Shown: positions 1 through 64,000 of the stretch, in pieces
Layout: the number at the start of each line of letters is the position of its first letter
Position numbering within the stretch: position 1 is the stretch's first letter
NCBI RefSeq assembly: GCF_009914755.1
Contig: NC_060940.1
DNA: 64,000 nucleotides
Strand: one strand, 5' to 3'
From: the human T2T-CHM13v2.0 reference genome, Homo sapiens
Position numbers and translations under genes: made by a program
Notes under the pieces: model-generated
Told to the model about the DNA's origin: nothing
The model's input: the letters and a program-made list of their open reading frames with translations, nothing else
Database searches by the model: none

Positions 1-276
1 GAGGCCAAAGTGGGTGGATCACTTCAGCCCATGAGTTCAAGACCAGCCTGGGCAAACACAGCAAAACCCCACCTCTACTAAAAATATAAAAATTAACCAG
101 GTACGGTGGCATGTGCCTGTCGTCGCAGTTAATTGGGAGGCTGAGGTAGGAGGATTACCTAAGCCCGGGGAGGTCGAGGCTGCAATGAGCCAAGATCACA
201 TCACTGCACTCCAGCCTGGACGACAGAGGGAGATCCTGCCTCAAAAATAAAAAATAATAAGTAAATAAATAAAAAG
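1..276 (+). mobile_element. Alu (AluJ-like), cut by window edge
   Basis: Alu arms (gagttcaagaccagcctggg...cactgcactccagcctgg) with A-rich tail. Confidence 0.9.
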
Positions 277-675
277 AATATATTCACTATTTTGCTTATC
301 AAAGTCTCTTAAAGGAGGTGACTTACCTACGCTATGGACCCAATTACTCAGCCAATAAGAGGACACGGTCCCTGCCCATAGAAAGCTGATGTCCAGCCTG
401 ACCTCAATACAAAACCATCCAGTTAAAGTGGTGGGGGTGGCTATGCAGAGACGGGCGGGTGCCGGGAGAGTCAAGGGCAGCCCCTTGGCTGGCCAGGGGC
501 TCAGACAGACCAGCTGGGGAGATGCATCACTCGCCCAGGAAAACTGATGACAGCTTAGATGGCACTGCAAGAGCAGGGAGGATCACACTCATGTCCAGAA
601 AGTGAAACATAAAACAGCTAAACATGTACCACACAGCTTTCATACAAAAATTTTATATACACAAATTTTGAAAAA

Positions 676-1080
<405 letters not shown>

Positions 1081-1354
1081 GCCCCACACATTGTAAAGTT
1101 TCGCTTCCCTCTAATGTCAGATTCCAAAGACAGCAGCCTTCATGAGTCAGAAAGAAACATCGGTCATTTTGAAATCAACATCCAACTGAAGTGTAGAAAG
1201 GCCTCTGGATTTTTGAAACGGCAACAACAGATGATGTAATACAAAGACGCCCCCACCCCACTGCTTTCCCACTGCATGCTTTACATGACATGGCACAGCT
1301 TCCACGCCAGCAGCTTCAATCATGTAAAGCGAATGCAGTCCCATCAAGACCACA

Positions 1355-1640
1355 GCATTGGCTGAGCAGCTACTCCATGCTGGGCACCGTCCTGGGCACT
1401 GGAAGTACAGCAGAGAACGAAACCAAGACCACACCCTCCAGAAGCCTGCATTCCAGCAGGACAGACAGACTTCCATACACAGAGCAGGAAAATGCACAGC
1501 GTGTCAGATGATGATGATTACTATGAGAAAAATAAAGCAGGCAAAGAGAACAGGACTATTTGGATGAGGGTGGTGCAAATTCAAATAATCAGACAGCCTT
1601 TGCTGGGAAGGTGATATCTGAGCAAAGATTCGAGAAGGTG
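1355..1640 (-). mobile_element. Old L2-like fragment
   Basis: gagcagctactccatgctgggcaccgtcctgggcactgg...cagagaac resembles the L2 3' end; by eye only. Confidence 0.5.
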
Positions 1641-2704
1641 GGGAGAGCCCCGGAGCCTTCCCCGCAGAGCAGAGGAGGCCCGGGAAGCTCTGGACTCATA
1701 GCGGTTCAGCACGGCCACGACACGGCCACTTCCAGACAGAGCCCCTGGCTGCTGGGTAGGGACCGCAGCACCTCAGAGAACCCTTTCTGGGGTCACTTCT
1801 GGCACCCTCTGCAAACCTCAAGGGGGAGCGTGAGGCTGGGGGCTGTCCATCAGGGTCCAGGCACCTCCTGAAGGAACCTCTCAAAGCCAGCCGATCACCG
1901 GCTCCAGACCCACGCTGTCAGACATCTCTGTGGCCACCAGACCACTGCCACTCTCACGGGTGTGATGACATGGGACCTGCCTACTGGTAGTCTTCTGCCT
2001 TCGTGGAATTCTGCAACTTCCTTCCTGCCTCGGCCACAGCATGTCAGCCAAGCACCTGTCAGGGTCCCTCCCTGGCAGGACGATGTTTAGAAGCTCAACA
2101 CCTTGCTCCTGCCTCCTCTTCAGACCCATCAGAACTTGCTACCATGGGTGTGTTTTAATAAATAACTTCATTTCTGCAGCAAATAAATAAATAAATAAAT
2201 GTAGTTGCAATATTGCCTTTAAAAGCACTTTTAAGCATCAATTGTGAAATAAAAAGCCCGAGCAAAAGCCCTCTTTGAGCGTGAAGTGTCTAAACGTTTA
2301 TTTGTACTACTATTGTTGTAAAGGGTAGATTTTGTAGCATTTTGAGGTGGTGATTCAACTGCATTAACAGCATCCCGAGACCGCCTGCCACGATCTGGAG
2401 GAAACGCACGGCCAGGGCCCACGTGCAGGGTAGGGTCCTGCCAGGCTCCCAAAACGCCCCGTCCCAGCACTCAGTCCCATGGAGGCAGCACAGCCTCAGG
2501 GAGGCCAGCGACTCTGGGCCTGCGGGTGAGTCCTTCAGCCCCTGCACAGCCCAATCCATCTGCCACCCACTTGGTGACCCCAAATTGTAGTAAGTCAACA
2601 CTTCCAGTTACTCAACAGCTTCTGAAATTTAAATCTCTGGAACAATTTACAGTAATAAGACCCTAGGTGCACCTGTCTACTATCCTTGTCCTCCCTAATG
2701 AAAT

Positions 2705-3184
2705 GGGCTAGGCGTGGTGGCTCATGCCTGTAATCTCCCATTTTGGGAGGCCAAGGCAGGAGAACTGCTTGAGCCCAGGTGTTGGGAGACCAGCCTGGGT
2801 AACATGGCGAGACCTCACATCTAATAAAAAAAAAAAAAATCTGCTGGCTGTGGTGGCGCACACCTGTAATCCCAGCTGAAGTGGGAGAATTACTTGAGCC
2901 CAGGAGGCTGAGGCTGCAGTGAGCCGTGGTCATAGCACTGCACTCCAGCAGGGGTGACAGAACAAAACCTTGTCTCTTTTTAAAAAAGAAATTAAAAAAA
3001 AAAAAAAAAAGAGCCAGGCACGGTGGTGTGCACCTGTGGTTCCACTTCCAGCTGAGGTGGGAGGATCACTTGGGCTGGGAGTTCAAGGTTGTGGTGAACT
3101 ATCACCGAGACCCTGTACTCCAGTCTGGGCAACAGAGCAAGGCTCTCTTTTCTTTTTTTTTCTTTTTTTTTTTTAAAAAAAAAA
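2705..3184 (+). mobile_element. AluJ-like element plus a trailing right-arm monomer
   Basis: Alu consensus and A/T tails. Confidence 0.9.
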
Positions 3185-4073
3185 GCTCCTCACAAGAGAA
3201 GTCCACCAAAAACACCAGTGCCCACCTCACAGGTGTGGGGTCACCATGCAAGCCCCCCACTCCCTGGTTATGACCTGATCACTGGGCTTTGCTACACACA
3301 CACAGGTGCACGTACCACCCCCAAGGGAAGGCGGGGAGCTGTGGCCTGCCTCGCCAGCAGCCTCGCACGCTGGCTCCCTGGGGCTCCTTCCTCATGACCA
3401 AGGCCTGCCCAGGTCAGTGCGGCTTCTTTCCCACCAGGAGCCTCCTGCCAACCACGTCTTTCCACACCCCCTTCTCAGTCCTGGCAATCAATCAATCTCC
3501 CCACTCAGGACAGGACCCCCTCTGTCCTCTTCTACCTTCTACTGCACTGTCGAGACAAGCTTCTGTGACTTCATCAGTGCTGAGAAATGTGAAAGACGTG
3601 CCACGGCACAGGTCTACTGAGAACAGGGAAAGGCCAATGTTCTCAACAGAATGTGGCTGGGAGAATAAGCACCATCAACAGGTTAGGTCCTTAAAGCTAC
3701 CAGGTGCCATCCCCCAAGTCCCTGGAAGAGGGGCTCTCACATCCCCCCGCGCCACTCAATGACGAGTCACTGCCCCCTACTTATTCCCACAGGCAGATGG
3801 GACCACCAGGTGCTGGTCCTGTTGCTACTTTCCACAGCAGGCACTCAGGTTTCAGCCAGCCCCAGCCCGAGCCCCCAACCACACCTCTGATAGGAAAACA
3901 AACCCTGAGTTTTAAACAAATTGGAACTTGTAAAAATGTAGCCCATGGGTAAACTGGGCATTTTCTGAGAATTTTGTTTCATAAAATATGTATATAAGAA
4001 CTTAGAGTTTCAATTTCTTTAACTTGTCTGGGTATGAAGTTCAGCAGTCTCCATCTCTTAGAAGTAGAAACCA

Positions 4074-4722
<649 letters not shown>

Positions 4723-6129
4723 TCACGCAGATGAACACTTCAGCCAGCAAGAGAAAGGATCCCGAACAGAAAGCTAAGCTACCTTTAAATGGCAGTGTGT
4801 GCTCTGGAGCCTGGGAATGCAGTGCGACAGGTAGAGCCAGCGCCCGCACACTCTCACACGCGGCAAGCAGGAACTGCTCTCTCCAGGCCCCCGGACCAAA
4901 GTTGTGGGAGGCTGCCACAATCCACCTAGCTCATCTCCAAAGGGATCCTGCCCTCAGGTCAGCTGTGCTCACTGGCAAAGAACATTCTGGTAAAAACCTC
5001 CTCTCACCTCAGAAAACTCCACAAAGCTAGGCCCAGCACAGAAAACCAGGTGGAGGAAGGGGGTGTTAGGGAGGGACAGCCGCCACCTTCCCCTACCCCT
5101 CAGGCTGCCACCACCAAGGACAACTGTGGTGGACTAGCAAAACCAATGCCCCAGTTGAGTTCCAGATTTACAGCTTACCTGTGGGTAAGCCACCGCTCTC
5201 CGACCCATCAAGACTCTTCTCTAAAATGAGGCTAATGACATGGGCCCACCCACAAGGGCTGCGGGACCCACACCAGACAGGAGTGTGAAGCACTCCGTGG
5301 AATCTGGTGGGCAGCTCACAGGGCAGGCCCTATGGCGGAGGGGATTCTCGGTGTGCTCGTACCAGCAACCCGTGCCCGAAGGCCCTGCCCACGCTGGTCC
5401 TTGGCCACGGGGAGCTGGCCCACAGCAGGCAAGTGGTCACCAACGCTCTCCCACGGTGCAACTCAGCAAAACGCAGCTCGCCCCCACCAGCGTGGAGCCC
5501 TGGCAACAGGTGAGGGCCGGAGGAAAGCTGTTTCTATTTCTCCACGAAGGGAGGGAGGAGCAGCTCCAAGGACAGCTACTCAATCTGTCCTCCCACAGCC
5601 ATCTCCACTGGCCTCCCAAGGAGCCTCTCACTTACCCAGGGCAGACAGAGGGCAACGAGGCGCGGACTGCCAACTGCCTCAAGTCTGGTCCTCAGGCTCA
5701 ACCGGGCTGCCAGCCTCAGGAAGCGCCAGGTCTCAATTTCACTAACCCACATCTTCAACATTAACGTTGTATATTTGTCACACAAACAGATGATGAAACA
5801 CCAAAGTACAAGATTTCTCTGCAAGGAGGCTTTGTTCCCTTCCTGCACTTTGGAACTTCCTACAGGTGTACTTTAAACACCACTGATCAACATGAAAACC
5901 AGGATGCCAGTTACCTCTGAACGGGAGGGGCCAGAAACTACAATCTGGAGGGCCACTCGAGCCTTCTGGTAAAATCCTGTTTTTCAAGTAGGGTGGTGGG
6001 CACGTGTGAGTTTATTTTCATTCTTTAAACTCTCCATATATCTTCTGTGTGCCCCTTATAGGTATAACTTTAAATGCTGTTGTTTAAAATAAATAAAATG
6101 CCATTTTTCTCTACTAAAAAAAAAAATTT

Positions 6130-6330
6130 ATTAAGTGCTTGCTGTTTGCCACACATTCTTCTGAGCATTTTACATGTATTATCGTGGTTAGTCCTCAAAA
6201 CAACTCTGGGGGTGGGTACCATCGGCATCCTTTCTACAGATGGGGACACTGAGTATACAGCAGGCTTTTGTCCAGTCAAACACTCCACAGTGAGGTCACA
6301 CGCAATTCTGAAGCAGAATCCAACTACAAG
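6130..6330 (+). mobile_element. MIR-like fragment
   Basis: ctgagcattttacatgtattatc...cctcaaaacaactctggg...tttctacagatggggacactgag matches the MIR core. Confidence 0.6.
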
Positions 6331-6566
6331 GCCCACACTCCCAGCCCTCCCATGAGCAGGGGGTCGCCCATCTGAGGCTGATGTGTGTTCACCAGGGAAC
6401 CAGGAGGGGCCGGAGGAAAACTGCAGCACCTAATCCTCAGTGCCTCGCCACAGCGCAGGCCACACCCTCTGACCTGCCCATTCCCCTACATGGCATCTAG
6501 GCGACACAGTCAGAAATTCAGACTAAGATTTATATTATTAAAATATTCATTAAGAAGTTACTCCTA

Positions 6567-6905
<339 letters not shown>

Positions 6906-7161
6906 TCATCTCAAACCTGCCTCACATCCCCTGGAGGGATGCGGCCCCACCCGACTGGAAACCAGCCCTGTCAGTCTGCCTTGCTGGGGATGGCTCTGTC
7001 CCTGCAGAGTGTCCCAGGAGCATGCATGCCTGCAGAAAGCAGGTGCCTGGACTCCATACCAGCTCTGACCCAAAAGTCAGAAGGCCTCCAGGTCCCAAGT
7101 GTCTTCATCTAGAAACTGGAAGGATCCAACTGGGTGAGCAAGAAGGTCCCTTCTGAAATTA

Positions 7162-7518
<357 letters not shown>

Positions 7519-9636
7519 TCATCTCTGTGGGATTCTTCCTAACCCCACAACCTGTCCAACCACAAGACATCAAACAAACCCAAATGAAGGCACATTCTGC
7601 AAAATACCTGACCAGGACTCCTCAAAAGTACCAAGCTGATGACAAACAAGGAAGGACGGCAGCTATCCTACACCAGAGGGGGCGAATGAGACAGGACAAC
7701 GCGATGCGATGTGGCACCGGGGCGGGGTCCTGGGACAGCAAGGACATCAGGAGGAAAACTGATAAAATCCAAAACAGGCCTGTCGCTCGGTGAGTAGTGT
7801 GGTGCCAGCGCGAACACCTCAGTTTCGACAGAGTGACAGAGGTATCACGGTCATGTCATGGCATTAGGGGAAGCTGGCTGGGGGAAATTATGGAAATTCT
7901 GTGTCGTCTGCAATTTTTCTACATACCTAAAAGTATTCCAAAATAGTTGATGTTTTCAATAATTTTTGTTAGGAGGCTACTTTGAGAGCTTCAGGTAAAC
8001 TCAGGATCTGAAAACATCCTGTGTCATTCAAAACCTGACCCTGACTCAACGCTGAACGTTAACTTTTAAAATGTAGGGCTACTGAAGGGAAATAATATAC
8101 CTGGAAGGAAAAAAACCCTAACAGAACAAGTTTAGTATGAATTTCTTACTACCACCAACTTCTTTGGCATGTTTTGTCCAAAAGGTCTCAGAGTTTGGAT
8201 GCAAACCCAGCCTCCCAGCAGAAGCCAGCTGTATCAGGCGAGTGCAGGCCGCCTAGAGGTCCTCCAGGCCCACACGAAGAGCGCGTCCCACTCAGAACCT
8301 CCCCCACTGGAGGCCGATTCCCTGCTCAGGCAACCCAGACCTCCCCGAGTCGCCACCCCAGCCAGGAGAGCTCCTCCCCTGCTAGTCCACGTTGGGGCCC
8401 AGACTCTGCCCGGCTCTCTGAAGCAGCCCCACAAAGGCCGGTCACCCTCTCCTGCTCAGACACTAACTACCCTCCCTCTATGGGCACCATCTGCAACGGC
8501 CGTGCTATTGACTGTTTCCCTTCTGCCCCTGGGGCTCAGAGAGGGACAGGAGCATCAGGTGGACCGTCCCCCTTCAAGCTGTAGAAGCCATCTTTTTCAC
8601 ACAACATTTCCTCAGGCCAGGAGCATGGGGCCCGTTCTGTTCATAACCACTTTTCCTAAACCAACCGGGGCCGTCCTCACCCTTTCTGCCCCAGGCACAA
8701 AGCTCAGCGCCAGCAGCATCTGCACAGGAGAGCTTGCTAAGATTTTTTTTTAAGCATCATTTTGAGCTTCCGACTTTTTACGGAATGAGAACGCAATGCG
8801 TTCACCAAGAAAATCTATATTCAGATGCACATTTTAAACTAGATATCTGATAATAACCAGGTACGTACATACAATCAAAAGACTGTAATTCTGACCGATG
8901 GAAAAAAGCCATGAAAGACAAATGCCAGCCTGCAGGAAGAACATGTGAGTTACCCATGGAAAAGCAGCCGGAAGCGCTCCGAGCATCTGAGCGTCTGAGC
9001 CCGTGCTCTGAAGGAGCTGTGTACTCCCTCAGCCTGGCGTCCAGAGTCAGGCCCAACTGGGAGAGAGAAACGCAGACGAACCTAGCGCTCGCCCTCAGGA
9101 AGGACCCCCTGATGAGGTCCACATGGGGGGAAATGAGCAGCCGTCAGCCTTCCTAGCTCGTAAGTTGGGAGCCTGCTCACTAACCTGCCTCCCCAGGGTC
9201 TGGCTGCTGCGGCTCTCCAGATCAAACCTTCCCAAGAACAGGGCTGAGCAAAGCCAGCGCTCCATTCTTCCAAAGACTGATCTGTCCCCATCCTTTCCCA
9301 CAGGGGAAGTCCAAGCAGTGCTGTGTGCCAGCCAGCACTGGCACACGGTGGGTCTGAAGGTCAATTAGCCCCGCCCCCACCGAGGTCGGAGAGCTCTCAC
9401 TCACTGAGCCCTGGGCCTGGGTGCACAGCGGGGACTCTGAGACAGGTGGGCTGCTGAGATCCTCACTGCTGGGCTCCCCAAGGACCATCAGTCACACAAC
9501 CATCCTGGGGATATAGCTGCAGCTCTACAGGTGGCTGCACCCACCCACAGAGCACACGTCCCTTTTGCCGCCACAGGACACCTTAGAAGCTACAGCAAAG
9601 TTAAGGCCTTGAAAAAGCCTCATGGCACCTTGCTCA

Positions 9637-10605
<969 letters not shown>

Positions 10606-11157
10606 AAATGCAATGTTAATTCTATCTCGGATGTGATAATGATGAGGTTGTAGAGGAGACAGCTTCTGAGCTCAGAAGGCACCTGGAGAAGGATTCTGGG
10701 GTGAAATGCTATCATGTGTGTGACTTACTTTCAAATAATAAAAATAATAGAGAAAAATTTGGGGAGGTGAGAGGGTAACATATACAAGCAAATATGGAAA
10801 AGGTTAACAACTGGTAGAATCCAGGTGAAAGGCTAGGGATATTCATTGTACTATGCGTTCAACTCTTCTTTAGTTTTGAAATTTTTCAGAATAAAAATTA
10901 GTGGAGAAAGGTTCATCTTCAGTCCAGTAAGCTCCAGGAGACAGAGCCAGACCTACCTTATTCACCACTGTTTCTCCACTGCTAGCACAATGCCTGGTCC
11001 TTATCCCACTGGCCCAGGAAACCACTGCTAATGTTTCTGTGGGAACCTCCCTCCAAGCTTTTCCCTGGGCCTGAGGAAAGTTATACTGGGCATGCTGCTT
11101 TGCAGCCAGCTCTTTTCAGATAGAAATACTTTGTAACCACCTGTCAGGAGAGTACAT

Positions 11158-11499
11158 ACAGTCTGCCATCCCCATCCATAGGTTGACTCCACATGCATGG
11201 ATTCAACCAACAGTGGATAGAAAATATTAGAAAAACAAGAAATTGCATCTGTACTGAACATGCACAGACTTTTTTTCTTGTCATTATTCCCTAAAGAATA
11301 TAGTAAAGCAACTATTTACATAGCATTTACATTACATTAGGCATTATATGTAATCTGGTGATGACAGAGTACACAGGAGGGTGTGCACAGATTATATGCA
11401 AACACTATACCACTTCAGAGCAAGGGCTTCAGCACCCTCCGACTCTGGTATCTGAGAGAGGTCCTGGGACCAATTTCCCACAGATCCTGAGGGACGACA
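11158..11499 (-). mobile_element. MER2 (TcMar-Tigger) DNA transposon
   Basis: tgtactgaacatgcacagactttttttcttgtcattattccctaa...ggtcctgggaccaat...gagggacgac matches reverse MER2 as recalled. Confidence 0.8.
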
Positions 11500-13106
11500 C
11501 AGACTTCACCACAATGTTTCTACCTATCTCTGCCTGAGGGAAATTCAAGATATTTCCAGTTCTCCCCTATTTCAAAGCTGTGACAAATATTCTAGTAGCA
11601 AAATCTTTGCATACACTTTAATTATTTTCCGATCTTAAATTCCCAGAATGGGAACTGTTGAATCAGCCTGTGTTTGAACACACGCTGGCAACTGACTGCT
11701 GCCCCACCTCAGCAACAACAGGCGCTTACGTTCCCACCTGTACTGAGTTCCAGCTTCCATCTACAAATGCCAGATATTGCCACTTTCACTGCAATGCACT
11801 CCAGCCTGGGCGACAGAGCAAGATTCTGTCTCAAAAACAAAAAACAAAAAACCCAGCAGATTGGTCAGAAAAGACTGTACAGCCACAGGGGTTTCCATGT
11901 AGGGAAATTTCTCTAGGCAAGGAGGAAAAGCCTGAAGAAGACAAGAACTGCTGAGAACAGGGCAGCAGGGAACATCCTGGACCCACCTAGGCCGCACAGG
12001 CTGGAAAGAGAGACCGTGGCCGGGCATCCGAGCCTGGGCCCCTCACAGAGGAGGAACAAAGTGACAGGCCAGGAGAGGAGGGGGAGATGCAGGAGTGCTG
12101 GCATCTGGGGACCAGCCAGCAAGTCCTTGGAGCCCTCCCTCACCAGAAAAGGGGAAGCAGGAAGGACAGCGGCAATGGCCAGAGTGAGGAGAACGCAGCG
12201 TCCTGCAGCTCCATGGAGTGAGCGCCTCCTTCACGGAGCAGCCCTGGCCGCCCTGCAACTGAGGCCGCGGCACCGAGGGTCCCGCCAATGCAGCAAGGGG
12301 CGAGAGACACCACACCTAAGACTCAGGAGCAAGGTCCTGTCCCCGCTCCCAACCCCGGGGCTCCTGGAATCACCGAGGCAGAACTGAAAAGTGAGTGCGG
12401 GCCCCTTTCCCACATGTTCCACTGCAAAGGTCAACACACGCCAGGCGCATTTCAGTGAGGCTTCAAGTCTTCCCTGCAAATCTCATCTGCCTTTTCTGAT
12501 GGCATTCAATGCACAGCGGTCACTTTCAGCTACAACCCCTTCCTACTGCAGTCAAATTAATTCCAAAAGGGAAAAAACAGGTTAAAGAATGGGACTTTAA
12601 CGATGAATTTATTGTAAAAAATAAGCCCGTAGCCAGAAGAATCCTGCCTGGCATCCTGCTGAGACACACAGCCTCTCCTCAGCCCTCTCCAGCACGGGGA
12701 GAGGGCACTGTCACCAGCTCCGCAAACACGCAGGAGACGGGGACCTCCAGAACTAACGTCCTTGGTCTCCAGACGTACCTTCAAACCTCTTCTTTAAATA
12801 TTTTGAATCCCTGCGTGCTACAAGCTGATTTGAAACACAGATTGGGCCGGTCCCAGCACGGTGGCTGGTAGAGAGGGCATCTGATCTTGTCTGTGGAATG
12901 ACGGAAGTCACTGGACTGTCCAGGAACTACATGCCCACCTCCATCAGATGGAAACCACACACTTGTTTATTCTGCAGGGGGCCGTGTGCTCAACAGTGAG
13001 CTGCTAATGTCAGGCTTGTCCATCTTTTTCATACACAGGCTCTACAGTACTGTCAGTTCCCAATTCTGTGGGTCCCTGTATAATCCAACTCTTTAAACAG
13101 AAATCA

Positions 13107-13410
13107 GGCTGTGTGCGGTGGCTCATGCCTGTAATCCCAGCACTTTGGGAGGCCGAGGCGGGAGGATCCCTTGAGACCAGAAGTTTGAGTAGCCTGGGCA
13201 ACATAGTGAGACCTCATCTCAATAAATAAATTAAATAAATAAATAATGTAGGTGGTGCGCACCTGTAATCCCAGCTACTTGGGAGCCTGAAGCACGAGAA
13301 TCACTTGAACCCATGAGGCAGAGGTTGCAGTGAGCCAAAATCATGCCACTGTACTCCAGCCTGCGTGACAGAACGAGACTGTCTCGAAAAAATAAATAAA
13401 TAAACAAACA
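13107..13410 (+). mobile_element. Alu
   Basis: Full Alu flanked by similar aaacagaaa(t/c)cag sequences. Confidence 0.9.
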
Positions 13411-14467
13411 GAAACCAGAATCAGGTGCTCTTATAAGGGATGTGTAGCCCAGAAACTCAATCTTAACACATTCTAAATGACCTGGAATTTCTTGGAGCAA
13501 AAATTCCAGTTTAAATATCAGGAAAATTGTCTAGACTAAGAGAATGGAAACGGACTTTGTGCAACCAACATCAGGTACAGAAAAGAGACCCCAACAATCA
13601 TCATGAACCCAAACAGGCCTTTCTCCTCACTAAGAGAAGAGAACACACACAACCCATGCCTCATTACTCTTTGAGAAGATGTGCCCTGCCTGTGATCTAG
13701 CAGCTAGAGACGGAACATACAACCTGTTCTCAATATTCAAATAATTTTTTAAAGGACATGGTATCACACTGAGCAAGTGAATAATGCAATTCTGTTGTAG
13801 AAGAATGCACGGCTGAAAAGACCTGAGCAACTCATGTCCAAAACTTGCAGTTTCCACAGCAGCACCTCCTCCCAGCACACTGCCCTTTGAACCTGCTTTC
13901 TAAACAACTGTGCTGGGCAGCCCGGTGACCACATGTCATCGCACGGCAGGTGTGGAGCAGCATAGAGCACCCTGACCCTCGCACCTGCTTGGGGGACTGT
14001 TTCTGCACCCAGTGCTTCTCTGCAGCCACAACCTGCCCCACACAGAACTGCAGCACTACGTGGCATCCTGTCCAAGTCCATTTCCACAGAAGGGGAAAGT
14101 GCCACGCCAGTGCCCACTCTCTTCCAAACACATCCTCTCAGAAGGGACTGGCCACGCTTGCCCCCTCATTTCTGCAGCGCTTCCCAGTTCATCACCTGCT
14201 TGCCAGACTCCATCTCCCACCGGTGTCAATCAGCTGCCCTGGAGCATCTAAACCCTGGGTCAGGCGGCTCAGGGGATGAGCGCATAGATTGAAAAAGGAA
14301 CACTCCCTGTTTCTCCCCAAAACTGTGCTGAAGGCAGTCTAGAGGGCCAAGACCTGTCGAGAAGAGCTGCCCAAGGCCTCTTTTCAGGCCCCACATCTCT
14401 GCAGGCTGCTGCTGGATCCTTCTCATAAGAACACATCTCAGAAGAGCAGAACAAACCACTTCCCTCT

Positions 14468-15489
14468 TGTAGGGACCAGCCCCACAGGGTCGGTGGGTCT
14501 CTCCCTGTGTGTGGCGATGAGAGAGTGTAGAAATAAAGACACAAGACAAAGAGATAAGAGAAAAGGCAGCTGGGCCCGGGGGACCACTACCACCAATGCG
14601 CGGAGACCGGTAGTGGCCCTGAATGTCTGACTGCGCTGTTATTGGATACAAGGCAGAAGGGGCAGGGTAAAGAATGTGAGTCACCTCCAATGATAGGTAA
14701 GGTCACATGGGTCATGTGTCCACTGGACAGGGGGCCCTTCCCTGCCTGGCAGCCGAGGCAGAGAGGGAGAGGAGACAGAGAGAAAGACAGCTTATGCCAT
14801 TATTTCTGCATATCAGGGACTATTAGTATTTTCACTAATTTACTACTGCTATCTAGAAGGCAGAGCCAGGTGTACAGGATGGAAAATGAAGGCGGACTAG
14901 GAGCGTGACCACTGAAGCACAGCATCACAGGGAGACAGGCCTCCGGATAACTACGGGCAAGCCTGACTGATATCAGGCCCTCCACAAGAGGTGGAGGAGC
15001 AGAGTCTTCTCTAAACTCCCCCGGGGAAAGGGAGACCGCCCCCCTTTCGCAGTCTGCTAAGTAGCGGGTGTTGACACCTTTTGCAAAAGGTGTCCCTTGA
15101 CACCTTTTGCTACCGCTGGGCCACGATCCGCCTGGTAACGGGCGTCTTCCCAGACGCTGGCGTCACCGCTAGACCAAGGAGCCCTCTGGTGGCCCTGTCC
15201 GGGCATAACAGAAGCCTCGCACTCTTGTCTTCTGGTCACACTTCACTATGTCCCCTCAGCTCCTATCTCTGTATGGCCTGGTTTTTCCTAGGCTATGATT
15301 ATAGAGCGAGGATTATCATAATATTGGAATAAAAAGTAATTGCTACAAACTCATGATTAATGATATTCGTATATAATCATATCTAAGATCTATATCTGGT
15401 ATAACTATTCTTGTTTTATATTTTATTATACTGGAACAGCTCGTGTCCTCTGTCTCTTGCCTCGGTGCCTGGGTGGCTTGCCGCCCACA
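14468..15489 (-). mobile_element. 3' LTR (LTR13-type)
   Basis: 1022 bp direct repeat of 23730-24742, adjacent to the PPT. Confidence 0.95.
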
Positions 15490-15503
15490 TCTCCCCCCTT
15501 TTT
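15490..15503 (-). other. Polypurine tract AAAAAGGGGGGAGA
   Basis: Immediately upstream of the 3' LTR on the minus strand. Confidence 0.92.
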
Positions 15504-15526
15504 ATTAACTAGAATCACCATCGCCA

Positions 15527-15583
15527 TCATTGCTTGTTGTTGACTTCGGACTTGGTTTCGGACTCCTTGGAGGCATCTGCAGA
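15527..15583 (-). CDS. Putative Rec-like protein, coding exon 2 ([18 protein letters not shown])
   Basis: Acceptor tgttgtctccttttag|TCT GCA; 18 codons plus TGA in an alternative frame of env, as in HML-2 rec exon 2. Confidence 0.6.
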
Positions 15584-17284
15584 CTAAAAGGAGACAACAT
15601 AAGCATACCAATATTAATAATGCCAGTAACAACAATGATCCTCTGACGGGTTTGAGCCATTTGAAGGGATTAAAATCAGGTAATTGTTTAGTTATGCCTT
15701 CAAAAATGTGTGAGCCAGGAACTGTGGATAAATGGGCTTGTGAAGCCTCAAAGATTTGCTCTTTAAGTTGTGAAATATCCAAGGTTAAGTTATCATCCCA
15801 GGCTTTTAAATGTCTTGAGACATTTTCCCAGCTATGTTGATCTTGATTATAAGCATAAGGCGTTATGCAATAATCAGAAGTATTCCAATCACACTGTAAT
15901 TGCATACGGTGTTGCAAGTTCATAACTCTATCTCCCAGCCAGGTTACACTTTGGCGGAGATCATTAATCTGATTAGCTAATTTTTGATCAATTTGCGCCT
16001 GAGAATTCCAAAGTCTGGAGGAATTTTTCTGGCATGCTTCAACATAGTGAGCAGTTTGAACAGAATTGCGGATGGCAACTCCAGCAGTTGCTGCTGTTGC
16101 AGTAACCGCAAGTAGTCCTGCAAGGACTGCAATAAGAGTAAAAATAAATCTCTTTGTTCTTTTGAGGATGTCTTTAAGAACTTCATTGACTATGTGAATA
16201 GAGGGGAAGACTCCCATGGACGATGTAAAGAAACTGGTATCCATACCCCCTCCCTAGCCCTTACCAAGAGAATACTTGTAGTGGGATTAAAAGTTGCATC
16301 AATGCAAGTGAACAGCTTACAGTTATGACATTCTATAGTTTGTGCATCAGGCATAATAATTATATTTCCAACCAACAGCATGTAAGGGGGTTTGACACAG
16401 CTCCTAATGGGTATCACCCATTCAGAAATAAGGGTGATGTTGAATGTGGGTGTTTTGGTTTTAGTACGAAGGAGCTGATAGGTAGTGTTCCATATCTTTA
16501 TTCCCGACAAAGCTGCAGCTAATTTCCATAGTTCAGGATGTTCTGGGGTAAAAAAGGGATGAATAATTTTTGGTCTAGGAGGAGCAATACCTGTGTCCAT
16601 CCATTTAAATGGGTAAGGAGACACCCGTTGTCTCATCGTGTAAGACTGCCACCCATGCTCTATATAATCTAAGGAATAAATAAACTCCGAGCATAAGGTA
16701 TTTTTGCTGGAGCAATCTTGCCAATAATGTCCTTTTGGAGCCCAATCAATAACAATACCCATGGCTAGAGTTTGGAGTACAACAGCCTTGGGAGCATTAC
16801 AATTATCCCATAAAATTGAAGTCACTATAAAAGGCCCATTTGTAGGTTTCTTTGGACAGTCCGGCAGTCCTTTTGTTTTATTAGTTTTGGTAGTGAGAGG
16901 AACTCTCCATGCCTCATGTGGGGTACGTTTGACAGTGAGAAGTTGAAAAGAGTTAGTACTGAACACATTATATACTTGATAAGAATCATTTGTAAAGGAC
17001 GGTACAGTCCACATCCAATTCTGTTAAGAATAAGCTAAACAACCAGGCGACTTCCCAATACATAATGGTGGATATTTATAGCCAATTGACAGATTAAAGT
17101 GCATACCTTCTTCTTCCGGTTGAGCTGAAAACCGATCATCATTAGGGATCGGCATGAATGCACTATTATTAGTGTAAACTTCTACTGGAGAGTCCCTCCA
17201 GGAGACAGACCGAATTAGAAGGGGAAAAGGAACATATGCCCAATAAGTATAATTTTGAGTTGCCCCGACCGGTGGTATACTTAC

Positions 17285-17545
17285 CGCTGCACTGACTACC
17301 ATAAAGGCAGCCAGAATTATATTACCAGTCATTTTTGGGATTCCTTTTTCTGTTAAGAATTTTTCTGTTTGATGAGATAAAATCTGTATTCGACCCCAAG
17401 TAGGTGGGGTTGAACGAGAGGTGTTGTAGGTCACACGGCGAGATTTTGTCTCAATGTGGATGTCATGAAGTGTATGTATCAGGCGGTGAAAGTTGCTCTT
17501 TTGTTTCCGATGGGTCTTTGCCTTTTCTTTCTGGGAGCGTTTCAT
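17285..17545 (-). CDS. Putative Rec-like protein, coding exon 1 (87 aa, shared with the Env signal peptide)
   Basis: ATG 17545; K/R-rich N-terminus; PPTW at aa 47-50; [12 protein letters not shown] then GCG|GTAAGT donor at 17284, the same position as in HML-2 rec. Confidence 0.6.
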
Positions 17546-20085
17546 CTTTGGAGTTATGGTGCAATTTTAATTGTCGGGAGGGGACCCACACAGGCTGTAG
17601 TCCTTTTCCTGGGGAAACACAAACAAAACCCCTACCCCAAGTTATGACCGTGCCTAATTCCCATGTGTTAGTTTTTACGTCCTTCCACCATACCCGCATT
17701 CCTTTTTGTGGATCAAATTTATTTCCAGTGAAATGTTGTTCTGCGGCTGTGAAAGGTTGATTTCTTGTTAAGTTTAAGAAATTTAGTGTGAAAAGAGCCA
17801 GATTTAATTGGGCATGAGGAGTAATAGCATCTCCCTTTGATTTAGTATCCTGTTTACGAAGTTGATCTTTGAGTGTTTTATTGGCTCGTTCAACCAAGGC
17901 CTGTTCTCCAGAGTTATAGGGAATGCCTGTTGTGTGAGTAATTGCCCATGTCTGAGGAAACTTTTTAAAAGCAGCACTAGTGTAGGCGGGGCCGTTATCA
18001 GTTTTTAGTTTCTCAGGACAGCCCATAACCGAGAAACAGGAAGGCACATGTCGTTTACCATGAGCTGTACTTTCGCCCGTTTCACAAGTGGCCCAAATAA
18101 AATGAGAAAAGGTATCAATAGTTACATGTATAAAAGAAAGCTTGCCAAAAGGAGGATAATGAGTCACATCCATTTGCCAAAGAGCATTCTGTGAAAGTCC
18201 TCTAGGGTTAACTCCTGAAGACAGTGGTGGTAAAATTAACACTTGACAAGTAGGACAGTGACGCACAGTAGTTTTAGCTTGCTTCCATGTAAGGGGGAAC
18301 TTGTTTCGGAGTCCCGCAGCATTGACGTGAGTTAAAGCATGAAAATTTTCTGCATCTGTAAAAACGGGAGTAACTAATGTATCAGCTCTGGCATTTGCTG
18401 CCGAGAGGGGTCCGGGGAGGGGTGTGTGGGCCCGAATGTGAGTACTGTAGAAAGGAGAAGACCTTGCTCTGAGCACAGACTGAAACTTTTGAAAAAGAAG
18501 GAATAGGTTATCATCAGGCAGAAATTTGATTAAGGCAGTTTCAATGTTGCGAGCAACATGTACGACATACGCTGAGTCAGAGACAATGTTAACTGGCTCA
18601 GGAAAATCTTCAAGGACAGCCATAACAGCAGGCAGTTCAGCTCGTTGTGCTGAAATAGCCCCTGTGTTAAGAACACGTTCTCTGGGTCCTGTATATGCTG
18701 CTCGGCCATTAGAGGAAGCATCAGTGAAAACAGTGACAGCTTCAGGTAATGGGGTGTTTCTAGTAATGTTAGGTAAAATCCAAGACGTGAGTTTAAGGAA
18801 CTGAAATAATTTTACATGAGGATAGTGATTATCAATTATACCTGGGAAACGTGCCAAATGCACTTGCCAAGCAATGCAAGTAGCAAAGCCTGTTGAACTT
18901 GTAATCGGGTAAGGGGAACAACGATTTTTTGAGGCTCTGTTCCTGAAAGACGAAGGAGACGAGAACGAGCCTGACCAATTAAGGTAGAAATTTGATCTAG
19001 ATAAATAGTTAGTGTACGTAAAGAGCTGTGTGGGAGAAAACACAATTCAATTAAATTATGTCCCTGAATAATGAGTCCTGTTGGTGAATGTTCAGTGGGA
19101 AAAATTAGTACTTCAAAAGGTAAATGTGGATTTACTCTGGTAACCTGAGACTGTTGAATGCATTTTTTTATAAGTCGTAATTTAGAATCCGCCTCAGGAG
19201 TCAAAGACCTTTTACTGCGTAAATCAGGATTGCCCCGTAATATTGCAAAAAGATTAGACACAGCATAAGTAGGAATGCGTAGGGAGGGACGAATACAATT
19301 AATATCTCCAAATAATTTTTGGAAATCATTTAGAGTTTTTAAAGAGTCTCGTCTGAGTTGAACTTTTTGAGGCTTAATGACCTTATCCTCTAGCTGCATC
19401 TCTAAATAGTGATAAGGAGATGAAGTGTGAATTTTTTCTGGGGCGATAACCAAGCCAGCTGCTGTGACCACTTGCTGTAATGCAGAAAAACAAGACATTA
19501 ATACAGAGCGTGAAGGTGCTGCACAAAGAATATCATCTGTGTAATGAATAATATAACATTGGGGAAATTTATCTCTAACTGGCTTTAATATGCATCCCAC
19601 ATAATATTGACAAATAGTGGGGCTATTGAGCAGACCTTGAGGTAGGACTTTCCAATGGTAACGTGCTGCAGGAGCAACGTTGTTAAGGGCTGGAACAGTG
19701 AAAGCAAATTTTTCAAAGTCCTGAGGGGCCAGAGGAATGGTAAAAAAGCAATCTTTAAGGTCAATGATGATAAGTGGCCAATACTCAGTAATCATACTGG
19801 GGGAGGGCAAACTGGGTTGTAATGTCCCCATAGGCTGAAGGACAGCATTTACTGCCCTAAGATCAGTAAGCATTCTCCACTTACCAGATTTCTTTTGAAT
19901 AACAAAAACAGGTGAATTCCAAGGAGAAAAAGAAGGTTCAATGTGTCCCAATTTTAACTGTTCAAGAACCAAAATATGAAGTGCCTCCAGCTTATTTTTT
20001 GGGAGCAGCCACTCATCTACCTAGACAGGTTTTTAAGTTCTCCAGGTCAAAGGGATGGGTTCTGGAGGCTTGATAGTGACCGCTT
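17463..20085 (-). pseudogene. HML-4 pol (RT, RNase H, integrase), disrupted
   Basis: [32 protein letters not shown] (YMDD variant), [28 protein letters not shown]; two N-terminal stops (~20020-20040) and a frameshift at ~18890. Confidence 0.95.
17608..17630 (-). promoter_or_regulatory. env/rec splice acceptor ttttgtttgtgtttccccag|G (exon starts at 17608)
   Basis: Pyrimidine tract plus CAG in the integrase FVCVSPG region, the position of the HML-2 env acceptor. Confidence 0.75.
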
Positions 20086-21117
20086 CTAAAAAGAATAACC
20101 AAGTCCTGTAGAGTCTGCTTTAGGAGTAGGTATGATATGCTCAGTGATGCCTTGTGCTGATTTTTCTAAACCCAGACCTTGAACAAATCCCATTTTGGTC
20201 ATCATATCTTTACTCTGCTGGCTGTAACTGCCTTTAGGAAAAGTAATCTGAGCCCCCCATTGATATAAAAGATCTCTTCCCCACAAATTAACAGGAATGG
20301 GTGTAATGAGGGGGCGAATAGTTCCAATCTGTCCTTCAGGCCTGTACAATGTAAAATTGTGGAACTTTCATATACCTGTGAAGCCTGACCAACACCCACG
20401 AATGCTGTGGAGGCATGCTCCTTTGGCCAGTGTCGGGGCCATCGATGTAAAGCGATAATGGACACACCAGCGCCCGTGTCAATCATTCCCTCAAACTTTT
20501 TTCCCTGAATATGCACGGAGCACACAGGACGAGTGTCAGAAATTTTGCTGGCCCAGTAGGCTGCTTTACCTTGATAATCTGTGCTACCAAAACCTCCCTT
20601 TCTTGTACTAGAACTAGATCCCAAAGGAATGTAAGGAAGTATCAAGAGTTGAGCAATGCGGTCCCCAGCTGCTGCATTCCAAGGGACTGCAGAGCTAATG
20701 ATAATATGAATTTTACCTGAATAGTCAGAATCAATTACACCAGCATGTACTTGAACACCTTTTAAATTTAAACTTGAACGTCCCAGTAGCAACCCGACAC
20801 TGCCAGTCGGCAAGGGACCAAAAACACCTGTAGGAAGAGCAATACGTGGCTCTCCAGGCAACAAAAGAAATATTTCTGGTACAACAGAGATCTACTGCTG
20901 CTGAGCCTGTGGTGACGGGGGACAAGCATTGTACTGAGATTGGTGTTGGGGCTGAGGCATTAGATCCTGTGGCACAAATTGCTGAAGTGGGAATTGGGGT
21001 GGAGGTTGAATGGATTAAACTGGGAAGGCTCCTGTCTGGCTGGACGCCAGGGGCTGAGAGTTGAGGAATGCCCCATTGTTTAGAGGGGGCTGGGGCCGGC
21101 CCCTCATCCCGTTTCCC
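20086..21117 (-). pseudogene. HML-4 pro (dUTPase, protease, G-patch), frameshifted
   Basis: GSAAVDL, GRSSLNLKG, GVIDSDYSG, RKGGFGST, IDTGAG, MMTKMGFVQGLGL; slippery GGGAAAC at 21117-21111 and CTTTTTA at 20093-20087. Confidence 0.92.
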
Positions 21118-23582
21118 TGATTTTTAAAAGGCCGTACAGGATTGCCATCAATATCAAATCTGGAATGGCATTGAGATGCCCAGTGAAGACCCTTTTGGCT
21201 TCGTGGGCATACAGCAGAAGGTGGGGCGTCTTGTTGCTGAAAAGTTTCTTTTTGTTGTTGGTGGTGATGTAAAGGACGGCCACCTGCACGCCGAGGGCAA
21301 TTTCTTTCTGCATGTCCCTTCTGGCCGCATATGAAGCATTGGCCAGAGAATTGTCCAGGCATTCGAATAGAGGCCATAGCTTGTGCCATAATCATTGCTG
21401 TATGGAGAGTTCCTCCCACCCCTTCACAGGCTTTAATGTAGGAGGTGAGTATATCACCACCCGGTGGAATTTTACCTTTGGCGGGGCAAATAGCCGCCTG
21501 ACCATCTGGATTTGCTTGTTCATAAGCCATAAGTTCTACAACAAGTCTTTGGCCGTGGCTATCAGGAATAGCCTTTTCTGCTGCGTCTTGAAGATGAGTA
21601 ATAAAGTCTGGGTAGGGCTCATGTTGTCCCTGTCTGACGGCTGTGAAAGATGGGCATACTTTACCATCATCTTGAATTTTGTCCCAAGCATCTAAGCAAC
21701 CATTTTCGCAGTTGTTCAATAACCTCATCATTTAGTATAGTTTGGTGTCGGATTGTGGCCCATTGACCCATTCCCAGTAACTGGTCAGCCATAACGTTAA
21801 CAGGAGGATTAGTGCCCTAAGACAAATGCGTTCCTGGACAGCATCAACCCACCAAGTCCTGAATTGTAAATATTGGGATTTAGATAAGACTTGATTTTGC
21901 CAAAATTTCCCAATCATAGGGTACCAAACGTTTATCTTCTCCTAAGGCTTTTAATGTGGAACGGACAAAAGGAGAGTTGGTGCCATATTGTTTCAATGAT
22001 TCTTTAAAATCTTTGAGGAATTTAAAAGAAAAACTTTCCCATGTAGCAGGGCGTAGCTGAACCTGGCCTGGATGGATGGGGTCAGGCTGAATTACCACCT
22101 GAACAGCGGGAATGCCAGGTATTGGCTGTGCCCCAGGAGCAGGCAACTGCGGAGGCTGATTATTTACCTGAGCAGCCTGAGTTTCGGGCTGAGGGGCTTG
22201 ATTATCAGCCTCTTGATCTTGTTGAGCTGCGGGGTCAGCCGCCTGCTGGGCAGGATCAACAACAGGCTGTGGGTGGTTTTGTACTGCTGGGGTGGCAGGT
22301 ACTGGAGGTTGTAAAATTACAGGAAATTGCCAAGCTTCAGGATCCCCATATTCCCTTGCTTGAACTATAGCCCTCATAAGCGGAGTGTCATCTTCAGGGA
22401 TGTATGTAATTTGTTGCTTACGAGCGGCAATGGTAGTATTGGCAACAGCAGTTGCGACCGGACCAGGAGCAGAAAAAGAGGTAGAATTTTGAATAGAAGG
22501 AGAGTCAAAAAACTGAAAGCCAGGGTGACAGCAGATTACCTGCTGAGCAGGTCTTTCATGGGCCTGAAAACCAGGCTGCCACGGCAAGTGTGAACCAGGC
22601 TTCAAGGGAGTCTGTGACTCTGAGTCCGATTTGCAGGAAAGGAACCAGGCTTCAAGGGAGCCTGTGACTCTACCCAAGTCTGATTTATAGGAAAGGGACC
22701 AGGCTTCAAGGGAGCCTGTGACTCTGAGTCCGATTTGCAGGAAAGGAACCAGGCTTCAAGGGAGACTGTGACTCTACTCGAGTCTGATTTATAGGAAAGG
22801 GCTTCAAGGGAGTCTGTGACTCTAACTGAGTCCGATTAGGAGAAATAGGATTGAGGGCCTCATTACCGGGCCGAGAATTGGAAGCCTCTTTTCTGAGCTG
22901 TTCATATAGCGGAGCCTCTGTACCGGGCTGCATAGAAACATAATTTATAGACTCGTTTACAGGCTGCCTGGTCTCATCTGCTATTTGCACAGCGGCAGCG
23001 TTGAAACAGTGAGGAGAGACAGGAGGGTCTGGCTGCAATGGCTGTTGATATGTTTCAGCTGAGTTTTGCTGATTGGGGGAGATTAGTATATTTAGGTCAG
23101 TTAAAAGATCATCATAAAGCGGCAATGGGGGTGCAGTAGCCTCTGGTGTAGGTGGAAGTGGTGCAGGCATGTCAGAGTGGAAGTCCTCCTTTGAAATTAC
23201 GTTCTCAATTTGTGTAGTATCCTCAGGGGAAAGAGAGCTGAGCGCTTCCTCGACCTCCCTCAGAGGAGAGGAAAGAGGGATCAGTCTCCATATTGTCCTC
23301 CTGAGTCTGTAAGGAGTCTAAGACAGAGTGAACCGAAGCCCAGATTGACCAAATGGTGGGTGGGATAAAATGTCCCCCTTTATGAGCAATTTTGAATTGT
23401 TTGCCAATCTCAACCCAATCTTTAAGTTCTAGAGTTCCCTCAGTCGGAAACCAAGGGCAAAGAAGATCTACAACCTCAAATAGTTCAATTAACTTTTCAG
23501 TAGAAACTTTAACACCTCCTTCTTTAAGAAGAGTTTTTATAAAATTTAAATAAGCCAAATACTTTGTACTGGCCTGTCCCAT
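21015..23582 (-). pseudogene. HML-4 gag, multiply frameshifted
   Basis: MGQASTKY myristoylation start, CPWFPTEGTL, capsid MHR VRQGQHEPYPDFI, zinc knuckle CFICGQKGHAERNC, and a degenerate second knuckle. Confidence 0.93.
22593..22840. repeat. Gag-internal tandem repeat (50/54/50/54 bp units plus a partial unit)
   Basis: Repeated aaccaggcttcaagggagtctgtgactct...aggaaagg. Confidence 0.95.
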
Positions 23583-23609
23583 GGTGTCCCCAGAAAACTG
23601 AGTGCTCAA

Positions 23610-23619
23610 GCTTACCACC
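23610..23619 (-). promoter_or_regulatory. Major viral splice donor GGTG|GTAAGC (exon ends at 23616)
   Basis: Consensus donor just upstream of the gag ATG, as in HERV-K. Confidence 0.75.
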
Positions 23620-23708
23620 AAGTTTATAGACTGCAATCCTCAGGAATCTCTCGTTGAACTCCTCCGCTGATCCCGCACTCAGGGTGCAACTTCACACAGC
23701 GAGGGAGA

Positions 23709-23727
23709 GCCCCACGTCAGAGCGCCA
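23709..23727 (-). other. Degenerate tRNA-Lys primer binding site TGGCGCTCTGACGTGGGGC
   Basis: 2 nt after the 5' LTR; resembles Lys1,2 PBS TGGCGCCCAACGTGGGGC. Confidence 0.8.
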
Positions 23728-23729
23728 GA

Positions 23730-24742
23730 TGTAGGGACCAGCCCCACAGGGTCGGTGGGTCTCTCCCTGTGTGTGGCGATGAGAGAGTGTAGAAATAAAG
23801 ACACAAGACAAAGAGATAAGAGAAAAGGCAGCTGGGCCCGGGGGACCACTACCACCAATGCGCGGAGACCGGTAGTGGCCCCGAATGTCTGACTGCGCTG
23901 TTATTTATCGGATACAAGACAGAAGGGGCAGGGTAAAGAATGTGAGTCACCTCCAATGATAGGTAAGGTCACGTGGGTCACGTGTCCACTGGACAGGGGG
24001 CCCTTCCCTGCCTGGCAGCCGAGGCAGAGAGGGAGAGGAGACAGAGAGAAAGACAGCTTATACCATTATTTCTGCATATCAGGGACTATTAGTATTTTCA
24101 CTAATTTACTACTGCTATCTAGAAGGCAGAGCCAGGTGTACAGGATGGAACATGAAGGCAGACAAGGAGTGTGACCACTGAAGCACAGCATCACAGGGAG
24201 ACAGTTAGGCCTCCGGATAACTACGGGCAAGCCTGACTGATGTCAGGCCCTCCACAAGAGGTGGAGGAGCAGAGTCTTTTCTAAACTCCCCCGGGGAAAG
24301 GGAGACCCCCCCCCCGCCCCTTTCCCGGTCTGCTAAGTAGTGAGTGTTGTTCCTTGACACCTTTTGCTACCACTGGGCCACGATCCGCCGGGTAACGGGC
24401 GTCTTCCCAGACGCTGGCGTCACCGCTAGACCAAGGAGCCCTCTTGTGGCCCTGTCCGGGCATAACAGAAGCCTCGCACTCTTGTCTTCTGGTCACACCT
24501 CACTATGTCCCCTCAGCTCCTCTGTATGGCCTGGTTTTTCCTAGGCTATGATTATAGAGCGAGGATTATCATAATATTGGAATAAAAAGTAATTGCTGCA
24601 AACTCATGATTAATGATATTCATATATAATCATATCTAAGATCTATATCTGGTATAACTATTCTTGTTTTATATTTTATTATACTGGAACAGCTCGTGTC
24701 CTCTGTCTCTTGCCTCGGTGCCTGGGTGGCTTGCCGCCCACA
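23730..24742 (-). mobile_element. 5' LTR (LTR13-type)
   Basis: 1013 bp, followed by the PBS; contains AP-1 TGAGTCA (23943-23949) and two CACGTG (23970, 23979). Confidence 0.95.
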
Positions 24743-26050
24743 CCCTCTTACTACTGGGAGCTCACCTTGCCAGCTCTAGACTCAGCTTGGACTGGCTGTC
24801 AGGGCAACGTTGTGTACAGGAATACATCACACTATGCACCAGACCAGCCACATAAGGAGGAACTCCCCAAAAGGAGAGAGAAAATCGAAAGCCACTTCTC
24901 TCCATGCTCCCTGCTTCTCCCCTCACCTTCCCCTAAGGATGCAGCCACCTTTGCAAAAGACAGAACCACCCTAGGGAGGGCAGGAGGCCACTCTGCCTAG
25001 TCCCCCAATTCTACCTTCAGCAAAATCATTATGTTTCTTTGTTCCAAAGGGAGGATTCCAAGCCTCACCCATTCAGAGTATCGGCCCTCAAACAAGGCCG
25101 AATCACAGCCTCTTCCCAAACAGCTGCTTTCTGACAGCAGGAGGCTGAAACAGGCCCCGGGGTCACAGAGTTCAGCCATCTGCCAAAGAAATATGTACAG
25201 TTCTTCCATATGAAGACACCCCTCCTACCTCCAGCACGGCATGGTCAAGACATTCAGGCCCAATCCCCGGGAAGACATCCTGGGCAGTGGCACTGAAGAT
25301 TTCCTTACAGAGTGCTGGGCTGAGCTGCCCGGCAGACCCTCCCTCGGGGGCTCCGAACGTGAGGGGCAGGGTGACACTGGAGTCTCTACCACTTATGAGG
25401 CAGGTACCTAACGCCTCTGCAGCTCAGCTTCTGCACCTGTAAAATGGGAACAACACGTACCTCGCAATGAGGTGTGAAAGTACCTAGGGAAGCGCCTGTC
25501 TTGAGTAGTCAGATCAAGAAATGGTACTCACTGCCTCTGGCCCACTTACCATCAGACTGGGCCAGGCCACTGTCTGCCTTCACGCTCGCACTGCTCCCCC
25601 TGTTGGCTGTCCACGCGGGCACACAAGGGAAAGTTCACTGGGAAGGGGGCTTCTCACACAGGGCCTACAGGGCCACCCTAAAGTCCAGATGCAAACCCAC
25701 TTGAACCCTGAAGATCTATCCATCCTCAGGTGAAAATCCAGTATCAGGGCTGCCTCTACCATTACAGACAGGAAACACGGCATGTTCTCACATACGTACA
25801 CATGGGGGAATCCAGCTGACAGAGATGCAAAACGCTTGTTCGTGACACTTCCTCATGTGGAAATCCATCTTGCATTCTATCATTCTTGCTCACTGGATTC
25901 CAGTGTTTTTGTGCAAAAAAGCCATCTCATGCGAAGAAAACTGCAGATATGAAATGTCCATCATGTGGAACTGCCAAGGCCATGAGAAAATTTGCTGTTT
26001 CCTCTTCCCGTGGATGACACCAAATACACACCTTGCATTGGAACAGCGTT

Positions 26051-26130
26051 ACTGGGTGCGAGTTAACCTCACAAACTTCGCCATGACTGTCACTGGGTGC
26101 AGGTTAACCCCACAAACTTTGACATGACTC
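26051..26130. repeat. Imperfect 41-bp tandem duplication
   Basis: actgggtgc..gttaacc.cacaaactt.g.catgact occurs twice. Confidence 0.8.
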
Positions 26131-26407
26131 TCGGCCCCAGCCTCCACTGAGCCTCGCCAAGCCGCCTAATTCATGGTTTTGCGTGTTAGCCAGGGCACTC
26201 TGGGGTACAGCCACACATGTCGAAATAGCGAAAGGCATCCCTTTCAGCCCTCCAACTTTTTCTCAACAGAACCTTCTTCCTTAACACTTCGGATTATTAC
26301 GCATCTCTACAAACTCCACGAGTGAGCTGCAGAAGGTTCAAGAGCCTCCTGATGTAGTTACAAAATTCAGTGTCACTCTGCATTTTTCTCAAAAGAGGGC
26401 CCATACC

Positions 26408-26605
26408 TTCCCCGGTCTCTACTAAAAACACAAAAATTAGCCGGGCATGGTGGCACACGCCTGTAATCCCAGCTACTCGGGTGGTTGAGGAAGGAGAATC
26501 GCTTGAACCCGGGAGGTGGAGGTTCCCGGGTCAAGATCGCGTCACTGCACTCCAGCCTGCGCGACGGCAGCGAGACTCCATCAAAATAAAATAAATAAAT
26601 AAACA
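26408..26605 (+). mobile_element. 5'-truncated Alu
   Basis: Linker plus right arm and (AAAT)n tail. Confidence 0.88.
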
Positions 26606-27249
26606 AAAGTCGCATCCTGGAAGATAAGGAATCAAGTAAACTTCTTGGGTTTTCCTTCATTTAAAATATTTGCCTTTTAAATCCAATTTTAAAGCCATGT
26701 AGACGTTCTTCCATCACCCACTGCACATCGCATACAAGGCATAAATTTTTAAACCGTCGTCCCCAGACTGTAGAACTTAGCATATGGAAAACATAAAAAC
26801 ACGAGGGATACTTTTAGCGACAGAGAGAAAATAAACACCAGCGATACATTTAGCAAAACATTTCACCCAACAAGTGGTTTGTTTTGATCCTTCCCCTAAA
26901 ATCCCTCCTACCTGTCAAGCTCACTTTCCCCTCGGTGATCCTGCACATTCGGCCTCCCAGGGGCTTCCCACAACGCTGAGCACAGCCACGGGCAGCAAAA
27001 GCACCCAAATGCCCCTTGGCCGGGCCGTGAAAGGCGAGTTTTCCCGACCAATGTCATCAAGAATCTGGAAAAGGGGGCCCAGGAGCATCAGGTGCTTTCA
27101 GCAAGAACTTGCACCTTCTGCTTCTCTCGCAGGCGGAGGCGCCAAGGACCCCGTTCCAGGTGGAAGCCCAGGGCGGTTCCTCTACAGACAGAACCGAAAG
27201 GTAACCCTGGAGGCTCGGCTCCAGGCTGCGCCAAGCCGAAAACAAACTT

Positions 27250-28050
27250 TCCAGGCACTTCCACCCCGCTGGGCCGGGTGACACCTCCCGGCCTCCCCCG
27301 CCCTCCGCGCGTCTGTCAGCGCCCCCGGCCAGGCCGCCGCCCGACGCAACCCAGGCCCGGTCTCCCCGCCGCAGCCAAGCAGCGCCCTCGGCCGGCGCCC
27401 GCCATCCCCGGCCCGGCCGCCCGGCCGCAGGTAAGGCGGCACCCGGCCCTCGGGACCCCGGGCCGCCCCGCCTCGCCGCGCGCTCACCAGCTAGGTGGTG
27501 GTCCTGGCTATGGGCCTCGCGTCTGCGCGGGCGCCTCCCCCGAAGCGCTCCGCGGCTCGGGGCCTCCTCAGCGTCCTGCTTCCCTAAGCTGAACTCCAGC
27601 AACGGCGGCCCTCACGCTGTGCCCGCGACGCCCCGCCCCCCGCGATGCCCCCGCCCCCCGCGACGCCCCGCCCCCGCGCGACGCCAGGCAGGACTTCCGT
27701 CGCACCGCCGCCGCCGCCCGCGCCCATTGGCCGCGCCCATCGTCCCTTCGCCGCGGTCTGAGTGGGCCCCGCCTCTGCCCCAGCTGCATTTCCGGGTTGG
27801 GGCCTGGCGGGCGGGAGAGGCCCGGCCCCGCCTGGGCAGGGGGACCTCGCGCGAACCAATCCCAGGGCCCCGGGGGCGGGGCTCTGCGGGGGTGGGGCGA
27901 GCTGTCATTCCCAGCTCCCAGACCGGGAAACTGAGGCTCAGAGGGGACCTGGCTCCGGCCAAGGTCACGCCCGAGGTAATAGCGGGGCTGGGCTCGAACC
28001 CGGGGCTCGGACTCCGGAGCCGGCTCTGCGTAAATGCGGAGGCGCAACTT
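27250..28050 (-). promoter_or_regulatory. CpG island promoter (PDPK1-derived)
   Basis: Very CpG-rich; GC boxes, CCAAT boxes (~27726, ~27856), ETS-like cttccg, and a cgacgccccgcccccgcg-like unit x3 (27626-27683). Confidence 0.85.
27488..27700 (-). pseudogene. PDPK2P: Duplicated PDPK1 exon 1 (PDPK2P; probable first exon of the ERVK13-1 transcript)
   Basis: ccc ATA GCC AGG ACC ACC ACC TAG CTG|gtgag versus PDPK1 MARTTSQL (ATG GCC AGG ACC ACC AGC CAG CTG|gtgag); the 5' end is approximate. Confidence 0.85.
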
Positions 28051-28289
28051 TGCTAGTTTCACAACTAACAAGCGTTCACGGAAGGAAATCTGGGCTATAA
28101 GTCACATTCATAAAGCGGAAAACAACCAATCCTACCACTGTCCATAGTCCTGGAGGCAGCCTCAGAACTTCTGTCCTTACCTATAAATGATTTTGTGGCG
28201 GTTTTTTTTTTGTTTGTTTTTCTTTTTGTAGTTGTTAATGTCAATCATGATTTTTTGCTTGTGTTTTTTGTATTTTAGGTTTTTTTGTT

Positions 28290-28787
28290 TGTTTGTTTTG
28301 AGACGGAGTCTTGCTCTGTCGCCAAGGCTGGAGTGCAGTGGCTCGATCTCTAGTCACTGCAACCTCCACCTCCTGGGTTCAAGCAATTCTTTTTTTTTTT
28401 TTTTTTTTTTGAGATGGTCTCGCTCTTTCCGCCTGCCTCGGCCTCCCAAAGTGCTGGCATTAGAGGCGTGAGGTACTGCACCCAACTGAAATGGGTTAAC
28501 TTTTTTTTTTTTTTTGAGACGAAGTCTCGCTGTGTCACCCAGGCTGGAGTCAATGGCAATTTCACTGCAACCTCCACCTTCTGGGTTCAAGCAATTCTCC
28601 TGCCTCAGCCTCCTGAGTAGCTGGGACTACAGGTGCGTGCCACCACACCCAGCTAATTTTTGTATTTTTCGTAGAGATGGGGTTTCACCATATTGGCCAG
28701 ACTGGTCTCGAACTCCTGACCTCATGATCTGCCCACCACGCTTCCCAAAGTGCTGGGATTACAGGGGTAAGCCACCCCGCCCGGCCA
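28290..28787 (-). mobile_element. Alu cluster, including an internally deleted or nested Alu
   Basis: Reverse Alu motifs with an internal poly-T. Confidence 0.88.
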
Positions 28788-29535
28788 ACTTTATTTTTTT
28801 TTATACTGACACATGGCCATGCAGATCTTGAGTAATGAACAGAGAAAAGGGAAGCAGTGAAGGAGAAACAACTTGAGGAAATTGTACACGGTGAACTTTA
28901 GAACACAGAGCCTGGGGTGGAGGAGCCTCGGGGCAGGGGCCAAGGGTGACAAGAAGGCTGTCCTGTGAAGAAAGCAGCTGAGCAGGCACCAGGGGCAGAG
29001 AAGACAGGGGCAGCTGAAGGGCAAGGAAGAAAGGACAGTTCTCAGTTGTCCTGGAGGCCTCAGTGGCAGCCAGAATGCTTGGCCAAGCCCAAGGGAAGCC
29101 AGACCAGGCAGCCCCTCTGCCCTCTGGAGACACAGAGAAACCTCCCCACTGGTCAGGTCCAGCTGCCCATCCTAGGACACCACACAGGGAGCGGATGTCT
29201 CACCTGGCCCAGCACGATTCTCCGGACCCAGGCTGGAGGAAGGAGACTAACCCCACTCTTTATCTCATCCTTTCCTACCCAGAACCTCTGTCCATGAGCA
29301 ATGGATGACCTCAGGACAAGAATGCAATAACTTGGCCTGATGTTGTGAAGTCACGGTCCATCCAGGGATGGGCAAGAGGATGACCAGAACCATCTCGAGA
29401 GGGGCTGGAAAGCTGCCTCACGTATGTGGTCCTGTGCTGTGTCTACATGTTCCTCACTCGCCTCTACAACGCTCATGGCACGAGGGAGGAAATGGGGTGC
29501 AGAGGCTAAGGAACGTGCCCAAAGCCCTACAGCTG

Positions 29536-30290
<755 letters not shown>

Positions 30291-30761
30291 GAAAGTGAAC
30301 GGGCGTGTTTTGGGAGGCTGAGGCAGGAGCACTGCTTGAGGCTAGGTGTTTGAGAGCAGCCTGGGCAACAAAGTGAGACCCTGTCTCTAACCAAAAAAAA
30401 AATTTTAAATGTTATAAAAAGTGAAACGGGACTACACAAGGGTATGAAATCCAGAAGGGGCCATTCCTGGGGGCCCCCCTTCAAGCTAGTTGAGGACAGA
30501 GCCAGGATTCCAATCTCAGGGAGAGACAGAGAGAAGCTAGAAGGGCAGGCCCAGCCTGGACCCTGCAGGTGTGCACACCAGAAGGCCCTGAGTTACAAAG
30601 CCAGGGAAGGAAAGGCTCTCCCAGCAAGGATCCCAACCTGGTTGGCATTTCTAGACTGACCCTGCAGCTACTCAGTAGCGTCTGGAAAGGAGACTAAAGG
30701 GGAAAATAGGGGGCAGGGAGATCAGGTGAGAGAAAAGGGGGCTCTCAAAAGACAAGAGCAC

Positions 30762-31072
30762 TGGCCAGGCCAGGTGGCTCACACCTGTAATCCCAGCACT
30801 TTGGGAGAGTGAGGCGGGTGGATCGCTTGAGGTCAGGAGTTGGAGACCAGCCTGGCCAACATGGTGAAACCCCGTCTCTACTAAAAATACAAAAATTAGC
30901 TGGGAGTGGTGGTGCATGCCTGTAATCCCAGCTACTAGGGAGGCTGAAGTGTGAGAATCACTTGAACCCAGGGAGGCGGAGGTTGTAGTGTGCTGAGATT
31001 GAGCCACTGCACTCCAGCCTGCGTGACAGAGGGAGACTCTGTCTCAAAACAAAACAAAACAAAACAAAAACA
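30762..31072 (+). mobile_element. AluS with (AAAAC)n tail
   Basis: Full Alu consensus. Confidence 0.92.
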
Positions 31073-31619
31073 ACAGCATGGTCTCCCGCCTTCTTCTGGC
31101 CCACAAGGCCCTGGTCACATGTCTGAGGCTCCCAATATACATTTGCTGGGCTGCAGATAGAGATACATGGATGGATAGAAGATGACAAAGTCATTCAGTG
31201 GTTTCCAAGCCACCAGGTAAATATCCTCCCATATAAGCCACGCCAAGGGAGAATCAAACTTGACTGGGAGTCAGGAAACAGAAAGTTGCATGAGATCTTA
31301 GGCAAGTAATTTCCCCTCCTTAAACCTCAATTATCCCCGCTGTAAAATGGGCTGGCTCCAGAACTGCTGAAAGTCCCAAAGGTGGAAAATATCCAGTGTT
31401 GGTAGGAATGCAGAGAAAGGGGCACCTTCATGTACCGGTGATAGAAACATTGTATTTCCTTTAAACCTGAGCACTGGGAATTCCTGTCCTAGGCCCTTCT
31501 CTCTAAAAGTCAGAATAATGGCCTCTCCACAGATGTTCTCATCCTAATCTCCCAACCTGTGCATATGTTATTATATAGAGAGATGAATTAATCAGCTGAC
31601 CTTACAACTGCATAATTAT

Positions 31620-31924
<305 letters not shown>

Positions 31925-34900
31925 TCAACTGTGTCCACCCTCCCTGGTCCCTACCCCCAAGTCACAGGTGACTCAGCAGTGACCCTGTGTGCCAGGCCAG
32001 ATCCAAACTGAGAGGGAAGGTGTCATTTTTACACTGCTAATGACGAGAGTGGCTCTTTTTAGCTAAGCGAGTACAGACGGGGCCTGGGAGGGGGCAGAGA
32101 TGTTCCCCAGGCCCTGCCTGTGGTTCCTGCCTGGGCCTTGGCTGCTGCTGTGTGAGAGCTGCATGTGAGCCTGTGACCGTGAGCTGGGGTGAGCTGGGCC
32201 GCACCTACCCTGGGGCCCCAGGGAGCAGGACACTCCGGGGCCCAGCACGTTGCCCTGGGCCTGTGGCCGGAGTCGGAGTCCTCTCTCCTCCTCCTGGCTT
32301 TTGGAAAGGCTTGGCTGTGTTGGGTAGTCTCTCTTAGCCCTTTCAGGAATTTCTGTTCAGGCTTCCTCCTCCTCATCAGCTATTTTACCCATCTCAGAAC
32401 GTAGGAGAGTGGCTCTCTCAGATCTCTCAGGGCGTCTGGTTATAGGGAAACAAGTGGAGCAGGGACGTGGCTTTAATTGGAGCACTCGGCTGGGCTGCTT
32501 GGGGAGACTCTTCCGTGCGTTCTTCCTCTGGATAGAACCACCACCTCCTGGGCGTCACTGACAAGCTCCATCTTAACCTCCAAAGCCACAGAACTAGGGG
32601 CTCAGAGCCAGAGCTGGCAGCCGCCAGCCGAAATGATGCCATTGCCTGAGCTGACAGCCAAGCCCTTCTGTGGGTCACCTTTCTCCTCACCCAGCCCCTT
32701 GCTCTTCCCTTTTGAAAGGCCCGTGTGTTTTCTTTCCTTACCCTGTGCTTGCTCATGTCTACTCCGGTTTTCTCTACCACATCCTTACAGCCATCACCTG
32801 GCACGCAGGCGCCTTACATTCTACGGTAGAACGTGGGGTACTGTGTGTGCACATAGACACACTTACGTGGAATTACAGTTGTGGGTTTATCCAAGATGAG
32901 GAAGATTTCACCTGCTGTTTAATAGACTTGGGGCCATGTGCCTCCCCACACATGGGCAAGGACAGGTGGAATGTCGGGACCACACTGTGCGGCTTCTCGG
33001 CACAAAGTGGAGGGAGGCTGTGGTCGCTGCCGGCCTAGGTGTCCCAGGTGCCCCGCCTTTCTCTGGGACACAGTTGGGGGCTGGCTTCTGAGGGATTCCT
33101 TTCTCCCCTCTTTGTGTGGCCCCAGCCAGGGCGGTGGGCAGTCCTGGTGTAGAGCACAAGCCTCTCCACCCTAGAGAAATGCCTCTGTACCACGGCTACC
33201 ATGTGGAACCTTAACTTGCAGAAGGCTTGTTAACAATTGTTTTGAGAGAGATGGCTGGTCATGCCACAGCTGCTGGGGACTCCGCCTACTCCAGCCCTCT
33301 TGGGACACACTGTGGGATTTGTGGCCCTTCCCCAGAGGAATTGTGGAGACTGTCCCATGGAACAAACCCTCAGGCACCAGCACAGGGCTCTGGGTGACTC
33401 AGTAAAACTAACGTTTGTCTCTGACAAGATCAGCTGTAGGCTCACCGGCCAGAGAAGACCACTGTGAGCATTTTGCCGTATATCCTGCCCTGCCATTTGT
33501 TCACTTTTTAAACTAAAATAGGAACATCCGACGCACACCGTTTGCATCGTCTTCTCCCTTGATATTTTAAGCATTTTCCCATGTCATGAGTTTCTCAGAA
33601 ACATGTTTTTAACAATTGTACTATTTAGTCATTGTCCATTTACTATAATTTATCTGACCATTTCCCTACTGTAAAATACTTGACGGTTTCTGATTTTTCC
33701 ACTATTTAAATAATGCTGTGATGAATATCTTTAAAATCTTCTGATTTCTTACTTTTTTTCCCCTTAGATGCCTGGAAGTGGTATTTTGAGGTGAAAGAGT
33801 TTGTTCATTTTGAAGATATTTCTGTCTCTCTCTCGACCTGATGTGTAGACGCTCAGTTCCAGTAGCAGAACCACCTTAGTTGTGTCTTACAGATTCTGAA
33901 CAAATCGGTTTCTGATAAGCCGTGTGTTCCAAAGAATGTCTGAATAAGACCGCTCTTTATTTAAATGCTAAGAGGATGTCACTACTGCAATCCATTTGTG
34001 GCCGATTTTTTCCAAGAGCCAATTTCCTTGTTTTGGTTGCAAGAACCTGGCTCTGCCTGCATGTCAGCTCTCTGCCCTCCCTGCTGCCGTGGCTTTCAAG
34101 CGCTTGGCGATATTTTCAGAATCTTGTACTTCATGTCCACAATGGTATTGAATTTGCAACTGCGCAGTCAGCAGAGATAACAAGTGTTGAACTGACCTTG
34201 CCACATGCTTAGTGAGTGATCTGTAATTAAGTTTATAGACTCAGAAAGTACATTAGGCCATTTGGAGTCAGTAGCAGAGCAAAGCCTCTACTTGAAAAAA
34301 ACCACGTAGCTGATTGGGTTTTACAAGAGTGCATTTGTCTCCCCCTTCCACCCCCCGACCTTCAGGTCTTAGTGGTTCACAAGAGCCCAGCAGCCAGGCT
34401 GGCTTTTTCATTGTAGGGCGTGGTTGTCCCAGCTGGTGTAGATTTCAGGCTGCCTCCCCCCATCTCCCTGCCCACAGTGTTGCAGATTGCCTGGCTGGCA
34501 GCAAGTCCAGACCACCCAAATTTGGTTGGATTCTTCATTTCTCCACTGTAGTTGGGGTCCATTGATTGTGCAGGGGAACGTGCAGGAGGTTTTTCTAGGC
34601 ACTGCGTTCAGTGCTGCTTCACTCTACCAGAGATTATGGCCAAATTGCACGGAATTTGGTTTCTTGCCCTCTGAAGCCTGAGGGCCCCCCCTTGCCTGGC
34701 TGGTTGACAGACCCGGGGTGCTCACTGCTGAGACTTCAGAGATCGCAGCTGCTGTGAGAATACGGTGAAGGTACTATGTTCTGGAAGATGTTGTCATACA
34801 CTTTTCCCCAGTTATTTTCAAACTTGACATGAGCCTATGTTGACTCACTGGGTGGGGTCCCTTCTTACGCAGCACACGTGGCAAGTGCCTGAATCGGGGC

Positions 34901-35547
34901 TGGAGGCACTTCAGAGCCTCTGAGGGGCCACCACTTCTGGCCCAAAATTGCAGGGTTGTAGATGAGGCTGCCTGTGGAGAACTGGTGTGAGGAGGAAGCT
35001 GTTTCCAACAAAGAGCACTTTCATCTGTTGAGATGGCTGTGGTGAGCAACTGAACGAGCCTACGTGTGTACCTGAATTTTCCCCATAACTCATTTCTTCC
35101 ATATGAAGAAACACCAAACTATGTACAGAGAACTTTTTACAAAAGGCAGACCTTTTTTAAGCTGTGTAACCCACATAGCCTAACCGTCTGGCAGAATGAC
35201 TACGAATAGGGGTCATTGTGCTGGTAAAAGCCTCTATTACGACTGTTAAGTTGGATGTTGGCAAAATTAAATTGTTACAGTATTTAGAGCTGCTGTAGCT
35301 GTTCCTTCACAACATGAAATAGGATAAATGACTAGTACGTCTTTCAGGTGGGTGGCAGTCAGAACATGCGTAATATTCTCTACCTGGTCTGTAGCTGTAA
35401 CTGTGATGTACAGACAAAGCAAAAATTAAAAGAACTCATGAAAACAAATAATACAATGGTATTAGGATATACACTTTTGTGTTTTTAATCTTATAGAAGG
35501 TTATTTGCTGGCTATTGTTGGCCTCTAGTTCAGCCTGTTATTTAAAT

Positions 35548-35840
35548 TCTTTTTTTTTCTTGAGACGGAGTCTCACTCTGTCGCCCAGGCTAGAGTGCAG
35601 TGGCCTGATCTCGGCTAACTGCAACCTCCGCCTCCTGGGTTTAAGCAATTCTCTGCCTCAGCCTCCGAGTAGCTGGGATTACGAGCGCCCACAACCACAT
35701 CTGGCTAATTTTTTGTATTTTTGGTAGAGACGGAGATTCACCATCTTGGCCAGGCTGATGTTGAACTCCTGACCTCGTGATCCACCCACCTTGGCCTCCC
35801 AAAGTGTTGGGATTACAGACATGAGCCACCGCGCCCGGCC
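35548..35840 (-). mobile_element. Alu
   Basis: Reverse Alu flanked by taaattct. Confidence 0.92.
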
Positions 35841-35906
35841 TAAATTCTAATATATGAATTATTTGTATTGAATTCATGTTCGGGGCCACGTTGTTATATG
35901 TATTGA

Positions 35907-36270
<364 letters not shown>

Positions 36271-36499
36271 TTATTATATAAATTTTCTATTGGGTCAATG
36301 ATTTAATCATATAATTTAATGAATCTGTTCTTTTTTTCCCCCCAAATATTTGTGCTTTAGGTGTAGTTACCAGATGATGAATTTTCCTCCTATGCTCCGT
36401 AGTCTTGTAATAAAAAGCATGTACAGTGTAGACGTTTGCTGGCATGGCTCTTCCTTTGACCAGTTCATGAACTGGAGTCAGGGTGGGGGTGAAGGCTAG

Positions 36500-37250
36500 G
36501 GTCGAGGTCTGGGTCAGGCGCTCGTGCACCGCTCGTGGGAGGTCGAGGCTGATGTCCGCTGCTCCCCATCAGCGTTAGTGCCCAGATCACCCCGTGCTCC
36601 GCTCCCGCCGGAAGCGGGCCCAGCCTCCTGCTTTTCGGGACCGGAACTTCCGCCTACCGCGTGACGCCGGGGCGGGCGCTCTACCAGGGCGGACCTGTGG
36701 GCGGGACAGAACTCAGAGGACGCTATTAAAAGCCGGACGCTTCCGGTGGAAGGGAGCTGTTGCGGGGCTTGCTGGGATCATGGCGGAGAATCACTGCGAG
36801 CTCCTGTCGCCGGCCCGGGGCGGCATCGGGGCGGGGCTGGGGGGCGGCCTGTGCCGCCGCTGCAGCGCTGGGCTCGGCGCCCTGGCCCAGCGCCCTGGCA
36901 GCGTGTCCAAGTGGGTCCGACTCAACGTCGGCGGCACCTACTTCCTCACCACTCGGCAGACCCTGTGCCGGGACCCGAAATCCTTCCTGTACCGCTTATG
37001 CCAGGCCGATCCCGACCTGGACTCAGACAAGGTGAGGGCCTCACGGGCCAGCCCGGAGGGTCCTGGCCTTCCCGGCCTGCGGCTCCTGCACACGCCCTGC
37101 TTCGTGCGGAGGAGACTTCAGCGGGAGCGGGCGACTCTCCTCGGGCTTCGAGCCCCGCGCTCCCTTGTCGCCAGCTCCTCCCCAGCTTGCCCCGATCCCC
37201 TACCCTGGGAGGGGAGGGTGAGGATGGCGCCCTGGCGTCCACTGCCTTTG
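36500..37250 (+). promoter_or_regulatory. KCTD5: KCTD5 CpG island promoter
   Basis: CpG-rich; ETS/GABP motifs ccggaag (~36608), ccggaacttccg (~36641) and cttccgg (~36740); GC boxes. Confidence 0.85.
36780..37031 (+). CDS. KCTD5: KCTD5 coding exon 1 (BTB/POZ Cullin3 adaptor)
   Basis: [15 protein letters not shown]...[40 protein letters not shown]|gtgag. Confidence 0.97.
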
Positions 37251-38594
37251 AGGATCCTGAGTCGATTCACCTTGGGGGTGTCTCTTCCTCGCCCTCTTTG
37301 CTCTTTGGTGGAGGAGGCTTCCTAGACCCCGGACTTTGCTGTGATTCTACTTTCTTTTTCTCACTAGGTTCTTTTGCCCAGGGTGTGTGAACGCCTTCTC
37401 TTCTCTGTCCCAGGGTACTTGCTGGCTCTGGAAACAGAACCCTTGGCGTTGTTTCACATTCTGGACGTTTGAATTAACGCTGACGTGGGGGTTGATATGG
37501 GCGGCCCTTTTTTTCCCTGGTGACTTGCATTTAGAGAGTTGGCGCTCCATCCTTTCCATCCACAGCACGCAGCACCCACTCAGCACCTCTTAGAAGATGC
37601 GTCCGTAGTATATAGTATGATTTTTCGAAGGGGATTTTGCTCATATTAAGGGTTGCTTTAGGGATGTCCAGGAAGGGTCAGGTAAGGAATCTTTCAATCT
37701 GCTTTCTAATTGGCTTAGTTTTCCCACTGTCTTCGCAAAAGGACAGGAATTTCCAGGTTAGTTTGCAGCTTGTCTTTCATCAAGCGAAATGCTCATGCTG
37801 TTGGGTAGATGGTAATAGAAACCTTTTGCTACCTTTATTTATCAAGAGTTGTGGAGCCGAGGAACCGTGTCTTGGGAGTTGTGCAGGATTGAAACTCACA
37901 AAAAAGCCTGTTTGAAGAAGTTGTTACCTATATTTATTCAAGGCAGTTCACAAGCCTTATACTAACTTTGCGGGGTCTTTCAGTTGAGCTTACATGACTG
38001 CGCTTGGCTTTGTGCCTTGGCAGCCAACATTTGCCATGCAGGAGGCTTCCCAGAAAGGTTCGGATTCCTCTTCAAGTTTGAGAAGCCTGACTGAGACCAT
38101 TCTCAGCATGGCATGACCGTGATCAGGAAGTGAGAATCTGGAGTTACTGCTAAGGCAGCCTTGTGGGTGGAAATGAGGGTTTGAGATGCCAACCCTCCTG
38201 TGCCTCCCCACAACTTCCAATTGTTTCCATTGCTCATTTGACCAAGCCCTCTACTCAGAGAATTGACCTCCCAGGAAATGACAGTCATCCCCAGGATAGA
38301 AATAGGCGTTTGTTAGCTGTGATTTTCCTTTTATAAGTGTGGGTGTATGTTTTACTGTTTGGTTTTTCTTTTTAAATAACAGGGCTTAGTGGTCACTCCC
38401 TTGCCTTTCTACTCAAGCATTCCTGTTTTGTATATGAAATTAGAGTTTAAATTGCTCTTGTCCATTGGGTTCTTTGAGGCAATGGTTGTCTATTCAGCAC
38501 TGGAGCACTTGATTCCCAGTTGATGAACTTTAGCACAGTTAAGGTGGTTGATCCGTTTGCTTTACTGTTCCTTAAGACTTTGTTAAAAATTATG

Positions 38595-39275
<681 letters not shown>

Positions 39276-39374
39276 TTAACCAGGTTTGATTTCCAAATGG
39301 TAAACTCAAATTCAGAACATGAAGGTAAAGTAGCAGATACAGTCGTCTCTGTCTCATACAATAATTGGAGTAGG

Positions 39375-39686
39375 GGCCGGGCAAGGTGGCTCACGCCTGT
39401 AATCCCAGCACTTTGGGAGGCCGAGGCGCGTGAATCACCTGAGGTCAGGAGTTTGAGAGCAGCCTGGCCAGCATGGCAAAACCCCGTCTCTACTAAAAAT
39501 ACAAAAAAATTAGCTGGGCATGGTGGCGCGTGCCTGTACTCCCAGCTACTCGGGAGGCTGAGGCAGGAGAACCACTTGAACCGAGAGGCAGAGGTTACAG
39601 TGGGCTGAGGTTGCGCCACTGCACTCCAGCATGGGCGACAGATCGAGACTCTGTCTCAAAAAAAAAGAAAAAAGAAAAGGAGAAAA
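39375..39686 (+). mobile_element. AluS with TSD caataattggagta
   Basis: Full Alu; TSD at 39359-39372 and 39687-39700. Confidence 0.95.
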
Positions 39687-42447
39687 CAATAATTGGAGTA
39701 AATAAGGTTAGTTTTAGTGACAGATAGTTTGCCAAAAGTGTAGTGCTAATTCATATTAGTCACGTTACTAAAGTGTTTTCCGGTGTTTTTCATCAAATGA
39801 GGAAATGTGTAAAATGCTTCATCTTAGTTTTGTCTCCAGTGGCTCTGATGAAAGAATGTCCCAGGAGATTCCTCCTAATTAAATGCTGACTGAGGAATCT
39901 GAGGAGGGGGGGAAGGGGTGTCAGGAGTGGGAGGCCATTAATGACACGTTGGAAGACAAACAGGATGTTGATTCACCTGTAAAGATCTCCAAGGCCTGAC
40001 CTCAGAGTTGAGATTAAGGAAAGAATATTCCTCGAGTTGGACTTAAGCATGGATCTGGTGGAAGAGTCCCTGCCTGGATTATTAGACTTGTGTGGAGTGA
40101 GCACCTGGGCTTGCAGAGTGTGGGGGTCTGGAGAGGAGTTGGGTGGGGAGATTTAAGGGGGAGGAGTTCCCAAGAAACCACAGAAGCTTTGGGTGCCTGA
40201 GAGGTTGGGAGAGCACCCTGCTAAAGCATCCTATCTGGTAGGGAGGGGAGCTCTTGACAGACGGGTTGTTAGGGAGGGTGGTGAAAGCCACGCACATCAA
40301 GGGGCTGGCTTGATTGCCCTCTGGCCCCACATCTAAGCTTCTAGGCTGTGACTGCCCCCAACCAAGTCCTCAGAGCCCAGCTTGGGACCCACCACCCGCC
40401 ATACTCCACGCTCCCAAGCCCTTACTCTGCTGTTCCAAGGGCCGACCTGCTGCCACAAAGTTCTCTTTCTAGACAGCCCGGTGTGAATTCTCACTTCCTC
40501 CTGGGACTTCCTCCAGCAGGACTGTGGCTGTGGTGAGCATTTCAGCATCTGCTCATCTGCTGTTCTGTCATCTTTCTCTTCCTTGGTGTCTTCGAGGGCA
40601 GGCCAGGTGGAATACGGCTTCCCAAAGACTCGATTCATTTTGGTTAGGTCTCTTGTATTGCATGGTCCCCGGCCCATAGGCATTGTTGAAAACAAAGTCG
40701 AGTTTGTTGTTTCCAGCTAAAGCAGCCCCTGCTTTAGTGTGGAGATACTTGAGGAGTTAAAAGGAAACAGGAAATACTACTGCTTTATGGTTGGAAACCA
40801 CTCAGATGGAGGAGAATTTGGGGAGGCTTCGGTTCCTGCAGCTGAGGCAGCCTTGGAGAAAACTGCACGTGAACTTTTGCCCTTTGAACAGGGCCGTTGT
40901 CCCGGCTTGAGGGTTGCAGATGTGGTGGCATCAGATGGGTCTTTGAGGGGTGGGGCAGTCAGGGTGCCTCTAACAGTGTACTGGGTGTTGGCAAGACCTC
41001 GGGGGTGGAAAGTTATGGAAGGAATTGTTCAGACAGGGCCCAGTGATGGGGTGTGGGCTAGAGTACCGTCTTTGAAGCCGCTTGGCAAGAGAAGTGGGGA
41101 TTACGTCTAGTGGAGATGGCAGATGATGTTCTGTGTAGCCAGCACTGGTGAGAGCTATGGTGGCCTCAGTTTGAGGCCGTTAGTGGGTGTCTGCGACGCT
41201 GATGGACTTTGTTTCACGCTTCAGTTGAGGATGTGGCTCTGAGCACGATCTTCGCTCTGACCACAAGTCATCTTCTATTCTGGACCTCTGCGATGGTCCC
41301 CGCGGTGCTGGGGGCTCCCCGCTCCTTCCCCACTGCAGCAGGTGCTGGTCCTCAGCAAACCTGTGCTCACCTCTTTATCAGGTGCCTCACCTGAAGCCCT
41401 TTAGACCTTAGGCCACGAGTCAGTTCCATAAATTCCTGAGAAAAGGACTCGACTCTGGTGATGAAATGGAACGTTTCTGATGGGTTCAGTCCTACCTAGG
41501 AAGAATGAAAGAAAACAGTTTTGAGGCTTTCTGAGAAGAGCTTGTTTCGGGGCACCTGACATGGGCCCGCGGTCTTCGGCATTCTCGCCTCCAGACTTCT
41601 GCGGGTGGCTGGGAGGAAATGCTGTCGCTGCAGGGCAGTTCCTCTTTCTGGCCCTGCAGATACAGCCTTCAGTGGCTGTCGTCCAGCAGGGCAGTGACTA
41701 GTCTTGGTTTAGAGCAGGAGTCAGAAAGCTGGTCCACCTGCCTGTTTTTGCAAGTAAAGTTTTACAGGAATGCAGAGATGCCCATTTGCTTACGGATTGT
41801 GTGTGGCCGTTTTTGCTCTGAAAGGTCACGGAGTGAGGTCTAAAGCCTCGCCAGGGCTGTGGCCGTGATGGGGGCGCCTGCTGCCTGGTCTCGCCCCGGC
41901 CCTGTCGTTAACCACCAGGCATCCCAGGGACTCCTTTTCAGACACTTGTAGGCACTTTGGTTCTTTTAGCAGCCCCCCTCCACGCCCCAGGTAAGCAGTC
42001 CCCAGGCATGGTCTTTAAAGCCTGGGGAAGAACCTGCCTGCCTGGCGCCATGGGAGGGGTCCTTGTAGCAAAGGTGCCAGCAAGCCATCTCTCTCCCAGG
42101 ACATGCTTGTTCTCCCTGGGCGTCAACTCGGCAGTTCTCCATGGACTGCAGAATGTCTAGAACATTCTGGCCTGGGGTTGATGTGACAGAGCATCTTCCT
42201 TGGAGTTGGGGAGCCTGGGTTGGAATCTGCCCACCTCTGGCCTGCCTTATGACTTGGGGTGATTTCGTGCCCCTGTGAGCTGTGCTTTCTTCCTCTGTAA
42301 AGTCCTTACTTTACTGTGACGTCCTCTCCTGAAGATGACAAATGTGATGCCCCCGCCCCGTACCTGGTGCCAGGTCAGTGCAGTCAGGAGAGGTTGTGCC
42401 TGGCGGTCTTCATTTCATGTTTGTACTTGGTTTTTATTATTAAATAA

Positions 42448-42777
<330 letters not shown>

Positions 42778-43889
42778 TAAGAACGCTTTTCCCCTCCCGC
42801 AGCCACACTTAATTTCTGTTAATGTCGACCTCTGGCCACACTCAGCCCTGTCAGCCTCGGGTGATGCACCGGAGGTCCCTGAAGGCAGCATGTATGGCCA
42901 GGAGTGGCTCGCCCTGCCAGTCCCCCTGCTGCCACCCAGAGCTCTGGCTGACCCTAGCAGCACAGGCCCCCGCTGAGTGGGTCTCCACCTCTGGGGACTG
43001 GACCCTGCACTGTGGGGAGGGCAGGGCTTCCTGGGCAGCCCCCGAGTTTTCTTGCAAGAAACCTGACACCCCTGCTCCTGAGAGGGCTCCAGTTCCTGCC
43101 GAGCAGAGCAGGACTCTCTGCAGCGACCTCGGCTTGGCAAGACCCCCCGTGGTTCACCTGAAGCATGTTTCTTCCCCGAGAAGCCGCAGGACCTCTTGTG
43201 AGGGGCCAGGTCGTGAGTCCACACACGTCTGCTTCTCACTAAGCTTTGAGTCATGTGTGGGGCAGGGACCTCCCAAATTCCAGTTTCTATGCTGGGTGAG
43301 GCCGAGAAGCAATGGAAGGGAAGGGTGGTGGGGAGGCAGCAGGCCTGGCGACCAGGGCACAGGGGCCCCACCCTGCTCTCCGAATCTGGCTGCCTTGGAC
43401 AAGCCTCCTTGGTCTCTGGCCTCAGTTTCCCCATTAGTAATTGGTGACATCAAAGTCCTCTTGTGGGCCAAAGATATGCCACAGCTGCATAAAACAAAAC
43501 AGAAGAGAGAGTAGAGGTGAAGGTTTTGTGTGCGAAATTGAAACAGAGTCACTTGAAATGGATAATTTCAGAGTAAAAACTAAGTATTTCTAATTAGGTT
43601 GATTGCAGATGTTGGTGCACAGGAAATTCTATGCCTTCGCGTCTAGATTTCTGTGGGGCAATTTGACAGAGTTTATCTCCTGGATTGGCTCAGGGCACTG
43701 CACCCTCTTGATTTCGTTCCCCTCTGGTGGCACGTGTCTCCGAGCACCGGTAATGACTGAGAGCCGCAGGGCCGACCCTCTTTGCAGAGCTCTGGGAGCT
43801 GCGGGAGGGTTGGGCAGCAGCAGGGTTATGTTGGGTTCAGAATCTGGCGTGAGAGCCTGGCAGTCTCCACCCTCATTCCTCACTGCCGT

Positions 43890-44191
43890 TTTCTTTTCTT
43901 TTTTTTTTTTTGAGACAGAGGCTCACTGGATCGCCCAGGCTGGAGTGTAATGCACAATTTTGGCTCACTGCAACGGGGCTGTCAGGTTCAAGTGATTGTC
44001 CTGCCTCAGCCTCCCTAGTAGCTGGGATTAGAGGCACCCTCCACCATGCCTGGCTAATTTGTGTATTTTTAGTAGAGACAGGGTTTCACCATGTTGGTCA
44101 GGCTGGTGTTGAACTCCTCACCTCAGGTAATCCGCCTGCCTTGGCCTCCCAAAGTGCTGGGATCACAGGCGTAAGCCACTGTGCCCAGCCC
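43890..44191 (-). mobile_element. Alu
   Basis: Reverse Alu flanked by similar tcactgcc(g/a)ttttc sequences. Confidence 0.9.
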
Positions 44192-46409
44192 TTCACTGCC
44201 ATTTTCAAGGCTGCTGGTTGCATTAGGGACCTGTCCCTGAGAGGCTGGGGAACCCCCACGTTGCCCCCGGTGCTTTGCTGGGTGACAGCATGGATGGCGG
44301 AGAGCTGCAGCCGGAGTCTGGTGAGATGAGCAGAGCGGCCAGTCTTGTTACCACACTTCTCTGAGTGTTGCTCTCCTGACCAGACGTCCATCTGCGGCTG
44401 CCCTGTGGACCTGGGGAGTGGGCGAGCAGTCAGCTCTGTCTGCGGAGTCTTCCTCCGTCTGCCAGGGCTGTGTGTGCCCTGGCTCGGCGCTGTCTGCCAT
44501 GTGCTCCCGTGGCCAGGGTCGCCCTCTCCTCTGTGGTTTGGCAACTGTCCTGCCCGGCCTACGTCCTGTGGCTCCGGCTGAAGCCTGGGACCTCTGGAGA
44601 TGGGTGGCTCAGCCCAGCCTGCTGGGCCCACTCAATGCCAGCTTGGGCCCGGCCACAAGTAGGTCAGATGCCAATTCAGTGAGACGCGGGGAAGATGAGG
44701 GAAATGACTTGTCAATAAAACAGTCTTAATTATGGCTGTTTTAGAAAAAAACCACCACGAACCTTCCTGAGATCAAGCGCAGCCTGTGCTGGTTGTGTAA
44801 GCCGTGGAACGTATGAGAAAGCCAGGAAGAAGAGCACCCCCACGCCCAGCCCGCAGCATCTCACTGGCTTCCTGGCCGCCTCTCCTCATCCCAGTCGTAG
44901 AGGCGTGAGCGGGCCGGGGCATCTTTCCTTCCTCGTGTCATGGGGGCTTGGGCAGGCGCCGCTGATGGCCTTACGGGCAGCACAGGGGCCCTGCCTAGGT
45001 TGGCCCAGACGCTGTTCTAAACCTCCCCGAGGTGACCTTGCTGCCTTTGTCTCCGTGAGCCTCGGAGTATATCCTGAATTTTGTATGATTTTGTGTTTCC
45101 CATTTTCCCATGTTCCATATTTTTTTGTTGTTTCTGCATCAGGGTGGAGGCTGATCCACATCCCCAACACCAGCAGTGAGCTGCCGAGGCCCTCGCGCCT
45201 GGGCTGGGCACTGTCTGGGCCTGGGCTGGCACCACGAGTAGCCCCCGCACACATTAGGCCGATCTGGAACATGTGGGCTCACCCGAGCTGGGAGCACCAA
45301 GACCCTGCCTACATGCTTGGAAGCGAGTCAGGCCACAGCGAGACCCGAACCCTGGTGGGATTTGGGGGTCCTGGTTTAAGACCCTGGCACTTCCTATGGA
45401 TGTGGAAATCTCTCATTGAAAGCTTCAAAGAGAGCAGTGGTGAGAGCAGCACCTCCACACGCCACTGCCTCCCCGCCCTGGTGCGGATGTCCCTGACCTT
45501 CCGCTCTGCCCAGACAGGGCCTGTTTCTCGAGGAAACCCACCAGTTAGAAGGAACCCATGGGAAGAAACGGCCGGAGAGCTGTGAGGCCAGCCACAGAAG
45601 AGCCAGTTTTGGAATTTCCCACCAAGGGTTCAGCCTACTGCTCGCCCTTCAGCCTCTGGTGCCCGGCGGCTCAGCTGGGTTCTAGGGCCACGCAGGGCTC
45701 TGCAGTGTCACTCCGGGAGAGGGCTGTGGGGGCAGCTGCAGGCCCGGCGCGCCGAGTCCACGCAGCCTGGGTAGGTCCTGCATGGGCCCAGAGGTCGTGG
45801 GGCTCAGAGAATTGAACCACGTGGGAGGAGTGTACTGTGGCGGGGGCCCCATAGGAAGCCCACTGTCCTGGAGGCACTGGGGCGGCGGGGGTGTGGAGCG
45901 GCTGGCAGGTTCTTGGTAGACGCAGCTGGGGTTCTCTGCTCCTCTGCCCTGCAGCCTTGGCTCCCAGCGAGGTTGGCAACAAGCATCTGGACTCCTGGAA
46001 GTCTTCCAGAGGCTGCTCCTTTCAAATCTCTTCCTAACTGGATGCACGTGGGGTCCCCCGCGGTGCCTCAGCCTCCCCTGCCTTTGATGGCTGGGTATTT
46101 TGCACCCAGGCTGCTGGCCCCTGAGCACAGGGATGGGCTGGAGCCACAGGCTGCAGGGAAAGCGCATCAGGAAGGTTCCTGGGGCGTGCGGTTCCCACAC
46201 AGGTGCGTCCGGGGGCTTCCTGGTCCCTCTGTCGGGAGCCTGAGCTCCAGGGACTGAGACGAGCTGGGCAGAGCCTAGCCACTGTGGCCAGAGCTCTCAC
46301 TGCCAGCAGGATCTCTCTTCAGGCACCCTGGAAAGGTGCCATGGCTCCGGCTGGTAAACTTGGCCTTGCAAAGCTCCACGTCCCTGTGTCTGGATGTGCC
46401 CAGCCCTGC

Positions 46410-47555
46410 TGATACGGTGTCTTTAGGGTGTCGCTTTTCTGGCCAGAAACGTCTCTGGCCGGCAGCACCTTTGTCCAAGTTCCTGTTCTGCGTCCAGGAA
46501 GAATGAGGTAGCAGACAAGTGGAGGGTGAGCATGACGAAGAGAAGCTTTACCAAGTGTTGGGACAGTGCAGAGGAGACTGTGGGGGCAGCTCCTCTCTGT
46601 AGGCAGGTCGGCTCATTCAGTTGGCAGCTCTCAGCAGAGAAGCGGCCCCGGACTGGCTGGCTCCTCTCCATTGACTTCCCAGCTCTCAGCAGAGAGGGTA
46701 GCTTCCCTCTGCAGCTGGTCTTCCACTTGCCAATTGTCTCTGTCCTCTTTGTCCTCTGCCCTGCTCTGGCTGAGCCCAGGGCTCTTATGGACCCAGAGGG
46801 AAGGAAGTGCATACTAATTGGTTCATGGGCAGGCCCGGAAAACGCACCACAAGTCCCCACTTTGGTCCCCGGGACTGGCAGCCCGGCCCCAGCCTTCATG
46901 CCCTCCCTGGCCTGAAGGTGGGGCCTTACCGGGGACCTACCCCCTTTTTCCCAGGAATCTATCTGCCTCCTGCTGCCATACATGGCGCCTGGGCTCGGCC
47001 CCAACTTTGCTCCAAGATCGGAGCAGGCACCAACAATAGGAGTAAGCCAGGCAGTGAGAGCAGGCACTTCTGAGCCTGCAAGGGCCCGGCAGAGGGGCCT
47101 TTCTGGGCCCCCAAGAGTGCAGGGATGCCTGAGGCTGTGGTTTGGGCAGCTGCAGTTGTGGGCCTGCCTGCTCCGTGGAGCGGGAAGCCCGGGTCTGCAG
47201 CCATAGTTTGGGTGGGGCGAACCCCAGGGCTGCAGCCCCAGGCAGCCCCACGCAGATCCTCCTCCCGAGGCCCGGGAACCTGACATCTTCAGTGGGGTGG
47301 GTGTGATGGCTGTGCCACTGGCTGGGTCCTCACCGCTGGTGCCACTCTCACTACCCACCCCAGGCCCCCGAAGCACAGCCCCAGCTCTGCATCGGGGCCC
47401 CTCTCCACCCAACCATGCTGCTCTCCTGCCATGCTGAGGGCAGTGGGCTATGGTGTGGGGAGTGGGGTCTGTTCGCCTCCTCCCTGTTCCCTCCCTGCAG
47501 CGGCAGGTATCACGTGATGGCAGCAGCTGCACCAGTTGGCCTGCTGCTGGCATCA
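46410..47555 (-). mobile_element. MER52-type ERV1 solo LTR in KCTD5 intron 1
   Basis: TG..CA ends; gggtgtcgcttttctggcc..gaaac..tccaggaagaatgaggta..agacaagtggagggtgagc matches MER52 as recalled; 4-bp flanks CTGC/CCGC. Confidence 0.8.
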
Positions 47556-50149
47556 CCGCACTGGGCCAGCTGTGGCCAGACTGAGGTCAGGAGTTCCTTC
47601 AAAGCATCAGCCACAAAAGCTGCCTCCTAAAGGGGGTGTTTAATGGAAAAGCCAGCCCCGCCCAGTGGTAGGAGTGGCCAAGACACGGCAGCGGCCTACC
47701 CCTGCCTGCCCGTCTTGAGGCCGAGCCCAGTGCCAGCACGCTCAGTGCCCTGCCGGCTCCTTGGACCTGTCTGTGTTCCTCTGTCCTGCTGTGCAGTTTC
47801 CGCCGATGGCCGTCCCCACCCTGCCCTCCTTCCCTCCTGCCTTCATCCTTCCAGTTGCAGGGCTGGGGTTGCCTCGTGTGTCTGGGGGCGCCCAGCACGC
47901 TTCCTTCTCCTCTTGCACCGGCCCAGGGCCTGAGAAGCACATGGTGGGTTGTCTTGGCCTAGAGGTCACGGCTCAGTGCCCAGGTCCTGCCACAGGTTGG
48001 GTGCCCTGGCACTCATGGCGGCCCCGAGCTACACGAGCTGGTCTCCCCCACCTTTTGCTCGTAAAGAAACTGAGGCTTGGGGTGGCCTGGCTGTGAGCCT
48101 GCAGTCTGACCACTGAGGCCAGGCCTGGAGGCCTCCATGGCTGACAAAGGGGGTCTCTGGGGTTGTCCTGGGCAGAGGCGAGCCTCCGCCCTATCTGATC
48201 TTTCCTGACCTCCTGCCAGCGGTCTGTCGAGGTAGCAGTGAGCCATGAATAATTCCTGAGCTGAGCGGTGTGCGGACGTCACGCGGCCAGCATTCTCTCT
48301 GTATGGGGGTGGGGCAGGGAGGAACCCTGGACTCGGGTGGCAGCACTGGCCGCCTTGCCAGACTTGGGCCCCTTTGTGGGAAATGGTGTCCATTTTTTAG
48401 CAGTTGCGCAGGACCGCCCAGCGTCCTCTTCCCGGGAGCTGGCCCTGTGGCCCCGGCCCTTGCTTGAGAGCTGTGGAGTCTGGAGGGCTGGGGAAAGGCA
48501 GGGCCAAGCCCAGGAGGCAGGGCCTGTGGGGTGGGCAGCTCTGGCTGGAGTGTTCCGGGGGAGGGTGGGGAAGGAGGATAGGGTCAGGTCTGTGTGGAGC
48601 TGGGGTCACCCTAAGGAGTAGGGGGGCCGCCGAGGCTCCGGGTCCAGCGCCCCCATGCCCGGAGCCCTAATTGATTTTATCTCAGCCACAAAACTCAGTC
48701 CCTGTGATCTAAAAAGAGCAGGTTGTTGCAGGTTTGCGGTGGTGGACTTTGGGAAAATCTCTTGAGACCACTAGGTCTTAGCACCCAAATGGCAGAATTT
48801 GTCCATGGATGAAAATAGGGTCCTAGCGTGGCCCCGTGCTTTGTGGTGGAGACACCTTCGGCCTCCCCATATCTGCGAGCCTGGCATTCCCGTGGCCAGC
48901 GCCTGCCCATGGCCCCACAGGAGCCACCATCTGGTGAGGGGGCTGCTCCTGCTCCGAATGGGGTGTGGGGTTGCTTCTCCAGCGCTTGGCCCTGGGCCTC
49001 GCCGGGGAGGCTGCCGGTGTTTCTGAACGGAGGCCTCAGCTCCCCGGCCTCCAGGGCACCCGCAGGCACCAGCCCCTGTGGGAGTGGCTCGCAGGTGGGA
49101 GCAGGACCCTTGCAGGCATGTGGGGGGAGGCAGGAGCTGCCCCAGCAGAGCCACACGGAAGGTCTGAGTCTGTGTAGAAGACAGGCTGTGCCAGCTTCGC
49201 AGTCCCCCCATCAGATGTGTAGCCGACAAGACAGAAACTGCCTCTTCCGTCTCCCCCATGGGGGCTGCCTGGGGCGTCTGAGCCCCCGTCCTGTGTTCAC
49301 GGCCGGGCCACTGGGCCTCTTGTGCTTTGTGGAAGGGGCTGCAAGGTGTGATGTGTGGGGCACCCCGGGCCTCAGAGGGCATCTGCCCACATTGAAGTGG
49401 CCGTGGTAGCAGCAGGGGCAGTGCCTCTCAGGGGTCCCTCCACCCAGGTGCGTGAGGACACCTTCCGAGGGGTCTGTTTTGTAAACATCTCGGCCTCCGT
49501 GAGCGCTGAGCCGGGGCGAGGGCTCTGTGAGGTGAGTGATGATCTTGGGGAAAGCCCCGGATGCTGTTGAGTGCAGGTCACTGTGGCCTCCCTCGCTGCT
49601 GGCTCCCGGCCTGTTGGGCAGCCGCCCCTGCTGAAAGGTGCCCTCTCCACCCCTGGCAGGAAGCCCCTGTCACCCTGACCCCCCGTTCCTGCATGTAGGC
49701 TGCGGAGGACCCGGGCACGAGGAGCGCAGGCCCAGGCTGGTGGCCATCAGAGGTGTCCTTCTGAGGCTGAGCCCTAGGCCCCTGCCCTGCCCGCGAGGGC
49801 ATCTCTGGGTGAGGTTTTCGTGTGTGTTTTCCTAGAGGTCTTGCAGTTGTGAGGACAGAGGTCCAGGGCACAGTGGGCTCACCTTGGAGTACGCAGAGCC
49901 AGGCTGCCTCCGTACGGAGAGACTTAAACTCACTTAGACCTGGGGTGGTGGCTGGTCAGGGTTAGGCTGTAGGCGGCAGGACGTGGCCACACCGTCAGGG
50001 GTTTCCTGAGATGCCGCAGGCTCAGGTGTGCTGGGGAGAGGCCTGGGTAACCTGGTGCCTCTGAAGCCTCCTGAGGTGGCCGGGCCTTGGTGGACCTGCA
50101 GGAACCTTCGGCTTCTCACGGAGGACTCACCGTGCTCTGCTCTCTTTAG

Positions 50150-50258
50150 GATGAAACAGGCGCCTATTTAATCGACAGAGACCCCACCTACTTTGGGCCT
50201 GTGCTGAACTACCTGAGACACGGCAAGCTGGTGATTAACAAAGACCTCGCGGAGGAAG
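50150..50258 (+). CDS. KCTD5: KCTD5 exon 2
   Basis: ttag|[36 protein letters not shown]|gtaag, 109 nt. Confidence 0.97.
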
Positions 50259-52120
50259 GTAAGCCGAGTTTTGGGCACAGGTGCCTTAGCTTTGGGGGCA
50301 AGGGCCCGACAAAGGTGCCAAGGGCTCCACTTAAGACACAGATGCCTGCAGCCTGGGGCCCCAGGGAGGAGCAGGCCCTGTACTCTGAAGCTGGGGCCGA
50401 CGTTCTGGTGCTGAGGCCACGGGCAGCGGCGCAGCTGCCGGACAGGGAGGCCTGGGGACCCTGTGGGTGTGGGGTCCTCCCTGGCTGCAGCTCCTTGGAG
50501 GGCTCCCTCTGTCCAGGCTCCGGCTGGCGACACAAGGGGTGTGAGGGGTTCCTCCCTGCTGTGACTGAGGTGGTCTGAGCGGGTGTGTGAGGCACATGCC
50601 CGGTGATGCCCACGGCGTGCTTCAGGGCCTGGTTCCCTGGCCTGCTCTCCCTCAAGGACAGCCCAAGGGTGGTGAATGTCTCTGTGCCATCACCTGGACT
50701 GTGCCTGCTGCTGCCAGCTGCCGTGTTCCATTCTGAGTGATCGTGGTGCAGGGACGGCGCCCACACGCGTTGGGCCCAGGCTGGCCTGCCTGTGTGCTGC
50801 GGTGCTGGCTTGGCTCAGAACAGCTCGAGGCCTCGCCGTGAAGGCTGAGGGTTTCTGGGCACCTGCGTGCGGGCATGGCCCTGCTCCCCCGGGTCCGTGT
50901 CTGCGCATCGGTCTGCACTGGGCAGCGTCTGACTCCGTTTCTGTTCTGGGCCTCTGGGCCTCGGCATCTGCCTGCCTCCTCCGAGTTCACGCGGGGCGTG
51001 GAGTGACGGGGGCTGTGGCCCAGCCCTGCCCCTGCTCTGAGGCTGTGAGCCATGATCCCCACTCCTGTCTCTTTGGCAGGGAATGTCTTTCACATGTACT
51101 CTCTCTGGTCGCTTGGGCAGCCGCTTGTGTTGTCGTGGAGCCGCTCGAGTCGAGGCTTCGCTTTATCTCATTCTGCCCCTAGTGGGATTGGCTCAGAAAC
51201 GGGCGCTAGACACAGACCAAGGCCCTGCCGCCCAGGCTCACCGGTCTGCCTCTATCCCGCCCCAATGCAGCCACTCACGCCCTGGGTGCTGGAGAAGGGG
51301 GCTGTGCGGGACGCATGCGGGGCCGGGAAGCCTGTGTCTCTGAGGCCCTCGTCTCCTTGTCTCTATCCTGCGTGGCCCTGTCCCATGTAGGTGGCTGGGT
51401 GTTGTCCTGAGCTGCCATGTGCCATATGTGGGTTCCTCTGGGGTCCTGGAGGAATGAAGACCACCCATGAGGAAGCCCTGAGGCAGGACCTGTGGAATCT
51501 GCTCTTAAGGCTCTTAAGGGAGGTTTGCAGTCCCTAAGTGCGGCACATTACGGATGGCAGTCTTTGGGAAGAGCTGGAAGTGACCCTCTCAGCCAGCCAC
51601 AGTCTTCCCTTTGAATGGGGTCAACTGAGGTGCCAGGTGACTGAGACATATGCACAAGGCCGCAGGCCTGAGCCCCACACAGCACCCCACCCAGTGGCGT
51701 GGCCATGAGCAGGTTCCCAGCAGGAAGCGTCGGCCTCCAGGCTTGGAGGGAAAATGCCAGATCCAACCCCCAGCATACCATGGCCTCGGCGTAGACATAC
51801 GCTGAGCTGCATGTAAGCAGCGGCTCCATGCCTGGCGGGTCACTGGAGGTCACTCAAGGTTACCTGGGGTGACCTGAGCTGGAGGTGTTCAGTCCACACA
51901 TCGGCCCTCTCACCACGGCCCCTCCGCCCATTATCCCAGGAGCCCTGCTGGGCTGACACGTCTGCAGGAAGCCTGTTAGGTCGGGGCCTGAGCAGCTCCC
52001 GCTGGGCCGAGCCATGGGCCCTCATTGCAGGGGCAGGGGCAAGGGCAGGGGTGGGTGTAAAGCGTGGATTTTTTGGTTTAGTTTGGTCTGGTAAAGACAA
52101 TTTATTTTTCCTTATTCCAG

Positions 52121-52212
52121 GAGTGTTGGAGGAAGCAGAATTTTACAATATCACCTCATTAATAAAACTTGTAAAGGACAAAATTAGAGAACGAGACAGC
52201 AAAACATCGCAG
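52121..52212 (+). CDS. KCTD5: KCTD5 exon 3
   Basis: ccag|GVLEEAEFYNITSLIKLVKDKIRERDSKTSQ|gtgag, 92 nt. Confidence 0.97.
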
Positions 52213-53930
52213 GTGAGACAAATGACTGAGGCTGGAAGCTTGTATGGCTGGTGTGAAGGAAGGGCTCCCCTTTACTTCCCCGACCGGCTGCCTCCCAAAT
52301 AAGTCCTGCGGTCTGGGGCTCTCCTACCCTGAGACCCTTGTCCTCTGTCACTGCCCCAGTGCCTGCCAGCTCCGTCTACCCGGCTCTCCCCAGGGTCCCT
52401 TGAAGGATCCATTCATCCTGCCCGGCCCAGACTCTGGGAGCCCCCAAAGGATGGCTCTGAGGAAGTTGGGCACGGGAGACGTGTGTAGGGAAGGAGGGCC
52501 CCATGAGGGCCGGTCGGGGAGACCCTGAGGTGGATGGCATCTGGTAGGGAGCAGAGGGTGCCAAGGGCCTGCAGCCAGCATGGCTGGAGGGAGACAGCAG
52601 ATGGGTCGTGTGGGTCTGCGCAGGCGCCAGAAGGACCTTGGTTTTATTGGGAAGAGGGGCGGCTCGCCACAGACACACCTCTCACAGCTGGCACGGCCCT
52701 TCTGCAGCCAGGGGAGCCCAGGTTGTTGGTGGGCTCTGCCCAGTACCTCCTGTGGAGGGGCCACTGCTGGGCCTTGGGCATCAGTCCCGTCCCTGAGAGC
52801 TGAGCCCGCCCCCCCCACCCAAGCTCAGCTCCCTTGAGAAGGCACCAGGAGTGGGGTGTGTGCCGCACTGTGGCCGCGGCTGCCATCAGAAGTCTCGGTC
52901 CACGTAGAGCCCCGGGCCCTGTGCAGACGCTCCTAGCCTGGCCGCTCAGGGCCGCTGGCCACCTAGCGACTTGCCCAGTTCCCCCTCCTGCTGGAGCTCC
53001 CTTGGTGCCACTGAGGGATCTGGAGGGGCTCCTTGTCTGTGGGGCAGGAGCTGCGTCCCGCGCCCCGGGTCACCTTGTCCAGTCTGCTTTTTTCCCTGTT
53101 GTGTGACCGGGCTGTGTGGGCACTCCCTGCCTCAGTCTACCTACCTGTATGACGCAGGTGGGCAGGAAATGGTGCAGGTGGGAGAGTCTGCGGTCCAGCC
53201 TTGCTGTGACACAGTAGCATCTCACTGTCTTGCAGAATAAAGCAACTCGGGCATGTGACCTCGAGGCCACTGTGTGCCTTTGTCACTCAGGCATCCCTGG
53301 CATGAGTCACCACCTTAAGGTCAGGGACCCAGGACCTCTGAACCCCTTCTCACTGCTGCGTTTCCGTCCAGCCCCGTCTGCAGCCTGAGTCCTCCGTAGT
53401 GACTGTCCGGGATGTGGGGCCACCCCGCCCACTGGGGAGCAGCTCCATGCAGGCGGGCGGCCCTGGTGGCTCACCATCACTCCCAGGACCACAGCTGCCT
53501 GGAGGGGCACAGCAAGCGTGCCAGGCAGGTGGGGGATTAGGAGGTGGATGGAGTTTTAGGAAGCAGCTCAGCCTTCGGGAGGCCCAAGTCCAGGCTGCCG
53601 CGCAAGTTCAAGAGCCTTTTTCTGGTAGCTGGGAGCGAGCTTCGTCTGGCACTGGCTCTCAGGGCCCTGCTTGCCAGAGCCTTTCCCGACCGATGAATTC
53701 AGGGCTGCACGGTTGCTGCGTGCGGAGCAGACGTGGACGCTCTTGTGTCGTCATGTCGAGCCACAGGTGCTCTTGGGATTTCAGGAACATGACTCATTTT
53801 ATTTTGGAACTTAGAAATAGAAATATTTTTGGAGGCGAACGAGGAAGCAGAAAACAGCAGCTGTTCGGGCCGCGTGTTTTGCTTTTGTGGATGTGCTCAG
53901 GATTGCTTTGGGCCTCGTGCCCTGTGCTGA

Positions 53931-54812
<882 letters not shown>

Positions 54813-56568
54813 TGAGGGTGGGGACAGTGACGTCACCCAGCCCTCCCTGTCCTGAGAGTTTCCTCTGTCACTTGCTTCTGTCTGGGGCAGGTTCTGTCCA
54901 TGGCCCAGTGCGCCTGCCAGGTTGTGGGAGTGACAGGCTCAGCCAGTGTCCCTCTGAATGAAAGCTACCTTTTCCTTGGAGTCTTTCAAAATAATAGATC
55001 ACATTGTAGGGTACTTGGAGCCCCCCCCCCTTAAAATGTCACTAAAAACATTTGTGTCCCACCGTCCACCCTGGACCCCTAGGCCAGGGGCCGGGGTGAC
55101 TCTGGGTCTCTGTGCTGACAGGGCTGCTGACCAGCTGCTTGGTCCCTGCCCTGCACCTCATCAGAATCGTGCCAGAGCCTCCCACGGGAACAGAAATCTT
55201 TGCTGCTGGGCGAGCCCCACCTCCCAGTTGTCCCTTGGTGGGGCTGGGGCCCTGGGAAGCCGTGTCAGCAGCTCGGGGTCCGCGAACAGGGCTGTCCCCA
55301 TGTGGCACCTGTGCTCTTCTGCCACCGTCTTGTGACTTCTGGCTGGGAGGGAACAATGTCTCCTGCCCGTGGTGGGCACCTGCCTCCTGGGGCAGCTTCA
55401 GGTCTTCGACCTTAGCACTTCTGGGTGGATTCCAAACCCATTGCAAAGAACGGGTGTCCTCCCCCTTCCTTGATTACGACCTGCTTGGCACGCTTCATCC
55501 CTTGGGGACCCCTTCTCCCAGTTCATGTAGGGAAGCCGCTGGGCTGACCAGCTGTCCCGGCTGTGGGGTGGGACCCTGCGGGGTGCTGGGAGGTGGCCAG
55601 ACCGGACCCAGGGTCCCCAGTGGTCAGCAGGGGATTGCAAGCAGGGCTTGGAAGTGGCTGTGAGGACACAGGGGCTCCGGGGGGCATGGCCGTGAGTGCT
55701 CCCAGGGGTACCCTTAGCTGCTTGGGCCCATGCCGGCACCCCTGTGGCCGCCTCACTGGGCTGGGTCCACTGCTGCCCACTGGGTCAGCCGCCAGCTATA
55801 CAGGAGCAGCAGGTAGCTGCGGGCTGCTCTCCCGGCCGTTGGTCCAACTGCGCAGGTCTTAGAGAGGCCAAAGTGTGAGCCTCGTCCAGCTGCTTTTTGG
55901 CTTGGTCATCTGCTGCTGTCATGCTTATTGTGATTTGCGTATTGCCTTTTAATTTTCCCTTTAAAAGCACAGAAGTGCCTGGTGGCCCAGGGTAGCCAGC
56001 CATGGGCCAGATGCCTGGCCAGAGAGACAGGTTGGCCCTGGACCTGCATTGGCCTGGCCTGCCTGGTGACCCGGAGGGAGGCAGGTTGGAGTGGCCTAAG
56101 GGTGTGGCCAGCAGGCTGCAGCAGACCCGCCCTGGCCGAACTCCTGGACAGCACAGCTCCTCCAGCGGCTTTCGGTCCAGTCAGCTGGTCCCAGGCTCTT
56201 CCCTCCAGGTTTTCAGAGCCGCCCTCCACTCTCCTCCCGCTGCCCCCCTCCCTCCGCCCCAGCTCAGGGACCCGTCTGTGCTCCGTCCCCCTGGGGCAGC
56301 AGCCCCTTTTGGCCCAGCTGGAAGCGCCAAGGAAAGCTCAGGGTCCTCACAGAGGAAGAGCTCGCCCCGTGCCATGCCACGGCGTGGGGTGCCGCCCCGT
56401 GTGCTCGTGCAGGTGTTCCGGGGATTTGTTTTCCATCCATTTCCTGAAGCGTCGGCAGTCTTTGCTGTGGCTTTCGCGGTGGCAGGCGCGTCCTGAGGCT
56501 GGTCATGTCAGCCTGGCTGGGTCTCTCAGGCTTCACTGGGCTGCGTCTCAGGCTATGTCTCCTTGCAG

Positions 56569-56694
56569 TTGGTCAGCATCGGCTCCTCTTACAACTATGG
56601 GAACGAAGACCAAGCCGAGTTCCTCTGTGTGGTGTCCAAGGAGCTGCACAACACCCCGTACGGTACGGCCAGCGAGCCCAGCGAGAAGGCCAAG
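56569..56694 (+). CDS. KCTD5: KCTD5 exon 5
   Basis: gcag|[42 protein letters not shown]|gtgag, 126 nt. Confidence 0.97.
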
Positions 56695-57063
56695 GTGAGT
56701 GCTGGGCCGGCCCTGGCCTGGGGCAGTCTTGGGTGGGGAAGGCTCTTGCCCTCTCAGACCTTCCTCCTTTTCTGCCATTCTCATCAAGCTCCCGGTGTCC
56801 GCCCCTGGTGGCCTTGCTGACTTCTTGGACACACGGTCTCCCGTGGGACAGGTTCTCTCGACACAGGCTCCCAGTAAGCCCCTGCGGCCTCCCAGCCTGC
56901 ATGCAGAGCTGCTCCTGGAAGGGGCCCCAGGCCTGCTGCAGGGGCCATGCTCTTAGGAATGCCACTGAGGGCTGTGTCTCAGGGGACCCAGGGTCCTCTG
57001 TTCCCCGGGCCCAGCCTCTGCTGTGTGAGTGAGGACTTGGGATGCTGAGGCCTGGCTGTCATA

Positions 57064-57144
57064 GGGGTCTGGGCCATCCCTGAGTGCAGGGACATGGGGG
57101 TCCAGTTGTCGTGGTGGGGGTCTGGGCCATCCCTGAGTGCAGGG
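57064..57144. repeat. 28-bp direct repeat ggggtctgggccatccctgagtgcaggg x2
   Basis: Copies at 57064-57091 and 57117-57144. Confidence 0.85.
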
Positions 57145-60100
57145 GTGGGTACCCTGGCTCAGCCACTACGTGGGCCTCATCTTTGTCGAGAGGAGGGTGT
57201 CCTGCAGGCCCTGGGATTCTCAGGCTGCACAGAGTAGGCCCTTTGCGGCACCCAGCCTGGCAGCACCGGCGCAGACTCTGCGGGGGCTCAGGCCCTTCTG
57301 TTTTCTGCGGGGCAGGCAGCTGGGGTGAAATGCAGGGACCCCTGCCTCGTTTGCTTTCAGGTTGGCCCTGTGGCCCTGCCCACAGGTGACCCATCCTGGT
57401 GGCATTTCCTCTAAGCACGTTCTTAAGGTTGAGGCTCCAAGATGGACAAATGCGTCCATCCAAGCAGAATCTGACCTTGGCCTGGGCCAGCTGCACCTGG
57501 CAGGACTCCCGGACCTCAGAGCCAGGTGGTGGCTGGAGAGCTCTTGGCTGGGGTCTGCGTGGGTCTGGGAGAGCCTGGGTGGTGGGGCGGGCTCTGTGGG
57601 GAGCCAGCCTGGGGCGAAGGCTCGGGGCATTGGCAAAGGGTGTTGAGTGGGTGCCATGAGAGGCCAGAACCGGAAGGCTTTTAACTGGTGGCATTAAACC
57701 AGGGACACCTGGGCAACCGCAGACTCTTGGCTGGGGGCCTCTGGCCGGCCACCAGCAGCCCAGGACTGTCCCCGTGAGCCTCTCCGAGTAGGCCTTTGGA
57801 GGTATGCCCTTGGGAACAGAGGGGTGGGGCCGCCAAGCATGTCTCTCGGAGGCCTGCGGCCAGCTCACGGCAGCCTTTCCACCTCAGGCGACTGTCCTGG
57901 CCCAGAGCCTCCCTCGCTGGCCACCCGTTGTGCTCTTGCTGTGGGCAGAGGCCAGTCCTGCTCCACTGCCGTTCCTCGAGGCCGAGGCAGTGTAGGCTGG
58001 GGCAGGCCCTGGTGTGGGACAGCCGGGGTGGAAGCTGGGGTTCCACCGCCAGGCTCGGAGATGCTCTTCCATTTGAGTCTCGGATCTAGGAGGCGACCCC
58101 TGGCTCCCTGAGAGCCCCAGCTCAGTCACAAGGAGGCACTTCTCTTCCTCTTGGAGCAATCGTAGGGCTCTTTTCTAAATGGTTTTATTTTTAGAAGTTT
58201 TTTATTTCTGAGCTGAGTTTTTATAACCAAGCTCCCCTGGGCTCCTATCCCTCAGGTGGCTTGGCAGCTGCAGAAAGGACACGCTCTGTACTGTGAGGAA
58301 GCTCCAGGCATGACCCCAAATCCCTTTGTGGTTGAGAATGTGGCCCTATTTCATTTTCCAAAAATACCTGCTCTGAAGTGGGGCAGCTATGGCGGCTTCT
58401 TGATGGGGGTGGTGTCAGCAGTGCCCCAGGAGGCAGAGCTCAGGCCAGAGCCTCAGGAGGCCGTGGGGGATTGCAGGGGCCAGAGCTGGAGGACCGTGAT
58501 GGGGGCACCCCTGGCTGGGCTGCGCAGGGCCGCATGGGCTGTGGGCCCTCGTCGCTGGTGTCCCTGCAGCATGTGTGGCCTGGCCCTGCTGGGCAGCTGT
58601 CCCCCACTTCAGTCAGCGGCGGCGGGAGAGCCTGGGTGGTGGGGCGGGAGGGGTTGCACCTGTAGCAAGTGAAGGCGGTCCACACATGAGCACACCTGCT
58701 TCCCACGCCAGTCCCTCAAGAACTTGCTAGAAGGACTCGCAGAGCTCACTGAGAGCGCTTAGACTCAAGGCCGCCATTTATTCCCAAGGAACAGAGAGAG
58801 ACAGGCTCAGATCAGCAAGGGCGGGCACCTGGGCAGAGGCCGGGGTCTCCCAGTGCCTGGGCGGCTGAGGAGGGGGTTCCTTGGTGGTGTTGGGGCTCCA
58901 TTGCGTAGCCATGCTCGATGGGTGCATCCACCGCCTGCCCCCGTGGCTGATCCCTCCTGTGACCCAGGGCCCCACCCTCCCTCCTGCAGCAGTGGGGCCA
59001 ATGCAGTGGGGTCCACAGAGCCCACGCAGCAGAGGCCCTCCTATCAGGCCGAGATCTGTGGGCTAGCGCCGCCTGCCAGGAGTGGGGCCAGAGGCCAGGC
59101 GCCTCTGGACAGGGTTCAGCCCCTCAGCACATGGTGGGACAGGACCAGCCCCGGATCGCAAGATGCAGCCGCCTCACACGTGGAGGTTTCCACCTCTGAG
59201 ATGTGGCAGAGCCCCTGAGCCTGTGTGTCCCCTCGTGGCGTGGCCTCACTGGAAGGTCACCGGGCGTGGGGGTTTGGGCCCGGGGCACCCGCCCACCCGC
59301 ACTGTCCTGACAGCCTGTCTTCTCCCCCACTGCGCGCTGCACGCCGCCAGAGTGACGACGAGGACCAGGGGCACCCAGGGAGTGGCTCAGATTAAGTGTG
59401 AATGTCATGGTGAGCTCCGTGGCCTCCTTGACCCCATGGCCCCAGCTGACCCTTGCCACAGACCCTCCCTGTGTGTCTGTCCCTGCCTGTAGTTGACGAG
59501 AGCCGTCCGCACTCCATGCCAGCTGTAGATCCTCAGTAGCACTGTCTTGGTGGTGGGGCTGTTGCTGTGAGGCAGATGCCCAGGGGCAGTGTTGGGGCGT
59601 TTGTTGGGATGACTGGAGGGTGCCCGTGCCAGGCCAGGCTGTGGACATCAGTGGTCGTGAACCCAAGAGCCCCTCCTGGGGGCTGGGCAGGGAGTGCCAC
59701 TCGTGCCGCCAGCCCTAGTGGGTGACCTTCCTGTCTGGCTTAGGCCACAGGCTCAGGGCCAAGGGGTCAGGACCAGTGCGGCAGACAGCAGACCCCTATC
59801 TCAGCTGCCAAATCCTGCGGCATCCCTGATGCGCTTAAGCCTCCCAGGCCAGCCGTGTCCTGCAAGCCCCTCAGCCACCCGGGCCTGCCTGCCTGTGGGG
59901 GTGTCTGGCCATGGGGTACAGCCTCAAGGGCCCCCTGGTTGGTGTCTGCAGTTGGACCTTCCTGTGGAAGATGGCCTAGGGAGACAGTGTGTCCAGAAAA
60001 GATGGGTCTCACCCCAGGCTCTGTCTAGAGTAGCCCGTGCTGCTCCCGGCCTTGGGAGGGCGAAGGACAGCACTTTGGCTGCAGGTCTCCAGGGTGTCTC

Positions 60101-61513
60101 CTGCCCTCATCAGGAGGGAGCTGTTGGGGCTCCCGGATGCTCAGATGCCACACTGCTCCTGGCCTGTCCGCTGCGCTACTTAGTTTTACACAGGGCTGGT
60201 GGGGGCTTGGGGGCTGCACTGTCTCCCCAAGTCAACTCCAGACATCCCAGTAAACTTGGGAATCACCCTGGCCCAGGGAGGGACGTGCTGCCCCTCGCAC
60301 AGGGGGATGGGCTCCTCCGAGGCACTGGAGAGTGAGTGGGAGCCTCGAGCTAGAAGTGGTCCAGGGCACTGAGCCTGGGGGGCACCCGCCTGGGAACGGC
60401 AGAGCTGTTGGGGGGTGGAGTATTGGAGTCAGGCTGAGCAGCTCAGGGGACGTGGCCTCCAGGAGCCTTCGGAACAAGCCTGGGGTGGCATGCACCTCTC
60501 ACCACTGCCCTCTCTCCGGTCAGTGCGGCATGGCAGTGACCTCTGGGAGGCTGTGCCCGGCGAGGGCGTGGGCGTTGCTGCCCTACCTGGTGTTGGGCAG
60601 CCCTCACGTGACACATGGAGACAGCTGTTGTGGGCCACGCACAGTGAGGCTGGCTGGCTCCGAAGCTCTCTGCTCGGGAGCGTGGGGTGATTTCCCCTCC
60701 ACCTGGTCTCTGGAGCTGCCATGGCTCATTTTGGGAGTTCACCTCAGCAGCATTGGCCAGCGCCTGAGCCTGTCCTCAGGGGAGCCCAGGCCGACTTGGG
60801 GGTGGCCTCAGGGGGTTCCTGGACACTGGTGAGGGAAGTGGGGAGGGTACCTTGAGGAAGAGTTTTGAGGAGATTGGAGGGTGGGGAGGGCAGGGGGCCG
60901 AGGGGCCGTGGGCTCTGCAGGGCTGACGTGGTACAGATGAGGAGGGGATCCCCGCAGCGTGATCTGCACTTGGGGTAGGGCCCTCTGAGGGCTGGTGGTT
61001 GTTCCATGGGGCAGTCGGGAGGGGCCAGCACATGAGGTGGGCTGGCCAGGCTGAGGTGCAGGGCCGAGGGCTTGGGTGAGGGGCATCTCCAGGAGGGTCC
61101 GGGCGTCGGGGTGGGGGTGGGGGCTGCAGTGGGCATGGAGGAACAGAGGGAGAGACTTAATTGGGGAGGGGGGACTGGACTGCTGAGGGACCCGCGGGCC
61201 GAGTTGCGCTTCATGTCTGAGGCCCAGGACTGAGTGGGCTGAGAGGCCCAAGAGTCAGCGCCTTTGGGTGGGTCTGGGAGGGGCTGCCATGCACAGTGAG
61301 CGCTCCCTGTGTGGGGCCTGGAGATGTGCCAGACACCCCGGTGAAGGTCCTGGGCCTGCCAGCTGAGTCCCCAAGACCCTGGCCAGTGCCGCTGGGTTCC
61401 CGGGGCTCCCCGAGCTAACCCCAGGCCTGTGGGCTCTGTTTTCTGGAGCAGGCGCCTGGTCAGGGACACCTCCTCAGCCCAAGTCCTCATTTTATGCATT
61501 TGGTGTTTTTCAG

Positions 61514-61543
61514 ATTTTGCAAGAACGAGGCTCAAGGATGTGA
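61514..61543 (+). CDS. KCTD5: KCTD5 exon 6 coding part (ILQERGSRM*)
   Basis: tttttcag|ATT...ATG TGA; the six exons total 705 nt = 234 aa plus stop. Confidence 0.95.
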   Translation: MLQERGSRM

Positions 61544-63224
61544 GGGACACAGTATTGACAGCTGAAGAAATGATTTACGTTTTCCCGAGATGTAATGAAC
61601 TGCCATGTCCAGGAAGCTTGGCTGTGAGAAGAAACCTGCTTTTGATCATTTTTCTAGAGATCTGGGTGTGAATCCTTTTTTGCCTCTGAGGTGGGTGGTG
61701 AGAGACGGGCCCAGCTGTCCAAGGCCAGACGTCCCCAAGTTGGGGGAGCACGGCGGCCGGGTGGGCGCTGCCTCTTGGGGGGGCCTCGCTCTGTTTTTTC
61801 CAAGTGCCACGTGGGACTGAGGCAGACACTCCCAGTCAGCCCGCTCGATCCTGAAGATCGTGTGAAGGAAGCGTTCTTGGTGCTACACACAGTCTGGAAA
61901 AGCAGCCTGGGCTTCACTGGCAGGAAGCGGCCGCAGCCGCGTCAGTGTCCAGCACGTCGTGGCCTCTGGTCCGACCACCAGGCCCTAGTCTCGGTCAGGG
62001 AGTCTGCTCTGCCTCCCAGGCGGGATCGCTGGTTTCTCTCGACCTCGCAGAGCTCCTGACAAAGGCGGCTTCTGCGTCGTCACTGCTTCCCGGCGCCATT
62101 CCGAGGCCGGGCCTTCTTCTGACACGGGCTCCAACCCCACCTGACCAAGCCCGGGACAGTCAAGGCTTCTCAATTTGTATTTTCCAGGCAAGAGAACTTT
62201 GTACCCCTTCTCTGTGTGGATAGACTCCCCAGCGTTTTTCCTCTGGAAATGCCCACAGGGCTTGCCGCGTGGAGACTGATCTGTTCCATCCGTTAGCGCG
62301 AGGTAGCAGTGTCGCCTCGCCCCTCCCACTGCGGGCTCACGGGGAGCTGGCGTCTGTCAGTGCCTTGTCACGCCTGGCATAGAGGTTGGGCTGGAGGCCT
62401 GTCCACTGGCTTCTGGAGCTGAAGGTCTGCGTCACGGTGAAAATTCGGGATGTTTACAGAGCATCACAAATGCCTCTCTCTCGCCGCTCTCTCATTTTCT
62501 TTGTATAACTATGCAGCCTTCCCTCTCTTTCTGGGATGTTTGGGACTTCACTCGACCTGCACGGGCTCTGCCCGACATGCCGTGGGAGCTGCTGGGATTC
62601 CTTTAGAAACCGCTGCCCGCATGCTTTGAAAACAGACCTTTCTCAGCTGGCTGTGGGGACCTGTCAGAGTCTGGGGACTCGGCGTGCAGGGCGGGCTCCA
62701 AGCGCTTTGCTTCCGGAACTCCGGCTTCCCAAGGGGTACTGTGCAGACTGACCACCGGCCTCCCGCCTGCAGGTCAGAGGCTCTGACACTGTCTGGTTTC
62801 CAATGCTTCTGGAGACTTCCTGCCTAGGCCTCATCCTCCTCTTTGCCAGTCACCTGATTAACCAATTCTCCAGCATTAGGACTTACCTCCTTCTTTTTGT
62901 AAGGTCTCTTGTATGTTGTTAAATGTTTGGCTTAAACAATTTATAAAAGCCTTTCTAGAAGGCAGACTTAGCCCCAGCAGAGCCTGGGAGGAAGGCGGCC
63001 GCTGGGGCTCCTGGGCATCCTCTCTGGGGAGCTGCTGGCCGCTTAGCGTTGTTTGATTTTTGACCTTGACATAGTAGATAGGCTTGTGGTTTTTTTAATT
63101 TAAAGATATTAAGACTTAATTCACTAAAATTTATTCTAAGGGGATATTTATACTTTTATACTTTTTTAGGTATCGTATTTTATCAGCTTACAGTTTAATG
63201 CCTAAGTTTCCCCTGGAAATAGCA

Positions 63225-63230
63225 AATAAA
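63225..63230 (+). terminator. KCTD5: KCTD5 poly(A) signal AATAAA
   Basis: Ends an AU-rich 3'UTR segment ~1.7 kb after the stop. Confidence 0.85.
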
Positions 63231-63554
63231 ATTGTGTATTTATGAATGCGCGTAGTAGCTGTTTATGGTCTTAAGATGCAGGGGAATGCCACCCCGGGTC
63301 GCTCGGACCAAGGTGCTGCCCCTCCAAGCCGCCCAGCCCCACTGGCCGCGGCGGCTCACTCAGGGCTCTGCCTCTGCCTCTCAGTCGATGGCCAGGGCGG
63401 AGCTGGGCCATCCACGGGGTGCCGGCTTGGCCAGGGTCACTGGATCAGAGCTGCACGGCCCATCCCTGCACCCCACTCTGCCTGGACCCCTCACCTACCT
63501 CCAGCAGATAGCATACCCCCATCCCGGGAGACCGGAGACCATGTACAAGGGCCT

Positions 63555-63685
63555 TTTTTTTTCCTTAAGAGACAGGGGTCTTGCTATGTTGCCCAGGCTG
63601 GTCTTGAACTGCTGGGCTCAAGTGATCCTCCTGCCTCAGCCTCCTGAGCAGTTGGGATTACAGGCGTGAGCCATTGCGCGCGGCT
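63555..63685 (-). mobile_element. FLAM/Alu monomer
   Basis: Reverse Alu left arm. Confidence 0.85.
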
Positions 63686-64000
63686 CAAGTGATGTTTTTT
63701 TGAAAGTCCTGATACCTCAAGTTAGCATCCACCTCTCTTCCCTCACTTTAGCCTGCAGCCTGGGTTGTGACAGCAGGAGCTTCCCGAGAAGGTCCTGGGG
63801 TCCCGGCACCCCCTCGCCAGCTGCTGTGACTCCTCCTGGTGGCTGCTCCACGAAGCCTTGGCTGTTGGACTCCCCGCCCCCCCGCAGGGAGATTCCCATT
63901 CACGGTGTCCCCCAGGGCCTGGCTGTCTGAGGTCACAGAGCCTCAGGCTGTAGTGGCCTTGTCCATCCTGTTTCCAGGTGTGTGGCTGGCCCAGCCTGAC

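What the first reader, a model, noticed from the sequence alone, without database searches (positions are those of the whole stretch)
15527..17545. Intact two-exon Rec-like gene (105 aa) hidden in a decayed HERV-K(HML-4) provirus
Seen in sequence: joining 17545-17285 (87 codons, GCG|GTAAGT) to 15583-15527 (ccttttag|TCT...TGA) gives [105 protein letters not shown]. It has no stop or frameshift, while gag, pro, pol and env are all broken. The leader donor (23616) and env acceptor (17608) are intact, and no AUG lies between the acceptor and ATG 17545 (A at -3). Known: HML-2 Rec, a Rev-like CRM1 export adaptor, is also 87+18=105 aa, with PPTW at 47-50, LAA at 78-80 and exon 2 starting Ser-Ala from the homologous acceptor in an alternative env frame. 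Inference: this is an HML-4 Rec orthologue. I know of rec reports for HML-2, HML-6 and HML-10 but not for this locus, and have not checked the literature. Caveats: the basic region is Lys-rich rather than RRRRHRNR, and the NES-equivalent [10 protein letters not shown] lacks the last Leu of WAQLKKLTQL.
Basis: partly seen in the sequence, partly recalled or inferred. Interest (0 to 1): 0.9.

Follow-up and report, generated by a model that had tools for sequence, protein, structure and literature searches.

The report
Fossil Rec-like gene in HML-4 provirus
An old retrovirus copy in human chromosome 16 still carries an unbroken two-piece reading frame built exactly like the Rec gene of its better-known cousin HERV-K(HML-2), but it most likely stayed open by chance rather than because the body uses it.

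Summary
On the minus strand, ATG 17545 opens 87 codons ending GCG|GTAAGT. The acceptor ttttag|TCT at 15583 opens 18 more codons and a TGA.

The layout matches HML-2 rec position for position. I compared it with an HML-2 locus in the same genome. Both have an 87-codon exon 1, a GTAAGT donor and a TAG|TCTGCAG acceptor (nt 1961 vs 1963 from the ATG). Both have an 18-codon exon 2 in an alternative env frame, and PPTW at residues 47-50. Similar donor and acceptor signals recur in other HERV-K-like env loci.

The ORF being intact carries little weight. The provirus has only 9 breaks in 8.2 kb, so a 105-codon frame survives by chance with P about 0.6-0.7. A second HML-4 copy, on chr4, is equally intact; that makes 2 of 9. 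This copy's own changes look neutral (4 replacement, 2 silent), and two of them fall in the family's most conserved motif.

The RefSeq transcript does not splice this intron, and its 5' exons hold 52 ATGs.

Verdict: this is a plausible fossil of an ancestral HML-4 rec-like gene, a new member of a known kind. Function is unshown.

The parts
23730..24742 (-). 5' LTR of the HML-4 provirus (LTR13-type by the literature's naming; I did not run a repeat library)
   Evidence: Direct repeat with 14468-15489. Aligned LTRs differ by 23 substitutions in 999 columns and 5 indels.
23610..23622 (-). Leader splice donor GGTG|GTAAGC; the last exon base is 23616
   Evidence: It coincides with the end of a RefSeq NR_040023.1 exon (hub annotation).
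17608..17620 (-). env splice acceptor ttccccag|GAA; the first exon base is 17608
   Evidence: It is a RefSeq exon boundary. AG is kept in 8 of 9 HML-4 copies.
17285..17545 (-). Rec-like coding exon 1: 87 codons, identical to the N-terminal extension and hydrophobic core of the Env signal peptide
   Evidence: Pfam PF15695 scores 22.3 bits on exon 1 alone and 30.2 bits when the env frame is read on. BLASTP against HML-2 exon 1 gives E 3e-9.
17279..17284 (-). Proposed second donor, GTAAGT; in the env frame these bases are codons Val88-Ser89
   Evidence: The hexamer is the same in HML-2. GT is kept in 7 of 9 HML-4 copies. GT[AG]AGT is present in 12 of 20 other HERV-K-like env loci.
15584..17284 (-). 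Proposed rec intron, 1701 nt, containing most of env SU and TM
   Evidence: RefSeq NR_040023.1 keeps this stretch inside its last exon (hub annotation).
15584..15600 (-). Pyrimidine tract and proposed second acceptor, ttgtctccttttag
   Evidence: AG is kept in 13 of 15 HML-4 copies. The same TAG|TCT[GA]CAG is found in HML-2 and at the mapped position in 16 of 17 other aligned loci.
15527..15583 (-). Rec-like coding exon 2: 18 codons plus TGA, in an alternative frame over the env cytoplasmic tail
   Evidence: The 18-codon frame is kept in 12 of 15 HML-4 copies.
17024..17545 (-). Truncated Env ORF (173 codons plus TAA). This is what the annotated, unspliced-in-env transcript would encode from the same ATG
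   Evidence: PF13804 HERV-K_env_2, E 1.6e-21.
15429..17023 (-). Rest of env in two open pieces: SU remainder 16193-17023 and TM 15429-16253
   Evidence: PF13804, and PF00517 GP41 at E 2.4e-22.
14468..15489 (-). 3' LTR; the polypurine tract lies just upstream at about 15490-15505
   Evidence: The sense-strand U3-R RNA folds with z = -6.18 against 20 shuffles.

Best explanation
The ORF is a fossil of a rec-type accessory gene carried by the exogenous HML-4 retrovirus.

Inferred mechanism in the virus, by homology with HML-2: a doubly spliced mRNA (leader donor to env acceptor, then a second donor after codon 87 of env to an acceptor in the TM cytoplasmic-tail region) joined the long N-terminal extension of the Env signal peptide to 18 codons in another frame. 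That would give a small basic nuclear protein acting after transcription on viral RNA.

In the chr16 provirus (ERVK13-1) all signals and the 105-codon frame are still present. This is most simply explained by chance survival in a lightly damaged provirus, not by selection in the host.

Shown here: the sequence features, the positional homology with HML-2 rec, the recurrence of the signals in other HERV-K-like lineages, and the lack of any signal of constraint at this locus.

Inferred only: that the second splice was or is used, that the protein is made, and that it ever exported RNA.
For: 1. Anatomy. ATG, 87 codons, GTAAGT, pyrimidine tract plus AG, 18 codons and TGA are all present.

2. Same architecture as an HML-2 locus of this genome (L043).
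- Exon 1 is 87 codons with donor GTG|GTAAGT.
- The acceptor is gttgttag|TCTGCAGG at nt 1961, against nt 1963 here.
- Exon 2 is 18 codons.
- In both, the stop is the TGA formed inside env's Ala-Met-Met codons.
- Exon 1 aligns without gaps, residues 41-85 to 41-85, with 14 of 45 identical, E 3e-9.

3. Wider recurrence. I took 20 other HERV-K-like env loci from the PF15695 hits.
- 12 of 20 have GT[AG]AGT at the donor position.
- 16 of 17 alignable loci have TAG|TCT[GA]CAG at the mapped acceptor position. The 17th has the motif 4 nt away.
- 6 loci of one group keep exactly 18 alternative-frame codons, and 6 of another group keep 11.
- The env codon that supplies the acceptor's A reads TTA, ATA or GTA. 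The amino acid changes (Leu, Ile, Val) but the TA is kept. This hints at constraint at the nucleotide level.

4. Chance survival.
- There are 9 breaks in 8211 nt, giving a Poisson P(0) of 0.70 for the ORF plus its signals.
- 57% of 105-codon windows in the proviral genes are open.
- The LTRs differ by only 2.3%.
- 2 of 9 HML-4 copies (this one and L005 on chr4) keep the ATG, both splice sites and the 105 codons. Exon 1 is open in 3 of 9, and exon 2 in 12 of 15.

5. No constraint at this locus. Changes seen in this copy and no other are 4 replacement and 2 silent, where the site ratio is 3.5 to 1. Two of the replacements (codons 52 and 54) lie in WGQIK, which is invariant in the 7 other HML-4 copies compared (L012 left out as too divergent) and is also kept in the other groups.
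Against: - No transcript evidence for the 17285>15583 junction. The only RefSeq model (NR_040023.1) keeps the intron.
- That model starts outside the provirus at 27644, and its 5' exons (3317 nt) hold 52 ATGs.
- The donor and acceptor bases are also env codons (Val-Ser; Leu-Val-Cys-Arg). The stop lies in Ala-Met-Met. Part of the resemblance could therefore be a by-product of env conservation.
- 8 of 20 other loci lack GT at the donor position, and 6 of those read ATGAG[TC] as a group trait.
- The HML-2 functional motifs are not reproduced. There is no Arg run at 13-20 (the region is Lys-rich instead), and Gln sits at position 59 of the NES equivalent.
- Exon 1 alone falls below Pfam's cut-off: 22.3 against 27.5 bits.
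- Exon 2 shares only 5 of 18 residues with HML-2 (my count). It also varies a good deal among HML-4 copies.
- With 6 private changes, the neutrality test has almost no power.
Confidence: 0.62

Rival explanations
1. Coincidence of env coding. HML-4 never had a rec gene. The GTAAGT, the TAG|TCTGCAG and the TGA are simply conserved env codons (Val-Ser at the end of the signal peptide; Leu-Val-Cys-Arg at the membrane/tail border; Ala-Met-Met). An 18-codon open stretch between them is unremarkable.
For: - All three signals sit in env residues that are conserved.
- A random 18-codon frame is open about 42% of the time ((61/64)^18, my arithmetic).
- Exon 2 peptides differ widely among HML-4 copies and between groups.
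- One group of loci has ATGAGT instead of a GT donor.
- No spliced transcript is annotated.
Against: - The codon before Val keeps its TA while the amino acid changes (TTA, ATA, GTA).
- The Val-Ser codons are GT[AG]AGT, a full donor consensus rather than other synonymous choices, in 12 of 20 diverged loci plus HML-2 and HML-4.
- In L044 the stop stays at codon 19 although env reads Val-Leu-Ile there instead of Ala-Met-Met.
- In HML-2, and in a macaque HML-2/HML-8 recombinant, these same sites are used (PMC11379458, passages read).
Confidence: 0.2
2. The product that matters is the Env signal peptide, not a two-exon Rec. The annotated singly spliced RNA encodes a 173-codon truncated Env from the same ATG. 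Signal peptidase would release a peptide of about 95 residues that shares residues 1-87 with the proposed protein, as happens for HML-2 SP and MMTV Rem-SP.
For: - The RefSeq transcript keeps the intron, so the ATG at 17545 opens the 173-codon frame (hub annotation).
- The sequence after codon 87 (VSIPPVGA, then TQNYTYW) parallels HML-2's (VSLPMPAGA, then AAANYTYW). In HML-2 a 96-residue SP is cleaved and goes to nucleoli (PMC2649029, passages read).
- The Pfam model scores higher when the env frame is read on: 30.2 against 22.3 bits.
Against: - HML-2 SP had no RNA-export activity and did not shuttle (PMC2649029).
- The cleavage site here is inferred by alignment only.
- The same 52 upstream ATGs stand in the way of translation from the RefSeq transcript.
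- This reading can be true alongside the best explanation.
Confidence: 0.1
3. Co-opted host gene. ERVK13-1 is kept by selection because it makes a working Rec-like nuclear shuttling protein.
For: - The ORF and all four splice signals are intact.
- The locus is transcribed in blood and B cells (microarray data in PMC3706881, passages read).
- No ATG lies in the LTR end and leader or between the acceptor and the start codon.
- The first 40 residues carry 12 Lys/Arg, against 11 in HML-2 (my count).
Against: - Chance survival is 0.57-0.70.
- An equally intact paralogue sits on chr4.
- Private changes are 4 replacement and 2 silent, two of them in the most conserved motif.
- Gln replaces the last hydrophobic residue of the NES equivalent.
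- The annotated transcript starts outside the LTR and has 52 upstream ATGs.
- I found no report of such a protein.
Confidence: 0.06

Closest known systems
HERV-K(HML-2) Rec (formerly cORF), the Rev-like export adaptor that binds the RcRE
   Same: - Two coding exons of 87 and 18 codons.
- Exon 1 is the N-terminus of the Env signal peptide.
- GTAAGT donor, and a TAG|TCTGCAG acceptor in the same env codons.
- Exon 2 is in an alternative env frame, starts Ser-Ala, and ends at the same TGA.
- PPTW at 47-50 and LAA at 78-80.
- Similar basic load in residues 1-40.
   Different: - Only 31% identity over residues 41-85, and no detectable similarity in residues 1-40.
- Lys-rich rather than RRRRHRNR.
- The NES equivalent lacks the hydrophobic residue at position 59, and this copy carries two private changes there.
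- Exon 2 has 5 of 18 identical residues.
- No splice, protein or RcRE evidence. No Rfam family matched the LTR.
'Rec domain' reports in HML-10 type II (Grandi 2017, PMC5667498) and HML-6 (as cited in PMC7232394)
   Same: These are non-HML-2 HERV-K groups whose env 5' end matches the Rec conserved domain, with a few loci free of stops. The Pfam model hits HML-4 copies in the same way: L004-L007 score 35.5-37.7 bits.
   Different: The reports rest on a domain match to the exon 1 / Env-SP region. The HML-10 paper contains no occurrence of 'splic', and its puteins are 72-76 aa. Here the second exon and both splice sites are identified and compared. I saw the HML-6 paper itself only as a citation.
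sRec of macaque SERV-K/MER11 (PMC11379458)
   Same: A rec-like doubly spliced form that uses the same donor and acceptor positions, with a diverged second exon. RNA-seq junction reads were found for it (passages read).
   Different: Its exon 2 is 62 aa and derives from HML-8. It showed no export activity in a reporter assay. It is a warning that keeping the splice form does not prove Rec function.
Betaretroviral signal-peptide regulators (MMTV Rem/Rem-SP; HML-2 SP)
   Same: A long N-terminal extension of the Env signal peptide carries nuclear targeting. It is produced from env or a spliced env derivative (PMC2649029 and PMC8725593; for the latter I saw the abstract only, in the listing).
   Different: Rem's second exon stays in the env frame (recalled, not checked here). 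HML-2 SP does not export RNA.

Membership tests
HML-2-type Rec (two-exon env-derived accessory protein) | Exon 1 is the N-terminal ~87 codons of env, ending at a GT donor near the end of the signal peptide | tested here: met
   87 codons, then GCG|GTAAGT. HML-2 locus L043 has 87 codons, then GTG|GTAAGT.
HML-2-type Rec (two-exon env-derived accessory protein) | Exon 2 is a short alternative-frame segment entered at an AG acceptor in the TM cytoplasmic-tail region | tested here: met
   ttttag|TCTGCAG at nt 1963 from the ATG, with 18 codons plus TGA, where the env TM frame is a different frame. In HML-2 it is nt 1961 and 18 codons.
HML-2-type Rec (two-exon env-derived accessory protein) | Sequence membership by Pfam PF15695 (HERV-K_REC), cut-off 27.5 bits | tested here: inconclusive
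   Exon 1 alone scores 22.3 bits, below the cut-off. The env-frame read-through scores 30.2 bits, above it. The 87 model positions correspond to Env residues 19-105 of HML-2, so the model describes the Env N-terminus, not exon 2. It gave 150 listed matches in this genome.
HML-2-type Rec (two-exon env-derived accessory protein) | Arg-rich nuclear localisation / RNA-binding motif near residues 13-20 | tested here: not met
   Residues 13-20 read RKQKSNFH here, against RRRRHRNR in L043. The region is basic but Lys-rich. Whether it can do the same job was not tested.
HML-2-type Rec (two-exon env-derived accessory protein) | Leu-rich NES at residues 50-59 | tested here: not met
   [10 protein letters not shown] here, against WAQLKKLTQL in HML-2. 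Hydrophobic residues are present at 53 and 56, but position 59 is Gln. It is Gln in all 6 HML-4 copies that read in frame there and His in L005. Codons 52 and 54 are private changes of this copy.
HML-2-type Rec (two-exon env-derived accessory protein) | A doubly spliced mRNA is actually produced | not testable with these tools
   No RNA-seq access. RefSeq NR_040023.1 keeps the intron (hub annotation).
HML-2-type Rec (two-exon env-derived accessory protein) | Binds a structured response element in the LTR and exports unspliced RNA through CRM1 | not testable with these tools
   The only lead is that the LTR U3-R sense RNA folds with z = -6.18 against 20 shuffles, which is not specific. No Rfam family matched the LTR.
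HERV-K(HML-4) provirus (betaretrovirus-like) | Full gag-pro-pol-env structure with dUTPase and G-patch in pro, a gag/pro frameshift site, and paired LTRs | tested here: met
   Pfam domains in order. Rfam RF01097 at 21069-21117 scores 43 bits, at its gathering score. LTR pair. The group name HML-4/ERVK13 comes from the hub's gene name and the literature, not from a repeat library run here.

The most novel reading that the evidence does not exclude
A rec-type two-exon accessory gene is ancestral to much of the HERV-K (HML) supergroup rather than special to HML-2. On this reading, ERVK13-1 on 16p13.3 (and a sister copy on chr4) still yields a doubly spliced mRNA and a 105-residue Rec-like nuclear protein in human cells. 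That would be a second, unrecognised Rec lineage with coding capacity in humans.
Probability: 0.12. Interest if true: 0.7.

Novelty: new member of a known kind. Interest (0 to 1): 0.4.

Why it matters
Rec is one of the few HERV proteins with described cellular partners and a debated role in germ-cell tumours. It has been treated as particular to HML-2, with later "Rec domain" reports in HML-10 and HML-6 that did not address splicing.

If the complete two-exon architecture also exists in HML-4, and its signals recur in other HERV-K-like lineages, then complex regulation of the Rev/Rec type would be old in this clade. The question of when betaretroviruses gained it becomes testable.

For human biology the practical point is narrower. 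ERVK13-1 is widely used as a "lncRNA" marker, and it contains a start-to-stop frame whose translation could be checked in existing Ribo-seq and MS data.

As things stand nothing shows that the protein is made or works, and the intact frame is what chance predicts.

Tried and rejected
- The founding HML-4 paper (Seifarth 1998, PMC110222) is not held. I could not see whether it discusses a cORF-like frame. I also did not see the HML-6 group paper cited in PMC7232394.
- One literature search was badly framed and returned only general microprotein papers. I replaced it.
- Rfam with a permissive threshold over 12000-28000 found no response-element family in the LTR.
- A PDB sequence search with exon 1 found nothing at E up to 1.
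- The RNA fold of the 3' LTR gave z = -6.18. I treat it only as a lead. The LTR mixes AT-rich and GC-rich blocks, and in this copy it contains a palindromic insertion; both lower the z-score without implying function.
- I considered a dN/dS test on the 54-nt overlap of exon 2 with env and dropped it. There are too few sites, and the two frames confound each other.
- I could not test orthologues in apes, because only the human assembly is held. I could not test splice junctions, Ribo-seq or MS.
- I did not run structure or complex prediction. A short, probably disordered protein would not settle any of the open questions.
- I could not name the two other groups of env loci ("A", "B"), having no repeat library. 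L044 probably corresponds to the HML-10 type II 1q22 locus of PMC5667498, judged by position alone.
Full report
**1. What is there**

The window is T2T chr16:2,666,001-2,730,000. A provirus lies on the minus strand between two LTRs of about 1020 nt, at 14468-15489 and 23730-24742.

Pfam places the domains in betaretroviral order: Gag p10, p24 and zinc finger; dUTPase, protease and G-patch; RT, thumb, RNase H and integrase; HERV-K_env_2 and GP41. Rfam finds a gag/pro frameshift site at 21069-21117, scoring exactly its gathering score.

The genes are broken but not heavily. gag is in 5 open pieces, pro in 3, pol in 2 and env in 3. That is 9 breaks in 8211 nt. The aligned LTRs differ by 23 substitutions in 999 columns (2.3%) and 5 indels.

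**2. The observation**

- ATG 17545 sits in caaagATGa and opens 87 codons ending GCG, followed by GTAAGT.
- The acceptor ccttttag|TCT at 15583 opens 18 codons and a TGA.
- Joined inside a script, the frame runs 105 codons and stops in exon 2.
- The leader donor (GGTG|GTAAGC, 23616) and the env acceptor (ccccag|GAA, 17608) are intact and are the RefSeq exon ends.
- There is no ATG between 17608 and 17546, and none on the minus strand from 24000 to 23590.
- Exon 2 is in a different frame from the TM reading frame.

**3. Comparison with HML-2 rec, made on sequences from this genome**

A whole-genome search with Pfam PF15695 gave intact HML-2 env loci. I fetched one on chr7 as L043. Its rec layout is as follows:
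- 87 codons, then GTG|GTAAGT;
- the acceptor gttgttag|TCTGCAGG at nt 1961 from the ATG;
- 18 codons, then TGA.

The HML-4 values are 87 codons, GCG|GTAAGT, nt 1963, 18 codons and TGA. In both, the acceptor lies in the env codons Leu-Val-Cys-Arg at the membrane/tail border, and the stop is formed inside Ala-Met-Met.

BLASTP aligns exon 1 without gaps, residues 41-85 to 41-85, with 14 of 45 identical and E 3e-9. The numbering therefore coincides (PPTW 47-50, LAA 78-80). Residues 1-40 show no detectable similarity, but they are about as basic: 12 against 11 Lys/Arg by my count.

The Pfam match needs a caveat. Its 87 positions correspond to Env residues 19-105, so the model continues in the env frame past the donor. 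Exon 1 alone scores 22.3 bits, below the 27.5 cut-off. Read on in the env frame it scores 30.2 bits. The model also gave 150 listed matches across the genome. It therefore recognises HERV-K Env N-termini in general, and not a rec gene.

**4. Other HML-4 copies**

A DNA search of the assembly found 9 copies that hold the exon 1 region and 15 that hold the exon 2 region.

| Feature | Copies keeping it |
|---|---|
| ATG | 6 of 9 |
| ATG plus 87 open codons | 3 of 9 (this one, L005 chr4, L004 chrY) |
| Donor GT | 7 of 9 |
| Acceptor AG | 13 of 15 |
| 18-codon exon 2 frame | 12 of 15 |
| Everything at once | 2 of 9 (this copy and L005) |

L004 has the 105 codons open but has lost both splice dinucleotides.

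**5. Is the intact frame meaningful?**

No. Three estimates agree.
- At 1.10 breaks per kb, the ORF plus its signals expects 0.36 breaks, so P(0) is 0.70.
- 57% of all 105-codon windows in the proviral genes are open.
- Given the 6 substitutions private to this copy, and 37 of 945 single-base paths leading to a stop, P(no stop) is 0.79.

The private changes are 4 replacement and 2 silent, against a site ratio of 3.5 to 1. This cannot be told apart from neutrality, and the test is weak. Two of the replacements (codons 52 and 54) fall in the motif WGQIK. That motif is unchanged in the 7 other HML-4 copies compared; I left L012 out as too divergent. It recurs as WGQ[IM]K in the other groups. This is what decay looks like, not maintenance.

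**6. Signals in other HERV-K-like env loci**

From the PF15695 hits I took 20 loci that are neither HML-2 nor HML-4. They are a hand-picked set of higher-scoring hits that reach the end of the model, not a random sample.
- Donor position: 12 of 20 have GT[AG]AGT, 6 read ATGAG[TC], one reads GCGAGT, and one has a deletion.
- Acceptor position: 17 of 20 could be aligned. 16 of those have TAG|[TC][CT]T[GA]C, and the 17th has the motif 4 nt away.
- One set (L044, 46, 47, 48, 49, 57) keeps exactly 18 alternative-frame codons. Another (L054, 55, 58, 59, 60, 62) keeps 11.
- The env codon before Val reads TTA, ATA or GTA. The residue changes but the TA needed for the acceptor stays.
- In L044 the alternative-frame stop stays at codon 19 even though env reads Val-Leu-Ile there.

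These points favour real constraint on a spliced form. The lineages share ancestry, however, and I ran no formal test.

**7. Expression**

The RefSeq lncRNA ERVK13-1 (NR_040023.1) starts at 27644, outside the provirus, and runs through the whole 5' LTR. It uses 23616>17608, then keeps 17608-12590 as one exon. The proposed intron is therefore retained.

It ends about 17 nt after an AATAAA in the host flank (hub annotation). Its first two exons (3317 nt) contain 52 ATGs. Translation from that RNA would be inefficient, and from ATG 17545 it would give the 173-codon truncated Env rather than the 105-residue protein.

Microarray data show the locus is expressed in blood and B cells (PMC3706881, passages).

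**8. Literature**

What I saw:
- Passages of PMC5667498. It reports a Rec domain in HML-10 type II, says Rec had until then been considered exclusive to HML-2, and contains no occurrence of 'splic'.
- Passages of PMC11379458. It states HML-2 rec as 87+18 aa and describes macaque sRec, which has junction reads but no export activity.
- Passages of PMC2649029. HML-2 SP is 96 aa, shares 87 with Rec, localises to nucleoli and has no export activity.
- Passages of PMC3778440 and PMC4724089, which give the HML-4 copy number as 5-12 and its age as about 35-55 My.
- Passages of bioRxiv 10.1101/2024.10.28.620668 on HML4 env in primates, which say nothing about an HML-4 rec.

Searches for an HML-4 rec found none in the held library. 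Seifarth 1998 is not held, so an early remark there cannot be excluded. Supplements of bioRxiv preprints were closed and I opened none.

**9. Verdict**

The structure is real. It is best read as the HML-4 counterpart of rec, preserved at this locus by chance (confidence about 0.6). The main rival is that the resemblance is a by-product of env coding (about 0.2). A working host gene is unlikely (about 0.06).

It is a new member of a known kind. It is of moderate interest, mainly for the history of complex regulation in HERV-K-like viruses.

Noticed in passing
window 14468-15489 vs 23730-24742: The LTRs differ by only 2.3% (23 of 999, 12 of them in CpG context). The closest paralogue (L002, chr19) is 96% identical over 2.3 kb. 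With the 0.2%/My convention used in PMC5667498 this gives roughly 6 My, far below the 35-55 My quoted for HML-4. Either this is a late HML-4 integration or LTR gene conversion has occurred. It needs ape orthologues.
   Followed up: partly
window 12590-12612 and 3' LTR around 14590-14600: The RefSeq transcript reads through the 3' LTR and ends about 17 nt after an AATAAA in the host flank. At the LTR's likely poly(A) signal the 3' LTR has a 4-nt deletion relative to the 5' LTR (GATAAATAAC against CCAATAAC), and neither is a canonical AATAAA.
   Followed up: partly
window 22594-22801: A tandem duplication of 104 nt (96% identity) inside gag.
   Followed up: no
window 19698-19986 (-): Rfam RF01417 (RSV_RNA, 'retroviral 3'UTR stability element') matches full length at E 9.8e-23, but below its gathering score (83.7 against 105 bits). 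The match lies inside the RT-coding part of pol, so it probably reflects pol homology in the family's seed rather than an RNA element.
   Followed up: no
window 15030-15070 (3' LTR): A 19-nt insertion relative to the 5' LTR creates a near-perfect hairpin (AAAAGGUGUC...GACACCUUUU) in the U3 RNA.
   Followed up: no
L044-L063 (own genome): Two sets of other HERV-K-like env loci keep the rec-type acceptor, with alternative frames of exactly 18 codons (6 loci) or 11 codons (6 loci). The 18-codon set also has an Arg/Lys-rich PRKRKRPRN near the N-terminus and GTGAGT donors. L044 is probably the HML-10 type II 1q22 provirus in DAP3.
   Followed up: partly
window 13108-13384 and 26438-26554: Alu-like matches (Metazoa_SRP, below threshold) flank the provirus, inside exons of the ERVK13-1 transcript.
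   Followed up: no
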